IMG/VR virus record: IMGVR_UViG_2627853868_000010 | Reading direction: 5' to 3' (one strand) | DNA from: a virus | Lineage: Duplodnaviria > Heunggongvirae > Uroviricota > Caudoviricetes | Length of the DNA: 11,563 bases | Shown: positions 1 through 11,563 of the stretch, piece by piece | How positions within the stretch are numbered: the first letter of the stretch is position 1 | Layout of the letters: every line of letters begins with the position of its first letter | Program-made: the position numbers and the translations under genes | Notes under the pieces: generated by a model | The model's input: the letters and a program-made list of their open reading frames with translations, nothing else | What the model was told of the DNA's origin: nothing | Database searches by the model: none

Positions 1-303
1 TTAACGCGTATTTTTCAGCGACTCCTGTGCAAAATACGCTGTTGCTTTTTTTAATATATCTCGCTCAAGGCGAGCTTCATTTAACGCCTTACGCAGTTGC
101 AGAATTTCAGATTCCAGTTCAGCCACCGTGCGGGAACCAGGAGTACCGAGCCCTTTTCTGGCGGCGGTAACCCATTGTCCTAAAGTGCCTTCAGGAAGGG
201 ATAATCGGGAAGCGCCTTCACTGATCGAAAGTTGATTTTCAAGAACCGTTCTGACAGCTTCGGCTTTGAACTCTTTAGAGTAACGTTGGTTTTTTCTGCT
301 CAT
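1..303 (-). CDS. IS3-family transposase OrfA (helix-turn-helix plus leucine-zipper region)
   Basis: 100-aa ORF MSRKNQRYSKEFKAEAV...ILKKATAYFA, identical to the OrfA at 3758-4060; the C-terminal ILKKATAYFA motif is typical of IS3-family OrfA. Confidence 0.85.
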   Translation of the reverse strand: MSRKNQRYSKEFKAEAVRTVLENQLSISEGASRLSLPEGTLGQWVTAARKGLGTPGSRTVAELESEILQLRKALNEARLERDILKKATAYFAQESLKNTR

Positions 304-367
304 TATTAGCTCCTTCTGATGCCATTCTATTTCAGGAAGGAGTGTCCGTTAAACTCAGGCTACCTCA
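1..367 (-). mobile_element. IS3-family insertion sequence (IS600-like), partial copy; the rest of the element lies left of the window
   Basis: Positions 1-367 mirror 3694-4060 in reverse complement: same terminus TGAGGTAGCCTGAGTTTAACGGACACTCC (element end at 367) and an identical 100-aa OrfA. The window starts exactly at the OrfA stop codon. Confidence 0.85.
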
Positions 368-642
368 CTCCCTGGCGGATTTTTGCAGCGAATACAGCAA
401 CACAACCGGACGGGCAACGGCTACGCGCTTCGCGTTCCGTCCAGGCGGTTACGTGGATGATTTGAGATTCTCCGGCACTCAGTGCCAGAAAACGCCACAC
501 AAAGGCCGTTTGTGTGTGTACAAGGTGTGGTATATGATTTACAGCAACCATAACGGCTCCTAGTTTACGTTGTTGGTTAGACGCCCCGTATGTGTTCCCA
601 GCACTGCGGGGCGTTGCTCTTTGTATTTCAACAATCCTTTCG

Positions 643-722
643 GTGTGTTTCATGTTATGAGCGCATGAAACACACGTCAAGGCTTTTTGTATTTCTTTTT
701 TTGTGTATACTGAAACACACCG
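643..722 (+). promoter_or_regulatory. Candidate promoter/operator of the RHH gene: 12-bp perfect inverted repeat plus a third half-site over a -10-like hexamer
   Basis: GTGTGTTTCATG (643-654) and CATGAAACACAC (664-675) form a perfect inverted repeat with a 9-bp spacer. TGAAACACAC recurs at 711-720, overlapping TATACT (706-711). AGGAG at 729-733 precedes the ATG at 742. The -35 is weak. Confidence 0.3.
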
Positions 723-741
723 ATGATTAGGAGTTTCAGAA

Positions 742-1047
742 ATGGCAACGGCTAACAAAAACGCAAAATCACAACTGACAACTGTCAGAGTCCCACTAGA
801 TGTTATGCAAGGGATGGAATCCGTTAAGCTGGACGGTGAAAGCAATGCCGGATTTATCGTAACCGCCATGCGCGGAGAAATGGCCCGCCGCCAAGCAGAA
901 GGCAGCGGAGAAAATCCCCTTGTGTCGTCACTGGATGCCCTGGCTAAGGTCGAACAAATCGGCATCAAAGCAGCCGAGGAGATCGGGCAACTCGTCACCG
1001 TCGCGCGTGAAGAACTCCAGCGACGCAAGGTCAAAGAGCATGAATAG
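742..1047 (+). CDS. Ribbon-helix-helix (Arc/MetJ/CopG-like) DNA-binding protein with a C-terminal extension; hypothetical
   Basis: 101-aa ORF with an AGGAG RBS 8 nt upstream. The N-terminal segment TTVRVPLDVMQGMESVKLDGESNAGFIVTAM fits the RHH beta-strand/helix/G-x-S-x-N turn/helix pattern (compare Arc EENGRSVNSEIYQRV). Assigned from motif pattern only. Confidence 0.55.
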   Translation: MATANKNAKSQLTTVRVPLDVMQGMESVKLDGESNAGFIVTAMRGEMARRQAEGSGENPLVSSLDALAKVEQIGIKAAEEIGQLVTVAREELQRRKVKEHE

Positions 1048-1104
1048 CCAATATCAGCGCCATAGTTTGAGGAACGCAGGCGCATTGCTTTACAGGACAG
1101 CACC

Positions 1105-1284
1105 ATGAGCGACACAGAATCAACCAAAACACCATCACCAACTCGTAAGAGACGACGCAAAAATATAGCGCATGAACATGAATCAGAAAGATTCGCACCT
1201 TGTTCGTTTGCTCTTGAGAAATTCCTTAAAGAGCACAGGAAAAAGCTCTCGTTGCAAACCTTGGAACGAACCAAATCTGACTGA
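1105..1284 (+). CDS. Small basic hypothetical protein (59 aa), probably co-transcribed with the RHH gene
   Basis: ATG at 1105 with AGGA about 6 nt upstream; translation MSDTESTKTPSPTRKRRRKNIAHEHESERFAPCSFALEKFLKEHRKKLSLQTLERTKSD; stop at 1282-1284. Too short for the supplied ORF track; a + strand terminator lies downstream. Confidence 0.3.
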   Translation: MSDTESTKTPSPTRKRRRKNIAHEHESERFAPCSFALEKFLKEHRKKLSLQTLERTKSD

Positions 1285-1350
1285 TCACATTGCCCACCAG
1301 CCGCAAATGTGGCATTGTTGGTGATGCTTTTGTTTTCCCTTGTTCCCACT

Positions 1351-1380
1351 GGCGACCCTTTTGCGGTCGCCTTTGTTTTG
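1351..1380 (+). terminator. Rho-independent terminator for the + strand two-gene operon
   Basis: GGCGACC-CTTTTGC-GGTCGCC hairpin followed by TTTGTTTTG. Confidence 0.5.
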
Positions 1381-1959
1381 TCACTGAATGCGGTTACCAA
1401 AGTAAAACTCAGGCTGATATTCACGTATCAGCGTTTTTTCTTCTTCCTCCTGCTCACGCTTTTTGCGCTTACATGCCTGTAGCTCCCTCCCCTTCTCGCT
1501 GGCACTTATTTGATATTGCTCTTTACGGCGGGAAAAATCCTGTAATGCACCCCACGGGATACCATAAGTCCCCGTTTTTCTGATACCTGGTATCACATTT
1601 CTGAATACCCAGTTACTGAAACGATGAGCAAATGTGCCAGGCGTCGTTGCTTTGCGGCTGCGGGCTATTAGTTTGTAGAAACCTGACTCAGAGATAATTC
1701 TCATATTCTGATTTCCTCCTGGGGTGTAAGTTAAATTTACTCCCTTTTCATCATCATCAAGCATCTGCAACGCCGTACGCGAATTGGTTAGTTCCAGCGC
1801 AGCACAAACATCTTTTGCAACAAACCACGGATCGCCGTTCAGATACACCACACGAACGTTCACACTATCAAAGCGCAGAACGACGAGATCACGAATATCG
1901 CAGAATTTTTTCACTGGACGAGCGTACCCCTTGCCCGTCACGGCAATATTTTTATTCAT
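1381..1959 (-). CDS. Bro-N domain protein (phage antirepressor-like)
   Basis: 192-aa ORF; the N-terminal region VVYLNGDPWFVAKDVCAALELTNSRTALQMLDDDEKGV...MRIISESGFYKLIARSRKA...FRNVIPGIRKTGTY matches the Bro-N signature (EPWFVAKDV, DEDEKG, ISESGLY, IRKTG); C-terminal part is charged. Confidence 0.75.
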   Translation of the reverse strand: MNKNIAVTGKGYARPVKKFCDIRDLVVLRFDSVNVRVVYLNGDPWFVAKDVCAALELTNSRTALQMLDDDEKGVNLTYTPGGNQNMRIISESGFYKLIARSRKATTPGTFAHRFSNWVFRNVIPGIRKTGTYGIPWGALQDFSRRKEQYQISASEKGRELQACKRKKREQEEEEKTLIREYQPEFYFGNRIQ

Positions 1960-1974
1960 CGCGTTTTTACCTTA

Positions 1975-2002
1975 TAGACAAAAAACCCCTCGTGATGAGG
2001 GG
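1975..2002 (-). terminator. Candidate intrinsic terminator between alpA and the Bro-N gene (minus strand)
   Basis: On the minus strand, hairpin CCCCTC-ATCAC-GAGGGG (plus 1986-2002) followed by TTTTTGTCTAT, lying between the alpA stop (2016) and the Bro-N start (1959). Confidence 0.45.
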
Positions 2003-2015
2003 CATTATTTACTGG

Positions 2016-2273
2016 TTATTGCTGTTTTGTTTTTCCAGGTTTCCATCCAGGATGCCACTCACCACGGATCCATGCCTGAACCTCTGAAAGTCGATACCCT
2101 GCAGCACGTTCACCGATCTTGATACGTCGCGGGAATTTACCTGCCTGCTCCATTTTCCAGCGTGTTGAGTTTGCCAGCGTGGTAAGTGCTATGCACTCTT
2201 TTTCACGAATGAACCGATCAATGTCCTTCATTGTGCGCAAATCGTTTTCATCAACAAGAGAATAAATTGCCAT
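2016..2273 (-). CDS. alpA: AlpA-family prophage transcriptional regulator (HTH, excisionase-like)
   Basis: 85-aa ORF; ALTTLANSTRWKMEQAGKFPRRIKIGERAAGYRLSEVQAWI matches the AlpA/Phage_AlpA pattern. Its ATG at 2273 is 1 nt from the integrase stop (TGA at 2275-2277). Confidence 0.8.
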   Translation of the reverse strand: MAIYSLVDENDLRTMKDIDRFIREKECIALTTLANSTRWKMEQAGKFPRRIKIGERAAGYRLSEVQAWIRGEWHPGWKPGKTKQQ

Positions 2274-2427
2274 ATCACACCACCTCTTTATTAAGCTCGA
2301 TAACGTTGTTGTTAAATCCTGCTATCGTATTAAGGTAATTAACCCACATATTAAGCACCTCAAGTTTTTTCTTTATATGCCTGCTTTTATTGTAAACACC
2401 AGCAACCCCTTTCACTTTATGACCTAA

Positions 2428-2436
2428 AAGAAGTTC
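2428..2436. repeat. 9-bp target-site duplication AAGAAGTTC of IS1 (left copy)
   Basis: Identical 9-mer at 2428-2436 and 3205-3213, directly flanking IS1. Confidence 0.9.
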
Positions 2437-2451
2437 GGTAATGACTCCAAC

Positions 2452-2955
2452 TTATTGATAGTGTTTTATGTTCAGATAATGCCCGATGACTTTGTCATGC
2501 AGCTCCACCGATTTTGAGAACGACAGCGACTTCCGTCCCAGCCGTGCCAGGTGCTGCCTCAGATTCAGGTTATGCCGCTCAATTCGCTGCGTATATCGCT
2601 TGCTGATTACGTGCAGCTTTCCCTTCAGGCGGGATTCATACAGTGGCCAGCCATCCGTCATCCATATCACCACGTCAAAGGGTGACAGCAAGCTCATAAG
2701 ACGCCCCAGCGTCGCCATAGTGCGTTCACCGAATACGTGCGCAACAACCGTCTTCCGGAGCCTGTCATACGCGTAAAACAGCCAGCGCTGGCGCGATTTA
2801 GCCCCGACGTATCCCCACTGTTCGTCCATTTCCGCGCAGACGATGACGTCACTGCCCGGCTGTATGCGCGAGGTTACCGACTGCGGCCTGAGTTTTTTAA
2901 GTGACGTAAAATCGTGTTGAGGCTAACGCCCATAATGCGTGCAGTTGCCCGGCAT
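2452..2955 (-). CDS. insB: IS1 InsB frame (made as the InsAB' fusion by -1 frameshift)
   Basis: The track ORF 2452-2829 encodes the canonical InsB C-terminal 125 aa ([16 protein letters not shown]...NIKHYQ). The frame extends upstream to about 2955. An in-frame TAG replaces the Trp codon of HYGRW, but this lies upstream of the frameshift site and need not inactivate InsAB'. Confidence 0.7.
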
Positions 2956-3149
2956 CCAACGCCATTCATGGCCATATCAATAATTTTCTGGTGCGTACCG
3001 GGTTGAGAAGCGGTGTAAGTGAACTGCAGTTGCCATGTTTTACGGCAGTGAGAGCAGAGATAGCGCTGATGTCCGGCAGTGCTTTTGCCGTTACGCACCA
3101 CCCCGTCAGTAGCTGAACAGGAGGGACAGCTGATAGAAACAGAAGCCAC
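2874..3149 (-). CDS. insA: IS1 InsA (transposition repressor / N-terminal part of InsAB' transposase)
   Basis: 91-aa [43 protein letters not shown]... (zinc-finger CPSC/CSHC); ends in the A6C frameshift window. Differs from the other copy at several residues (e.g. GVSLNT vs GVGLNT). Confidence 0.9.
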
Positions 3150-3204
3150 TGGAGCACCTCAAAAACACCATCATACACTAAATCAGTAAGTTGGCAGCAT
3201 CACC

Positions 3205-3213
3205 AAGAAGTTC
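3205..3213. repeat. 9-bp target-site duplication AAGAAGTTC of IS1 (right copy)
   Basis: Same 9-mer as 2428-2436. Confidence 0.9.
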
Positions 3214-3757
3214 GACAATATAAGGATCCGCCCCCATATCATTAAGCGTAGTGGAAAATGTGCGCCTGAAATCATGTATGCACCACAAGCCATTAGTATC
3301 ATGACCAAGACGCCTGCATATTCTGTTTGCAGCCCCTGTTATTGTCGCCCTTTGCAAAGCACAACCGACAACATAACCGCGATTTTTTGTTTCTGCGTAA
3401 AGATTAACGATCCATTGTTTTATTCCGTCAGGAACAGGCCTTACTATAGCCTCCTTGTTTTTGCTGTGCTCTTTTGGGACTGTCCATACCCAGTTTTTTA
3501 AATCCCATTCGTCCCAGGTGGATAGCCTCGCCTCCTGCTGTCGGCAACCAAACACCAGGCAGATAACCATTATTCTTCGGTTATATATTGATGACAGAGT
3601 TAGCAAATTATTACCGTAAGCATAAGACCATACATCAGCGGTTTCATTGATATTAAGAACGCGATCCCTTATACCGGATGAGCGCCCGACATATGAGGTA
3701 GCCTGAGTTTAACGGACACTCCTTCCTGAAATAGAATGGCATCAGAAGGAGCTAATA

Positions 3758-4060
3758 ATGAGCAGAAAAAACCAACGTTACTCTAAAGAGTTCAAAGCCG
3801 AAGCTGTCAGAACGGTTCTTGAAAATCAACTTTCGATCAGTGAAGGCGCTTCCCGATTATCCCTTCCTGAAGGCACTTTAGGACAATGGGTTACCGCCGC
3901 CAGAAAAGGGCTCGGTACTCCTGGTTCCCGCACGGTGGCTGAACTGGAATCTGAAATTCTGCAACTGCGTAAGGCGTTAAATGAAGCTCGCCTTGAGCGA
4001 GATATATTAAAAAAAGCAACAGCGTATTTTGCACAGGAGTCGCTGAAAAATACGCGTTAA
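3758..4060 (+). CDS. IS3-family transposase OrfA
   Basis: 100-aa ORF identical to the one at 1-303; AGGAG RBS upstream of the ATG. Confidence 0.9.
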   Translation: MSRKNQRYSKEFKAEAVRTVLENQLSISEGASRLSLPEGTLGQWVTAARKGLGTPGSRTVAELESEILQLRKALNEARLERDILKKATAYFAQESLKNTR

Positions 4061-4095
4061 TCGAACAATGGCGACAACAATTTCCCATTGAAGCG

Positions 4096-4914
4096 ATGTG
4101 TCAGGTATTTGGTGTATCCAGGAGCGGTTATTACAACTGGGTACAGCATGAACCCTCAGACAGAAAACAAAGTGATGAGCGGCTAAAACTGGAGATTAAG
4201 GTGGCACATATCCGCACTCGCGAAACATATGGAACCCGGCGGCTCCAGACGGAGCTGGCAGAGAATGGCATCATCGTTGGTCGTGACCGACTGGCACGTC
4301 TTCGTAAGGAGCTAAGGCTACGCTGTAAGCAGAAACGCAAGTTCAGAGCGACTACGAACCCGAACCACAATCTGCCAGTTGCGCCAAATCTGCTGAACCA
4401 GACGTTCGCTCCTACAGCACCAAATCAGGTCTGGGTGGCGGACCTGACGTATGTTGCCACACAGGAGGGATGGTTGTACCTCGCTGGCATCAAAGATGTT
4501 TATACGTGCGAAATTGTCGGCTACGCCATGGGAGAGCGCATGACAAAAGAGCTGACAGGTAAAGCCCTGTTTATGGCGCTCAGGAGCCAGCGCCCACCTG
4601 CCGGGCTAATCCACCACTCTGATCGAGGTTCACAGTACTGCGCATACGATTACCGGGTCATACAGGAGCAGTCTGGTCTGAAAACATCAATGTCGCGTAA
4701 AGGTCACTGTTACGACAACGCTCCGATGGAAAGCTTCTGGGGAACGCTGAAAAATGAGAGCCTGAGCCACTATCGTTTTAATAACCGGGATGAAGCCATC
4801 TCAGTAATACGGGAATACATTGAGATTTTCTACAATCGTCAGCGTCGTCACTCTCGTCTGGGGAATATCTCCCCGGCAGCCTTCAGGGAAAAATATCATC
4901 AGATGGCTGCTTAA
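4096..4914 (+). CDS. IS3-family transposase OrfB (DDE integrase-like catalytic domain; probably made as OrfAB by -1 frameshift)
   Basis: 272-aa ORF with DDE-type motifs (VWVADLTYV, HHSDRGSQY, CYDNAPMESFWGTLK); its frame begins just after the OrfA stop. Confidence 0.85.
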   Translation: MCQVFGVSRSGYYNWVQHEPSDRKQSDERLKLEIKVAHIRTRETYGTRRLQTELAENGIIVGRDRLARLRKELRLRCKQKRKFRATTNPNHNLPVAPNLLNQTFAPTAPNQVWVADLTYVATQEGWLYLAGIKDVYTCEIVGYAMGERMTKELTGKALFMALRSQRPPAGLIHHSDRGSQYCAYDYRVIQEQSGLKTSMSRKGHCYDNAPMESFWGTLKNESLSHYRFNNRDEAISVIREYIEIFYNRQRRHSRLGNISPAAFREKYHQMAA

Positions 4915-4938
4915 AAAAAGAACAAATGGTAGTGTCCG

Positions 4939-6327
4939 CTATTGCCAGTACACCTCACAGTACATTGACCAGGATTTCGAGCTGTTATTTTTCTCAATTC
5001 GCAGAGCTTTATTGCCGCTGTCATCAACCAGTGTGCGTCTGCCATACATACCGTCCCAGCCATAAGGTTTCAGCTGATTGTCTGTAGCTTTTTTGGCATC
5101 GTAAAAAATTACAGACTCTGAGGTGGTAACCGGCCTGTCTGGAACAACCACCCCGGCAGTACCATTAACAAACGCAGAAGACTTACCCGCGCAGCTCAGA
5201 ATCGCCGTTGCCAGACGGTCGGAAATAATCCCACGGCGAGCCCATGAACTGAAATGGCTCGCCCTGTCCTGTGACGTCCAGGTGGCTGAGCTGTCACGCC
5301 ATTTCGAACCGTAATAACCGATACCCGGAATGTCCGGGTCTTCTTCCGGTTTGTTCGTCGGCACATTCACCCCGTTCTCATCGGTCATGAACGGTACGAA
5401 ATGGATATTCTTTTCCGTTTTATTTTTATAGCTGCCGTACACCGTCTGGTACGTGGATTCGTTCTTCTGCTTCCAGAAATACGTCGTGTCCCCGCATATC
5501 CAGGGAACACCGCCAGCAGAGCCACCGACGCACTGGCCTGCCATATCCGCCAGGTCTGCACGGAATTTATCAACCAGCGCACCAAACTGTGCGGCATGAT
5601 TTGCCGGCGTACCGCCAAAATCAAATTCCCCCTGCATCCACACCACGGCAAACAGCACATTTTTCGGGTTCTTCTCCAGTGCCGCTTTTGTTCGACCGAT
5701 AAGGTCCTTATACAGCGGCTTGTCCACACCCCAGCGGGTTGAATTCTCCGAGGCACCACTCGCGTCACTGTATGTGCCATCAGCTCCGGTGGTGAACGCT
5801 GAACCACCACGACAGCATGGAACCAGCAGAATGCCCGCATTCGCCGGTATAAACGGCAGCAGTTTTTTGGCGATATGCAGCCCCTGCCCCACGGTTCCGT
5901 ACTGCCCCTTTGACAGGTCCGCTTTCGGATGGTTAAGACGGCTCATGTCCTGCACATCATGCAGACAATGGTCCGCCGGAATGATGTCGTTATATTTGCA
6001 TGCTGCACCGCCCGGTGTCACCGTACTGCGACGCGCCAGTTGCTTAATACGCGGGTCCGGACGGTCATATGTCCCCGGCAGCGGAAGGCCTTCACCATAC
6101 GACATGCCGTTTGACTGCCCTGCCAGAACCACAACAAAGTAATACTCCGGGTCGCTGGTGGCGCTGATTACTGCACCTTCTGCTGCAATCGCCTGCATCA
6201 GAGTATAAGGGGTTATGGCCACCGGACTACCAAACGGCTGCCAGCCCTCTTTCAGTTTATGTGTCAGCTTTTCCGCAAGATCTGACGGCGACGCCGCCCT
6301 GACAACATCATAGTGTTTAAAAGCCAT
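4939..6327 (-). CDS. nanS: Prophage sialate O-acetylesterase (NanS-p-like; DUF1737 N-domain plus SGNH/DUF303 esterase domain), 3'-truncated by IS600
   Basis: 462-aa ORF with GGAGG RBS. Motifs VLAGQSNGMSYGEGLPLP, RIKQLARRSTVTPGG, YGTVGQ, LLPFIP, VPCCRGGSAFT, SHFSSWARRGIISDR match NanS/YjhS-type esterases as I recall them. The last 6 codons (CEVYWQ) and the stop are read from the IS600 end (4939-4957). Confidence 0.8.
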   Translation of the reverse strand: MAFKHYDVVRAASPSDLAEKLTHKLKEGWQPFGSPVAITPYTLMQAIAAEGAVISATSDPEYYFVVVLAGQSNGMSYGEGLPLPGTYDRPDPRIKQLARRSTVTPGGAACKYNDIIPADHCLHDVQDMSRLNHPKADLSKGQYGTVGQGLHIAKKLLPFIPANAGILLVPCCRGGSAFTTGADGTYSDASGASENSTRWGVDKPLYKDLIGRTKAALEKNPKNVLFAVVWMQGEFDFGGTPANHAAQFGALVDKFRADLADMAGQCVGGSAGGVPWICGDTTYFWKQKNESTYQTVYGSYKNKTEKNIHFVPFMTDENGVNVPTNKPEEDPDIPGIGYYGSKWRDSSATWTSQDRASHFSSWARRGIISDRLATAILSCAGKSSAFVNGTAGVVVPDRPVTTSESVIFYDAKKATDNQLKPYGWDGMYGRRTLVDDSGNKALRIEKNNSSKSWSMYCEVYWQ

Positions 6328-6521
6328 GAATCCTCCCGGCCGGGATAATATTGTGAGTAAAATGAGGAGCGGGCTGAAGTCCGGAAGTTACAGGACAATG
6401 GCAGAAGAGAGACGACAGCCCGCAATTCGAAAAAGACCGCGCAGTTGCGCAGAGTGATTACTATGGGGTATTATTCGCCAGCTGAAATATTACTTCACGT
6501 TTTGTTGTTTATTCCTTGCCG

Positions 6522-6549
6522 CCCGCGTCTCCCAGCGCGGGCTTTTTTT
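6522..6549 (+). terminator. Intrinsic terminator-like hairpin plus T-tract on the + strand
   Basis: CCCGCG-TCTCCCAG-CGCGGG followed by CTTTTTTT. Confidence 0.4.
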
Positions 6550-6776
6550 GCCCACAAGAAAGCCCCTCCGGAGAGGGGCTGGAGAGTGGCGCTATGTGCC
6601 ATTGCATGGTGCCGGGTGCCTCCCGGTGAATTCAGTACCAGCACCTGAATCCGCGATTATCCCATATACCTACTCGCTGATTGCCCCTCCGCACAGGGGG
6701 ATTCACCATGCCAGTTTCTTTTAACAAACTCCCCGCAAACCAGACAACAGTCAACCGTCTGAATTGTGAGACATTT

Positions 6777-6801
6777 AAAAAAAAAGCCCGCAAAAGCGAG
6801 C
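6777..6801 (-). terminator. Strong Rho-independent terminator just downstream of the tRNA cluster (minus strand)
   Basis: On the minus strand, GCTCGC-TTTT-GCGGGC hairpin (one G-U pair) followed by nine T, starting 15 nt after the 3' end of tRNA-Arg(UCU). Confidence 0.55.
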
Positions 6802-6816
6802 CAGGGAAAATAAGTG

Positions 6817-6893
6817 TGGCGCGTTGTACTGGATTCGAACCAGTGACCGATTGCTTAGAAGGCAATTGCTCTGTCCGGCTGAGCTAACAACGC
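6817..6893 (-). tRNA. argO: tRNA-Arg (anticodon UCU), prophage-encoded
   Basis: Minus-strand 77-nt cloverleaf GCGTTGT-TA-GCTC-AGCCGGACA-GAGC-A-ATTGC-CTTCTAA-GCAAT-CGGTC-ACTGG-TTCGAAT-CCAGT-ACAACGC-G-CCA. Perfect 7-bp acceptor stem, encoded CCA. Gene symbol assigned by position in the cluster. Confidence 0.85.
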
Positions 6894-6906
6894 ATGATGC
6901 AGATAA

Positions 6907-6983
6907 TGGACCGCCATCGGGGACTTGAACCCCGCGCAGCCAGCTTCGAAGGCTGGCGCTCTTTCCTGATGAGCTAATGGCGG
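6907..6983 (-). tRNA. argN: tRNA-Arg (anticodon UCG), prophage-encoded
   Basis: Minus-strand 77-nt cloverleaf CCGCCAT-TA-GCTC-ATCAGGAAA-GAGC-G-CCAGC-CTTCGAA-GCTGG-CTGCG-CGGGG-TTCAAGT-CCCCG-ATGGCGG-T-CCA. Gene symbol assigned by position in the cluster. Confidence 0.8.
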
Positions 6984-6990
6984 TATGTGA

Positions 6991-7066
6991 TGGTGGCCCT
7001 TGCTGGATTTGAACCAGCGACCTGGCGATTATGAGTCGCTCGCTCTCACCACTGAGCTAAAGGGCC
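6991..7066 (-). tRNA. ileZ: tRNA-Ile2 (anticodon CAU, ileX-like; reads AUA after lysidine modification), prophage-encoded
   Basis: Minus-strand 76-nt sequence GGCCCTTTAGCTCAGTGGTGAGAGCGAGCGACTCATAATCGCCAGGTCGCTGGTTCAAATCCAGCAAGGGCCACCA, near-identical to E. coli ileX as I recall it; anticodon loop CTCATAA. Confidence 0.85.
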
Positions 7067-7075
7067 GGGAGCCGC

Positions 7076-7104
7076 ATAATAACGACTCGTAATTAATTCT
7101 TCAA
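7076..7104 (-). promoter_or_regulatory. Candidate sigma70 promoter for the tRNA cluster
   Basis: On the minus strand, TTGAAG, a 17-bp spacer, then TATTAT, ending 9 nt before the 5' end of tRNA-Ile2; the -35 lies directly after the methyltransferase stop codon. Confidence 0.45.
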
Positions 7105-7106
7105 TA

Positions 7107-8124
7107 TCATCCGTTCTGGCTGACTAAATCCTGTACTTCCCGAACCGTCTGCTCAAAACGTTCAGTCTCCAGCTCAACGCCAATTGCACGACGCCCGAGC
7201 GCCAGTGCCGCTTTCACTGTCGAACCCGACCCCATGAAAAAATCTGCAATCAGGTCACCCGGACGACTGCTAGCGCTGATTATCTGCTGCAGCATTTCTG
7301 CCGGTTTTTCGCACGGATGTTTCCCGGGATAGAACTGCACCGGTTTATGCGTCCACACATCGGTATACGGCACCTGCACCGTCACGCCAAAATACCGCCG
7401 CAGATGTTTATATTCACTCAGCAGCTCCGCATACTGCCGGTTCAGTGAGGTATACGTATCCACCAGCTGGTGGTGGAGCTTTTCCAGTTCACCACGCCGA
7501 TGCTTCTCTTCTGCCACCCGGGCAAACAGCGCCTGTAATTTCAGATAATCGCTTTCATTCGGCAACTGCCACTGACTGGCACTGAACCAGTGCGACACCA
7601 TGTTTTTCTTTCCTGTGGCATCTGCAATCTGTTTTGCCGTTATCCCCAGGGCAGCTCGCGCATCACGAAAGTAAGAAATCAGCGGGGCCATCACATGCTG
7701 TTTCAGTGCACTGCCCTTCGCCGCATACCCGGCATCTTTCGGACGATACGGCCCCTGATAATGTTCCGCGAACAGAATGCGCTCTGTGGCGGGGAAATAC
7801 GCCCGCAGGCTTTCCTTGTTGCATCCGTTCCAGCGTCCGGACGGCTTCGCCCAGATAATATGGTTCAGCACACTGAAGCGTTCACGCATCATGATTTCGA
7901 TATCAGATGCCAGGCGATGACCACAGAACAGGTAAAGACTTCCGGCAGGTTTCAGCACCCGCCAGAACTGCGCCAGACACTGGTCCAGCCACTTCAGGTA
8001 ATCATCGTCGCCCTTCCACTGGTTATCCCAGCCCTCAGGCTTCACTTTAAAGTACGGCGGGTCCGTGACTATCAGGTCAACAGAATTTTCGGGTAACGAC
8101 CAGATAAATTCCAGGCAGTCGGCG
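7107..8124 (-). CDS. DNA N6-adenine/N4-cytosine methyltransferase (beta-class; DPPY precedes FxGxG), prophage Dam-like orphan MTase; native 5' end removed by IS1
   Basis: Native coding sequence starts at the IS1 junction with ADCLEFIWSLPENSVDLIVTDPPYF (motif IV) and ends with DLIADFFMGSGST...GRRAIGVELE (motif I). No native start codon remains; the frame stays open upstream through IS1/IS2 sequence to 8282. Confidence 0.8.
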
Positions 8125-8142
8125 GGTAATGACTCCAACTTA

Positions 8143-8147
8143 CTGAT
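8143..8147. repeat. 5-bp target-site duplication CTGAT of IS2 (left copy; right copy at 9479-9483)
   Basis: CTGAT immediately flanks both IS2 ends; both copies lie within IS1 terminal sequence. Confidence 0.85.
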
Positions 8148-8238
8148 TAGACTGGCCCCCTGAATCTCCAGACAACCAGTATCACTTAAATAAGTGATAG
8201 TCTTAATACTAGTTTTTAGACTAGTCATTGGAGTACAG

Positions 8239-8604
8239 ATGATTGATGTCTTAGGGCCGGAGAAACGCAGACGGCGTACCACACAGGAAAAGATCGCAAT
8301 TGTTCAGCAGAGCTTTGAACCGGGGATGACGGTCTCCCTCGTTGCCCGGCAACATGGTGTAGCAGCCAGCCAGTTATTTCTCTGGCGTAAGCAATACCAG
8401 GAAGGAAGTCTTACTGCTGTGGCCGCCGGAGAACAGGTTGTTCCTGCCTCTGAACTTGCTGCCGCCATGAAGCAGATTAAAGAACTCCAGCGCCTGCTCG
8501 GCAAGAAAACGATGGAAAATGAACTCCTCAAAGAAGCCGTTGAATATGGACGGGCAAAAAAGTGGATAGCGCACGCGCCCTTATTGCCCGGGGATGGGGA
8601 GTAA
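8239..8604 (+). CDS. insC: IS2 transposase OrfA (InsC)
   Basis: [56 protein letters not shown]... matches IS2 InsC as recalled; ATG at 8239. Confidence 0.9.
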
Positions 8605-9467
8605 GCTTAGTCAGCCGTTGTCTCCGGGTGTCGCGTGCGCAGTTGCACGTCATTCTCAGACGAACCGATGACTGGATGGATGGCCGCCGCAGTCGTCACA
8701 CTGATGATACGGATGTGCTTCTCCGTATACACCATGTTATCGGAGAGCTGCCCACGTATGGTTATCGTCGGGTATGGGCGCTGCTTCGCAGACAGGCAGA
8801 ACTTGATGGTATGCCTGCGATCAATGCCAAACGTGTTTACCGGATCATGCGCCAGAATGCGCTGTTGCTTGAGCGAAAACCTGCTGTACCGCCATCGAAA
8901 CGGGCACATACAGGCAGAGTGGCCGTGAAAGAAAGCAATCAGCGATGGTGCTCTGACGGGTTCGAGTTCTGCTGTGATAACGGAGAGAGACTGCGTGTCA
9001 CGTTCGCGCTGGACTGCTGTGATCGTGAGGCACTGCACTGGGCGGTGACTACCGGCGGCTTCAACAGTGAAACAGTACAGGACGTCATGCTGGGAGCGGT
9101 GGAACGCCGCTTCGGCAACGATCTTCCGTCGTCTCCAGTGGAGTGGCTGACGGATAATGGTTCATGCTACCGGGCTAATGAAACACGCCAGTTCGCCCGG
9201 ATGTTGGGACTTGAACCGAAGAACACGGCGGTGCGGAGTCCGGAGAGTAACGGAATAGCAGAGAGCTTCGTGAAAACGATAAAGCGTGACTACATCAGTA
9301 TCATGCCCAAACCAGACGGGTTAACGGCAGCAAAGAACCTTGCAGAGGCGTTCGAGCATTATAACGAATGGCATCCGCATAGTGCGCTGGGTTATCGCTC
9401 GCCACGGGAATATCTGCGGCAGCGGGCTTGTAATGGGTTAAGTGATAACAGATGTCTGGAAATATAG
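8562..9467 (+). CDS. insD: IS2 transposase OrfB (InsD; DDE catalytic domain)
   Basis: 301-aa [33 protein letters not shown]...WLTDNGSCY...[12 protein letters not shown], matching IS2 InsD as recalled; overlaps insC in the -1 frame. Confidence 0.9.
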
Positions 9468-9979
9468 GGGCAAATCCACTGATAGTGTTTTATGTTCAGA
9501 TAATGCCCGATGACCTTGTCATGCAGCTCCACCGATTTTGAGAACGACAGTGACTTCCGTCCCAGCCTTGCCAGATGTTGTCTCAGATTCAGATTATGTC
9601 GCTCAATGCGCTGAGTGTAACGCTTGCTGATAACGTGCAGCTTTCCCTTCAGGCGTGATTCATACAGCGGCCAGCCATCCGTCATCCATACCACGACCTC
9701 AAAGGCCGACAGCAGGCTCAGAAGACGCTCCAGTGTGGCCAGAGTGCGTTCACCGAAGACGTGCGCCACAACCGTCCTCCGTATCCTGTCATACGCGTAA
9801 AACAGCCAGCGCTGACGTGATTTAGCACCGACGTAGCCCCACTGTTCGTCCATTTCAGCGCAGACAATCACATCACTGCCCGGTTGTATGCGCGAGGTTA
9901 CCGACTGCGGCCTGAGTTTTTTAAGTGACGTAAAACCGTGTTGAGGCCAACGCCCATAATGCGTGCACTGGCGCGACAT
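9392..9979 (-). CDS. insB: IS1 InsB (copy 2) with its stop codon lost to the IS2 insertion; the ORF reads 31 extra codons into IS2
   Basis: 195-aa ORF ...[44 protein letters not shown]...NIKHYQ followed by [28 protein letters not shown] read from the IS2 right end. The native InsB part is 9479-9979. Confidence 0.8.
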
Positions 9980-10173
9980 CCGACGCCATTCATGGCCATA
10001 TCAATGATTTTCTGGTGCGTACCGGGCTGAGAGGCGGTGTAAGTGAACTGTAGTTGCCATGTTTTACGGCAATGAGAGCAGAGATAGCGCTGATGTCCGG
10101 CAGTGCTTTTGCCGTTACGCACCACGCCTTCAGTAGCGGAGCAGGAAGGACATCTGATGGAAATGGAAGCCAC
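9898..10173 (-). CDS. insA: IS1 InsA (copy 2, divergent isoform)
   Basis: 91-aa [43 protein letters not shown]...; differs from the copy at 2874-3149 at several residues. Confidence 0.9.
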
Positions 10174-10228
10174 GCAAGCACCTTAAAATCACCATCATAC
10201 ACTAAATCAGTAAGTTGGCAGCATTACC

Positions 10229-10476
10229 CGCTCGACGAGTGGAAACCAAAACGGTTCAGTCTCCCAATAACAAACACTACCCTGGTGAAATACGGAAAAC
10301 TAGGATACATCGTTCCAAGACCACAAAAAATTCGTGGGCGTTGGCTGATAGATCGCCGAGCAGTATTTGTTGGGCCTGGTGAAACGGGAATTGCGCCGGA
10401 AATTCATACTGGCGATGATGATGCACTGAAGGAGATTTTAACTCATGTCACCGAGGCCACAAAAAAACAGCACTGA
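10229..10476 (+). CDS. xis: Lambda-type excisionase (Xis)-like, 5'-truncated at the IS1 junction
   Basis: Native sequence from 10229 reads (P)LDEWKPKRFSLPITNTTLVKYGKLGYIVPRPQKIRGRWLIDRRAVFV..., which aligns with lambda Xis (MYLTLQEWNARQRRPRSLETVRRWVRECRIFPPPVKDGREYLF) as recalled. About 4 N-terminal codons and the start are missing. The 3' end overlaps the int start as in lambda. Confidence 0.55.
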
Positions 10477-11563
10477 CGTAGCCGGTCTTTACGAAAAGTT
10501 TGATCGCAGAACTGGCAGAGTTTACTACCAGTATAAAAATCCTGTGACTGGAAAATTTCACGGACTCGGAACAGACAAAGGTAAGGCAGAAAAAATCGCT
10601 TCCACAGCCAATCAGCGAATAGCTGCAGCAGAAGCTGAATATTTCATGCGCAAAATTGATGAAAGTCCGTCAGCAACAAAACGTCGGGGTATCAGATTAA
10701 AGGCATGGGTTGATCGATATCTGAAAATACAGGACACGCGACTGAAAAATGGAGATATTGCAGCTACAACTCACAAAGAAAAAACTCGAATGGCTGCATA
10801 CCTAGTTTCCCGTCTGGGAAACCACCCATTGAAAGAACTGGAAGTAAGAGACTTTGCATTAATACTGGATGAGTGGCTGGATAAAGACATGGTCAGCACA
10901 GCGAGAGTAAATCGTGGATTATGGGTTGATATTTATAAAGAAGCACAGCATGCAGGGGAAGTTCCTCCTGGATGGAATCCTCCGGAGGCTACCCGTAAAC
11001 CGATCCCTAAAGTAACCAGAGCCAGGCTCACCATGGAAGACTGGCAAAAAATTTACAATGCAACGCCTGAAAAACACTTTATCCGTAACGCAATGCTTCT
11101 TGCGATTGTTACTGGTCAGCGCCGTGATGACATTTGCCACATGCGTTTTTCAGATGTGTGGAACGAACACTTGCATATCACCCAGGGAAAAACCGGAATG
11201 CGTCTGGCGTTACCGCTTACACTACGCTGTGATGCCATTGGGATAACGTTAAAAGAAGTTATTGATGGGTGCCGAGACAGAATATTAAGTCCATATCTAA
11301 TCCATAGTCGGCACCAGAAACAACCGAAGCCGATGAGTAAAGACAACCTGAGCGACTACTTTGCCAAAGCACGGGATCTGGCTGGGATAATTCCACCAGC
11401 AGGAAAAACTCCGCCAACATTTCATGAACAACGCTCTCTATCAGAACGGCTGTACCGTGCACAGGGTATCGATACAAAAACATTACTAGGACATAAAGTC
11501 CAGGCAACCACCGATCGCTATAACGATACTCGAGGTCAGGAATGGGTTAAGCTGGTTATTTGA
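10445..11563 (+). CDS. int: Lambda-family tyrosine integrase (site-specific recombinase), complete
   Basis: 372-aa ORF with AGGAG RBS. N-terminal YYQYKNPVTGKFHGLGTDK, central LAIVTGQRRDDICHMRFSDV, and C-terminal PPTFHEQRSLSERLY...LLGHKVQATTDRYNDTRGQEWVKLVI match lambda/HK022 Int (R, H-x-x-R, LLGH, catalytic Y) as recalled. The window ends at its stop codon. Confidence 0.9.
   Translation: MSPRPQKNSTDVAGLYEKFDRRTGRVYYQYKNPVTGKFHGLGTDKGKAEKIASTANQRIAAAEAEYFMRKIDESPSATKRRGIRLKAWVDRYLKIQDTRLKNGDIAATTHKEKTRMAAYLVSRLGNHPLKELEVRDFALILDEWLDKDMVSTARVNRGLWVDIYKEAQHAGEVPPGWNPPEATRKPIPKVTRARLTMEDWQKIYNATPEKHFIRNAMLLAIVTGQRRDDICHMRFSDVWNEHLHITQGKTGMRLALPLTLRCDAIGITLKEVIDGCRDRILSPYLIHSRHQKQPKPMSKDNLSDYFAKARDLAGIIPPAGKTPPTFHEQRSLSERLYRAQGIDTKTLLGHKVQATTDRYNDTRGQEWVKLVI

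Follow-up and report, generated by a model that had tools for sequence, protein, structure and literature searches.

The window, i.e. the whole analysed stretch of 11,563 nucleotides, carries the following features, given with position and strand.

360-551, minus: Icd-like ORF, first gene of the replication operon (NCBIfam phage_ICD_like in the intact copy, E=1.2e-17)
363-1427, minus: stop-free 'eta-like' frame of 1065 nt, extending from the 3′ end of bro-N across the 59-aa ORF and the RHH gene, both in antisense, and across the promoter region; in frame with icd-like
528-538, plus: candidate antisense-RNA -10 element TGGTATATGAT, within icd-like codons 5-8
545-628, plus: structured RNA opposite the start codon and the Shine-Dalgarno (SD) sequence of icd-like, antisense to both (stem-loops SL1 546-578 and SL2 580-615)
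643-652, 666-675 and 711-720, both strands: operator half-sites GTGTGTTTCA/TGAAACACAC, exact repeats
approx. 687-696: degenerate half-site; spacing of the set approx. 22 bp
within the 643-720 set: candidate operator sequence GTGTTTCA
652-680, minus: leftward promoter of the icd-like/primase operon (-35 TTGACG 680-675, -10 TAACAT 657-652, 17-bp spacing)
706-711, plus: -10 TATACT of the RHH gene promoter, abutting half-site 711-720
742-1047, plus: 101-aa YlcI/YnfO-family protein (NCBIfam YlcI_YnfO_N, NF041551, E=6.5e-16), here called the RHH protein
1105-1284, plus: 59-aa arginine-rich ORF, co-transcribed with the RHH gene (PHROG 21027, E=5e-15)
1351-1381, plus: intrinsic terminator of the RHH operon (also delimited as 1351-1371)
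1381-1959, minus: Bro-N domain protein, 192 aa (Pfam Bro-N, E=4e-20; PHROG 2593, E=2e-84)
1977-2003, minus: strong intrinsic terminator in the alpA/bro-N interval (also delimited as 1985-2003), its end 26 nt upstream of the bro-N ATG
2016-2273, minus: alpA, PICI activator/excisionase family, 85 aa (Pfam Phage_AlpA, E=5e-14)
2275-2437 and 3205-3693, minus: P4-type integrase remnant, delimited by the IS boundaries
2438-3204: IS1, splitting the integrase

The four ORFs named in a preliminary description of this DNA (101, 59, 192 and 85 aa) were all present at these positions, and the operator-like repeats and the terminator it had noticed for the RHH operon proved to be real. The Icd-like ORF, the strong terminator between alpA and bro-N and the 1065-nt frame had been missed.

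The segment from 364 to 3693 (IS1 excluded) is a fragment of a Gram-negative PICI (phage-inducible chromosomal island). A full-length match of the region with 99.9% identity was found in 55 E. coli genomes, and the intact relatives of the fragment are copies of 10.8 kb seated within a prophage portal gene, which is the helper-embedded type of PICI. In L001, an intact 99.9%-identical copy with which the alignment of the window begins at 364, the portal gene is split into two parts (5679-6452 and 17298-18179) that enclose the element, and every gene lies on the same strand. The position inside the portal gene and the co-orientation with the helper late genes identify L001 as helper-embedded. In the window, the corresponding junctions were erased by IS600. 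L001 is approx. 10.8 kb in size and codes for a D5-type primase, SSB, capsid E, a decoration protein and a Nu1-like terS; it thus has its own replication module and few late genes, within the 10-15 kb typical of PICIs, and no full virion or lysis set. As in Gram-negative PICIs, int is terminal and its neighbour, with the same orientation, is a regulator of the alpA family. The preliminary description had seen a P4-type satellite. The satellite context with a P4-type integrase followed by alpA holds, whereas the assignment to P4 does not: sid, delta, psu and epsilon were neither annotated nor detected in L001, and only int, alpA, primase and an Icd-like domain are common to L001 and P4. Compared with Gram-negative PICIs in general, the window copy is a dead fragment. 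Its integrase is split by IS1 and lacks the N-terminus beyond IS600 at 3693/3694, the last three icd-like codons were replaced by IS600 at 367/368, and the replication and late genes, including the operon that the RHH protein would control, are deleted. This IS arrangement was found in no complete E. coli genome.

Gene order in Gram-negative PICIs is as here: P4-type int, alpA, a variable 'Bro zone', Icd-like, DUF4222, D5-type primase and SSB, followed by capsid/terS-like late genes. The layout int-alpA-[variable]-YlcI/YnfO-Icd-like-primase was found across Enterobacterales and also in the model island EcCICFT073, which shares the arrangement of YlcI, 57-aa ORF and Icd-like. Of 5426 complete E. 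coli genomes, 1865 gave at least a partial match when the RHH/59-aa segment was used as blastn query. RHH gene and operators form a conserved core that was found in EcCICFT073 and, outside Escherichia, in seven further genera, while the interval between alpA and the RHH gene contains Bro-N, AntA/B or nothing, depending on the element; all these loci share ancestry, so that counts across them are not independent. In the searched text of Tommasini, Mageeney and Williams 2023 on helper-embedded PICIs (PMC10111431), an int zone and a 'Bro zone' are described for Gram-negative PICIs, and that of Fillol-Salom 2018 (PMC6092414) covers the helper-phage-dependent induction, excision and packaging of EcCICFT073, shown experimentally for relatives of the present element. 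Since EcCICFT073 and its relatives show the same layout, the stretch corresponds to the known integration and 'Bro' zones and not to the cargo position proposed before. It is the lysogeny/induction on/off control region of a satellite that is common but here broken by IS elements.

In the intact copy, the integrase contains the Pfam domains Arm-DNA-bind_3 and Phage_integrase, and a single nucleotide separates the int stop codon from the alpA ATG. AlpA is referred to as a helper-induced activator in the searched part of PMC6092414. The AlpA protein of the window matched PDB 8c3t, an AlpA-family protein (E=1.3e-7). A role as Q-like antiterminator, modelled on P. aeruginosa AlpA (PMC7969949), was considered and set aside. 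The only match was 8c3t, an 'AlpA family phage regulatory protein', and Q-like antitermination by AlpA would be speculation. The article on P. aeruginosa AlpA mentions neither Pfam nor CP4-57.

The antirepressor-like character ascribed to the Bro-N protein was borne out: PHROG 2593 and the Bro-N families carry an anti-repressor annotation, and phage Ant proteins have N-terminal domains with 55-60% identity to this one. Because bro-N sits behind its own intrinsic terminator, the product is probably made only on read-through. An equivalent terminator with another stem sequence was present in L017. The same Bro-N cassette accompanies three RHH types, two of which also occur without it. As judged by this distribution, Bro-N is an exchangeable accessory cassette of the Bro zone that is not tied to the RHH type.

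The 101-aa protein had been taken for an Arc/MetJ-like RHH protein without a named product. It does match a curated family, YlcI_YnfO_N, although this family is uncharacterised. The AF2 model (pLDDT 80) showed helices at residues 19-28, 35-55 and 59-100, a pattern that fits the RHH (Arc/MetJ) arrangement, with a predicted N-terminal RHH-like DNA-binding domain and a long C-terminal helix. The C-terminal domain is conserved across types; in EcCICFT073 and L005 it is missing entirely. Matches to the RHH-clan family PF07704 (Rv0623-like antitoxin) were obtained for 20 of 25 members, all of them below the Pfam threshold. Hhalign placed the beta-strand in register with Arc and Mnt at low probability, and fold searches with the 101-aa protein returned nothing significant. 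An SD sequence (AGGAG) is located at 729-733, and the RHH frame displayed the lowest pN/pS among the six frames (0.31). The protein behaves like an operator-binding regulator of the RHH type; this part of the earlier assignment stands, while the fold itself is putative, given clan matches that are all sub-threshold.

Within 30 kb of the intact locus, the half-sites between 643 and 720 have no further exact copy; the surroundings of bro-N and alpA are free of them. They occupy the spacer of the leftward promoter and overlie its transcription start. This promoter was recovered in 14 of 17 loci, and a TAnnnT hexamer is located at -36 or -35 from the RHH ATG in 16 of the 17. Nine types of RHH beta-strand were distinguished, each with its own repeated motif at fixed positions around the conserved TTGAC -35 element; three of the nine pairings served as out-of-sample checks. 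From this co-variation of beta-strand and operator motif we infer DNA binding and repression. Downstream, the terminator hairpin of the RHH operon is kept in L002 with a different loop.

In contrast to the RHH gene, the 59-aa ORF is confined to Escherichia. It was missing next to the RHH gene in ten non-Escherichia loci and in L018 (11 of 18), while a small ORF is kept in EcCICFT073 (57 aa) and L005. Among Escherichia relatives the ORF stays open, with an in-frame indel and a pN/pS of 0.2-0.6. The ORF reported as a 59-aa basic protein is thus present, but its status as a gene is uncertain because a second conserved frame overlaps it and it does not occur in loci outside Escherichia.

A second potential layer of control was found on the plus strand opposite the icd-like start. 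The loop of SL1 carries the anti-SD sequence CUCC, and SL2 is followed by a U-rich tail. The RNA has a minimum free energy of -33.6 kcal/mol (z=-4.5). Standard pairs made up 96% of the pair cells on the plus strand compared to 82% on the minus strand, with 47 G.U against 1 A.C and changes on both sides in 8 pairs. The putative promoter consists of a conserved -10-like hexamer alone, and the U-tract of the terminator is interrupted. In consensus reading, the TAnnnT hexamer occupies the same position in 14 loci despite diverged Icd N-termini. Given the co-variation in the sequences, we infer the existence of an antisense RNA of approx. 80 nt. No Rfam family matched the 545-628 RNA, and no other known RNA family gave a credible match in the region. 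C4 or isrK RNA was found neither in the window nor in L001, and 17 of 18 other RHH-cassette loci were likewise without either; L003, where a C4 RNA lies further downstream, is the sole exception. The positive controls, P4 and the sister PICI L023, scored 75-76 bits; in both, the corresponding slot is occupied by C4 and isrK RNAs.

None of the 19 RHH-cassette loci scanned had the long minus-strand frame interrupted, and in 15 of them it is in phase with icd-like; its stop-free length ranged from 645 to 1590 nt. As in the nested eta/kil genes of P4, the long frame enters from the side of the alpA-family gene and is in frame with the short Icd-like ORF. In L002 and L005, an SD sequence and an ATG follow immediately after alpA. 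An open antisense frame over the RHH gene, given the RHH amino acid sequence, is not rare (P=0.07-0.33 by synonymous resampling), and a wobble-aligned overlap leads one to expect the low pN/pS observed for the long frame. As resampling of the RHH codons speaks only weakly, per locus, for avoidance of antisense stops, the case for the frame rests on the flanking non-RHH segments. With shuffled flanks, the frame stayed open in 0.5-8% of trials on the left; on the right, the figure was at most 0.7% for 15 of the 17 loci and 6-8% for the two with the shortest flank. Apart from the RHH-antisense and Icd-like parts, the product is not conserved and is of low complexity. P4 eta combines an Ash domain with an Icd-like domain according to the domain model. 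A BLASTP comparison of the long ORF with P4 Eta gave nothing significant. What links the two is the Icd-like domain model that they have in common, together with the 83% identity, at the DNA level, between positions 1284-1380 and the beginning of an 'ash family' gene. Conservation of the frame is a result of the sequence comparison; that it is translated is presumed.

The region resembles several known control systems. In the P4 immunity region (vis - eta/kil - CI RNA - epsilon - alpha), an AlpA-family gene is likewise followed by a long ORF with an Icd-like end, a nested shorter ORF and the primase operon, and an internal promoter lies within the long ORF; L023 even carries a P4-type cassette in the same PICI slot. 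In contrast to P4, C4/isrK RNA, an Ash domain and the genes sid, delta, psu and epsilon are absent; instead, the opposite strand carries a protein gene, and a cis-antisense RNA is predicted. With P22 immI (arc, mnt, ant, sar RNA), the locus shares a small regulator, putatively of RHH type, with an Mnt-like plan (RHH domain plus C-terminal helix), a nearby antirepressor-family gene and a predicted antisense RNA over a ribosome binding site, but the RHH operators lie at the divergent replication operon and not at the Bro-N gene, and Bro-N has only the N-terminal domain in common with phage Ant. The plasmids pMV158 (CopG and RNAII) and R1 (CopB and CopA) work in a similar way, pairing an RHH or small repressor at the replication promoter with an antisense RNA that covers the leader or the start of translation. 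Their sequences are unrelated to the present ones, and here the repressor gene is divergent and antisense in another frame.

We consider it rather likely that RHH repressor, antisense RNA and long frame together constitute the lysogeny/induction switch of the satellite, with Bro-N as an accessory. The RHH protein, encoded by the only operon on the opposite strand, would bind four sites of approx. 10 bp, spaced by approx. 22 bp, over the leftward promoter and its own promoter. While the island is quiescent, binding would silence the replication genes, and it would determine the immunity type. The approx. 80-nt plus-strand RNA with its anti-SD loop would block icd-like translation as well. Upon induction, transcription would enter from upstream, via the helper-activated alpA promoter or, in helper-embedded copies, from the helper late transcript instead. 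The upstream transcript would carry the long frame antisense through the RHH gene into icd-like. Its translation might protect the transcript, oppose RHH expression and bypass the blocked icd-like start by analogy with P4 eta/kil, and Bro-N would be made only on read-through. Events would presumably follow in this order. A more far-reaching version is put forward tentatively: the RHH protein might be the missing master or immunity repressor of Gram-negative PICIs, with many specificity types defining incompatibility groups of satellites, and its gene might be overprinted in antisense within a translated eta-like frame whose translation, driven by AlpA or helper late transcription, induces by convergent silencing and antisense-RNA bypass. 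If true, a three-layer switch of protein, cis-antisense RNA and 'bypass' ORF would take the place of the RNA-only immunity of P4.

The anti-phage or helper-interference cargo of the preliminary description, with RHH gene, 59-aa ORF and Bro-N wired like the arc/mnt-ant genes of P22 immI, now seems improbable. Defence hotspots are known from satellites (PMC9122126), an anti-repressor function is annotated for the Bro-N families, the content of the alpA-RHH interval varies, and the conserved C-terminal RHH domain would offer an antirepressor target. However, RHH gene and operators are part of the conserved core in EcCICFT073 and seven further genera, the operators belong to the divergent icd-like promoter with none near bro-N, and no PADLOC defence family matched any of the five proteins. 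Bro-N occurs with three RHH types, two of them also found without it, and the arc/mnt-ant logic is not supported. A bicistronic operon in which the RHH gene comes first and repeats at the promoter suggest autoregulation is also what a type II toxin-antitoxin pair would look like, with the RHH protein as antitoxin and the basic peptide as toxin stabilising the island, and the weak Rv0623-like antitoxin matches in 20 of 25 homologues point the same way. The absence of the 59-aa ORF downstream of the RHH gene in ten non-Escherichia loci and L018 and its retention in EcCICFT073 and L005, where the RHH protein lacks the C-terminal domain, are at odds with such an addiction module. Moreover, no toxin family of Pfam or NCBIfam matched the proteins encoded here, and we regard this explanation as very doubtful.

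Copy-number or replication control of an excised replicon, in place of maintenance or immunity, is an unlikely but more substantial alternative. The design would have the same two layers as in pMV158 and R1: a candidate RHH repressor acts at the promoter, and the predicted antisense RNA covers the site where translation begins in the first cistron of a tightly coupled replication operon. On the other hand, the cassette occupies the slot of the C4-type immunity RNA in P4 and L023, and the several operator specificities look like immunity types; the two roles are compatible and neither excludes the other. It is scarcely credible that the long 'Icd-like' ORF is the sole real gene and that the YlcI/YnfO and 59-aa ORFs are its non-coding shadows. 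Many records annotate the long ORF in place of the short genes, and its frame is conserved. Yet the RHH frame is the one with the lowest pN/pS, its gene has a conserved SD sequence, -10 element and terminator, the protein matches a curated family model with N-terminal residues that co-vary with the DNA repeats, and the product of the long ORF has low complexity and, beyond the overlap, no conservation.

In enterobacteria, few mobile elements are as common as PICIs, which carry virulence and defence genes from strain to strain. What the window itself contains is the dead remainder of a satellite, in an IS-rich genome that is probably Shigella, and nothing in it points to a defence system. In the searched text of the 2018 description (PMC6092414), the global repressor of Gram-negative PICIs is called 'unclear'. 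The RHH gene, overlooked on the opposite strand, is a good candidate for it, and the YlcI/YnfO protein is probably the immunity repressor of the satellite. The searched text of PMC6092414 and PMC10111431 contains no mention of an opposite-strand YlcI/YnfO gene, operators, antisense RNA or long-frame overlap, and in PMC10111431 PICI genes are said to be unidirectional. Candidate repressor with operators, antisense RNA and long overlapping frame appear to be undescribed. A candidate repressor with readable operators and types makes the silence of Gram-negative PICIs directly testable; the types could predict which satellites exclude one another and supply orthogonal repressor/operator pairs. Furthermore, an RHH gene antisense within a frame that is open across seven genera beyond Escherichia provides a clean natural case of overlapping genes. 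The overlap also explains the conflicting annotations in databases, where either an 'Icd-like protein' of 300-500 aa or YlcI plus a short Icd is given; the exact protein of the long ORF is recorded from Shigella flexneri.

Along its whole length, segment 368-2273 of the window shares 99.9% identity with 55 complete E. coli genomes. An intact copy of the same satellite (L001, approx. 10.8 kb) lies within a lambdoid prophage, where it interrupts the portal gene and is oriented like the late genes. It carries, in this order, P4-type int, alpA, Bro-N, the YlcI/YnfO gene with the 59-aa ORF (opposite strand), Icd-like, three small ORFs, DUF4222, D5-type primase, SSB, capsid E, decoration protein, a second AlpA-family gene and Nu1-like terS. 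The second AlpA-family gene (L001 8305-8688, minus strand; 127 aa) lies in the late zone between the decoration protein gene and terS. L001 is a helper-embedded phage-inducible chromosomal island (PICI) of the type described by Tommasini et al. (PMC10111431), whose scheme for Gram-negative PICIs distinguishes integration, Bro, replication and late zones; both the kind of element and the zone were already known from that work. Of the P4-type island proposed in the preliminary description, the context of P4-type int and alpA was confirmed and the assignment to a P4-like element rejected. EcCICFT073, a PICI studied experimentally, displays the same arrangement (int, alpA, a 57-aa ORF, YlcI, Icd-like, primase), which also occurs in Xenorhabdus, Photorhabdus, Enterobacter, Pantoea, Lelliottia and Serratia. 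At least partial blastn matches to the RHH/59-aa segment (560-1380) were present in 1865 of 5426 E. coli genomes. Because the layout recurs and the segment is this frequent, the region is not the cargo that had been suggested, but belongs to the core regulatory DNA of a highly abundant satellite. It contains the following features:

360-551, minus strand: Icd-like ORF
742-1047, plus strand: YlcI/YnfO-family gene of the 101-aa ribbon-helix-helix-like (RHH) protein
1105-1284, plus strand: 59-aa ORF
1351-1371, plus strand: terminator of the RHH/59-aa operon, 3' of the 59-aa ORF
1381-1959, minus strand: bro-N (Pfam E=4e-20)
1985-2003, minus strand: terminator
2016-2273, minus strand: alpA (Pfam Phage_AlpA E=5e-14)

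The two plus-strand genes, bro-N and alpA had been located correctly, and a terminator of the plus-strand genes had been noted; the Icd-like ORF, the second terminator, the insertion sequences and a long antisense open frame had been missed. In the window subtype alpA starts 1 nt after int. The Rfam 'int-alpA RNA' motif (RF02996), absent from this subtype with its abutting genes, is found between the two genes in many related satellites (L004 7109-7176, L007 10326-10394, L008 4504-4572, L009 10224-10291, L013 10770-10838 and L015 9842-9911).

The RHH gene and the 59-aa ORF are the only opposite-strand genes in these elements. The RHH protein had been thought to lack a named product, but it matches NCBIfam YlcI_YnfO_N (E=6.5e-16). 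Homologues were confined to Enterobacterales, and none was found in 50,697 phage records. The C-terminal half is almost invariant, while residues 9-18, which presumably form the strand that reads the DNA, show block-wise variation. The operator-like repeats 5' of 742 proved real (GTGTGTTTCA/TGAAACACAC at 643-652, 666-675 and 711-720), and comparison of related loci revealed that the strand type co-varies with the repeated DNA motif. Three strand types retrieved later as a test of this co-variation each gave a new motif with unchanged geometry.

Strand types of the RHH protein and accompanying DNA motifs
QLTTVRVP: GTGTGTTTCA (window, related locus L002, five Xenorhabdus/Photorhabdus loci)
QMKNIRFP: CTGTAcAtACAC
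QTVAARVP: GTGTTGAACAC
QSLTARIP: GTGTAAGac
QIKNVRV/IP: GTGTGCAT / GTGTGTATT
KVQARAP: ACTGGATTCCA
QQLNARFP: TGGTATTCA (test type)
KQISIRIP: TGAATCACA (test type)
QALKARVP (EcCICFT073): GGTGTGGCCCAC (test type)

The repeat sites flank a conserved minus-strand promoter (window: -35 TTGACG 680-675, -10 TAACAT 657-652), which was found in this form in 14 of 17 loci. One site occupies the promoter spacer, another spans the start point, and an additional one adjoins the -10 region (706-711) of the RHH gene's own promoter. The exact window motif was found nowhere else in the 30-kb L001 locus. We infer from this arrangement that the RHH protein would be an autoregulated repressor of the icd-like/primase operon existing in several specificity types. 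The protein is a likely but unproven member of the RHH fold family: its helix pattern is compatible with the fold, its strand falls into register with Arc and Mnt when aligned, and 20 of 25 homologues gave sub-threshold matches to an RHH-clan family; fold searches returned no significant match. Residues 45-86, in the conserved C-terminal half, form part of one long helix in the AF2 model and weakly resemble the helix-hairpin-helix domain of archaeal Hef (profile E=0.018).

Fillol-Salom et al. (PMC6092414) described AlpA as a helper-induced activator and stated that it was unclear whether Gram-negative PICIs have a global repressor. YlcI/YnfO, Icd-like and BRO have been catalogued among the accessory genes of PICIs, with no function attributed to them (PMC13612085). 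Our literature search retrieved no paper giving the YlcI/YnfO gene a repressor role, and a text search of Tommasini et al. (PMC10111431) found no mention of this gene, of antisense features or of an opposite-strand operon. The region holds a plausible and testable answer to the open question of the PICI repressor. Every mechanistic step proposed here is deduced from comparative sequence analysis.

A scan of 19 loci carrying the RHH cassette revealed in every one exactly one minus-strand frame free of stops for 645-1590 nt (window: 363-1427), while the remaining two minus frames stop every 30-100 nt. This long frame begins where the preceding gene (alpA or Bro-N/Ant) ends and crosses the 59-aa ORF, the entire RHH gene and the promoter region. 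It shares the icd-like reading frame in 15 loci and stops at most 40 nt before the icd-like ATG in the other four. Within the RHH gene, an antisense frame that stays open is not unusual given the protein (P=0.07-0.33). In the left non-RHH flank 0.5-8% of dinucleotide shuffles stayed open; in the right flank the proportion was at most 0.7% in 15 of 17 loci and 6-8% in the two shortest. The low pN/pS of the frame is expected, because third codon positions coincide. Its product is of low complexity, and conservation does not reach beyond the overlap and the Icd-like terminus. L002 and L005 have AGGGGAG-n3-ATG at the start of the frame, immediately 3' of alpA. In databases the frame is frequently entered as an 'Icd-like protein' of 300-500 aa, at times fused to Bro-N, and the exact long-ORF protein is on record from Shigella flexneri. 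The overlap with the RHH gene is unusual, and these features suggest that translation of the long frame on transcripts from upstream would matter, and not its product.

The eta ORF of P4 has the same construction, with an Ash domain and an Icd-like domain. In P4, eta translation prevents immunity-specific termination. In the sister PICI L023, the slot of the RHH cassette is taken by an ash-type ORF with C4 and isrK RNAs. Unlike P4 and L023, loci with the RHH cassette lack both RNAs, except for a C4 RNA further downstream in L003. This E. coli PICI contains the RHH cassette plus, downstream, a second Icd-like gene with C4 RNA and a1b1 targets (3320-3781, 3539-3626, 3694-3743); two immunity cassettes can therefore be stacked. 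Conserved window sequence 3' of the 59-aa ORF (1290-1330, plus strand) matches, with 83% identity, the beginning of an 'ash family' gene in L023 (3501-3597), which has no RHH gene. A small hairpin within it (1300-1313) includes a G.T pair fitting the plus strand only.

Two further conserved hairpins lie between the icd-like start (551) and the operators. Across 14 loci, 96% of their pair cells were standard on the plus strand versus 82% on the minus strand, 47 G.U cells stood against one A.C cell, and eight pairs had changed on both sides; none of the shuffles was as extreme. Positions 545-628 of the window fold with -33.6 kcal/mol (z=-4.5). The first loop holds CUCC, the complement of the icd-like Shine-Dalgarno sequence, and a U-rich tail follows the second hairpin. 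A TAnnnT hexamer 6-12 nt before the antisense of the icd-like ATG is conserved despite divergent Icd N-termini. No Rfam family matched the hairpin region, and the module is not present in P4 or in a PICI without RHH gene. We favor a putative cis-antisense RNA of about 80 nt with predicted promoter and 3' end, which would block icd-like translation; the hairpins could be part of a long RHH mRNA leader instead.

The strong terminator at 1985-2003 separates alpA and bro-N and ends 26 nt 5' of the bro-N ATG. L017, a related locus, has an equivalent terminator with another stem, and loci without Bro-N have none. Since the terminator precedes bro-N and is missing where Bro-N is missing, Bro-N looks like a cassette expressed by read-through alone, e.g. 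by Q-modified helper late transcription. Its Bro-N domain resembles the N-terminal domains of phage Ant proteins (55-60% identity); the tail differs. An immI-type circuit as in P22, which the arrangement had been said to recall, was rejected, as Bro-N accompanies three RHH types, two of which also occur without it.

The 59-aa ORF matched a single, unannotated PHROG family, is limited to Escherichia and overlaps two further open frames. It is kept beside RHH proteins without C-terminal domain. It may encode a genuine small basic protein, but does not accompany the RHH gene everywhere.

The window retains no more than a fragment of the satellite: the parts alignable to L001 are 364-2437 and 3205-3693, separated by an IS1; two inverted IS600 copies bracket the remnant and have removed both ends; and the primase and late genes are missing. 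Insertion sequences are dense (1-367, 2438-3204, 3694-~4930, 8194-9467 and 9392-10202) and include an IS2-like element and a second IS1; the first IS1 interrupts the satellite integrase, with a 10-bp duplication. This arrangement occurs in no complete E. coli genome. Positions 4939-8282 (minus strand) represent a late-region remnant of a lambdoid, Stx-phage-like prophage with DUF1737+SASA esterase (NanS-p-like), N6/N4 DNA methylase, STnc100 RNA (6550-6740) and tRNAs Arg/Arg/Met (6817-7066); no toxin genes were found between tRNAs and esterase. A lambda-type integrase (Arm-DNA-bind_1 + Phage_integrase; 10445-11563, plus strand), unrelated to that of the satellite, continues past the window end. 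In Photorhabdus asymbiotica, the primase-side end of L007 (9-276) carries a CRISPR repeat array (CRISPR-DR4) approx. 7 kb from the RHH gene.

Follow-up and report, generated by a model that had tools for sequence, protein, structure and literature searches.

A phased array of predicted operators for a YlcI/YnfO-family ribbon-helix-helix protein on divergent promoters of Gram-negative PICI satellites

The gap between two divergent transcription units in a phage satellite remnant carries what is a real, non-random and conserved array of predicted operators. We consider it likely that these sites are the operators of the adjacent protein encoded at 742-1047, a predicted ribbon-helix-helix (RHH) protein, and that protein and sites together form a putative switch that would silence the satellite's replication operon while also autoregulating the repressor's own expression. 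A preliminary description of this DNA had proposed operators for an adjacent RHH-type protein. Comparative evidence and the predicted fold uphold that core proposal, whereas the promoter on which it placed the array, the number of sites it counted and the attenuator it offered as an alternative all have to be revised.

The window, by which we mean the whole 11,563-nt stretch of viral DNA that was analysed, is a Gram-negative PICI satellite of the EcCICFT073 / helper-embedded type reduced to a remnant by IS insertions. Positions 364-2437 and 3205-3693 match part of the phage satellite of E. coli CFSAN018748 (locus L001) at 99.9-100% identity; that satellite is inserted inside the portal gene of a lambdoid prophage. 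L001 reads int, alpA, Bro-N, the YlcI/YnfO gene on the opposite strand, icd-like, three small ORFs, DUF4222, primase, SSB, capsid, head decoration, HTH and TerS. This order, which EcCICFT073 shares, contains the int, alpA, Bro zone, primase/replication zone and captured late genes of a Gram-negative PICI in a mostly unidirectional arrangement, and it matches both the published gene order of these elements (PMC6092414) and the helper-embedded type of Mageeney et al. (PMC10111431). In the window, an IS1 copy (2438-3204) splits int, which is cut by both IS1 and IS3, and the fragment lies between inverted copies of IS3 (1-367, and from 3694). Homology to L001 begins at window position 364. By comparison of the icd-like translation with the intact copy, IS3 severs the leftward operon three codons short of the end of the icd-like gene, and the last codons are replaced. 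The module in the window is a relic: the array itself is intact, but IS3 has separated it from its predicted target operon. Its features are listed here.

360-551, minus strand: icd-like gene, first gene of the leftward (replication) operon (NCBIfam NF033153 phage_ICD_like, 63.8 bits against a cutoff of 25).
582-614, plus strand: conserved stem-loop that separates the array from the icd-like start codon; a T-rich tail extends to about 630.
622-630, plus strand: O0, weak outlying site TGTATTTCA, one mismatch, in phase.
640-654, minus strand: O1, strong site, left arm of the palindrome; its core at 643-652 is the reverse complement of TGAAACACAC.
652-657, minus strand: -10 hexamer TAACAT of the leftward promoter P_left, from the promoter scan; a TAAnnT-like hexamer is kept there in most loci.
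664-676, plus strand: O2, strong site, right arm of the palindrome, core at 666-675.
675-680, minus strand: -35 hexamer TTGACG of P_left, from the promoter scan.
688-696, minus strand: O3, TGTATTTCT, a weak site that differs from the core by one mismatch and has the orientation of O1.
706-711, plus strand: -10-like hexamer TATACT of the predicted promoter of the RHH operon, P_right, read from the sequence, with a weak -35.
711-723, plus strand: O4, strong site TGAAACACACCGA, over the predicted RHH mRNA start and directly 3' of the P_right -10.
729-733, plus strand: Shine-Dalgarno sequence AGGAG of the RHH gene, read from the sequence; its GGAG is invariant in class A.
742-1047, plus strand: 101-aa YlcI/YnfO-family protein, with a predicted N-terminal RHH at about residues 9-54 and a long C-terminal helix at 59-100.
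1105-1284, plus strand: ORF59, which comes second in the rightward operon and encodes a small basic protein (phrog_21027, E = 5e-15).
1351-1371, plus strand: terminator-like hairpin and T-run from the terminator scan, which would end the rightward operon.
1381-1959, minus strand: Bro-N, from the domain search.
2016-2273, minus strand: alpA, from the domain search.

Three perfect copies of TGAAACACAC can be read from the sequence, at 643-652 (minus), 666-675 (plus) and 711-720 (plus). The first two lie in an inverted repeat in which GTGTGTTTCATG at 643-654 is separated by a 9-nt spacer (655-663) from CATGAAACACAC at 664-675. A repeat finder extends this repeat imperfectly to 629-654 / 664-689 (26 nt, 81% complementary), and identifies the third copy, at 711-723, as a perfect 13-nt complement of 640-652. 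The 12-bp inverted repeat with its 9-bp spacer, the third copy, the TATACT hexamer and the ORF at 742-1047 had all been described before, and each of their coordinates was reproduced from the sequence. The earlier count of three copies, on the other hand, is too low. A search for the best self-similar 9-mer adds two in-phase copies with one mismatch each, at 622-630 and 688-696 (the consensus of the weaker copies can also be written TGTATTTCA/T or TGAAATACA), so that the sites number four to five, phased at about 22 bp. The five site centres, at 626, 648, 670, 692 and 715, are spaced 22, 22, 22 and 23 bp apart; this is about two helical turns, and would thus place all sites on one face of the DNA. 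Each copy is non-palindromic and is more likely a whole dimer site than the half-site it had been called. The status of the outlying site O0 is uncertain, as it is poorly conserved in other genera and overlaps the T-rich tail of the stem-loop.

Chance is a poor explanation for this arrangement. The exact 10-mer is absent from the rest of the 11.5-kb window beyond its three copies, and in the intact 25-kb locus L001 exact copies are limited to the same three. When up to one mismatch is allowed, the whole window holds 5 matches against 0.92 expected, a number that none of 200 shuffles reached. Within the 190-bp intergenic region, an inverted repeat of at least 12 nt arose in 1 of 5000 dinucleotide-preserving shuffles, and three copies of any 10-mer in 0 of 5000.

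The sites fill the 190-bp gap between the leftward icd-like/replication operon and the rightward gene for the 101-aa YlcI/YnfO protein, and they overlap promoter hexamers of both divergent units. By consensus scan, the gap contains a single good promoter of sigma-70-like type, which is on the minus strand and consists of TTGACG (680-675) and TAACAT (657-652) with a 17-nt spacer between them. At the position of this -35, 22 of the 27 loci surveyed below have an exact GTCAA-like hexamer, complementary to a -35 of the TTGAC type, and the other 5 are one base off. O2 occupies the upstream part of the P_left spacer and touches the -35, while O1 starts at the final base of the -10 and covers the predicted leftward start; the two sites flank the -10 between them. 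P_right was missed by the consensus scan and has a poor -35. We infer it from conservation and position rather than from a consensus score, a TATAMT or TAATGT hexamer being kept at the same distance in the majority of the 27 loci. O3 lies in the spacer/-35 zone of P_right and O4 begins at the last base of its -10, so that this pair, too, flanks a -10. The third copy had been said to overlap TATACT; the two are indeed adjacent, but the overlap amounts to one base (T711), and the site abuts the -10. The palindrome, which had been assigned to the RHH gene's own promoter, lies instead, according to the promoter scan, on the conserved divergent P_left, which reads toward the icd-like/replication operon. 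We therefore predict that the sites act chiefly on this leftward operon of the satellite and that autoregulation makes up just a part of their function. These observations also bear on a type II antitoxin-like arrangement in which the RHH protein would autoregulate its own small operon only, leaving the leftward icd-like/replication operon uncontrolled. We regard this as improbable, given that the strongest two sites lie on either side of the -10 in the conserved P_left, that the downstream ORF is absent from most loci, and that the divergent arrangement with the icd-like operon is invariant.

The palindrome could alternatively act as RNA, forming an attenuator or terminator hairpin 5' of the RHH gene. 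In the window it folds into a 12-13-bp stem (-23 kcal/mol, z = -4.5), a T-rich tract lies 3' of the extended imperfect stem, and by pair counting the complementarity of the O1 and O2 arms co-varies in lineages A-D. Inverted copies of one protein site, however, give an identical co-variation signal, which makes pair counting uninformative, and O3 and O4 show the same motif co-variation although they lie outside the stem: the similarity of the O4 core to O1 and O2 is 8.1 and 8.0 of 10 bases within its own locus, 8.9 and 8.7 within the same class, and 6.5 across other classes. For O1 and O2 the repeat is direct in classes E, G and H, where different partners pair in the predicted folds, and loci L002 and L007 carry changes in one arm that are not compensated in the other. 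In addition, GTCAAGGC intervenes between the perfect stem and the T-run, and the stem holds the -10 of P_left, touches its -35 and sits 5' of the P_right -10. The predicted transcription starts are inside or downstream of the palindrome, and thus neither predicted transcript would carry the whole stem. A terminator scan did not call the palindrome, which lacks the form of an intrinsic terminator or attenuator. The direct-repeat arms, the co-variation at O4 outside the stem, the uncompensated changes, the promoter hexamers within the stem and the separation of the T-run from the perfect stem lead us to reject the hairpin reading, and with it the attenuator that the preliminary description had offered, as very improbable.

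A separate stem-loop at 582-614 has compensatory changes in 6 of 13 consensus pairs among 18 loci, and its plus strand is the more stable one in 18 of 19 loci (mean -23.9 vs -17.5 kcal/mol). It may be the terminator of a plus-strand RNA antisense to the icd-like leader. An Rfam search of window positions 1-2200 at E <= 1 gave no match, including to C4 and IsrK, and at the gathering score no RNA family, C4 and IsrK included, matched the region in ten sources (the window and nine related loci).

The protein encoded at 742-1047 matches NCBIfam NF041551 (YlcI_YnfO_N) over residues 9-50 with 58.1 bits against a cutoff of 30, which places it in this family. AF2 predicts an extended segment, helices at residues 19-28 and 35-54, and then one long helix at 59-100; the N-terminal part has the predicted beta-strand and two helices of an RHH fold, and the model of this domain finds structural matches almost exclusively among RHH proteins. 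Its strand has two distinct faces: residues 12, 14 and 16 are variable or polar, with R16 invariant, while residues 13, 15 and 17 are hydrophobic and are followed by an invariant P18. In an hhalign register with a probability of only 7.8%, residues 12, 14 and 16 stand opposite Q9, N11 and R13 of Arc, which are the base-contacting residues of that repressor. Searches of the protein and 26 homologues against Pfam found no RHH family above threshold; PSK_trans_fac matches 21 of the 26 members, all under its cutoff (best E-value 0.00098), and there is accordingly no significant match to a curated RHH family. A sequence-profile search of the PDB matched nothing relevant, and Foldseek found no match to the full-length model in the PDB. 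Taken together, the modelled fold, the two-faced strand and the register with Arc make the RHH assignment a well-supported prediction.

Relatives of the protein are encoded in 27 loci that we collected from a scan of species-representative genomes (8 loci), from exact-protein look-ups and from an E. coli collection, and that span more than ten genera (Escherichia, Xenorhabdus, Photorhabdus, Morganella, Serratia, Cronobacter, Enterobacter, Klebsiella, Edwardsiella, Pantoea, Lelliottia and Yersinia). Synteny is identical throughout, with the RHH gene divergent from an icd-like operon across a gap of about 190-210 bp. The sites keep constant positions relative to the ATG in the 27 loci, at about -98 (O1), -76 (O2), -53 (O3) and -31 (O4), while the spacers between them diverge in sequence. 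O3 reads TGTATTTC in 8 of 8 class-A loci from five genera, an equivalent of this -53 site is present in classes B, C, D, E and G, and the sequence of O4 co-varies with O1 and O2 in every lineage. That O3 (TGAAATACA) is conserved as a weak site in all class-A loci suggests graded autoregulation. The site motif differs between lineages, and it co-varies with residues 12 and 14 of the predicted beta-ribbon and not with the protein's C-terminal helix. The pairings of strand, residues and site are as follows.

Strand QLTTVRV, residues 12/14 L/T: site TGAAACACAC, in five genera.
Strand KQISIRI, residues 12/14 Q/S: site TGAATCACA.
Strand QSLTARI, residues 12/14 S/T: site GTCTTACAC.
Strand QQLNARF, residues 12/14 Q/N: site TGAATACCA or TGAATCGCA.
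Strand QIKNVRV, residues 12/14 I/N: site ATGCACAC or ATACACAC.
Strand QMKNIRF, residues 12/14 M/N: a class-specific GTGT/ACAC-rich set, for example O1 GGTGTAT(G/A)TACAG and O4 GTGTACACAC.
Strand QMTT(I/V)R, residues 12/14 M/T: site TGAAATACAC or TGATATACAC.
Strand QALKARV, residues 12/14 A/K: site GTGTGGCCCAC.

Loci with the same 12/14 pair share 8.97 of 10 site bases, against 6.68 of 10 for loci with different pairs, and none of 5000 label permutations reached this gap, a statistic that relatedness among the loci inflates. Five loci added later as a falsification attempt confirmed classes B, C and F and produced two near-misses: for Q/N, the cores of L014 and L031 differ at 2 of 9 bases, and for M/T, those of L020 and L032 differ at 1 of 10. 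The two-residue 12/14 code is therefore approximate. The sites do change with the predicted DNA-reading part of the protein, imperfectly so in the Q/N and M/T classes.

Which protein the motif follows also bears on whether the sites, as genuine operators, might serve a binder other than the adjacent RHH protein, such as AlpA, the Icd-like protein, ORF59, the replicase, or a factor from the helper phage or host. PHROG families that match the Icd-like protein are labelled 'transcriptional repressor', and AlpA is the sole experimentally established regulator of Gram-negative PICIs. Against these candidates, motif class is uncoupled from AlpA, from the Icd-like protein and from replicase type. Between the window and L014 or L012, the Icd-like protein is 77-80% identical, the RHH C-domain 88% and the N-domain 54%, and the motifs differ; between the window and the Xenorhabdus/Photorhabdus loci, the Icd-like protein is 31-38% identical and the motif is shared. 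L014 and L015 have identical RHH proteins and operators with AlpA only 13-18% identical, and in L019, L020 and L022 AlpA is 61-77% identical, yet the three loci have three different motifs. Replicase type varies within one motif class (D5_N/primase, Toprim/DUF927 and AAA_25). Many loci lack ORF59, and where it occurs in the window (class A) and, again 3' of the RHH gene, in EcCICFT073 (class H), the two homologues are visibly similar while the motifs differ. A host or helper factor, in turn, would leave eight lineage-specific motifs within one species unexplained. We judge a different binder to be unlikely. Among the elements compared, the N-domain of the RHH protein alone tracks the motif, which is uncoupled from Icd-like, AlpA, replicase and ORF59; the recombining block therefore appears to consist of the operator array plus this N-terminal domain, a pattern expected of an immunity determinant. 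As a separate observation, the N-domain coding sequence starts 22 bp from O4, and tight linkage alone could hold N-domain and operators together through recombination.

Repeats phased in this way also call to mind the iterons of replication origins, for which a spacing of about 22 bp is typical and fits that of the sites described here. The array does not otherwise have the properties of an iteron origin: motif class is independent of replicase type, the sites are 9-10 bp long, in mixed orientation and with promoter hexamers in between, and published PICI origins are located downstream of pri (PMC10111431). We give this reading almost no weight.

We therefore favor operators of the adjacent RHH protein, and propose the following mechanism. 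At each site, RHH dimers would place their beta-ribbon in the major groove, with residues 12, 14 and 16 as the predicted base contacts, and the long C-terminal helix would link dimers bound two turns apart. Dimers at O1 and O2 would occlude RNA polymerase at P_left and dimers at O3 and O4 would do so at P_right, with the strong sites guarding the replication operon and the RHH mRNA start. The outcome would be a silent satellite and a self-limiting level of repressor. Binding, repression, oligomerization through the C-terminal helix and any role in induction are what we infer here from sequence and predicted structure. EcCICFT073 is induced by over-expression of AlpA alone (PMC6092414), so any repression by the RHH protein must be bypassable. 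One possibility is alpA-driven transcription that runs convergently into the RHH operon.

The switch we propose shares features with several known systems. The immI region of P22 comprises the Mnt and Arc repressors, the divergent promoters Pant and Pmnt and the sar antisense RNA. Like that region, the satellite module has a gene for a small predicted RHH repressor divergent from the operon that it would repress, with putative operators on promoter hexamers; Mnt, too, has a C-terminal helical oligomerization domain after its RHH, and the short cis-antisense RNA of P22, directed against the first regulated gene, resembles the candidate plus-strand RNA described here. There is nonetheless no detectable homology to Mnt (hhalign aligns 11 columns only, E = 0.13), and the match to Arc is the weak one noted above. 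Mnt and Arc each use one compact symmetric operator with half-sites about one turn apart, whereas four to five non-palindromic sites stand two turns apart in mixed orientation here, and the host element is a satellite and not a phage. Omega of pSM19035 and RHH proteins of the ParG/CopG type recognize short non-palindromic repeats, direct or inverted, that are arrayed over promoters, a mode that fits the mixed site orientations in the window, > > < > < along the array, and the direct pairs in classes E, G and H. The Omega heptads are contiguous, however, with a 7-bp period, in contrast to the 22-23 bp found here with promoter elements in between, and the likeness is one at the level of fold.

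Among satellites, the Stl/Rpr proteins of SaPIs and Gram-positive PICIs are larger helix-turn-helix proteins that are unrelated to RHH. Their genes are likewise divergent from the excision/replication operon, with the control region in between (PMC6092414), and the RHH protein would be their functional counterpart, with a predicted role in keeping the island silent. The two cases differ in that derepression by helper-phage proteins has been demonstrated for Stl/Rpr, while the established regulator of Gram-negative PICIs is an activator, AlpA. RNA immunity of the P4 type (CI/C4, seqA/IsrK) has been reported in some Gram-negative PICIs, where it likewise lies in the 'Bro zone' separating alpA from the replication genes and precedes an icd/kil-like first gene, with the same presumed purpose (PMC10111431). 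In contrast, control here appears to be protein-based, and neither the window nor the nine related loci contain a C4 or IsrK match. Finally, family NF041551, which fits the N-terminal domain, was built on YlcI and YnfO of the E. coli K-12 prophages DLP12 and Qin. The satellite proteins differ from these two in adding a C-terminal helix (in the long form) and in their genomic context, and the searchable literature describes no function for YlcI or YnfO.

Gram-negative PICIs are widespread and mobilize virulence and defence genes, and the paper that founded the group called it unclear whether they have a global repressor (PMC6092414). E. coli islands of the EcCICFT073 / helper-embedded type are so far without a named repressor, and the literature that we searched on PICI repressors, YlcI/YnfO and EcCICFT073 makes no mention of the gene or its sites. 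The RHH protein probably keeps these islands silent: a divergent RHH gene with its array on the promoter of the replication operon is a concrete candidate for PICI silencing, and one that is present in the prototype. With at least eight protein/operator pairs that differ mainly at two ribbon residues, the family is also a natural specificity series, useful for studies of RHH recognition and for building orthogonal repressors. Much more tentatively, YlcI/YnfO-type RHH proteins might be the missing master repressors of Gram-negative PICIs, EcCICFT073 included. The 12/14 code would then define at least eight immunity groups without cross-regulation, the C-terminal helix would bridge sites and perhaps serve as a target for helper phages, and the protein, its sites and the cis-antisense RNA would make up a tripartite switch like that of P22 immI but confined to satellites.

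The RefSeq annotation of EcCICFT073 has a YlcI/YnfO protein of 59 aa encoded divergently from the icd-like gene, and two copies of GGTGTGGCCCAC and a third related site stand at the expected positions. This short form of the protein (59-61 aa), which is without the C-terminal helix, recurs in O157:H7 and other strains, and loci that encode it usually have three sites rather than four. A tblastn search of 50,697 phage records did not find a member of the family. Among 5426 complete E. coli genomes, 1384 have a match to the RHH/operator region, and in 349 of these the match spans 80% or more of the region. A search of plasmids gave four partial matches only, one of which is a whole PICI recorded as a 10.8-kb circle.

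The predicted ribbon-helix-helix (RHH) regulator that diverges from the icd-like gene is found in more than one form, and three loci that bear on this are as follows.

L026 8474-8653 (NC_004431 1380473-1380652): short-form RHH gene of the prototype PICI EcCICFT073
L033 893-1813: tandem pair of short-form RHH cassettes in E. coli CB6837
L028 4089-4274: unannotated 57-aa ORF in the PICI at roxA of E. coli O157:H7 NE92

The short form, of 59-61 aa, is encoded by EcCICFT073 and several other islands, including L031, L032 and L033, and is missing the entire C-terminal helix (...GEIKRRQ|RRKAKEQE); control regions in these islands usually carry three sites rather than four. Each of the tandem L033 cassettes owns a hairpin remnant, a site set and a small downstream ORF, and their predicted specificities are unlike: one pairs S/T at residues 12 and 14 of the predicted beta-ribbon with GTCTTACAC, whereas the other pairs M/T with TGAAATACAC.

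Some islands that do not encode a YlcI-type gene nevertheless retain the icd-like leader and its hairpin, 97% identical to window 552-624. These islands, L028 among them, have an unannotated 57-aa ORF in the position and orientation that the YlcI-type gene has elsewhere. Its first residues are MSTPLEKRSPPYQMRLPEDF, it matches YlcI_YnfO_N with E = 0.0014 and Pfam Arc with E = 0.038, and a perfect 14-bp palindrome, ATGGTAATTACCAT, overlaps its start codon. The ORF has the appearance of an alternative RHH cassette. What RefSeq shows at this locus is a pseudogene on the other strand.

The leader that these islands share has features of its own.

Window 582-614, tail to ~630, + strand: conserved stem-loop in the gap that separates the icd-like start codon from the operators
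Window ~528-538, + strand: possible promoter upstream of the stem-loop

The stem comprises 13 pairs, 6 of which show compensatory changes, and because of G-U pairs it folds more stably in its + strand form (18 of 19 loci). Upstream, icd-like codons 3-6 contain a TGnTATGAT-like extended -10, which is kept although that stretch of the protein varies. Together, the stem-loop and the conserved extended -10 suggest a candidate + strand cis-antisense RNA of ~80 nt that would span both the start codon of icd-like and its ribosome-binding site. The stem-loop region matches no Rfam family.

Downstream of the RHH gene lies a further small ORF.

Window 1105-1284, co-oriented with the RHH gene: ORF59, a small, very basic protein (phrog_21027)

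ORF59, a protein of no known function whose sequence includes ...RKRRRKNIAHEHESERFAPCSFALEKFL..., is also kept in EcCICFT073 and in a number of further islands.

The intact relative in E. coli CFSAN018748 (L001 3647-16147) interrupts a lambdoid prophage within its portal gene, pieces of which flank the satellite on either side, and has its own lambda E-like capsid, D-like decoration and TerS genes; relatives in L010 and L011 adjoin a capsid-gene fragment. The 10,790-bp circular record NZ_CP148328.1 (L027), entered in the database as a plasmid, consists as a whole of one complete PICI, with int, alpA, RHH, icd-like, DUF4222, primase, protease-capsid fusion and tail assembly genes. The assembly may have caught this satellite in an excised, replicating state.

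The window's own satellite fragment is bounded and interrupted by insertion sequences, beyond which lie other genes.

Window 1-367, 2438-3204 and 3694-4914: IS elements of the satellite fragment
Window 4939-6327, - strand: DUF1737/SASA esterase gene
Window 6550-6740, - strand: STnc100 sRNA
Window 6820-7066, - strand: three tRNA genes

Inverted IS3 copies flank the fragment, window 1-367 being the exact reverse complement of 3694-4060. An IS1 splits the integrase gene with a ~10-bp duplication (L001 14029-14038 is present on both sides), and window 9480-10228 holds another IS1-like copy, with 91% identity. The gene set at 4939-7066, outside the satellite, is typical lambdoid prophage late-region cargo.

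Follow-up and report, generated by a model that had tools for sequence, protein, structure and literature searches.

The window, by which we mean the whole stretch of 11,563 nucleotides that was analysed (IMG/VR record IMGVR_UViG_2627853868_000010), contains at positions 368..3693, on the minus strand, a satellite remnant that, judging from its sequence, is a decayed copy of a helper-embedded phage-inducible chromosomal island (HE-PICI), a kind of phage satellite described in 2023. Aside from an IS1 insertion, the remnant is 99.9% identical to intact elements (65-3394 in the numbering of the search query), with satellite homology beginning at about 364-368 of the window. Whereas an intact, near-identical relative (L001) has all four zones (integrase and AlpA, Bro, replication/primase, and late), all that the window retains is the Bro zone and a portion of the integration zone. 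At one end, a partial IS600 copy (1..367, minus strand; orfA at 1-303, terminal repeat ending at 367, end sequence TGAGGTAGCCTGAGTTT at 351-367 on the minus strand) severs the replication and late zones from the satellite. At the other, a second IS600 copy, inverted with respect to the first (3694..4957, plus strand), cuts into the 5' half of the integrase gene and replaces the attL side, leaving the original insertion site unreadable there. The right end of this copy, 4957, is an approximate position estimated from orfB (4096-4914) and the usual length of IS600. The locus is thus a dead relic between insertion sequences, and no function is expected from it.

Within the remnant, the rightward unit of the satellite is represented by a YlcI/YnfO-family gene (742..1047, plus strand; phrog_6522, 6e-64; an identical gene is annotated in L001), which is convergent with the Bro-N gene and whose unit ends at a terminator-like hairpin (1351..1371, plus strand; 7 pairs, 6 of them G-C, tail TTTGTTTTGT) situated just past the Bro-N 3' end. 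The remaining features lie on the minus strand. The Bro-N gene (1381..1959, 192 aa) encodes a member of an antirepressor-annotated family (PF02498, 4.2e-20), and its match to phrog_2593 'anti-repressor' (2e-84), extending over residues 1-190, favours the ATG at 1959 as the start; a ribosome-binding site, AAGGT, can be read from the minus-strand sequence at 1969..1973. Farther upstream are alpA (2016..2273, 85 aa), the end of the integrase gene joined to it (2275..2436; the last 53 codons and the stop), an IS1 of 768 bp inside the integrase gene (2437..3204; 9-bp target duplication AAGAAGTTC at 2428-2436 and 3205-3213), with transposase genes co-directional with alpA, and the middle fragment of the integrase gene (3205..3693; PF00589 in Pfam, 1.3e-11).

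The sequence-only reading had placed the integrase stop (TGA 2275-2277) and the alpA ATG (2273) 1 nt apart, and the minus strand bears this out: the integrase frame ends ...AAA GAG GTG GTG TGA, with the TGA at 2277-2275, and a single base, T 2274, separates it from the alpA ATG (2273-2271). That reading was also right about the frame end and, as the PF00589 fragment attests, about the identity of the gene, but it overlooked that the integrase is a pseudogene. IS600 at 3694 took away codons 1-200, and IS1 breaks the gene 162 nt before its stop; once IS1 and one copy of the duplication are removed, the two fragments correspond to nt 601-1242 of the intact 1242-nt gene and are identical to the L001 integrase gene at 642/642 positions. 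The translational coupling suggested for this junction consequently cannot operate in the window copy, where the junction is a fossil, whereas the tight arrangement itself is conserved in intact relatives. In an 80-locus alpA survey, alpA lies immediately 3' of the integrase in 80/80 loci and every locus surveyed has a TGAnATG or TAAnATG junction; two other integrase/AlpA types have int-alpA gaps of 6 and 13 nt. Even in intact copies coupling is not obligatory, because alpA has its own ribosome-binding site (GAGGTG, 2286-2281, within the integrase end and 7 nt 5' of the ATG) and could start independently. In such copies int and alpA would form one tight transcription unit from which the recombinase and the excisionase-like regulator are co-produced.

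Between the alpA stop (TAA, 2018-2016) and the Bro-N ATG (1959-1957) lies an intrinsic-terminator-like hairpin (1978..2003, minus strand; GCCCCTC-ATCAC-GAGGGGT, then U6GU), identified by scanning, folding and conservation, and within a few bases of the GC hairpin and T-run that had been noted at 1975-2002. The hairpin proper (2003-1985) comprises six Watson-Crick pairs, 2002-1997 with 1991-1986, and its tail consists of U6 at 1985-1980, then G and U; the terminator scan counts 7 pairs, 5 of them G-C, and a loop of 5. It thus has a G+C-rich stem, a short loop and a U-tract directly 3', as intrinsic terminators do. A strict search, demanding 6 Watson-Crick pairs of which 5 or more are G-C, a loop of 3-8 and then T6, gave this hairpin as the single site on the two strands of 368-3693 and no site when about 2 Mb of sequence simulated with a Markov model was scanned, which argues that the hairpin is not a chance feature. 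The 76-nt region that contains it has a folding energy of -16.1 kcal/mol (z = -2.4). We regard the hairpin as a probable conserved intrinsic-terminator-like element, at which termination is predicted.

Conservation was assessed in 66 IMG/VR loci, a sample that favours prophage contigs, and in E. coli loci. In every Bro-linked copy, U6 is abutted by a G+C stem of 6-9 pairs (about -9 to -16 kcal/mol), and the Bro-N ribosome-binding site is RAGGT in all hairpin+Bro variants; both the U-tract and the ribosome-binding site were demanded by the search pattern itself. Loop sequence is variable, and loop length ranges over 5-8 nt. At stem pair 5, U-A is replaced by G-C, with both sides altered, pair 7 is G.U, A-U or unpaired among the variants, and one variant (L117) carries a C.A mismatch in the stem. 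These pairs were read from per-sequence folds, a MAFFT alignment having been discarded because unequal loop lengths misaligned its left arms. With one two-sided pair among few closely related variants, the indication that stem pairing has been kept despite sequence change is thin.

The same hairpin+Bro module occurs behind at least four dissimilar AlpA/excisionase types, which gives no sign of a specific partnership between AlpA and the hairpin; the hairpin, U-tract and ribosome-binding site appear to travel with Bro-N, not with alpA. In the 80-locus survey, co-oriented TIR-domain, DUF2971-like and other cargo found 1-58 nt after alpA has no terminator, and among same-direction cargo after alpA the element seems specific to Bro-N. 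Distant Bro-N relatives (50-61% identity; Providencia, Erwinia, Serratia, Yersinia and others) adjoin the preceding gene and have no upstream terminator, so that the hairpin belongs to the E. coli-type module alone and does not accompany Bro-N genes in general. The INPHARED phage collection yielded no match to 1290-2450. From these comparisons the terminator appears to be under selection.

Only 20 nt lie between the final U of the tract and the Bro-N ATG. This space cannot hold a promoter, and any Bro-N transcript must therefore cross the hairpin; the earlier suggestion that termination or read-through gates Bro-N is in this respect anatomically sound. A -10-like TATAAG in the spacer was rejected as a candidate promoter for Bro-N alone on three grounds: its overlap with the ribosome-binding site, the near-leaderless mRNA that would result, and its lack of conservation, other variants reading TATGTG or TATATG. 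A crude scan for sigma-70-like sites (at least 9 of 12 positions) found none on the minus strand from the IS1 end to Bro-N, and none in the intact L001 across alpA and the neighbouring 3' end of int.

The position of the intact copies suggests where such transcription may come from. All hairpin+Bro loci with enough flank (48/48) follow, at a distance of 142-164 nt and in the same orientation, the 5' fragment of a late gene of a prophage, the interrupted gene being portal in 35 and large-terminase in 13, counts in which some loci are one contig taken twice. Embedding was read by tblastn with annotated late-gene fragments; the nearest open reading frame upstream of int was abandoned as a flank marker, having given spurious antisense frames. 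Among complete E. coli genomes, the portal-attL-int junction was found in 64 and the alpA-hairpin-bro block in 61; strains with an intact portal-embedded copy include CFSAN018748 (NZ_CP028192, near 4.026-4.037 Mb) and EC93. With the satellite lodged in a late gene of the helper and co-directional with it, helper late transcription would enter, and Tommasini et al. have proposed that such transcription runs on into the embedded satellite (PMC10111431).

We propose that in HE-PICIs the terminator after int-alpA insulates Bro-N and is overridden by Q-modified late transcription of the helper, an account that in our judgement stands evenly balanced between right and wrong. The terminator would close the int-alpA unit and shield Bro-N from ordinary transcription, and production of Bro-N would depend entirely on read-through by RNA polymerase. 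The likeliest agent of read-through would be the terminator-resistant, Q-modified polymerase engaged in late transcription of the helper prophage, not AlpA. That Q-modified polymerase ignores terminators is established lambda biology; both termination at the hairpin in vivo and its override by helper Q are what we infer for the satellite. Taken specifically as a filter, at which unmodified polymerase stops after int-alpA while polymerase made resistant by helper Q reads into Bro-N, the terminator has a possible but doubtful role. Phages HK106 and HK446 act in trans to induce EcCIEDL933, a capsid-forming PICI that requires alpA; helper read-in in cis therefore cannot be the sole induction route for such satellites. 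Excision, moreover, cuts a satellite off from the late promoter of its helper.

The strongest rival, which we nonetheless consider unlikely, is a constitutive partial terminator at which most int-alpA transcripts end and a fixed small fraction sets a low level of Bro-N, with no antitermination factor involved. Its anatomy would be identical to that of the helper-Q explanation, and a simple leaky terminator of this kind fits what is observed equally well. The six-pair stem, the G-interrupted U tract and a value of -12.7 kcal/mol suggest moderate strength, the distance of 8-17 nt from the alpA stop to the stem resembles that at ordinary terminators inside operons, and satellites of this kind are inducible in trans. 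A fixed leak would, however, leave unexplained why Bro-N alone has a terminator while other co-oriented cargo abuts alpA, and it disregards the late-operon setting, with its terminator-resistant polymerase, of every sampled copy. The variable stop-to-stem spacer of 8-17 nt makes it unlikely that a ribosome at the alpA stop masks the hairpin.

We give little credence to the inverted repeat being mainly an RNA stability or processing element (protecting the int-alpA 3' end or capping a processed bro 5' end) or a protein-bound DNA palindrome. The conserved G+C arms would suit such a role, and Bro-network genes of P4 are under RNA-level control (PMC10111431). Against it, U6 abuts the stem in all variants (the U-tract being required by the search pattern), and a loop range of 5-8 nt suits an RNA hairpin better than a protein site with fixed spacing. 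Searches against Rfam found no P4 CI/C4 or IsrK-type RNA, either in the whole window at the gathering threshold or in 300-2500 at E<=5, and no match to any other family in 300-2500; control by RNA-mediated termination in the manner of P4 is accordingly unsupported.

Hardly any credence attaches to the remaining explanation, in which AlpA itself is a processive antiterminator that switches on Bro-N past the hairpin, like the Pseudomonas aeruginosa AlpA invoked in the sequence-only reading. Several observations would accord with it: in E. coli PICIs AlpA acts as a positive regulator needed for induction, and reporters placed after alpA or on ORF3 depend on it (PMC6092414); the terminator lies directly 3' of alpA; and abundant Pseudomonas AlpA bypasses unrelated terminators (PMC7969949). 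The two proteins, however, appear to share only a name. The alpA product matches PF05930 along the whole profile (positions 1-51 of 51; 52.2 bits, the cut-off being 21; E = 5.4e-14) and phrog_2790 'excisionase and transcriptional regulator' (1.9e-15). Its predicted model (pLDDT 73.6, with core residues 20-70 at 79-89) has three core helices and a small sheet, and the best Foldseek match is the GIsul2 excisionase 8c3t (rmsd 1.0 Å over 52 columns), followed by RdfS, TorI, Pukovnik Xis, BldC and MerR-type domains; the E-values are all weak, none being better than 1.3e-3, which is usual with a domain of this size. Window AlpA is thus, according to the model, an 85-residue excisionase-like winged-helix protein made of a single PF05930 domain.

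P. aeruginosa AlpA, in contrast, has eight helices in a 21Q-like fold (PDB 7XYA, 7XYB); its N-terminal ring occupies the RNA exit channel, and residues 128-142, which belong to its C-terminal helix-turn-helix, contact DNA (PMC9371919). Neither the 7XYA/7XYB nor the Q21 chains are among the best 50 of 252 Foldseek matches with E<=10. A phmmer search of all PDB chains at E<=10 returned 8c3t and three chance-level matches only, with no sequence match between window AlpA and the 7XYA/7XYB chains. Judged by this PDB-wide search and the published description, window AlpA does not appear to be homologous to the Q-like protein; it has an excisionase/MerR-type winged helix and no N-terminal ring. The crude promoter scan also found no sigma-70-like site ahead of the hairpin in which a binding element might be embedded, the module's occurrence behind dissimilar AlpA types argues in the same direction, and the literature searched contains no link between a PICI AlpA and an intrinsic terminator. 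'AlpA' therefore denotes two unrelated proteins, a PF05930 excisionase-like protein in E. coli satellites and a Q-like antiterminator in P. aeruginosa, and function cannot be transferred from one family to the other by name.

The analysis thus points to an apparently conserved terminator set specifically before the Bro-N cargo of helper-embedded satellites. It offers a testable handle on how one gene might be silenced until helper late transcription arrives. Should the terminator indeed act as a filter for helper-Q-resistant polymerase, the satellite would have tied its Bro-N gene in cis to the late antitermination switch of the helper, and the cis-regulation proposed for helper-embedded satellites would gain a concrete mechanism.

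The closest known systems include the HE-PICIs of Enterobacteriaceae (Tommasini, Mageeney & Williams 2023, PMC10111431), with the zone order integrase and AlpA, Bro, replication, late. The window remnant is 99.9-100% identical to intact HE-PICI copies that lie in a prophage portal gene in the same orientation, but it is fragmentary, its integrase cut by IS600 and split by IS1 and its replication and late zones gone. That paper contains no word beginning 'antiterminat', and both its uses of 'terminator' concern P4. The AlpA of EcCICFT073/EcCIMP1, the master activator of Gram-negative PICIs, is likewise a PF05930 protein encoded just 3' of the integrase and is required for induction and excision (PMC6092414, PMC11773190). 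It has been studied through its own promoter region, whereas window alpA starts one base after the int stop and hence has no intergenic promoter.

With the P. aeruginosa AlpA system (PMC7969949, PMC9371919) the locus has in common the name and the order of a regulator gene followed by a terminator before the first possible target. There is no detectable sequence or fold relationship, size and architecture are unlike, and the Pseudomonas promoter, which precedes the terminator and holds an element bound by AlpA between -35 and -10, has no counterpart seen here in the crude scan. In the vis-eta arrangement of P4 (PMC10111431), the AlpA homologue Vis is encoded directly upstream of eta, a Bro-network gene controlled by termination. 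There, pairing of CI RNA with seqA inside eta drives termination and eta is translationally coupled to vis, whereas the window hairpin occupies a spacer that is not translated, and a C4/IsrK-like RNA was looked for and not detected. The proposed logic would be that of lambda Q and tR', where only polymerase that has been modified at the late promoter, in our case that of the helper, passes an intrinsic terminator. The satellite terminator would differ in lying far from the Q loading site and in serving as a filter for one satellite gene.

The minus strand carries a terminator-like hairpin, GCCCCTC-ATCAC-GAGGGGT (2003-1985), 13 bases after the alpA stop (2018-2016, minus), followed by a U6 tract (1985-1980, minus), then G and U, and, on reading of the sequence, by the Bro-N ribosome-binding site AAGGT (1973-1969, minus) and the Bro-N ATG at 1959 (minus; 192-aa protein, Pfam PF02498, 4.2e-20). 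The sequence-only reading had placed a hairpin between the two genes, and it is there, at the position given to within a few bases. Under a strict terminator definition it was the sole site on either strand of the satellite-derived DNA, and ~2 Mb of simulated sequence yielded none. A looser scan of window positions 1-4200 returned 16 terminator-like sites, against 4.4 ± 2.0 in shuffles, and on the minus strand none ranked above this hairpin; the 76 nt around it have a folding energy of -16.1 kcal/mol (z = -2.4). Chance does not account for the hairpin.

Relatives were collected by a pattern search that itself demanded the U-tract and ribosome-binding site (66 IMG/VR loci, a sample biased toward prophage contigs), with extra variants drawn from the IMG/VR alpA survey. 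In all Bro-linked copies from the search a hairpin lies directly 5' of the U-tract. Its stem is CCCCUC/GAGGGG in the window type and CCCCGC/GCGGGG in all other types, so that pair 5 changes on both sides, from U-A to G-C; covariation is confined to this one pair, among closely related variants. Pair 7 is G.U, A-U or missing, one variant has a C.A mismatch, loops vary in sequence and length (5-8 nt), and predicted stabilities span about -9 to -16 kcal/mol. The same module (hairpin, U6, ribosome-binding site, ATGAATAAAAAT...) stands behind AlpA or excisionase-like proteins of at least four highly dissimilar types, 8-17 nt from the alpA stop, which indicates that the hairpin travels with Bro-N. 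Upstream of distant Bro-N genes (50-61% identity, other Enterobacterales) no terminator was found.

From the last U of the tract to the Bro-N ATG there are just 20 nt, ribosome-binding site included, a promoter therefore cannot fit between them, and all Bro-N transcripts must cross the hairpin. A crude scan of the minus strand of alpA and the adjoining integrase 3' end found no sigma-70 site in the window or in L001, an intact, near-identical satellite element of E. coli CFSAN018748. Nor does any conserved sequence 5' of the hairpin accompany Bro-N. The earlier suggestion that Bro-N is gated by termination and read-through is thus sound as anatomy and plausible as regulation, although its argument by homology for AlpA as the agent was wrong. 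We consider it highly probable that a real, selected terminator gates Bro-N.

The survey of 80 alpA loci revealed three downstream arrangements: co-oriented cargo that begins 1-58 nt past alpA and lacks a terminator (TIR-domain, DUF2971-like and others), a hairpin with a convergent cargo gene beyond it, and a terminator plus Bro-N. Bro-N was the only co-oriented cargo with a terminator in front. PHROG places the protein in a family labelled 'anti-repressor' (phrog_2593, 2e-84), an annotation-based identity that would make tight silencing sensible. Co-oriented post-alpA cargo at related loci (L157, L162, L163, L167, L170, L173, L177, L179, L182; L005 2081-2956) includes several 270-300-aa proteins beside the TIR-domain and DUF2971-like ones, and looks like defence-type genes co-transcribed with alpA.

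As the read-through agent, helper late transcription is better grounded than AlpA. All 48 hairpin and Bro loci with enough flank, a set in which some contigs occur twice, follow the 5' fragment of a co-oriented prophage gene (portal in 35, large-terminase in 13) at a distance of 142-164 nt; in complete E. coli genomes the portal-attL-int junction occurs in 64 and the alpA-hairpin-bro block in 61. Lambdoid late operons are transcribed by a polymerase made terminator-resistant by the phage protein Q. Ordinary polymerase would then give Int and AlpA, with Bro-N withheld by the terminator, and helper late transcription would give all three. Such transcription running into the embedded satellite was proposed by Tommasini et al., with terminators not considered (PMC10111431). 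A serious rival is a plain leaky terminator, which would account for the anatomy just as well; a weak point of the Q reading is that related capsid-forming satellites are induced in trans and depend on alpA. We name Q as the agent at the hairpin tentatively, at somewhat less than even likelihood, and regard the combined reading, a selected terminator gating Bro-N and read through by helper Q, as evenly poised.

Antitermination by AlpA is improbable. P. aeruginosa AlpA is an eight-helix, 21Q-like antiterminator (PDB 7XYA/7XYB) whose N-terminal ring occupies the RNA exit channel and whose C-terminal helix-turn-helix contacts DNA at residues 128-142, its binding site lying between -35 and -10 of target promoters (PMC7969949, PMC9371919). 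The window AlpA departs from it in each respect compared, and has 85 residues in all. Apart from three chance-level hits, a PDB-wide sequence search (E ≤ 10) returned only the GIsul2 excisionase 8c3t; the model of the window protein (pLDDT 73.6) best matched the excisionases 8c3t, RdfS, TorI and Pukovnik Xis, with BldC and MerR-type domains also among the best, and no Q21 or 7XYA/7XYB chain occurred among the best 50 of 252 structural matches. Judging from these sequence and model comparisons, the two proteins appear to share a name and not ancestry. E. coli PICIs need their AlpA, an activator induced by the helper, for excision and induction (PMC6092414, PMC11773190, bioRxiv 10.1101/2022.09.08.507074), and in the literature searched no paper links it to an intrinsic terminator.

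The integrase TGA (2277-2275, minus, by sequence reading) and the alpA ATG (2273-2271, minus; 85-aa product, Pfam PF05930, 5.4e-14) are indeed one base apart. All surveyed IMG/VR alpA loci (n=80, AlpA protein identity 63-100%) have TGAnATG or TAAnATG here, with a ribosome-binding site in front; in two other integrase/AlpA types the genes are 6 and 13 nt apart. Because this tight junction is kept across relatives, it is probably a conserved design feature that Int and AlpA are co-transcribed and co-expressed in near-stoichiometric amounts, and strict coupling is unnecessary since alpA has its own ribosome-binding site, GAGGTG (2286-2281, minus). The translational coupling proposed earlier is vestigial here. 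A 768-bp IS1 (2437-3204; 9-bp duplication AAGAAGTTC) sits 162 nt before the integrase stop, and, with IS1 and one copy of the duplication taken out, the two integrase pieces match nt 601-1242 of the intact gene at 642 of 642 positions, so codons 1-200 are missing and coupling to this truncated, IS1-split integrase cannot operate.

The window copy is a relic in which alpA, hairpin and Bro-N retain 100% identity with intact copies. Everything upstream of the integrase remnant was removed at an IS600 end (3694), and the replication and late zones at a second, inverted IS600 ending at 367. This inverted pair (1-367; 3694-c.4957) brackets the remnant, which suggests that the integrase 5' half on one side and those zones on the other were lost through an IS600-mediated inversion or deletion. 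Complete E. coli genomes of the collection contained neither of these junctions, the best place stopping at window 364 and 3693. IS1 also lies in or beside the same integrase region in the complete genomes of E. coli PK13 (NZ_CP074028) and E41 (NZ_CP069707), so insertion-sequence decay of the satellite may be recurrent. A promoter-like site, TTGACG-17-TAACAT (652-680, minus), points toward the lost Icd-like/primase operon and away from the YlcI gene; it is a plausible control region of the satellite's replication operon, and AlpA is a candidate to act on it.

As a whole, the window is a patchwork of insertion sequences and prophage pieces. A 462-aa protein (4939-6327, minus; DUF1737 plus sialate O-acetylesterase, SASA) resembles prophage NanS-p-type esterases, and its gene, which at the 3' side meets or overlaps the end of IS600, may be truncated. 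Two minus-strand stretches (6550-6740 and 6817-7066) carry a match to the STnc100 sRNA family (139 bits, E = 2e-31) and, beside it, three tRNA genes, of which two are Arg-tct and Arg-tcg and the third has a CAT anticodon. This layout resembles that between Q and the lysis genes in lambdoid or Stx-type prophages, but the interval from the tRNAs to the next gene contains no toxin gene. There follow a DNA methylase (N6_N4_Mtase; 7107-8282, minus) whose 5' end overlaps an IS2-like element (8194-9467, plus), a second IS1-like copy (c.9400-10200, minus) and a lambda-type integrase with an Arm-DNA-binding domain (10445-11563, plus) that reaches the window edge.

Window block 1290-2450 has a 99.9% identical counterpart in 61 complete E. 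coli genomes and no match in the INPHARED phage collection. In L001, integrase (1242 nt), alpA and Bro-N are followed by a YlcI/YnfO gene of opposite orientation, then by an Icd-like gene, primase, SSB, major capsid, head decoration, small terminase and portal; this element lies inside a lambdoid prophage portal gene, co-oriented with it. E. coli loci with other integrase/AlpA alleles lie inside large-terminase or major-capsid genes, likewise co-oriented. In L001, GTGTATTGCAA occurs three times, twice side by side, in the stretch from the interrupted portal gene to the start of the integrase (11228-11330, minus), which the window lacks; these copies are probably the doubled attP-arm motif described by Tommasini et al. 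and are candidate Int or AlpA binding sites. The organisation of L001 matches that of the helper-embedded PICIs (HE-PICIs) of Tommasini, Mageeney and Williams, with integration (Int and AlpA), Bro, replication and late zones (PMC10111431). The satellite is therefore of an already known kind, and the Bro-specific terminator is a small, previously undescribed detail of it.

Follow-up and report, generated by a model that had tools for sequence, protein, structure and literature searches.

A probable remnant of a toxin-free lambdoid prophage in Shigella, trimmed by insertion sequences and with an unoccupied cargo point between the tRNA operon and nanS-p

Gene order and the flanking genes

The window (the whole stretch of DNA analyzed; 11,563 bp) is 100% identical to the Shigella contig AMJS01000078.1 and 99.92% identical to CP049281, which was reported as Shigella boydii (PMC7545283). 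On the minus strand of the window, a DNA methyltransferase (MTase) gene is followed by a tRNA with the anticodon CAU, a tRNA-Arg (UCG), a tRNA-Arg (UCU), a stretch of 489 bp without a protein-family match (6328-6816), and the nanS-p gene. This order (MTase, tRNAs of the ileZ, argN, and argO types, and nanS-p) had been proposed in the first-pass annotation, and ARAGORN, Rfam, and Pfam bore it out.

The MTase gene (MTase'; 7107-8124, minus strand) is truncated at its 5' end and encodes an N6_N4-class DNA methyltransferase. PF01555 (N6_N4_Mtase; 4e-43) was its only Pfam match, the NCBIfam matches of the YhdJ/CcrM type fell below the cut-offs, and the DPPY motif was present in the protein alignment. 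The earlier label "Dam-like" placed the enzyme in the wrong family, as no Dam-family domain (we take this family to be Pfam MethyltransfD12, PF02086) was found among the Pfam matches. At the DNA level, homology with the phage MTase gene ends at 8124, beyond which the frame stays open within insertion sequence (IS) DNA up to 8282, and protein homology starts at ADCLEFI; approximately the first 14 codons and the upstream region have been lost. Identity with the prophage rRNA methyltransferase of PMC10810198 was considered and rejected; that enzyme, which is encoded elsewhere in the phage, is of the MT-A70 type and has a DPPW motif, whereas PF01555 and DPPY were found here.

The nanS-p gene (nanS-p'; 4939-6327, minus strand, start at 6327) encodes a sialate O-acetylesterase with the Pfam domains DUF1737 (1.2e-15) and SASA (2.6e-11) and is truncated at its C-terminal end. 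The open reading frame has 462 residues, compared with 621-649 in relatives, and its last codons come from the edge of an IS600 copy, where homology ends (at approximately residue 380-455). Across the retained part, the protein is 82-84% identical to annotated NanS/yjhS proteins; against the 649-residue yjhS/NanS of a Stx2a phage, it is 84% identical over 449 columns, after which the two diverge and the window protein stops short.

The tRNA operon lies between these two genes on the same strand. The first tRNA (6991-7066; Rfam, 72.5 bits) was labeled Met (CAT) by ARAGORN and is annotated as ileZ or tRNA-Ile in the matching records. In tRNA-Ile2 of the ileZ type, the CAU anticodon reads as Ile after lysidine modification, and the acceptor-stem pairs C4-G69 and C5-G68 are determinants for TilS; both pairs are readable from the sequence of this tRNA. 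The argN-type tRNA-Arg (UCG; 6907-6983; ARAGORN and Rfam, 58 bits) and the argO-type tRNA-Arg (UCU; 6817-6893; ARAGORN and Rfam, 70.1 bits) follow. In alignment A1 (six sequences), the CAU tRNA was invariant, the argO-type tRNA was the same as in five of the six comparator sequences, and the argN-type tRNA varied more across phages than the other two. The promoter-like site TTGAAG-17-TATTAT (7104-7076, minus strand), located immediately ahead of the first tRNA, was the sole sigma-70-like site within 6000-7500, and its hexamers were mostly kept in alignment A1. The first-pass annotation had the MTase stop abutting the tRNA promoter, and the MTase frame (end at 7107) indeed ends next to this site, which is a promoter by consensus match only. 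A terminator-like site (6785-6802, minus strand; stem GGCTCGC/GCGGGCT, then T9) closes the operon and was conserved throughout alignment A1. Among the papers searched, none linking ileZ, argN, and argO with stx was found.

Small RNA genes upstream of nanS-p

The 489 bp between the tRNAs and nanS-p had been described as about 480 bp of non-coding DNA. This description held for proteins, as no protein gene was present, but not for RNA, as an sRNA gene of the STnc100 family was found at 6550-6740 (minus strand). The match to Rfam RF02076 scored 139.4 bits (gathering score, 47; E = 2e-31) and covered model positions 1-206 of 206, a terminator is located at 6580-6561 (minus strand), and a STnc100 match was present at the homologous position in all comparators (five other loci). 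By sequence, this gene is the apparent homologue of EcOnc05 (Sakai prophage Sp4) and EcOnc27 (Sakai prophage Sp5), and is related to PasD. A possible promoter motif, TTGTCT-18-TAAAAG, was read by eye and is kept in alignment A2. Note that the Northern sizes in Sakai (approximately 222-247 nt) are larger than the distance from this motif to the STnc100 terminator.

The remainder of the interval (6328-6549) forms the nanS-p leader region. On its plus strand, a terminator-like site (6521-6542) is followed by a T-run that continues to 6549. Against Sakai Sp4, the region has a handful of mismatches (approximately 97% identity by eye, alignment A3), and the homologous A/U-run coincides with the start of the EcOnc08 peak (position 1179938 on the minus strand, from Table S2 of PMC4104026); this mapping assumes equal coordinates at approximately 1.18 Mb in the Sakai version of PMC4104026 and in NC_002695.2, which differ by about 137 bp at 1.268 Mb. 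Assuming that the coordinates agree, the plus-strand element converging on the STnc100 gene would be the counterpart of EcOnc08, an Hfq-bound antisense RNA, and the leader region is listed here with a putative EcOnc08/EcOnc21 counterpart on the basis of the terminator and the Sp4 alignment.

Other candidates for the plus-strand element were rejected. The covariance models of AsxR (RF02703) and AgvB (RF02702), which include a conserved 3' region of about 42 nt, gave no match at E <= 1 within 6300-7150, although they did detect AsxR in Sp5 (88 bits) and AgvB in the prophage of E. coli EH031 (96.5 bits), and the terminator stem is different from that of these anti-sRNAs. The OmrA-B match at 6461-6549 was weak (23.7 bits; gathering score, 40) and looks like a chance match driven by the terminator. 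PasA and PasC were placed by the Pas-sRNA preprint (10.64898/2026.05.13.724894) between the esterase and holin genes, which is another position. The leader also contains a terminator-like hairpin on the minus strand, CTGCGCAACTGCGCGG (6437-6452), followed by a T-run, and this hairpin is kept in all comparators, Sp5 included. By eye, TTGCGC on the plus strand of the hairpin could be spaced as a -35 element for TATTAT in the window, and likewise for the TAAAAT that precedes AsxR in Sp5.

Convergent sRNAs between the moron coding sequence and a conserved downstream open reading frame were described by Tree et al. 2014 (PMC4104026), who listed EcOnc05/EcOnc08 for Sp4 and EcOnc27/AsxR for Sp5, and the homologous RNAs were Hfq-bound and expressed in O157 Sakai (PMC4104026). 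In the Stx2 phages of two strains, STnc100 follows the stx2 operon at a distance of 75 nt (PMC12370729). The window has the late-strand sRNA between the cargo point (see below) and the conserved downstream frame, as in the moron-site layout of PMC4104026; the location downstream of Q and PR' is found in the intact relatives but not in the window, where both have been deleted. The sRNA genes at this place had already been described.

The cargo point and the question of stx

Alignment across the junction puts the 1,332-bp stx2AB cassette of Stx2 phages precisely at window position 6774/6775. This unoccupied cargo ("moron") point has the argO terminator on one side and the sRNA module on the other. 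The Stx2 phage Stx2_12E129_PPompW (LC567841) has the order Q, small open reading frame, MTase, ileZ-argN-argO, cargo point, STnc100, nanS-p, and holin; window 6776-8124 aligns with it at 94.4% and window 5901-6773 at 78.8%, with stx2AB exactly between them (these two stretches correspond to 5484-6833 and 3202-4151, respectively, of locus L001). Other occupants of the point were a 28-bp filler (phage vB_EcoP_phi296) and genes for TerB and DUF3927 proteins (E. coli EH031).

The first-pass annotation had reported that no stxA- or stxB-like frame lies between the tRNAs and nanS-p, and the searches agreed with it: blastn with stx2AB (word size 7) and tblastn with Stx2A and Stx2B gave only chance matches in the whole window (E >= 0.55), no match inside 6328-7106, and no residual stx sequence at 6774/6775, while loci L001 and L012, used as positive controls, scored 100% and 99%. 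Its statement that the backbone flanks stx in Stx phages also stood, as the same order brackets stx2AB in many Stx2 phages (for example, LC567841). The late-leader backbone, (MTase)-ileZ-argN-argO followed by nanS-p, is present in the window but is not specific to Stx phages. The stx-less segment was contiguous in 902 of the 5,426 complete E. coli genomes (approximately 1 in 6; identity up to 98.1%), and the top genome matches were single-piece alignments at 96.5-98.1%. Stx2 phages matched at approximately 88% over 6328-6773 and at approximately 94% over the tRNA part.

Among the relatives, Sakai Sp4 has ileZ1-argN1-argO1, approximately 490 bp, and the nanS-p homologue ECs_1088 without stx; its intergenic stretch is approximately 97% identical to that of the window by eye, its STnc100 match scores 138 bits (139 in the window), and Hfq-bound RNAs were mapped on both strands of the stretch. 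Sp4 differs in that a gene for an AraC-family regulator, and not the MTase gene, lies upstream of the tRNAs, identity in the nanS-p body is lower (82% over 5196-7069), and the prophage is near-complete, whereas the window holds an IS-trimmed fragment. Stx2a phages with the MTase gene, such as LC567841, are 94.4% identical to the window in the MTase/tRNA part and 96.7% in the nanS-p body, but carry the stx2AB cassette, Q, and lysis genes and are only approximately 79-88% identical in the sRNA and leader part. Sakai Sp5 (Stx2a; presumably of the 933W type) shares the tRNA operon, the cargo point, the STnc100-type EcOnc27, a short convergent RNA, and nanS-p (ECs_1207); it differs in the presence of stx2AB and in having AsxR as the convergent RNA, and it keeps approximately the last 110 bp of the MTase gene upstream of ileZ instead of a full one. 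In vB_EcoP_phi296, a complete phage genome, the tRNAs run directly into the sRNA module and NanS without toxin genes, as in the window; the identity is 89.8%, the filler follows the argO terminator, and the MTase is reduced to a 33-residue fragment. TL-2011a and PPwrbA_EH2201/EC3734 gave the same match pattern as phi296 over the whole 779 bp (stx absence was checked in phi296 only). The prophage next to potC in E. coli EH031 occupies the same chromosomal site as the window remnant and has a similar late design (a DUF1133 Q-like gene, MTase, tRNAs, cargo point, STnc100, and SASA esterase), but has the TerB-family and DUF3927 genes at the cargo point, AgvB as the convergent RNA, and a degenerate argN, and its late region is 74-86% identical (86% in the MTase/tRNA part).

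The first-pass annotation had left two alternatives, a stx-negative relative or a remnant that lost stx, and the former is the one supported. For the latter, no stx scar was found at the junction, and the nearest full-length relatives have no stx at this locus; moreover, the segment matches intact non-stx lambdoid phages over its full length, an outcome that had been named in advance as refuting a loss of stx. Derivation from a Shiga-toxin phage, with a clean deletion of stxAB before or during decay in Shigella, is very improbable. Such an origin would fit the backbone that Stx2 phages have in common and the 96.7% identity of the nanS-p body to a Stx2a phage, but no stx remnant was found in the window, the same junction occurs in hundreds of stx-less prophages, Sakai Sp4 included, and the intergenic stretch is 97-98% identical to that of stx-less prophages versus approximately 79-88% for Stx2 phages. 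The flanks are mosaic (the nanS-p body and the intergenic part have different closest relatives), and therefore no single tree applies. ATCTG is present at both ends of the stx2 cassette, and by eye the empty junction loosely resembles a fusion of the two; this resemblance is weak, and a motif of 5 bp is too short to count as evidence. Repeated stx loss at related loci was raised as a possibility in the Pas-sRNA preprint, and, judged by sequence, an ancient clean loss followed by spread of the empty allele would be a formal possibility. Nothing at the locus itself suggests toxin loss; the phages bearing stx2AB appear to be a variant in which the cargo point is filled, the unoccupied state being the common default.

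Insertion sequences and the origin of the remnant

An IS600 copy (3694-4960, plus strand; orfA 3758-4060, orfB 4096-4914), which is 99.4-99.5% identical to an annotated IS600 of E. coli EH031, truncates nanS-p at the 3' end, and its edge is where homology to the full-length gene ceases. On the other side, the DNA upstream of the MTase gene is IS1 split by IS2 (8125-10228), as assigned from IS1 transposase matches and the alignment of IS1 copies, which align at 9480-10228. The IS1 parts are 8125-8148 and approximately 9480-10228, and IS2 (orfA 8194-8604, orfB 8562-9467) occupies approximately 8149-9479; in the window, GGTAATGACTCCAACTTACTGAT is taken as the IS1 end and TAGACTGGCCCC as the IS2 end. 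Beyond IS1 lie a truncated xis (xis'; residues 9-89 of Xis covered at 100% identity by tblastn) and a lambda-type integrase gene with the Pfam domains Arm-DNA-bind_1 and Phage_integrase (10229-11563, plus strand). The xis-int part is 99.8% identical to that of the EH031 prophage, and potC/potD flank int in loci L005-L010.

The Q antiterminator had been reported as absent, and tblastn of the window with three kinds of Q protein agreed, with nothing below E = 0.17; no holin similarity was found in the window either. Q and PR' would be absent because a deletion associated with IS1/IS2 took the part from xis through the 5' end of the MTase gene, so that the absence of Q is most readily explained by this deletion and not by an unusual phage design.

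We consider it highly probable that 4961-8124 (approximately 3.2 kb) and xis'-int (10229-11563) are the remains of one toxin-free lambdoid prophage that had integrated next to potC in Shigella (boydii-type). The junctions suggest, with the order of the IS events also reconstructed, that IS1, later hit by IS2, was accompanied by a deletion of the whole early region, including Q and the late promoter PR', and that IS600 would have removed nanS-p from its 3' part onward, along with the lysis and structural genes and whatever else lay beyond. The survivor would be a standard late-leader module composed of MTase', the tRNA operon, the cargo point, the convergent sRNA pair, and nanS-p', the predicted pair being of the STnc100/EcOnc05 type on the late strand and of the EcOnc08 type on the opposite strand.

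It is unlikely that the int/xis and the MTase-nanS-p fragments came from two different prophages joined by an IS-mediated rearrangement, in which case the absence of Q would say nothing about a single deletion. The region looks like a rearrangement hotspot, with potC on one side, cheA-cheW-tar on the other, and a P4/CP4-57-like fragment and five IS copies within 11.5 kb; however, int is oriented with respect to the late genes as expected for a single lambdoid prophage, and the EH031 prophage combines, at the same site, int/xis of 99.8% identity with the same late design, even though its MTase/tRNA part is only 86% identical.

In a single-prophage remnant that has lost Q and PR', nanS-p' and MTase' would be beyond late transcription, and only the tRNAs and sRNAs, which have promoter-like sites of their own, could still be expressed. 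Whether the host keeps the remnant for them, as tRNAs for rare codons (AUA, CGA, and AGA/AGG) with an autonomous promoter and an Hfq-binding sRNA pair that are useful in Shigella, was also considered; AT-rich virulence genes, for example, might benefit. None of the three tRNAs and two RNA elements is damaged, in contrast to the protein genes on the flanks, all of which are truncated; in Sakai, the homologous RNAs are expressed and bound by Hfq; and the 3,164-bp segment has zero base substitutions and only three single-base gaps among the six genomes with the same IS junctions. Genomes with so few differences are too alike for selection to be read from them, however, and in the IS-rich genomes of Shigella, chance is expected to leave a 3-kb piece standing between IS copies. 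We regard such retention as doubtful, and slightly more doubtful still that the S. boydii-type lineage has domesticated the RNA parts as a small regulatory and translational island, kept for its RNAs and not for its proteins.

An interval between the tRNAs and nanS-p without stx is neither a sign of toxin loss nor an empty landing pad. For surveillance, carriage of this locus is no ground for regarding a strain as a former Stx producer. In annotation, the interval deserves labels for the STnc100-family sRNA and its convergent partner, and MTase' and nanS-p' on either side are best annotated as pseudogenes truncated by IS elements.

Gene order at the tRNA-nanS-p locus

The gene order and the coordinates assigned in the first-pass annotation (a methyltransferase gene, MTase, then three tRNA genes and nanS-p on the minus strand) were both correct according to ARAGORN, Rfam and Pfam. 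The MTase open reading frame ended at 7107 (minus strand; Pfam N6_N4_Mtase, 4e-43); this family (PF01555) was the sole Pfam match, and the description of the enzyme as Dam-like was not borne out. Identity with the MT-A70 rRNA methyltransferase of PMC10810198 was ruled out, the protein being of PF01555 type with a DPPY motif. The tRNA genes, all on the minus strand and predicted with ARAGORN and Rfam, had the anticodons CAT (6991-7066; 72.5 bits), TCG (tRNA-Arg, argN, 6907-6983; 58 bits) and TCT (tRNA-Arg, argO, 6817-6893; 70.1 bits). The CAT tRNA did not vary in the alignment of six related loci, and database records matching this stretch annotate ileZ or tRNA-Ile there. The nanS-p open reading frame started at 6327 (minus strand) and had the NanS-p architecture (Pfam DUF1737 and SASA). 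Only one sigma-70-like site was found in 6000-7500, a consensus match (TTGAAG-17-TATTAT; 7104-7076, minus strand) directly past the MTase stop, so that the stop does abut a promoter-like site for the tRNA genes, as had been noted.

Among the three tRNAs, only argN was variable: in the Stx2a phage Stx2_12E129 (5614-5690) its anticodon is TCT, versus TCG in the window, and in the EH031 prophage it is degenerate, with just two tRNAs annotated. The last ~110 bp of the MTase gene were retained upstream of ileZ in the MTase-less Sakai Sp5, Nil3 and phi296 (window 7107-7217 corresponds to 3615-3725 of our Sp5 locus L012; also in L003, and at 4821-4919 of L002, both from the MTase-less phages). Because these phages still keep the MTase 3' end, 7217 is, on the alignments, a recurrent mosaic boundary; the MTase-less arrangement looks derived.

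The cargo point and its occupancy

When the window was aligned with Stx2_12E129 (LC567841), 6776-8124 corresponded to phage positions 5484-6833 (94.4% identity) and 5901-6773 aligned with 3202-4151; the 1,332 bp of phage DNA between the two segments comprised stx2A, stx2B and short flanks. The left edge of this cassette was directly past the T-run of the argO terminator, the right edge was ~45 nt beyond the stx2B stop, and homology resumed at TGT(C/G)TCACAATTCAG, just upstream of the small RNA (sRNA); in the window the two edge points were 2-3 bases apart. No stx-derived similarity was detected anywhere in the window at the DNA or protein level (blastn and tblastn; positive controls scored), in agreement with the reported absence of stxA and stxB.

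The first-pass annotation had considered a remnant that lost stx. However, the 779-bp segment (6328-7106) matched an intact non-stx lambdoid phage and prophages over its full length, which argues against such a loss. The segment was contiguous (at least 80% of it in one place) in 902 of 5,426 complete E. coli genomes. One-piece, full-length alignments (96.5-98.1% identity) were obtained with the best 30 of these, whereas Stx2 phages gave two separate pieces (6328-6773, ~88%; tRNA part, ~94%). Sp4, a non-Stx lambdoid prophage of O157 Sakai, had exactly the layout of the window, and its intergenic sequence differed from that of the window at only a few positions. The complete phage genome vB_EcoP_phi296 (terminase, portal, head, tail, integrase, cI/cro and replication genes), in which no Stx similarity was found, differed in layout solely by a 28-bp filler past the argO terminator; in E. 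coli EH031, TerB-family and DUF3927 genes occupied the cargo point. Because Sp4, phi296 and these 902 genomes have the stx-less layout and EH031 carries TerB/DUF3927, the cargo point is a variable site, most frequently empty, with stx among the several loads that it can carry.

The TerB/DUF3927 cargo (EH031 prophage, 11985-12000) and the stx2 cassette (Stx2_12E129, ~5470-5483) began with the same ~10 bases, TATCTGCGCC, directly past the argO terminator, and diverged thereafter; this may be a left edge common to different cargos, or chance.

Small-RNA genes in the interval

The interval between argO and nanS-p, described as about 480 bp of non-coding DNA, was indeed 489 bp long but was not empty: a full-length STnc100 sRNA gene was found at 6550-6740 (minus strand; Rfam, 139.4 bits versus a gathering score of 47), with a terminator-like site at 6580-6561 (minus strand) and, tail-to-tail with it, another at 6521-6542 (plus strand) that leads into a T-run. 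This is the published design of lambdoid "moron" sites, in which convergent sRNA genes sit between the cargo coding sequence and a conserved downstream open reading frame (Tree et al. 2014, PMC4104026), for example EcOnc27/AsxR past stx2B in Sp5, with similar pairs in Sp3, Sp4, Sp9, Sp10, Sp11, Sp15 and Sp17 (PMC4104026). In Stx2 phages STnc100 is reported to follow the stx2 operon at a distance of 75 nt (PMC12370729), and it is related to PasD, which lies directly upstream of a sialate esterase gene (preprint 10.64898/2026.05.13.724894). In our Rfam runs, STnc100 was followed by AsxR in Sp5 and by AgvB in the EH031 potC prophage, and was present at the homologous place in Stx2_12E129, phi296, Nil3, FDAARGOS_1059 and Sp4; within 6300-7150 of the window, the AsxR and AgvB models had no match at E <= 1.

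The plus-strand element of the window was nearly identical to Sp4, for which EcOnc05 (plus, ~222 nt) and the convergent EcOnc08/EcOnc21 (minus, ~271 nt) are reported (Table S2, PMC4104026). For EcOnc08, the peak's 3' edge maps onto the homologous U-run, provided that the Sakai coordinates are unshifted there. The Sakai homologues are Hfq-bound and Northern-detectable (PMC4104026).

On the strand opposite late transcription, a conserved hairpin had TTGCGC 18 nt upstream of TATTAT (6445-6482, plus strand); the Sp5 counterpart before AsxR (L012 5683-5720, minus strand) had TTGCGC 18 nt upstream of TAAAAT, i.e., equal promoter geometry ahead of unrelated RNA bodies. In the window this geometry would yield a ~69-nt RNA with its 3' end at 6549, a smaller species than the EcOnc08 of ~271 nt. 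The element contains a G/U-rich run, GUUUUGUUGUUUAUU (6501-6515), whose late-strand complement, AACAACAAAAC, is rich in CA and recalls GcvB seed/target motifs; by contrast, the CACAACA motif of AgvB is on the anti-sRNA strand.

Decay of the prophage and possible remaining expression

Homology with phage MTase genes ended at 8124, 41 bp before the start codon, and in the protein alignment the ~14 first residues were replaced by IS-derived sequence, with the DPPY motif kept. Beyond this point an IS1 end (8125-8148), an IS2 inside IS1 (~8149-9479) and the IS1 remainder (~9480-10228) were assigned; the termini around 8125-8149 we take to be those of IS1 and IS2. In this nested insertion (8125-10228), a complete IS2 parts the first 24 bp of IS1 from its remainder, and the summed IS1 length of 773 bp (768 + 5) would fit a 5-bp target duplication by IS2. 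Past IS1, the window retains residues 9-89 of a truncated xis together with a lambda-type int, both 99.8% identical to the EH031 potC-adjacent prophage; in the source genome, int adjoins potC. No Q or holin similarity was left in the window (tblastn) and the DNA upstream of the MTase gene was IS1/IS2, consistent with the noted absence of Q. The simplest reading is that an IS1-associated deletion between xis and the 5' end of the MTase gene would have taken the early region, Q and PR'. At the other end, IS600 (3694-4960, plus strand) shortened nanS-p to 462 amino acids (621-649 in relatives).

Positions 360-3693 were a piece of a separate P4/CP4-57-like island with more IS copies, encoding a BRO-N protein, an AlpA regulator and a 354-amino-acid protein whose C-terminus is Icd-like; its integrase piece (3178-3606) adjoins IS1 (2436-3204), and another IS600 end lies at 1-367.

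The truncated NanS-p protein was present on 17 contigs. The window matched AMJS01000078.1 at 100% identity and CP049281, reported as Shigella boydii (PMC7545283), at 99.92%. Because potC and cheA flank the locus yet are not adjacent in E. coli (the normal potC side is seen in EH031), the site is, as read from gene order, also a rearrangement junction, which suggests that IS elements mediated a chromosomal rearrangement at the decayed prophage. In the source genomes (L005-L010) the locus links potD-potC with cheA-cheW-tar-tap, and in some of these cheA, cheW and tar are broken into several open reading frames.

In an intact phage, Q-modified polymerase from PR' crosses the MTase gene, the tRNA operon, any cargo, the sRNA terminators and nanS-p, and runs on into the lysis genes, as established for lambdoid phages (PMC4104026). 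In the remnant this drive would be lost, and the truncated MTase and nanS-p genes are probably silent pseudogenes. The tRNA operon keeps both its promoter-like site and its terminator, and the STnc100-type gene keeps its terminator and, as read by eye, the conserved motif TTGTCT-18-TAAAAG; judging from these sites, both could still be expressed.

For the module, cargo point and sRNAs alike, published or annotated counterparts are already known, the nearest being Sakai Sp4. Among six genomes the 3,164-bp remnant showed no base substitutions and only three single-base gaps, too little variation to reveal selection. The sole reading with some novelty is that the fragment may be kept by Shigella for its RNA genes.

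Follow-up and report, generated by a model that had tools for sequence, protein, structure and literature searches.

A 5'-truncated prophage adenine methyltransferase gene in frame with IS1 and IS2 sequence in Shigella

The adenine methyltransferase M.EcoGII, described in 2018, is non-specific and acts in any sequence context (PMC5778455). It was shown that the lysogen does not express M.EcoGII, and that constitutive expression gives slow-growing and unstable clones (PMC5778455). For M.EcoGI, 333 of 349 identical residues were reported, and phage 1720a-02 was named as the carrier of a very similar methyltransferase (PMC5778455). This paper will deal with a gene of the same family in a stretch of 11,563 nucleotides (IMG/VR virus record IMGVR_UViG_2627853868_000010), which is called the window below and to which all positions refer unless another locus is named.

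Like M.EcoGII, the enzyme encoded in the window has the motif order of the beta class and is an orphan without a restriction partner. Helices occupy the central region in the AlphaFold models of both the chimeric product and an intact relative, as predicted for the central domain of M.EcoGII (PMC11551740). A 349-aa homologue is present in E. coli O104:H4, in a prophage of the same type at the same potC site. Unlike in M.EcoGII, however, the first 14 residues, the start codon, the upstream region and the Q-dependent late-operon position have been replaced here by codons derived from IS1 and IS2.

In Stx-converting and other lambdoid phages (1720a-02, Stx2a phages, phiP27), methyltransferases 88-95% identical to the one in the window were identified, with 95% identity for phage 1720a-02 and the Stx2a phages. 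In these phages the gene is located between Q and the tRNA/stx region, and the same tRNA Ile/Arg/Arg cluster and a SASA (NanS-p-like) esterase gene come after it. In contrast to these phages, the phage in the window is a non-inducible remnant, without stx and with the early region and Q absent. Its esterase gene is shortened and lies beside another IS.

Hybrid promoters created by insertion sequences are known for IS2-ampC, IS1-blaTEM and IS2/IS1-acrEF (PMC9330008), and there, as in the window, an IS end lies directly 5' of a promoterless gene. In the window, however, it is the left end of IS2 which faces the gene, no correctly spaced -35/-10 pair was found, and the coding sequence is truncated, which is not the case in the activating insertions. 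Among the solved beta-class methyltransferases, M.RsrI (1eg2, 1nw8), CcrM (6pbd), M.MboIIA (1g60) and the entries 8urk and 9c3u share the Rossmann-fold halves with DPPY and FxGxG (E = 6e-24 to 1e-14). They are distant relatives, matching only the two halves of the catalytic domain; the named enzymes are site-specific, and none of the structures has a central domain of the M.EcoGII type.

Enzyme family and the native part of the gene

In the Pfam scan, PF01555 (N6_N4_Mtase) was the sole match (E = 4e-43; residues 68-379 of the 391-aa ORF), and in NCBIfam only beta-class models were matched, all of them far under their cut-offs. DPPY comes first and FxGxG last, which is the order of the beta class; the Dam family profile (Pfam MethyltransfD12) was not matched in the Pfam scan, and the motif order is not that of the alpha class (FxGxG first, DPPY last). 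In the comparison to M.EcoGII, the closest relative that has been characterised, 314 of 343 aligned residues (92%) are identical, covering native residues 15-352, and this value is a lower bound, the reference sequence having been machine-read from Table S1 of PMC11551740 with at least two evident errors. By this homology, the enzyme is assigned to the beta-class adenine methyltransferases of the M.EcoGI/M.EcoGII family. A preliminary description of the locus had called it 'Dam-like'; with PF01555 as the only match, DPPY before FxGxG and the close similarity to M.EcoGII, it is not a GATC Dam, and the label is wrong. The same description had regarded the gene as an orphan, which is supported by the absence of a restriction gene nearby.

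In the comparison to the methyltransferase from the potC prophage in O104:H4, 322 of 338 native residues were found to be identical. That enzyme in turn is about 94-95% identical to M.EcoGII, a figure which fits the one reported for M.EcoGI, and it may be either of the two. The family is commonplace, and the gene was matched in 2684 of 5426 complete E. coli genomes.

In a nucleotide comparison, homology to the intact alleles of E. coli O121 and many other E. coli begins at position 8124. The intact O121 allele starts with MLNTVKISSCELINADCLEF; 13 codons and 2 nt of the gene, including the ATG, are missing in the window, together with everything upstream. The 338 native codons contain neither a frameshift nor a stop, and the catalytic and SAM-binding motifs are all present, motif IV (DPPY) being placed towards the N-terminus and motif I (FMGSGS) towards the C-terminus (TDPPY at residues 55-59 and FFMGSGS at residues 330-336 in the numbering of the 373-aa ORF). 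Two substitutions in the native part, P230L and V306I, fall in strongly conserved columns, and no others do; the first of them was also identified in P0016, an allele whose N-terminus is intact.

The N-terminus, which in the family reads MxNTVKISSxELIN, is incomplete here. Of 43 full-length relatives, all share Asn14 and 42 share Leu12, and Ser9, Val5, Thr4 and Asn3 are nearly invariant. The chimera has Pro for Asn at position 14 and Ser for Leu at position 12, and its replacement N-terminus contains, by chance, an I-S-x-x-E which lines up with the native ISSCE. For an intact relative, AlphaFold predicted strands at residues 4-7 and 10-13, with mean pLDDT values of 80 and 89 for the first two 10-residue blocks. 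For the chimera, pLDDT is below 50 at residues 15-36; in its replacement N-terminus, a short strand is still drawn with low confidence. Both models are of modest overall quality, with mean pLDDT values of 61.9 (chimera) and 71.4 (intact relative). They are based on shallow alignments of 43-45 sequences, and they were used only for the secondary structure of the N-terminus and for local confidence, not for stability. According to the models, the N-terminal beta-hairpin with the invariant Asn is lost, by which a conserved structural element is predicted to be missing. Any product would probably be structurally compromised.

Prophage context and the two insertion sequences

The region is a decayed lambdoid prophage remnant next to potC in a Shigella chromosome (Table 1). 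In related genomes, chromosomal potC lies beyond the integrase gene. In E. coli O104:H4 str. 2009EL-2071, the same int-xis pair adjoining potC (99.85% identity) heads an apparently intact prophage, in which int, xis, exo, early genes, RusA, an antitermination protein and a 65-aa ORF occur in this order. This ORF is followed by the 349-aa DNA methyltransferase, tRNA-Ile/Arg/Arg, the SASA esterase and holin. The window aligns to the O104:H4 locus at 20001-21335 (int, xis) and at 37507-40014 (methyltransferase codon 14 onward); the match of xis ends at 21335 of that locus, where xis is annotated at 21088-21357. Compared to the O104:H4 prophage, 16.2 kb are missing between xis and methyltransferase codon 14, including the Q-type antiterminator, and IS1::IS2 is present in their place.

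Table 1. Coordinates of the features in and around the methyltransferase ORF of the window
Feature	Position	Strand	Remarks
tRNA-Arg(UCU)	6817-6893	-	ARAGORN, Rfam, RefSeq of relatives
tRNA-Arg(UCG)	6907-6983	-	ARAGORN, Rfam, RefSeq of relatives
tRNA(CAU)	6991-7066	-	tRNA-Ile in the annotation of relatives; ARAGORN, Rfam, RefSeq of relatives
Native methyltransferase part, assigned to the M.EcoGI/M.EcoGII family, beta class	7107-8124	-	last base of codon 14 to stop; 338 native residues
IS1 right inverted repeat, last 23 bp	8125-8147	-	exact match to GGTAATGACTCCAACTTA; ORF reads through
IS2 left end, antisense part of the ORF	8148-8282	-	135 bp; carries ATG 8228-8226 and GTG 8282-8280
IS2, complete, 1331 bp, inside IS1	8148-9478	+	left end (IRL, inward promoter) adjoins the methyltransferase gene
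IS1 main body, 750 bp	9479-10228	-	NCBIfam transpos_IS1; left inverted repeat at 10228
xis, first 22 nt missing, cut by the same IS1	10229-10476	+	99.85% match to the O104:H4 potC prophage
Lambda-type integrase	10445-11563	+	Pfam Arm-DNA-bind_1 and Phage_integrase

In four of four intact loci examined, the methyltransferase gene follows the gene for the antitermination protein and a small ORF and precedes the tRNAs. In lambdoid phages, genes downstream of Q belong to the Q-dependent late transcript. This position therefore makes the methyltransferase gene a Q-dependent late gene. In the window, the location of the family downstream of Q is lost and the one upstream of the tRNA cluster is kept. 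The phage tRNA cluster (6817-7066, minus strand) lies directly 3' of the methyltransferase gene and has its own promoter-like site at 7104-7076.

The IS1 adjoining the gene is a complete element which was split by a later insertion of IS2. The preliminary description had identified a 23-bp IS1 fragment at the junction. While this sequence is indeed an IS1 terminal repeat, it is not a stray piece but the end of a whole 768-bp IS1. A 5-bp target duplication, CTGAT (+) / ATCAG (-), is present on either side of IS2 at 8143-8147 and 9479-9483, and IS1 without IS2 and without one of the 5-bp copies amounts to exactly 768 bp. The IS1 rebuilt in this way is 91% identical to a second IS1 of the window at 2437-3204. 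For the ORFs of IS2, the NCBIfam models 'IS2 repressor TnpA' (275.8 bits) and 'IS2 transposase TnpB' (727.6 bits) were matched. The genes insA and insB of the split IS1 share the minus strand with the methyltransferase gene.

The flanks of the split IS1, ACTCGTCGAGCG versus CGCCGACTGCCT, are not a target duplication; the flanking sequences read …TCGTCGAGCG and CGCCGACTGCC…. For the second IS1 (2437-3204), a clean 9-bp duplication was found, with GAACTTCTT on both sides. The deletion is likely to have arisen by an IS1-mediated adjacent deletion or by recombination between two IS1 copies. The insB ORF of the split IS1 (9392-9979) is itself extended accidentally over the IS1/IS2 junction at 9479 into IS2.

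Reading frame and expression signals

The ORF at 7107-8282 on the minus strand comprises 391 codons before the stop, as obtained by translation of the window. The first native methyltransferase codon is GCC at 8123-8121 (minus strand). An in-frame TTG at 8138-8136 is located 5 codons 5' of this GCC, and the ATG and GTG within the IS2 part (Table 1) are located 35 and 53 codons 5' of it; following the frame further upstream, a stop (TGA, 8306-8304) is reached. In the preliminary description, a methyltransferase without its own start was reported, with a frame remaining open through the 23 bp of IS1 and 135 bp of IS2. Both statements agree with the results obtained here, since native sequence begins at 8124 with the ATG missing and the translation runs through both elements. 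The junction residues, ...GASLISKLESLPADCLEFIWSLPENSVDLIVTDPPY, were reproduced by translation, and the coordinates given for ATG 8228 and GTG 8282 are right, the nearer in-frame TTG 8138 having been overlooked.

Three frames can be read outward over the terminal IS1 sequence and the adjoining left end of IS2. In one of them no stop occurs for 60 codons, and the remaining two are shut after 6-8 codons. The prior for an open frame is therefore about 1 in 3, and the openness of the frame is about what is expected by chance. Start-type and stop-type codons are equally frequent, with 3/64 each. It follows that about half of all 5'-truncated genes should reach an in-frame start before a stop.

In a scan for sigma-70-like promoters on the minus strand, no site was identified between 8125 and about 9590. 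Promoter-like sites on this strand are present at 10221-10194 (the IS1 promoter region), at 9621-9593 (inside IS1) and after the methyltransferase stop, at the site named above for the tRNA cluster. Read-through from IS1 would need to cross 1.3 kb of antisense IS2. By eye, a sub-threshold TTAAGA-17 nt-GATACT (8/12) was seen at about 8167-8195 (minus strand), 5' of TTG 8138, and was not counted as evidence. For the TTGGAG in the IS1 end, no -10 at a spacing of 16-18 nt was seen by eye, and transcription from a promoter formed with it would begin 3' of each of the three candidate starts.

At the left end of IS3-family elements, the native promoter points into the element, and it is the right end which contributes the outward -35 of hybrid promoters (PMC9330008, PMC12095673). 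The argument from the orientation of IS2 rests on these two publications and on general knowledge of IS3-family elements. The methyltransferase gene faces the left end, and in the promoter scan neither an outward -35 nor a full promoter with a correctly spaced -10 was found in the adjoining IS end. The IS-driven expression which had been suggested for the gene is not supported, given the inward promoter of this left end and the lack of a sigma-70-like site in the scanned stretch from 8125 to about 9590.

By anti-SD pairing, no Shine-Dalgarno sequence better than background was found at the three candidate starts. The values are +0.9 kcal/mol for ATG 8228, +0.3 kcal/mol for GTG 8282 and -2.1 kcal/mol, at 16-nt spacing, for TTG 8138, compared to a median of -2.5 kcal/mol for the background of the window and -5.9 kcal/mol for the start of IS2 orfA on the opposite strand. 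The remark in the preliminary description that no clear Shine-Dalgarno precedes the ATG is in line with the first of these values, and its grading of the IS-methyltransferase chimera as tentative was appropriate. Since the native methyltransferase start also has a weak Shine-Dalgarno, with -3.3 kcal/mol, a poor one is not proof of an untranslated ORF.

Interpretation and deposited records

The ORF is most probably a silent, fortuitously open pseudogene remnant of a prophage methyltransferase, which is called as a gene by annotation pipelines. IS1 lies between the 5'-truncated xis and methyltransferase codon 14, some 16 kb of the prophage have been lost, Q among them, and IS2 inserted later, 23 bp from the IS1 end. 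The methyltransferase gene has been left without a promoter, ribosome-binding region, start codon and first 14 residues. The frame happens to continue for 60 codons into the end of IS1 and antisense IS2, leading gene finders to call a 'DNA methylase' of 373 aa or 343 aa; this extension is most likely fortuitous. Little or no transcription of the gene is expected, a product, if made at all, would occur at trace level, and loss of activity is likewise presumed. That the remnant is still present is probably explained by the young age of Shigella pseudogenes, and perhaps also by its linkage to the intact tRNA cluster.

Instead of a silent remnant, a working chimera might be produced by low-level read-through or cryptic transcription, with translation starting at TTG 8138 or ATG 8228 and a low, tolerated level of non-specific adenine methylation as the result. 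This would be in agreement with the intact ORF and its complete set of motifs, with the weak Shine-Dalgarno of the native gene, and with the acceptance of the ORF as a protein by annotation pipelines. As sources of a transcript, the upstream insA/insB on the same strand with the promoter-like site at 10221-10194 and the sub-threshold TTAAGA-17 nt-GATACT upstream of TTG 8138 could be considered. However, no promoter passes the scan, the 1.3 kb of antisense IS2 to be crossed are untranslated, and neither the beta-hairpin nor the invariant Asn14 is retained. In addition, constitutive activity in the M.EcoGII family is deleterious (PMC5778455), and the open frame itself is expected by chance in 1 of 3 cases. 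A functional chimera of this kind is therefore regarded as unlikely. Its strong form, a constitutive, low-level and sequence-independent m6A 'noise' methylase in the S. boydii lineage which is uncoupled from phage induction, is very unlikely.

It was also considered whether the IS arrangement has been selected for expression through an outward or hybrid promoter of IS2/IS1, as is the case for IS2 and ampC or acrEF. The fixation of the arrangement in at least seven genomes speaks for this, but fixation in a clonal lineage is possible without selection. IS1 and IS2 are both documented makers of fusion promoters (PMC9330008), but the outward -35 of the IS3 family is at the right end, whereas here the left end faces the gene (PMC9330008, PMC12095673). 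The TTGGAG of the IS1 end has no correctly spaced -10 and would place the transcription start downstream of the candidate codons, the promoter scan was negative, and the IS1 event, which took 16 kb of the prophage, resembles ordinary prophage decay. Selection for expression is hence hardly to be expected. An equally slim chance is given to a product which is made but enzymatically dead, perhaps binding SAM or DNA or dimerising, with no methylation phenotype. The loss of the N-terminal hairpin and of the invariant Asn14 would agree with such a protein, and beta-class enzymes are dimeric; residues 97-110 and 116-140, which form the dimer interface in M.EcoGII (PMC11551740), are kept here. However, its expression signals would be equally absent, and there is no pointer to any function for it.

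Read as a pseudogene remnant, the locus is a textbook case of the decay of a Shigella prophage by insertion sequences, and as such it matters little. If an active non-specific chimera were nevertheless produced, it could blunt restriction barriers or disturb Dam-dependent regulation. An active constitutive chimera would be moderately interesting, given the harm done by constitutive expression of full-length M.EcoGII. In a literature search for Shigella methylomes showing extra m6A, nothing relevant was found.

Among 5,426 complete E. coli genomes, no record covering at least 80% of positions 6800-8700 was identified, a result which pointed to Shigella, a group outside that collection. An exact-pattern scan of species-representative genomes for the IS1-methyltransferase junction gave 0 matches, a result which is silent on its spread among other Shigella strains. 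The exact 373-aa product starting at ATG 8228 was identified on 13 contigs; CP026866, CP026867, CP026872, CP026795 and CP041513 are examples of chromosomes with the exact ORF. In all of the seven loci with this product which were examined, the order is potC-int-IS1::IS2-methyltransferase. The 1.9 kb around the junction are identical or 2 SNPs apart in six of the seven loci, and in the seventh a 1-bp indel is also apparent in the tRNA region, well away from the ORF. Seven sequenced chromosomes have the same junction and the same ORF; this was dropped as a sign of selection, with a divergence of only 0-2 SNPs in 1.9 kb. For the native part compared to intact alleles, dN/dS is 0.08-0.15, and for the intact O121 allele compared to the other two intact alleles it is 0.12-0.13. 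These values reflect the history before the truncation and were dropped as evidence in either direction.

The ORF is already in the public record, where it is read as an ordinary gene. The 373-aa product was deposited as SPZ86614.1, 'DNA methylase [Shigella boydii]', and the 343-aa form starting at TTG 8138 (P0017, MESLPADC...) as 'DNA-methyltransferase [Shigella boydii]'. P0017 is a variant allele, differing in one residue, from another S. boydii genome. This calls for caution, as an annotation which borrows the start codon of an IS makes a 5'-truncated gene look like an intact 'DNA methylase'. SPZ86614.1 and P0017 are best read as truncated or chimeric.

Possible relationship to the M.EcoGI locus

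The intact counterpart of the window prophage, located at potC in both cases, is found in E. coli O104:H4 str. 2009EL-2071, and its 349-aa methyltransferase shares about 94-95% identity with M.EcoGII. For M.EcoGI, an identity of 333/349 to M.EcoGII has been published (PMC5778455), a value with which the O104:H4 sequence agrees. On the basis of the shared potC site and this fit, the Shigella remnant may thus be an orthologue of the M.EcoGI prophage locus.

That there is also an allele with a native start and nearly identical to the Shigella one is shown by P0016, a 386-aa protein from a 2,026-bp contig of a Logan assembly. After its intact N-terminus, P0016 is the same as the window allele, except for R in place of W at native residue 22, until a 34-residue internal duplication is reached; the source contig is probably mis-assembled. 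Residue 22 is variable, being Arg or Gln in M.EcoGII and the E. coli sequences compared, while the codon at 8058-8060 (-) specifies Trp in the window allele (EFIWSLP). This Trp may be the result of a substitution later than the truncation.

Surroundings of the methyltransferase remnant

The features of the surrounding sequence are listed in the table. The prophage piece bearing the tRNAs may have survived due to its rare-codon tRNAs, with the methyltransferase remnant as a hitch-hiker, which is a conjecture. A further IS has apparently cut off the 3' part of the esterase ORF, because this ORF is shorter than the 617 aa present in the intact prophages (L001 and L012, the latter being the O104:H4 locus) and ends beside an IS3-family element, the ORF sizes of which would be compatible with IS600. 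The extended insB ORF is, besides the methyltransferase ORF, the second accidental ORF extension resulting from one IS2 insertion.

Region 1-3606

Window positions 1-3606 constitute a second mobile-element remnant, unrelated to the first. In related genomes cheA/cheW come next after this remnant, which places the region at an IS-mediated chromosomal rearrangement.

Features of the window and of the intact O104:H4 counterpart
Feature	Position	Strand	Remark
IS3-family orfA, another	1-303	-	second remnant
354-aa ORF	360-1424	-	second remnant; no Pfam match
Bro-N protein	1381-1959	-	second remnant
AlpA-type regulator	2016-2273	-	second remnant
IS1	2437-3204		second remnant; clean 9-bp duplication GAACTTCTT
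Integrase fragment	3178-3606	-	second remnant
IS3-family element	3758-4914	+	ORFs of 100 aa and 272 aa; adjoins esterase ORF end
DUF1737+SASA (NanS-p-like) esterase ORF	4939-6327	-	462 aa
sRNA family STnc100	6550-6740	-	full-length match, 139 bits; next after tRNA cluster
Phage tRNA cluster	within 6550-7104	-	intact; tRNA-Ile2-type CAU, Arg-UCG, Arg-UCU
Promoter-like site	7104-7076	-	belongs to tRNA cluster
Extended IS1 insB ORF	9392-9979	-	195 aa; crosses IS1/IS2 junction (9479) into IS2 right end
Methyltransferase, 349 aa	L012 37466-38515		O104:H4 counterpart

What the first reader, a model, noticed from the sequence alone, without database searches (positions are those of the whole stretch)
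8125..10228. Nested insertion: IS2 inside the IS1 terminal repeat, which also extends InsB
IS2 inserted 23 bp inside the IS1 end with a clean 5-bp duplication (CTGAT), splitting the IS1 inverted repeat from the body. It also replaced the InsB stop codon, so the IS1 InsB frame reads 31 extra codons into IS2. This IS1 copy has probably lost one functional end and carries an altered transposase C-terminus.
Basis: seen in the sequence. Interest (0 to 1): 0.4.

Follow-up and report, generated by a model that had tools for sequence, protein, structure and literature searches.

The report
IS2 nested inside an IS1 end
An intact IS2 jumping gene has landed inside the terminal repeat of an IS1 jumping gene in a decayed Shigella boydii prophage; this is ordinary, but IS2 has hit the same few bases of IS1 independently in other strains.

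Summary
The structure is real. IS2 (8148-9478, 1331 bp, + strand) lies between two CTGAT copies (8143-8147, 9479-9483). It sits inside the right terminal repeat of a minus-strand IS1. Joining the tip (8125-8142) to the body (9479-10228) gives exactly 768 bp, and this is 768/768 identical to an intact IS1 in a sister strain.

One detail is wrong. The InsB frame reads 28 extra codons into IS2, not 31, giving 195 aa with a stop at 9392-9394.

IS2 is intact: 5 mismatches to K-12 IS2A and identical proteins. IS1 keeps insA, the A6C frameshift site and the whole DDE domain.

The window is 100% identical to a Shigella boydii-lineage contig. The same junctions occur at the same potC-side prophage remnant in seven more assemblies, including CDC 3083-94. 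This points to one old, inherited event with no sign of later movement. "Lost a functional end" is plausible but unproven, because the 23-bp repeat and its IHF core motif survive on the tip.

In passing, three independent E. coli lineages carry IS2 in an IS1 terminal repeat. The sites are the same or 4 bp away, the orientation is the same, and all fall within the IHF consensus. This suggests a hot spot.

Overall this is ordinary and of low interest.

The parts
8125..8147 (-). Detached right-end tip of IS1. It holds IS1 positions 746-768: 18 unique bp (8125-8142) plus the outer CTGAT copy. It carries the displaced InsB stop codon (TAA, 8140-8142 on the minus strand).
   Evidence: 23/23 identical to the right end of intact IS1 copies. 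Tip plus body equals 768 bp.
8143..8147 (.). Left copy of the 5-bp IS2 target-site duplication, CTGAT.
   Evidence: Intact IS1 copies carry a single CTGAT here.
8136..8148 (-). IHF core consensus (WATCARNNNNTTR, here AATCAGTAAGTTG) retained on the tip. The W position is supplied by the first base of IS2. The IS2 target duplication lies inside this motif.
   Evidence: The window has 4 matches against 0.86 expected, and all four lie at the four IS1 ends.
8148..9478 (+). Complete IS2 (IS3 family), 1331 bp, with its own terminal inverted repeats.
   Evidence: Gap-free alignment to K-12 IS2A with 5 mismatches. 1331/1331 identical to the IS2 of E. coli VL7S7. Inverted-repeat arms 8157-8189 / 9438-9470.
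8239..8604 (+). IS2 orfA (insC), 121 aa. The A6G frameshift motif lies at 8556-8562.
   Evidence: 100% amino-acid identity to K-12 InsC1.
8562..9467 (+). IS2 orfB (insD), 301 aa, integrase-core transposase domain.
   Evidence: 100% amino-acid identity to K-12 InsD1. ORF listed.
9479..9483 (.). Right copy of the IS2 target-site duplication, CTGAT.
9479..10228 (-). Body of IS1 (positions 1-750), an IS1F-like variant. The left inverted repeat lies at 10206-10228.
   Evidence: 91% identical to IS1A, 99.5% to the E. coli TD225-C4 copy, 100% to the CP026866.1 copy.
9898..10173 (-). IS1 insA, 91 aa, intact. The A6C frameshift motif lies at 9916-9922.
9392..9979 (-). insB frame extended by 28 codons into IS2, antisense to the end of insD. 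It encodes 195 aa with a new stop TAA at 9392-9394. The Pfam IS1 DDE domain is complete over residues 37-167.
10205..10217 (+). IHF core consensus at the intact left end of the nested IS1.
7107..8124 (-). Left flank: 5'-truncated phage DNA methyltransferase gene from a Stx-phage-like late region. It abuts the IS1 tip. The adjacent 9 bp, CAGTCGGCG, do not match the other flank.
   Evidence: Pfam N6_N4_Mtase. E. coli prophage matches. Flank comparison.
10229..10476 (+). Right flank: excisionase gene lacking its first 22 nt, followed by the integrase (10445-11563). The adjacent 9 bp are CGCTCGACG, so IS1 has no target duplication.

Best explanation
One IS2 copy-out/paste-in insertion hit IS1 positions 746-750 (ATCAG on the IS1 strand, CTGAT on the + strand). 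These bases lie in the IHF-binding part of the right terminal repeat of an IS1F-like IS1. The event happened in an ancestor of a Shigella boydii lineage and has been inherited vertically since.

Shown:
- IS2 is complete and looks transposition-competent.
- IS1 keeps insA, its frameshift site and the whole DDE domain.
- The IS1 transposase frame now carries a 28-aa tail encoded antisense in IS2.
- The right 23-bp repeat sits 1.3 kb from the body, with IS2 sequence replacing the native inner flank.
- This IS1 also marks a deletion joint. It links a late-region methyltransferase gene directly to a truncated xis-int, with no 8-9-bp duplication.

Inferred:
- The nested IS1 is a decaying, effectively immobile relic.
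- IS2 landed here because the IHF-bent IS1 end is a favoured IS2 target.
For: - Anatomy and reference alignments.
- The intact sister copy is 768/768 identical to tip plus body and has an 8-bp duplication.
- The window is 11563/11563 identical to AMJS01000078.1 and 99.9% colinear with seven more assemblies, including CP001063.1.
- All three junctions are conserved across those assemblies.
- The composite-specific ORF occurs at one place in complete genome CP026762.1.
- One strain has a 132-bp deletion inside the nested IS1 next to IS2.
- The flanks match different parts of lambdoid prophages and xis lacks 22 nt.
- Hot-spot support: three further independent IS2 insertions in IS1 repeats, at the same site or 4 bp away and in the same orientation. 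None was found in the opposite orientation.
- All these sites lie inside the IHF core motif.
- IS2 is reported to prefer bent targets (PMC3299598), and IHF sites at both IS1 ends are cited in PMC11043490.
Against: - Immobility rests on absence of evidence. Only a few genomes could be checked for extra copies, and only through one gene-call look-up.
- The 23-bp repeat and the IHF core survive, so movement driven in trans is not excluded.
- The hot-spot inference rests on four events. A mutation-accumulation study found no clear IS2 target motif (PMC5009759), although short reads cannot score insertions inside repeats.
Confidence: 0.85

Rival explanations
1. The 2104-bp IS1::IS2 unit is still a working transposon. 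Its left repeat and the detached 23-bp right repeat are recognised by InsAB' made in trans by the many other IS1 copies, or by its own tailed InsAB', so the end is displaced rather than lost.
For: - The full 23-bp repeat and the IHF core are intact on the tip.
- IS1 transposase works in trans and moves a larger mini-IS1 bounded only by IS1 ends (PMC12903888).
- Intact IS1 copies of identical sequence are active in the lineage.
- From memory, unverified here: deletion studies (Gamas, Galas & Chandler 1985) put the minimal IS1 end at about 21-25 bp.
Against: - The unit sits at one locus in all eight assemblies.
- Its specific ORF is found at one place in a complete genome.
- The nested junction is absent from 5,426 complete E. 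coli genomes, from plasmids, and from the genome and metagenome scans.
- The mini-IS1 in PMC12903888 kept about 63 bp at the left end and about 130 bp at the right, so it did not test a 23-bp end.
Confidence: 0.15
2. The tip and the body come from two different IS1 copies. They were brought together by recombination between IS2 copies or by repeat misassembly, not by a single IS2 insertion.
For: - The region is full of repeats: two IS1, two IS600-like copies and one IS2 in 11.5 kb.
- SNPs between strains cluster inside the IS elements.
- The IS1 itself lacks a target duplication.
Against: - Tip plus body equals exactly 768 bp and is 768/768 identical to an intact copy.
- There is a perfect 5-bp duplication, of which intact copies hold a single copy.
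- The junctions are identical in eight assemblies, including several complete genomes.
Confidence: 0.03
3. The recurrence of IS2 in the IS1 repeat reflects IS2 transposase recognising a short sequence (around CTTACTGAT), or simple chance, rather than IHF-induced bending.
For: - IS2 is also found at ...TTACTGAT| in a Salmonella plasmid outside IS1, and at ...GCTGAT| inside an IS1 body in a S. dysenteriae plasmid. Both hits were selected by BLAST extension, so they are biased.
- The E. coli IS1A right repeat reads CTTATTGAT, and no IS2 insertion was found in it.
Against: - No IS2 target motif emerged from 58 mapped duplications (PMC5009759).
- Two different 5-bp targets, CTGAT and CTTAC, are used within the same IHF core.
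- Chance expectation is well below one event. This is my estimate from IS counts: at most about 0.1 for the two sites, even if every IS2 place were an independent event.
Confidence: 0.3

Closest known systems
IS1 (IS1 family), IS1F-like variant common in Shigella and some E. coli
   Same: Reconstructed length is 768 bp. It has about 23-bp terminal repeats, insA plus insB' with an A6C -1 frameshift site, a Pfam DDE_Tnp_IS1 domain, and an IHF core motif at both ends.
   Different: The right repeat is split from the body by IS2. The InsB/InsAB' protein carries 28 extra residues. This copy has no 8-9-bp target duplication because it sits at a deletion joint.
IS2 (IS3 family, IS2 group), e.g. IS2A of E. 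coli K-12
   Same: Length is 1331 bp with identical termini and a 5-bp target duplication. It has orfA/orfB with an A6G frameshift, and the proteins are 100% identical to K-12 InsC/InsD.
   Different: Only five silent or non-coding substitutions. The target is another IS rather than a host gene.
Nested (IS-within-IS) insertions in IS-rich genomes such as Shigella
   Same: One IS interrupts another, creating chimeric transposase ORFs. Other Shigella IS1 InsB proteins with foreign C-terminal tails exist (P0019 from S. boydii CDC 3083-94 and P0033 from S. flexneri).
   Different: Here the insertion is within the terminal repeat itself, at the IHF core. The same spot is hit independently in E. coli VL7S7, ZF34 and 2018-02-2CC.
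Composite or mini-IS1 elements mobilised in trans (Tn9-like, the mini-IS1 of PMC12903888)
   Same: Foreign DNA is bounded by an IS1 left end and a correctly oriented IS1 right repeat.
   Different: The right end is reduced to 23 bp with a non-native inner flank. No second copy of the unit was found.

Membership tests
IS1 family (IS1) | Element of about 768 bp with about 23-bp imperfect terminal inverted repeats | tested here: met
   Tip plus body equals 768 bp. Repeat arms 8122-8148 / 10205-10231 are 89% complementary. The reconstruction is 768/768 identical to an intact copy.
IS1 family (IS1) | insA and insB' frames joined by an A6C -1 frameshift, with a DDE_Tnp_IS1 catalytic domain | tested here: met
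   InsA is 91 aa and intact, and A6C lies at 9916-9922. PF03400 matches at E=2e-74 and covers profile positions 1-131 of 131.
IS1 family (IS1) | 8-9-bp target-site duplication flanking the element | tested here: not met
   The flanks are CAGTCGGCG and CGCTCGACG. This does not argue against IS1 identity. The copy sits at a deletion or recombination joint. The other IS1 in the window (2437-3204) has AAGAAGTTC on both sides.
IS1 family (IS1) | Ability to transpose, with both ends functional | not testable with these tools
   Only indirect evidence is available: a single locus in eight assemblies.
IS3 family, IS2 | 1331-bp element with IS2 termini (TAGACTGG...CAAATCCA) and imperfect inverted repeats | tested here: met
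   Gap-free alignment to curated IS2A with 5 mismatches. Repeat arms reported.
IS3 family, IS2 | 5-bp target-site duplication | tested here: met
   CTGAT at 8143-8147 and 9479-9483. Uninterrupted IS1 copies hold one CTGAT at this point.
IS3 family, IS2 | orfA/orfB with an A6G programmed -1 frameshift and an rve (DDE) domain | tested here: met
   InsC and InsD are 100% identical to the K-12 proteins and A6G lies at 8556-8562. The same gene is flagged PF00665 (rve) in sister loci.
Composite transposon bounded by IS1 ends | The unit is found at more than one locus with its own 8-9-bp duplication | tested here: not met
   No second copy was found. Coverage of Shigella genomes was limited.

The most novel reading that the evidence does not exclude
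The IHF-binding core of the IS1 terminal repeat (IS1 positions about 12-24) is a preferred, orientation-specific landing site for IS2. One common enterobacterial IS would then recurrently target and split the ends of another. This would be inter-element interference, probably guided by IHF-induced bending.
Probability: 0.4. Interest if true: 0.35.

Novelty: already known. Interest (0 to 1): 0.15.

Why it matters
As described, this is routine. Two textbook insertion sequences are nested in an IS-riddled Shigella prophage remnant, and the arrangement is already present, though not remarked on, in public genomes.

It matters slightly for annotation. The 195-aa "IS1 transposase" and the 373/391-aa "methylase" ORFs are chimeras.

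The one point worth following up is the recurrent, same-orientation IS2 insertion into the IHF core of IS1 ends. If real, it gives a concrete and testable example of target choice by DNA bending for IS2, for which no sequence motif is known. It would also be an example of one IS disabling another.

Tried and rejected
- Searching 5,426 complete E. coli genomes for the exact nested junctions and for both IS1/flank junctions found none.
- The plasmid collection had none.
- Exact-pattern scans of species-representative genomes and of metagenome contigs had none.
- Exact look-ups of the 195-aa InsB-tail ORF and the 391-aa methylase chimera were not on record. The source was found only through the neighbouring 462-aa esterase gene.
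- A homology search with the 195-aa ORF found no protein with the same tail, only other tailed InsB variants.
- Several BLAST hits that extended a few bases past the IS2 end (L004-L006, L013, L015, L017, L018) turned out to be chance flank similarity, not IS1.
- I considered that ZF34 and 2018-02-2CC share a transposed composite. I rejected this because their IS2 copies differ at 57 positions and their IS1 copies at 41.
- The classical papers on IS1 end requirements (Mahillon & Chandler 1998; Prentki 1987) are not in the library. The minimal-end length therefore rests on memory.
- Literature searches found no description of IS2 nested in IS1 repeats.

Full report
**Observation**

Reading the region and comparing it with references confirms the anatomy. 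IS2 occupies 8148-9478. It is 1331 bp and aligns without gaps to the curated IS2A mobile element of E. coli K-12 MG1655, with 5 mismatches and identical termini. Its InsC (8239-8604) and InsD (8562-9467) proteins are 100% identical to the K-12 proteins, and the A6G frameshift motif is intact at 8556-8562. It is also 1331/1331 identical to an IS2 in E. coli VL7S7.

CTGAT flanks IS2 at 8143-8147 and 9479-9483. Removing IS2 and one CTGAT joins 8125-8142 to 9479-10228 and gives exactly 768 bp. This reconstruction aligns gap-free to K-12 IS1A with 68 mismatches (91.1%), so it is an IS1F-like variant. It has 4 mismatches to an intact copy in E. coli TD225-C4. It has no mismatch over 768 bp to an intact copy, with an 8-bp duplication GAAAATCT, in sister strain CP026866.1. 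The segment is the IS1 right end.

**Coding consequences**

The last InsB codon (Q167, CAG, 9481-9479) is retained and the native TAA is displaced to 8140-8142. The frame continues for 28 codons, not 31, antisense through the end of IS2 to TAA at 9394-9392. This gives the 195-aa ORF 9392-9979. InsA (9898-10173) and the A6C motif (9916-9922) are intact. The Pfam IS1 DDE domain is complete over residues 37-167. The transposase therefore gains a tail and loses nothing.

**Source and age**

None of 5,426 complete E. coli genomes, the plasmid collection, the species-representative genomes or the metagenome contigs contains the nested junction. A look-up of the neighbouring 462-aa esterase gene found the locus in 17 contigs. 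The window is 11563/11563 identical to AMJS01000078.1. It is 99.9% colinear with seven more assemblies, including CP001063.1. CP001063.1 has the same 4,615,997-bp contig length as the longest contig carrying the Shigella boydii CDC 3083-94 protein P0019.

All three junctions are conserved in these assemblies: methyltransferase|tip|IS2, IS2|body and IRL|xis. A composite-specific 125-aa ORF occurs at a single place in complete genome CP026762.1. One strain has lost 132 bp of the nested IS1 next to the IS2 right end, between CTGA repeats. This is one old event, inherited vertically, with no sign that the composite has moved. Intact IS1 copies of the same sequence have made new insertions in the lineage.

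**Context**

This IS1 has no 8-9-bp duplication. Its flanks are CAGTCGGCG and CGCTCGACG. On the left is a 5'-truncated phage DNA methyltransferase gene, next to a tRNA-Arg/Arg/Met cluster typical of Stx-phage late regions. On the right is an excisionase gene missing its first 22 nt, followed by the integrase of a potC-side prophage. The orientations fit a simple deletion of the whole early region. The cause would be either an IS1-mediated adjacent deletion or recombination between two IS1 copies. The order of this deletion relative to the IS2 insertion cannot be determined.

**Is the end lost?**

The tip keeps the full 23-bp repeat. A scan for the IHF core consensus WATCARNNNNTTR finds four matches in the window against 0.86 expected, and all four lie at the four IS1 ends. 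The tip copy (8136-8148) is preserved because IS2's first base supplies the W position. Recent work shows InsAB' acts in trans and moves a larger mini-IS1 (PMC12903888). That construct kept much longer ends, however. My recollection that about 21-25 bp suffices could not be checked. The inner flank is replaced and no second copy exists. I therefore rate immobility as likely but unproven.

**Recurrent targeting**

E. coli VL7S7 has IS2 in the left repeat of an IS1A, at the mirror-equivalent site, with the same CTGAT duplication. E. coli ZF34/ZF31 and 2018-02-2CC have IS2 4 bp further out in the left repeat, with duplication CTTAC.

The last two are independent of each other. They lie at different loci, their IS2 copies differ at 57 positions and their IS1 copies at 41. 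Each composite is bounded by its own 9-bp IS1 duplication.

In all four events the IS2 left end faces the IS1 tip. A query for the opposite orientation found only a chance look-alike. Both target pentamers lie inside the IHF core.

Using IS counts, a uniform model predicts at most about 0.1 such events even if every IS2 place were independent. IS2 is reported to favour bent targets (PMC3299598). No sequence motif emerged from 58 mapped IS2 insertions (PMC5009759). An IHF-bent hot spot is a reasonable hypothesis, but it rests on only four events.

**Verdict**

This is a correctly spotted but ordinary nested insertion of two textbook elements, already present in public Shigella genomes. The codon count needs correcting from 31 to 28. 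The functional inference about the lost end is plausible but not demonstrated.

Noticed in passing
L003 3002-5105; L011 and L012 2601-4704: Three independent E. coli lineages (VL7S7; ZF34/ZF31; 2018-02-2CC) carry IS2 inside the left terminal repeat of IS1. The sites are the same or 4 bp further out (duplications CTGAT or CTTAC), the orientation is always the same, and all fall inside the IHF core motif. This is a possible IS2 hot spot.
   Followed up: partly
window 8116-8124 and 10229-10237: The nested IS1 has no 8-9-bp target duplication. It joins a truncated late-region methyltransferase gene directly to an xis lacking 22 nt plus int. An IS1-associated deletion seems to have removed the prophage early region.
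   Followed up: partly
window 2437-3204: A second IS1, 98.7% identical to K-12 IS1A, on the minus strand, with a clean 9-bp duplication AAGAAGTTC. It is inserted in a phage-integrase remnant. Its insB frame has a stop at codon 11, upstream of the A6C site, so InsAB' may be unaffected.
   Followed up: partly
window 1-367 and 3694-4960; L024: Two IS600-like IS3-family copies (orfA 100 aa, orfB 272 aa) lie in inverted orientation and are 100% identical over the shared 367 bp. In CP026762.1 (L024) the segment between them is inverted relative to the window, which indicates an IS-mediated inversion polymorphism.
   Followed up: partly
L020 (versus window 1776-2435): Assembly PTES01000002.1 lacks 660 bp immediately next to the right end of the first IS1. 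This looks like an IS1-adjacent deletion.
   Followed up: no
L023 2846-2849, 7506-8273 and 9480-10247: CP026866.1 has a 132-bp in-frame deletion inside the nested IS1, starting next to the IS2 right end. It also has two extra strain-specific IS1 insertions, one of them inside the IS600-like copy. IS activity in this lineage is therefore ongoing.
   Followed up: partly
window 8095-10260 versus L020-L027: Seven of the eight differences between the window and L021 fall inside the nested IS1::IS2, which is only about 19% of the window. This suggests gene conversion among IS copies or polishing errors in repeats of the draft assembly.
   Followed up: no
window 6817-7066 and 4939-6327: A tRNA-Arg(tct)/Arg(tcg)/Met cluster and a DUF1737-SASA esterase gene flank the position where related E. 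coli prophages carry stx2 or terB. The window has no toxin genes there.
   Followed up: no
L007-L010: In several E. coli chromosomes and plasmids an IS2 right end lies only 5-30 bp outside an IS1 right end. In L007 the IS2 duplication CACAG directly abuts the IS1 tip. The query design biases this sample.
   Followed up: no
P0019, P0033, P0068, P0082: Other Shigella and E. coli InsB proteins of the same IS1 variant carry different foreign C-terminal tails, starting 6-12 codons before the native end. The IS1 right-end region is therefore interrupted repeatedly by other elements.
   Followed up: no

Follow-up and report, generated by a model that had tools for sequence, protein, structure and literature searches.

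The right-hand part of the window (the whole stretch of 11,563 nucleotides that was analysed) carries what is probably the remainder of one lambdoid prophage of the potB/potC site, with its early region deleted at an IS1 joint. Only two fragments, about 4.5 kb in total, are left of it (esterase'-tRNAs-'methylase and 'xis-int), and the remnant cannot excise. A Shigella draft contig matches the window at 100% identity, and S. boydii CDC 3083-94 matches it at 99.9%. Direct observation covers the anatomy of the remnant and its breakpoints, the position of the att site, the architecture of related prophages and the presence of a common junction in the Shigella assemblies. The features are as follows:

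3694-4957, plus strand: IS600, 1264 bp (orfA 3758-4060, orfB 4096-4914), marking where the lambdoid remnant ends on its left
4958-6327, minus strand: nanS-p-type sialate O-acetylesterase gene with DUF1737 and SASA domains, 3'-truncated by IS600
6328-6816, no strand: empty cargo slot between the tRNA genes and the esterase
6817-7066, minus strand: three phage tRNA genes, Arg-tct (6817-6893), Arg-tcg (6907-6983) and one with a CAT anticodon (6991-7066)
7107-8124, minus strand: N6/N4 DNA methylase gene (PF01555, E 2e-43), lacking its first 41 nt and the upstream region
8125-8147, no strand: terminal 23 bp of the second IS1 copy, with IS2 between them and the remainder of the element
8148-9478, plus strand: complete IS2, 1331 bp (orfA 8239-8604, orfB 8562-9467), inserted in the IS1
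9479-10228, minus strand: rest of the second IS1 copy (insA 9898-10173)
10229-10476, plus strand: 'xis, short of 22 nt at the 5' end, a loss that takes in the start codon, 7 codons and the ribosome-binding site
10445-11563, plus strand: int, a lambda-type tyrosine integrase gene, full length (372 aa)

The joint itself is the second IS1 copy, which consists of 8125-8147 and 9484-10228 and measures 768 bp once IS2 is taken out. Its ends (GGTAATGACTCC... and ...GGCAGCATTACC) and its InsA and DDE_Tnp_IS1 reading frames are those of IS1, an element typically of 768 bp with terminal inverted repeats of about 23 bp, the genes insA and insB, and a 9-bp duplication produced on simple insertion. Such a perfect duplication (AAGAAGTTC) surrounds the first IS1 copy of the same window (2437-3204), whereas the 9-mers flanking the second copy, CAGTCGGCG (8116-8124) and CGCTCGACG (10229-10237), do not match, which marks this copy as a rearrangement joint. 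The methylase gene ends at 8124 and xis begins at 10229, so that both truncations fall exactly at the IS1 termini, the breakpoints lying at nt 41 of the methylase and nt 22 of xis relative to full-length homologues. The first-pass annotation had described an IS1 with non-matching flanks, abutting two divergent genes truncated at their 5' ends, and both observations hold at these coordinates.

The same annotation had not mentioned the IS2 nested in this element. The second copy spans 2104 bp only because a complete IS2 sits inside it, 23 bp from one end and flanked by a 5-bp duplication, CTGAT (8143-8147 and 9479-9483). IS2 elements typically possess imperfect terminal repeats, two overlapping reading frames (HTH_Tnp_1 and rve) and a 5-bp duplication; the one found here combines a length of 1331 bp with a 33-nt inverted repeat, PF01527 and PF00665/PF13683 domains and the CTGAT duplication, as expected of IS2 (IS3 family), and matches an E. 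coli element annotated as IS2 at 99.5% identity.

Two endpoints at the termini of one IS1, with no target duplication, are what either an IS1-promoted adjacent deletion or recombination of two direct IS1 copies leaves behind. The second copy is about 91% identical to the first, with the differences evenly distributed along the element, and 100% identical to an uninterrupted IS1 elsewhere in a sister genome (L009). Taken together, the even spread and the identity to another full copy give no sign of a hybrid element, a result compatible with both deletion routes and which does not separate them. The existence of the identical intact copy also indicates that this IS1 variant was active in the lineage.

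To the right of the joint, xis had been noted as missing about 4 codons; the 5' truncation is confirmed, its extent being 22 nt, or 7 codons plus 1 nt, when measured against an intact gene at 99.6% identity. A loss of about 4 positions is what the Pfam Exc/lambda Xis alignment gives, and the earlier figure was probably counted there. The ATG and ribosome-binding site have been replaced by IS1, leaving no complete reading frame with a start codon of its own, while the overlap with the start of int (10445-10476) is kept. The truncated product scores 18.3 bits against the Pfam Exc profile (cutoff 23), and the intact homologue, annotated as an excisionase in RefSeq, only just exceeds the cutoff (23.2 bits); when solved structures were searched with the intact protein, no significant sequence match to any Xis structure was obtained.

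The integrase, called intact in the first-pass annotation, is indeed full length, with arm-DNA-binding (PF09003, E 1.6e-20, residues 1-64) and catalytic (PF00589, E 1.5e-18, residues 194-363) domains that both pass the curated cutoffs. Residues 26-371 align with the lambda Int structure 1z1b (E 4e-54), the motifs TGQRRDD, QGKTG, FHEQRS, LLGHK and TDRY pairing with TGQRVGD, QSKTG, FHELRS, LLGHK and ASQY of lambda, so that the catalytic residues R-K-H-R-H-Y, which we take to correspond to lambda R212, K235, H308, R311, H333 and Y342, are conserved. A single residue (R6Q) distinguishes this protein from the copies found in complete E. coli prophages.

An att site just beyond the window, in a tRNA gene or other core, had also been anticipated. 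Its position was correctly foreseen, a 14-bp core, TGAATAAGAAGGTG, lying 145 nt to the right of the window end; this core belongs to the 3' end of potB next to potC and not to a tRNA gene. It was derived by comparing the two ends of the E. coli AF14 prophage with the uninterrupted K-12 potB-potC site, and is common to the K-12 attB, the AF14 attR and the S. boydii int-potC spacer (L013, 11264-11277). In 10 out of 10 Shigella loci potC lies 166 bp downstream of int. No copy of the core was found in the window with up to 2 mismatches allowed, and the potB-side att and potB itself are missing at this locus, the left side being occupied by IS600 and a P4-type island.

What formerly separated the two fragments is suggested by related prophages. 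In intact relatives sharing the same xis-int (ON470612 and ON470619) or the same methylase module (EC931), xis and the methylase gene are about 12-15 kb apart (12.7-14.6 kb between the two breakpoints), and the interval contains recE/exo, dicB, cI/cro, O/P and Q, that is, the full early, immunity and replication region, which is Rac/Qin-like in these phages (recE, dicB, ydfC). The earlier statement that int-xis and the Q/late region lie tens of kb apart was thus right as to their separation and too generous as to the distance. The natural adjacency of the two genes in related genomes, named beforehand as the observation that would overturn the deletion, was seen in none of the relatives examined. 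E. coli AF14 carries both modules in one prophage running from potC to potB, in which a separate IS1 (IS1A) deletion with other breakpoints has removed the early region. The xis-int module is present in 1,635 of 5,426 complete E. coli genomes; when the best 60 methylase records were crossed with the best 60 xis-int records, two genomes occurred in both, with the loci 189 kb and several Mb apart, and an intact potC prophage with this exact methylase was not found among the relatives examined.

All ten Shigella assemblies share the IS1/xis junction, even L005, which has since lost the remainder of the IS1, and this indicates that the event is old in the lineage. When both junctions were compared with the 5,426 complete E. 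coli genomes, neither was found in any of them. The left-junction query gave no return at all, probably because the final 50 nt of the methylase gene carry mismatches and so offer no 28-nt word in common. The IS1/xis junction likewise had 0 matches in a genome-contig collection, which holds one genome per species and in which Shigella is probably represented only via E. coli. No intermediate, in the form of a simple IS1 insertion at the xis or methylase site, was present in this collection, in the 5,426 E. coli genomes or at the E. coli SY033 locus (H31). The latter, in which the methylase gene has an IS1 and a member of the IS3 family close by, had been considered as an intermediate itself and was rejected as a differently scrambled prophage with no bearing on the matter.

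The alternative that fares best is a chimeric origin, in which IS1 x IS1 recombination between two prophages or loci (inversion or translocation) joined the methylase-tRNA-esterase block of another prophage, for example of the ompW type, to a potC xis-int stump. Such an origin is possible given the heavy IS rearrangement of Shigella chromosomes and the IS600 junction to the left of the methylase block, whose other side is an unrelated P4-type island; sister assemblies (L010, L005 and L014) do show IS-mediated inversion and different left neighbours, and the best full-length methylase matches (97.5-99.3%) sit in ompW prophages with a different integrase. On this last ground the E. coli O121 prophage, which provides the best such match, was discarded as the intact ancestor. 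Against a chimera, xis and int lie on one strand and the methylase, tRNA and esterase genes on the opposite one, which is exactly the orientation expected of a simple collinear deletion, and the potB/potC prophage of AF14 not only carries the methylase module but is also the nearest relative in the shared tRNA/methylase segment (98.3% versus 95.6-97.4% for the others). Since lambdoid modules are mosaic, the best match to any one gene is a poor guide to the integration site. We therefore consider a chimera unlikely; if it were true, reciprocal IS1 flanks should occur elsewhere, as IS1 followed by CAGTCGGCGTTGAT... or as ...GATAACGCTCGACG followed by IS1.

It is much less probable still that the early region was lost through an unrelated deletion and that IS1 inserted at the scar afterwards: deletions are common in cryptic prophages and nothing specific favours this course, whereas a simple insertion would have given a duplication as at the first IS1 copy, and the ending of both truncated genes exactly at the IS1 termini would be a coincidence. 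A phage type in which methylase and xis are naturally adjacent, with no deletion at all, found no support and is scarcely credible, both genes being truncated and every relative examined having a full early region between the intact copies.

We therefore favour the deletion of a single potB/potC prophage, and the following course is proposed. In an S. boydii-type ancestor, a lambdoid prophage would have inserted into the 14-bp core, at the potB 3' end and directly upstream of potC. The segment separating xis codon 8 from methylase codon 14, some 12-15 kb long, would then have been lost, comprising recE/exo, dicB/kil, the immunity region, the replication genes, nin/rusA and Q, either by IS1-promoted adjacent deletion or by recombination between two direct IS1 copies, the joint signature fitting either. 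IS2 would later have transposed into that IS1, leaving its clean duplication. IS600 would have taken the place of all sequence past the middle of the esterase gene, and the genes for lysis, head and tail would thereby have disappeared from the locus, along with the att on the potB side. The loss of the early, immunity and replication region as first suggested agrees well with the truncations at the IS1 termini, the absent duplication and the content of the intervening region in relatives; that IS1 mediated it, that both fragments stem from one prophage and that the events took this order is what we infer.

The inability to excise follows from the lack of a second att nearby, the late half having been cut off by IS600, together with the lack of a native Xis, of pL and of cII or cI. 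A locked-in remnant had been proposed on account of the crippled xis; locked in it is, the main cause being the missing other end of the prophage and the loss of all regulators.

In the block left of the joint, the Pfam catalytic domain of the methylase is complete despite the truncation, measured as 41 nt against a full-length Stx-phage homologue, and the fragment shares its reading frame with a 391-aa ORF that begins in the end of IS2. The tRNA with the CAT anticodon is called Met by ARAGORN and Ile in the RefSeq annotation. The cargo slot is filled by stxAB in Stx phages and by iraM in AF14 and EC931. The esterase gene has about 456 codons left, compared with 617-653 aa in full-length homologues, and the 3-bp flanks of the adjoining IS600 (ATA and CAG) do not match. 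A promoter and terminator scan of 7900-10600 gave 3 promoter-like sites (2.2 expected by chance), none of them reading outward to xis/int or the methylase gene. It is conceivable, if quite doubtful, that the methylase-tRNA block is a selected module, in which the 391-aa ORF would be expressed from an IS-borne outward promoter to yield an active orphan DNA methylase in this Shigella lineage; the three intact rare-codon tRNAs and the complete catalytic domain could be part of such a module.

In practical terms, the locus should be annotated as a non-excisable potB/potC lambdoid prophage remnant with nested IS1::IS2 and IS600 junctions. The junction, being common to all ten assemblies examined, can serve the S. 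boydii-type lineage as a clean and datable marker, and this locus and, separately, AF14 represent convergent IS1-associated loss of prophage early regions. Beyond annotation the importance is small, and no fresh question is raised.

Among known systems, the E. coli K-12 cryptic prophages Rac, DLP12 and Qin are likewise poorly excisable or non-excisable remnants with int and scattered late and early genes, but they are larger and their deletion joints are not known to be defined by IS1 in this way. IS1-promoted adjacent deletions and IS1 x IS1 recombination keep an IS1 at the joint, place the endpoints at its termini and lose the 9-bp duplication; the present joint is indistinguishable from these classical products, and its sequence alone fits both routes. 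The potB/potC prophages ON470612, ON470619 and AF14 share the same att site and a 99.6-99.8% identical xis-int, and run through to potB, the first two complete and AF14 deleted only internally, in contrast with the two small fragments with no potB side found here. The potC gene is itself a listed Stx-phage insertion site (PMC8065619). In Shigella dysenteriae type 1, a defective Stx1 prophage of 13.7 kb, located between sapC and ycjW, is likewise a lambdoid remnant with IS elements, IS600 among them, both at its borders and inside it; it keeps a fragment of an integrase and some of the Q-proximal late region, has no structural genes, and is non-inducible and conserved in its lineage (PMC7819885). 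It differs from the present remnant in its site, its integrase and the presence of stx, where the window has an empty slot and a full-length int. The remnant described here is an ordinary case of IS-driven prophage erosion in Shigella.

The early region of this lambdoid prophage was probably lost at the second of the two IS1 copies in the window, which lies between a truncated methylase gene and a truncated xis.

Mobile elements and genes bearing on the prophage remnant (window coordinates)
2437-3204: IS1 copy 1, a simple insertion inside a P4-type integrase gene, with a perfect 9-bp duplication, AAGAAGTTC
3694-4957: IS600, with non-matching 3-bp flanks (ATA / CAG)
ending at 8124, minus strand: 5'-truncated N6/N4 DNA methylase (PF01555, E 2e-43), left of IS1 copy 2
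8125-10228 (termini): IS1 copy 2, 2104 bp including a nested IS2
8148-9478: complete IS2, 1331 bp, 23 bp from one end of IS1 copy 2, with a 5-bp duplication, CTGAT, at 8143-8147 and 9479-9483
from 10229, plus strand: 5'-truncated xis, right of IS1 copy 2
10445-11563: full-length int, with arm-binding and catalytic domains

Copy 2 reaches 2104 bp only because the complete 1331-bp IS2 sits within it; without the IS2 it measures exactly 768 bp, and a sister genome has an uninterrupted copy that is 100% identical to it. Its identity to copy 1 is about 91%, and this difference of about 9% means that the genome contains two variants of IS1. Since the IS2 duplicated IS1 sequence, it was inserted later than the IS1, and by parting one terminal repeat from the remainder it has probably immobilised that element.

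The 9-mers beside copy 2, CAGTCGGCG and CGCTCGACG, do not match each other, as the first-pass annotation had noted, and the element does adjoin two divergent genes that have lost their 5' ends. The methylase lacks the first 41 nt of its full-length Stx-phage homologue, with the Pfam domain complete. For xis, the truncation reported earlier was real and its size was not: compared with the intact gene of E. coli relative ON470612 (99.6% identical; MSEQYLITLDEW..., 89 aa), the loss is not about four codons, a figure that agrees with a match to the Pfam Exc / lambda Xis profile that begins at profile position 5, but 22 nt (seven codons and one further base), including the start codon, together with the ribosome-binding site. 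On the minus strand, a 391-aa ORF (7107-8282) starts at a GTG within the left end of IS2 and runs through the 23-bp IS1 stub in frame into the methylase; the annotators' products for it range from 352 to 391 aa. A search for promoter-like sites gave none above chance for this ORF, and its expression is putative.

In intact relatives a full early region separates xis from the methylase, which supports the earlier proposal that it was removed at the IS1. In ON470612 and ON470619, which share the same xis-int, recE, dicB, cI, cII, O, rusA and Q precede xis; EC931, an intact prophage at ompW with the same late module, has the order int, xis, recE, dicB, cI/cro, O, Q, methylase, three tRNAs, iraM, esterase. 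The two breakpoint positions are 14.6 kb apart in EC931, and an estimated 12.7 kb or so on an ON470612-type early region. The strands in the window are those left by a collinear deletion, and natural adjacency of methylase and xis, which the first-pass annotation had named as evidence that would overturn its reading, was seen in none of the relatives examined.

That both fragments would come from one prophage is best supported by E. coli AF14, in which a single prophage extends from potC, by way of int, xis, truncated recE, IS1A, truncated methylase, three tRNAs, iraM, esterase and lysis/head/tail genes, as far as potB. A chimeric junction, formed when IS1 copies of different prophages recombined, would accord with the heavily rearranged state of Shigella chromosomes, with the nearest full-length methylase copies lying in ompW prophages and with our finding no intact potC prophage carrying the window's methylase allele; we nevertheless consider it improbable, given that AF14 holds both modules in one potC-to-potB prophage and is the closest match to the tRNA/methylase segment (98.3%; ompW prophages reach 95.6-97.4%). 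The AF14 deletion involves a different IS1 variant, with one breakpoint within recE and the other farther into the methylase than in the window, neither derivable from nor ancestral to the window's breakpoints, and is therefore an independent event. AF14 is a human bloodstream E. coli, and this IS1A-associated early-region deletion in its potB/potC prophage (locus 12308-15515) suggests that such loss at an IS1 recurs in this prophage type.

For a deletion within one prophage, both endpoints fall exactly at the termini of copy 2 with no target duplication, a structure that would fit an adjacent deletion promoted by IS1 as well as recombination between two IS1 copies in direct orientation. An IS1 inserted as a bystander is ruled out by these same two features. 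Copy 2 showed no hybrid structure, and complete E. coli genomes yielded no deletion intermediate. The IS1/xis junction is common to 10/10 assemblies, even PUGO01000793.1, so the deletion is old in the lineage. In that contig (9544-10032) only the last 93 bp of the IS1 survive at the junction, beside unrelated DNA; an IS66 fragment and nrdA-nrdB-yfaE precede the IS1 remnant, indicating that a further rearrangement took the methylase block away.

The int gene is full length, in line with the first description: its product aligns with lambda Int (1z1b, E 4e-54), has conserved catalytic motifs and differs in one residue (R6Q) from the copies that complete E. coli prophages carry. Among 5,426 complete E. 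coli genomes, 1,635 have the xis-int module. Exact-protein lookup of Int gave ten loci; the Shigella draft contig AMJS01000078 matches the window at 100% identity from position 445 to the end, and CP001063, listed as S. boydii CDC 3083-94 in PMC2974192, is 99.9% identical. In all ten, potC starts 166 bp past int. Alignment of this spacer to potB-potC of K-12, where the site is uninterrupted, and to both AF14 prophage ends defined a 14-bp att core, TGAATAAGAAGGTG, at the potB 3' end and 145 nt past the window end. An att site just right of the window had thus been correctly placed, the site being potB/potC rather than a tRNA. Insertion of lambdoid and Stx phages at potC has been published (PMC8065619).

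Right of the window (11286-14100 in loci L006-L014), int is followed by potC and potD, with potA and potB missing, which leaves the potABCD operon broken. In L006 and L014 potD is divided between two ORFs, most loci have a split nagK, and ymfA-ycfZ, present between potD and cobB in K-12 and AF14, is absent. This damage is typical Shigella gene decay.

At the other end, IS600 cuts the esterase gene at 4958 (3'-truncated), and on its far side is a piece of an unrelated P4-type island with a 5'-truncated P4-type integrase fragment (3205-3693). The non-matching IS600 flanks, and the joining of this fragment to the esterase, mark a second rearrangement junction, the real left edge of the remnant. 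A second, partial IS600 at the window start (1-367) is inverted relative to the full copy, as compared with its positions 3694-4060. In the sister assembly CP026762 (1-3616) the segment of about 3.3 kb between the IS600 copies, a P4-type island with AlpA and Bro-N genes, is inverted, which indicates that IS600 mediated an inversion in this lineage. Between the phage tRNAs and the esterase, the slot at 6328-6816 is empty in the window; it holds stxAB in Stx phages and iraM in AF14 and EC931. Stx2 phages match the methylase-tRNA-esterase block at 92-97% identity.

With the esterase cut by IS600 and an unrelated island beyond, the remnant lacks the genes for lysis, head and tail as well as the att on the potB side, and the window contains no second att core copy. 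The regulators pL, cI and cII are gone, and a scan for promoters gave no site above chance that would read into xis/int. The remnant is locked in, as the first-pass annotation suggested, for several independent reasons, the xis truncation being only one of the defects; that annotation's observation is confirmed, and its interpretation is supported once some details are corrected. Each component is an element already known, and public genomes contain the sequence. What the window preserves is a cryptic lambdoid prophage of a standard kind, eroded by IS elements; close counterparts are the defective Stx prophage of S. dysenteriae 1 (PMC7819885) and the cryptic prophages of K-12.
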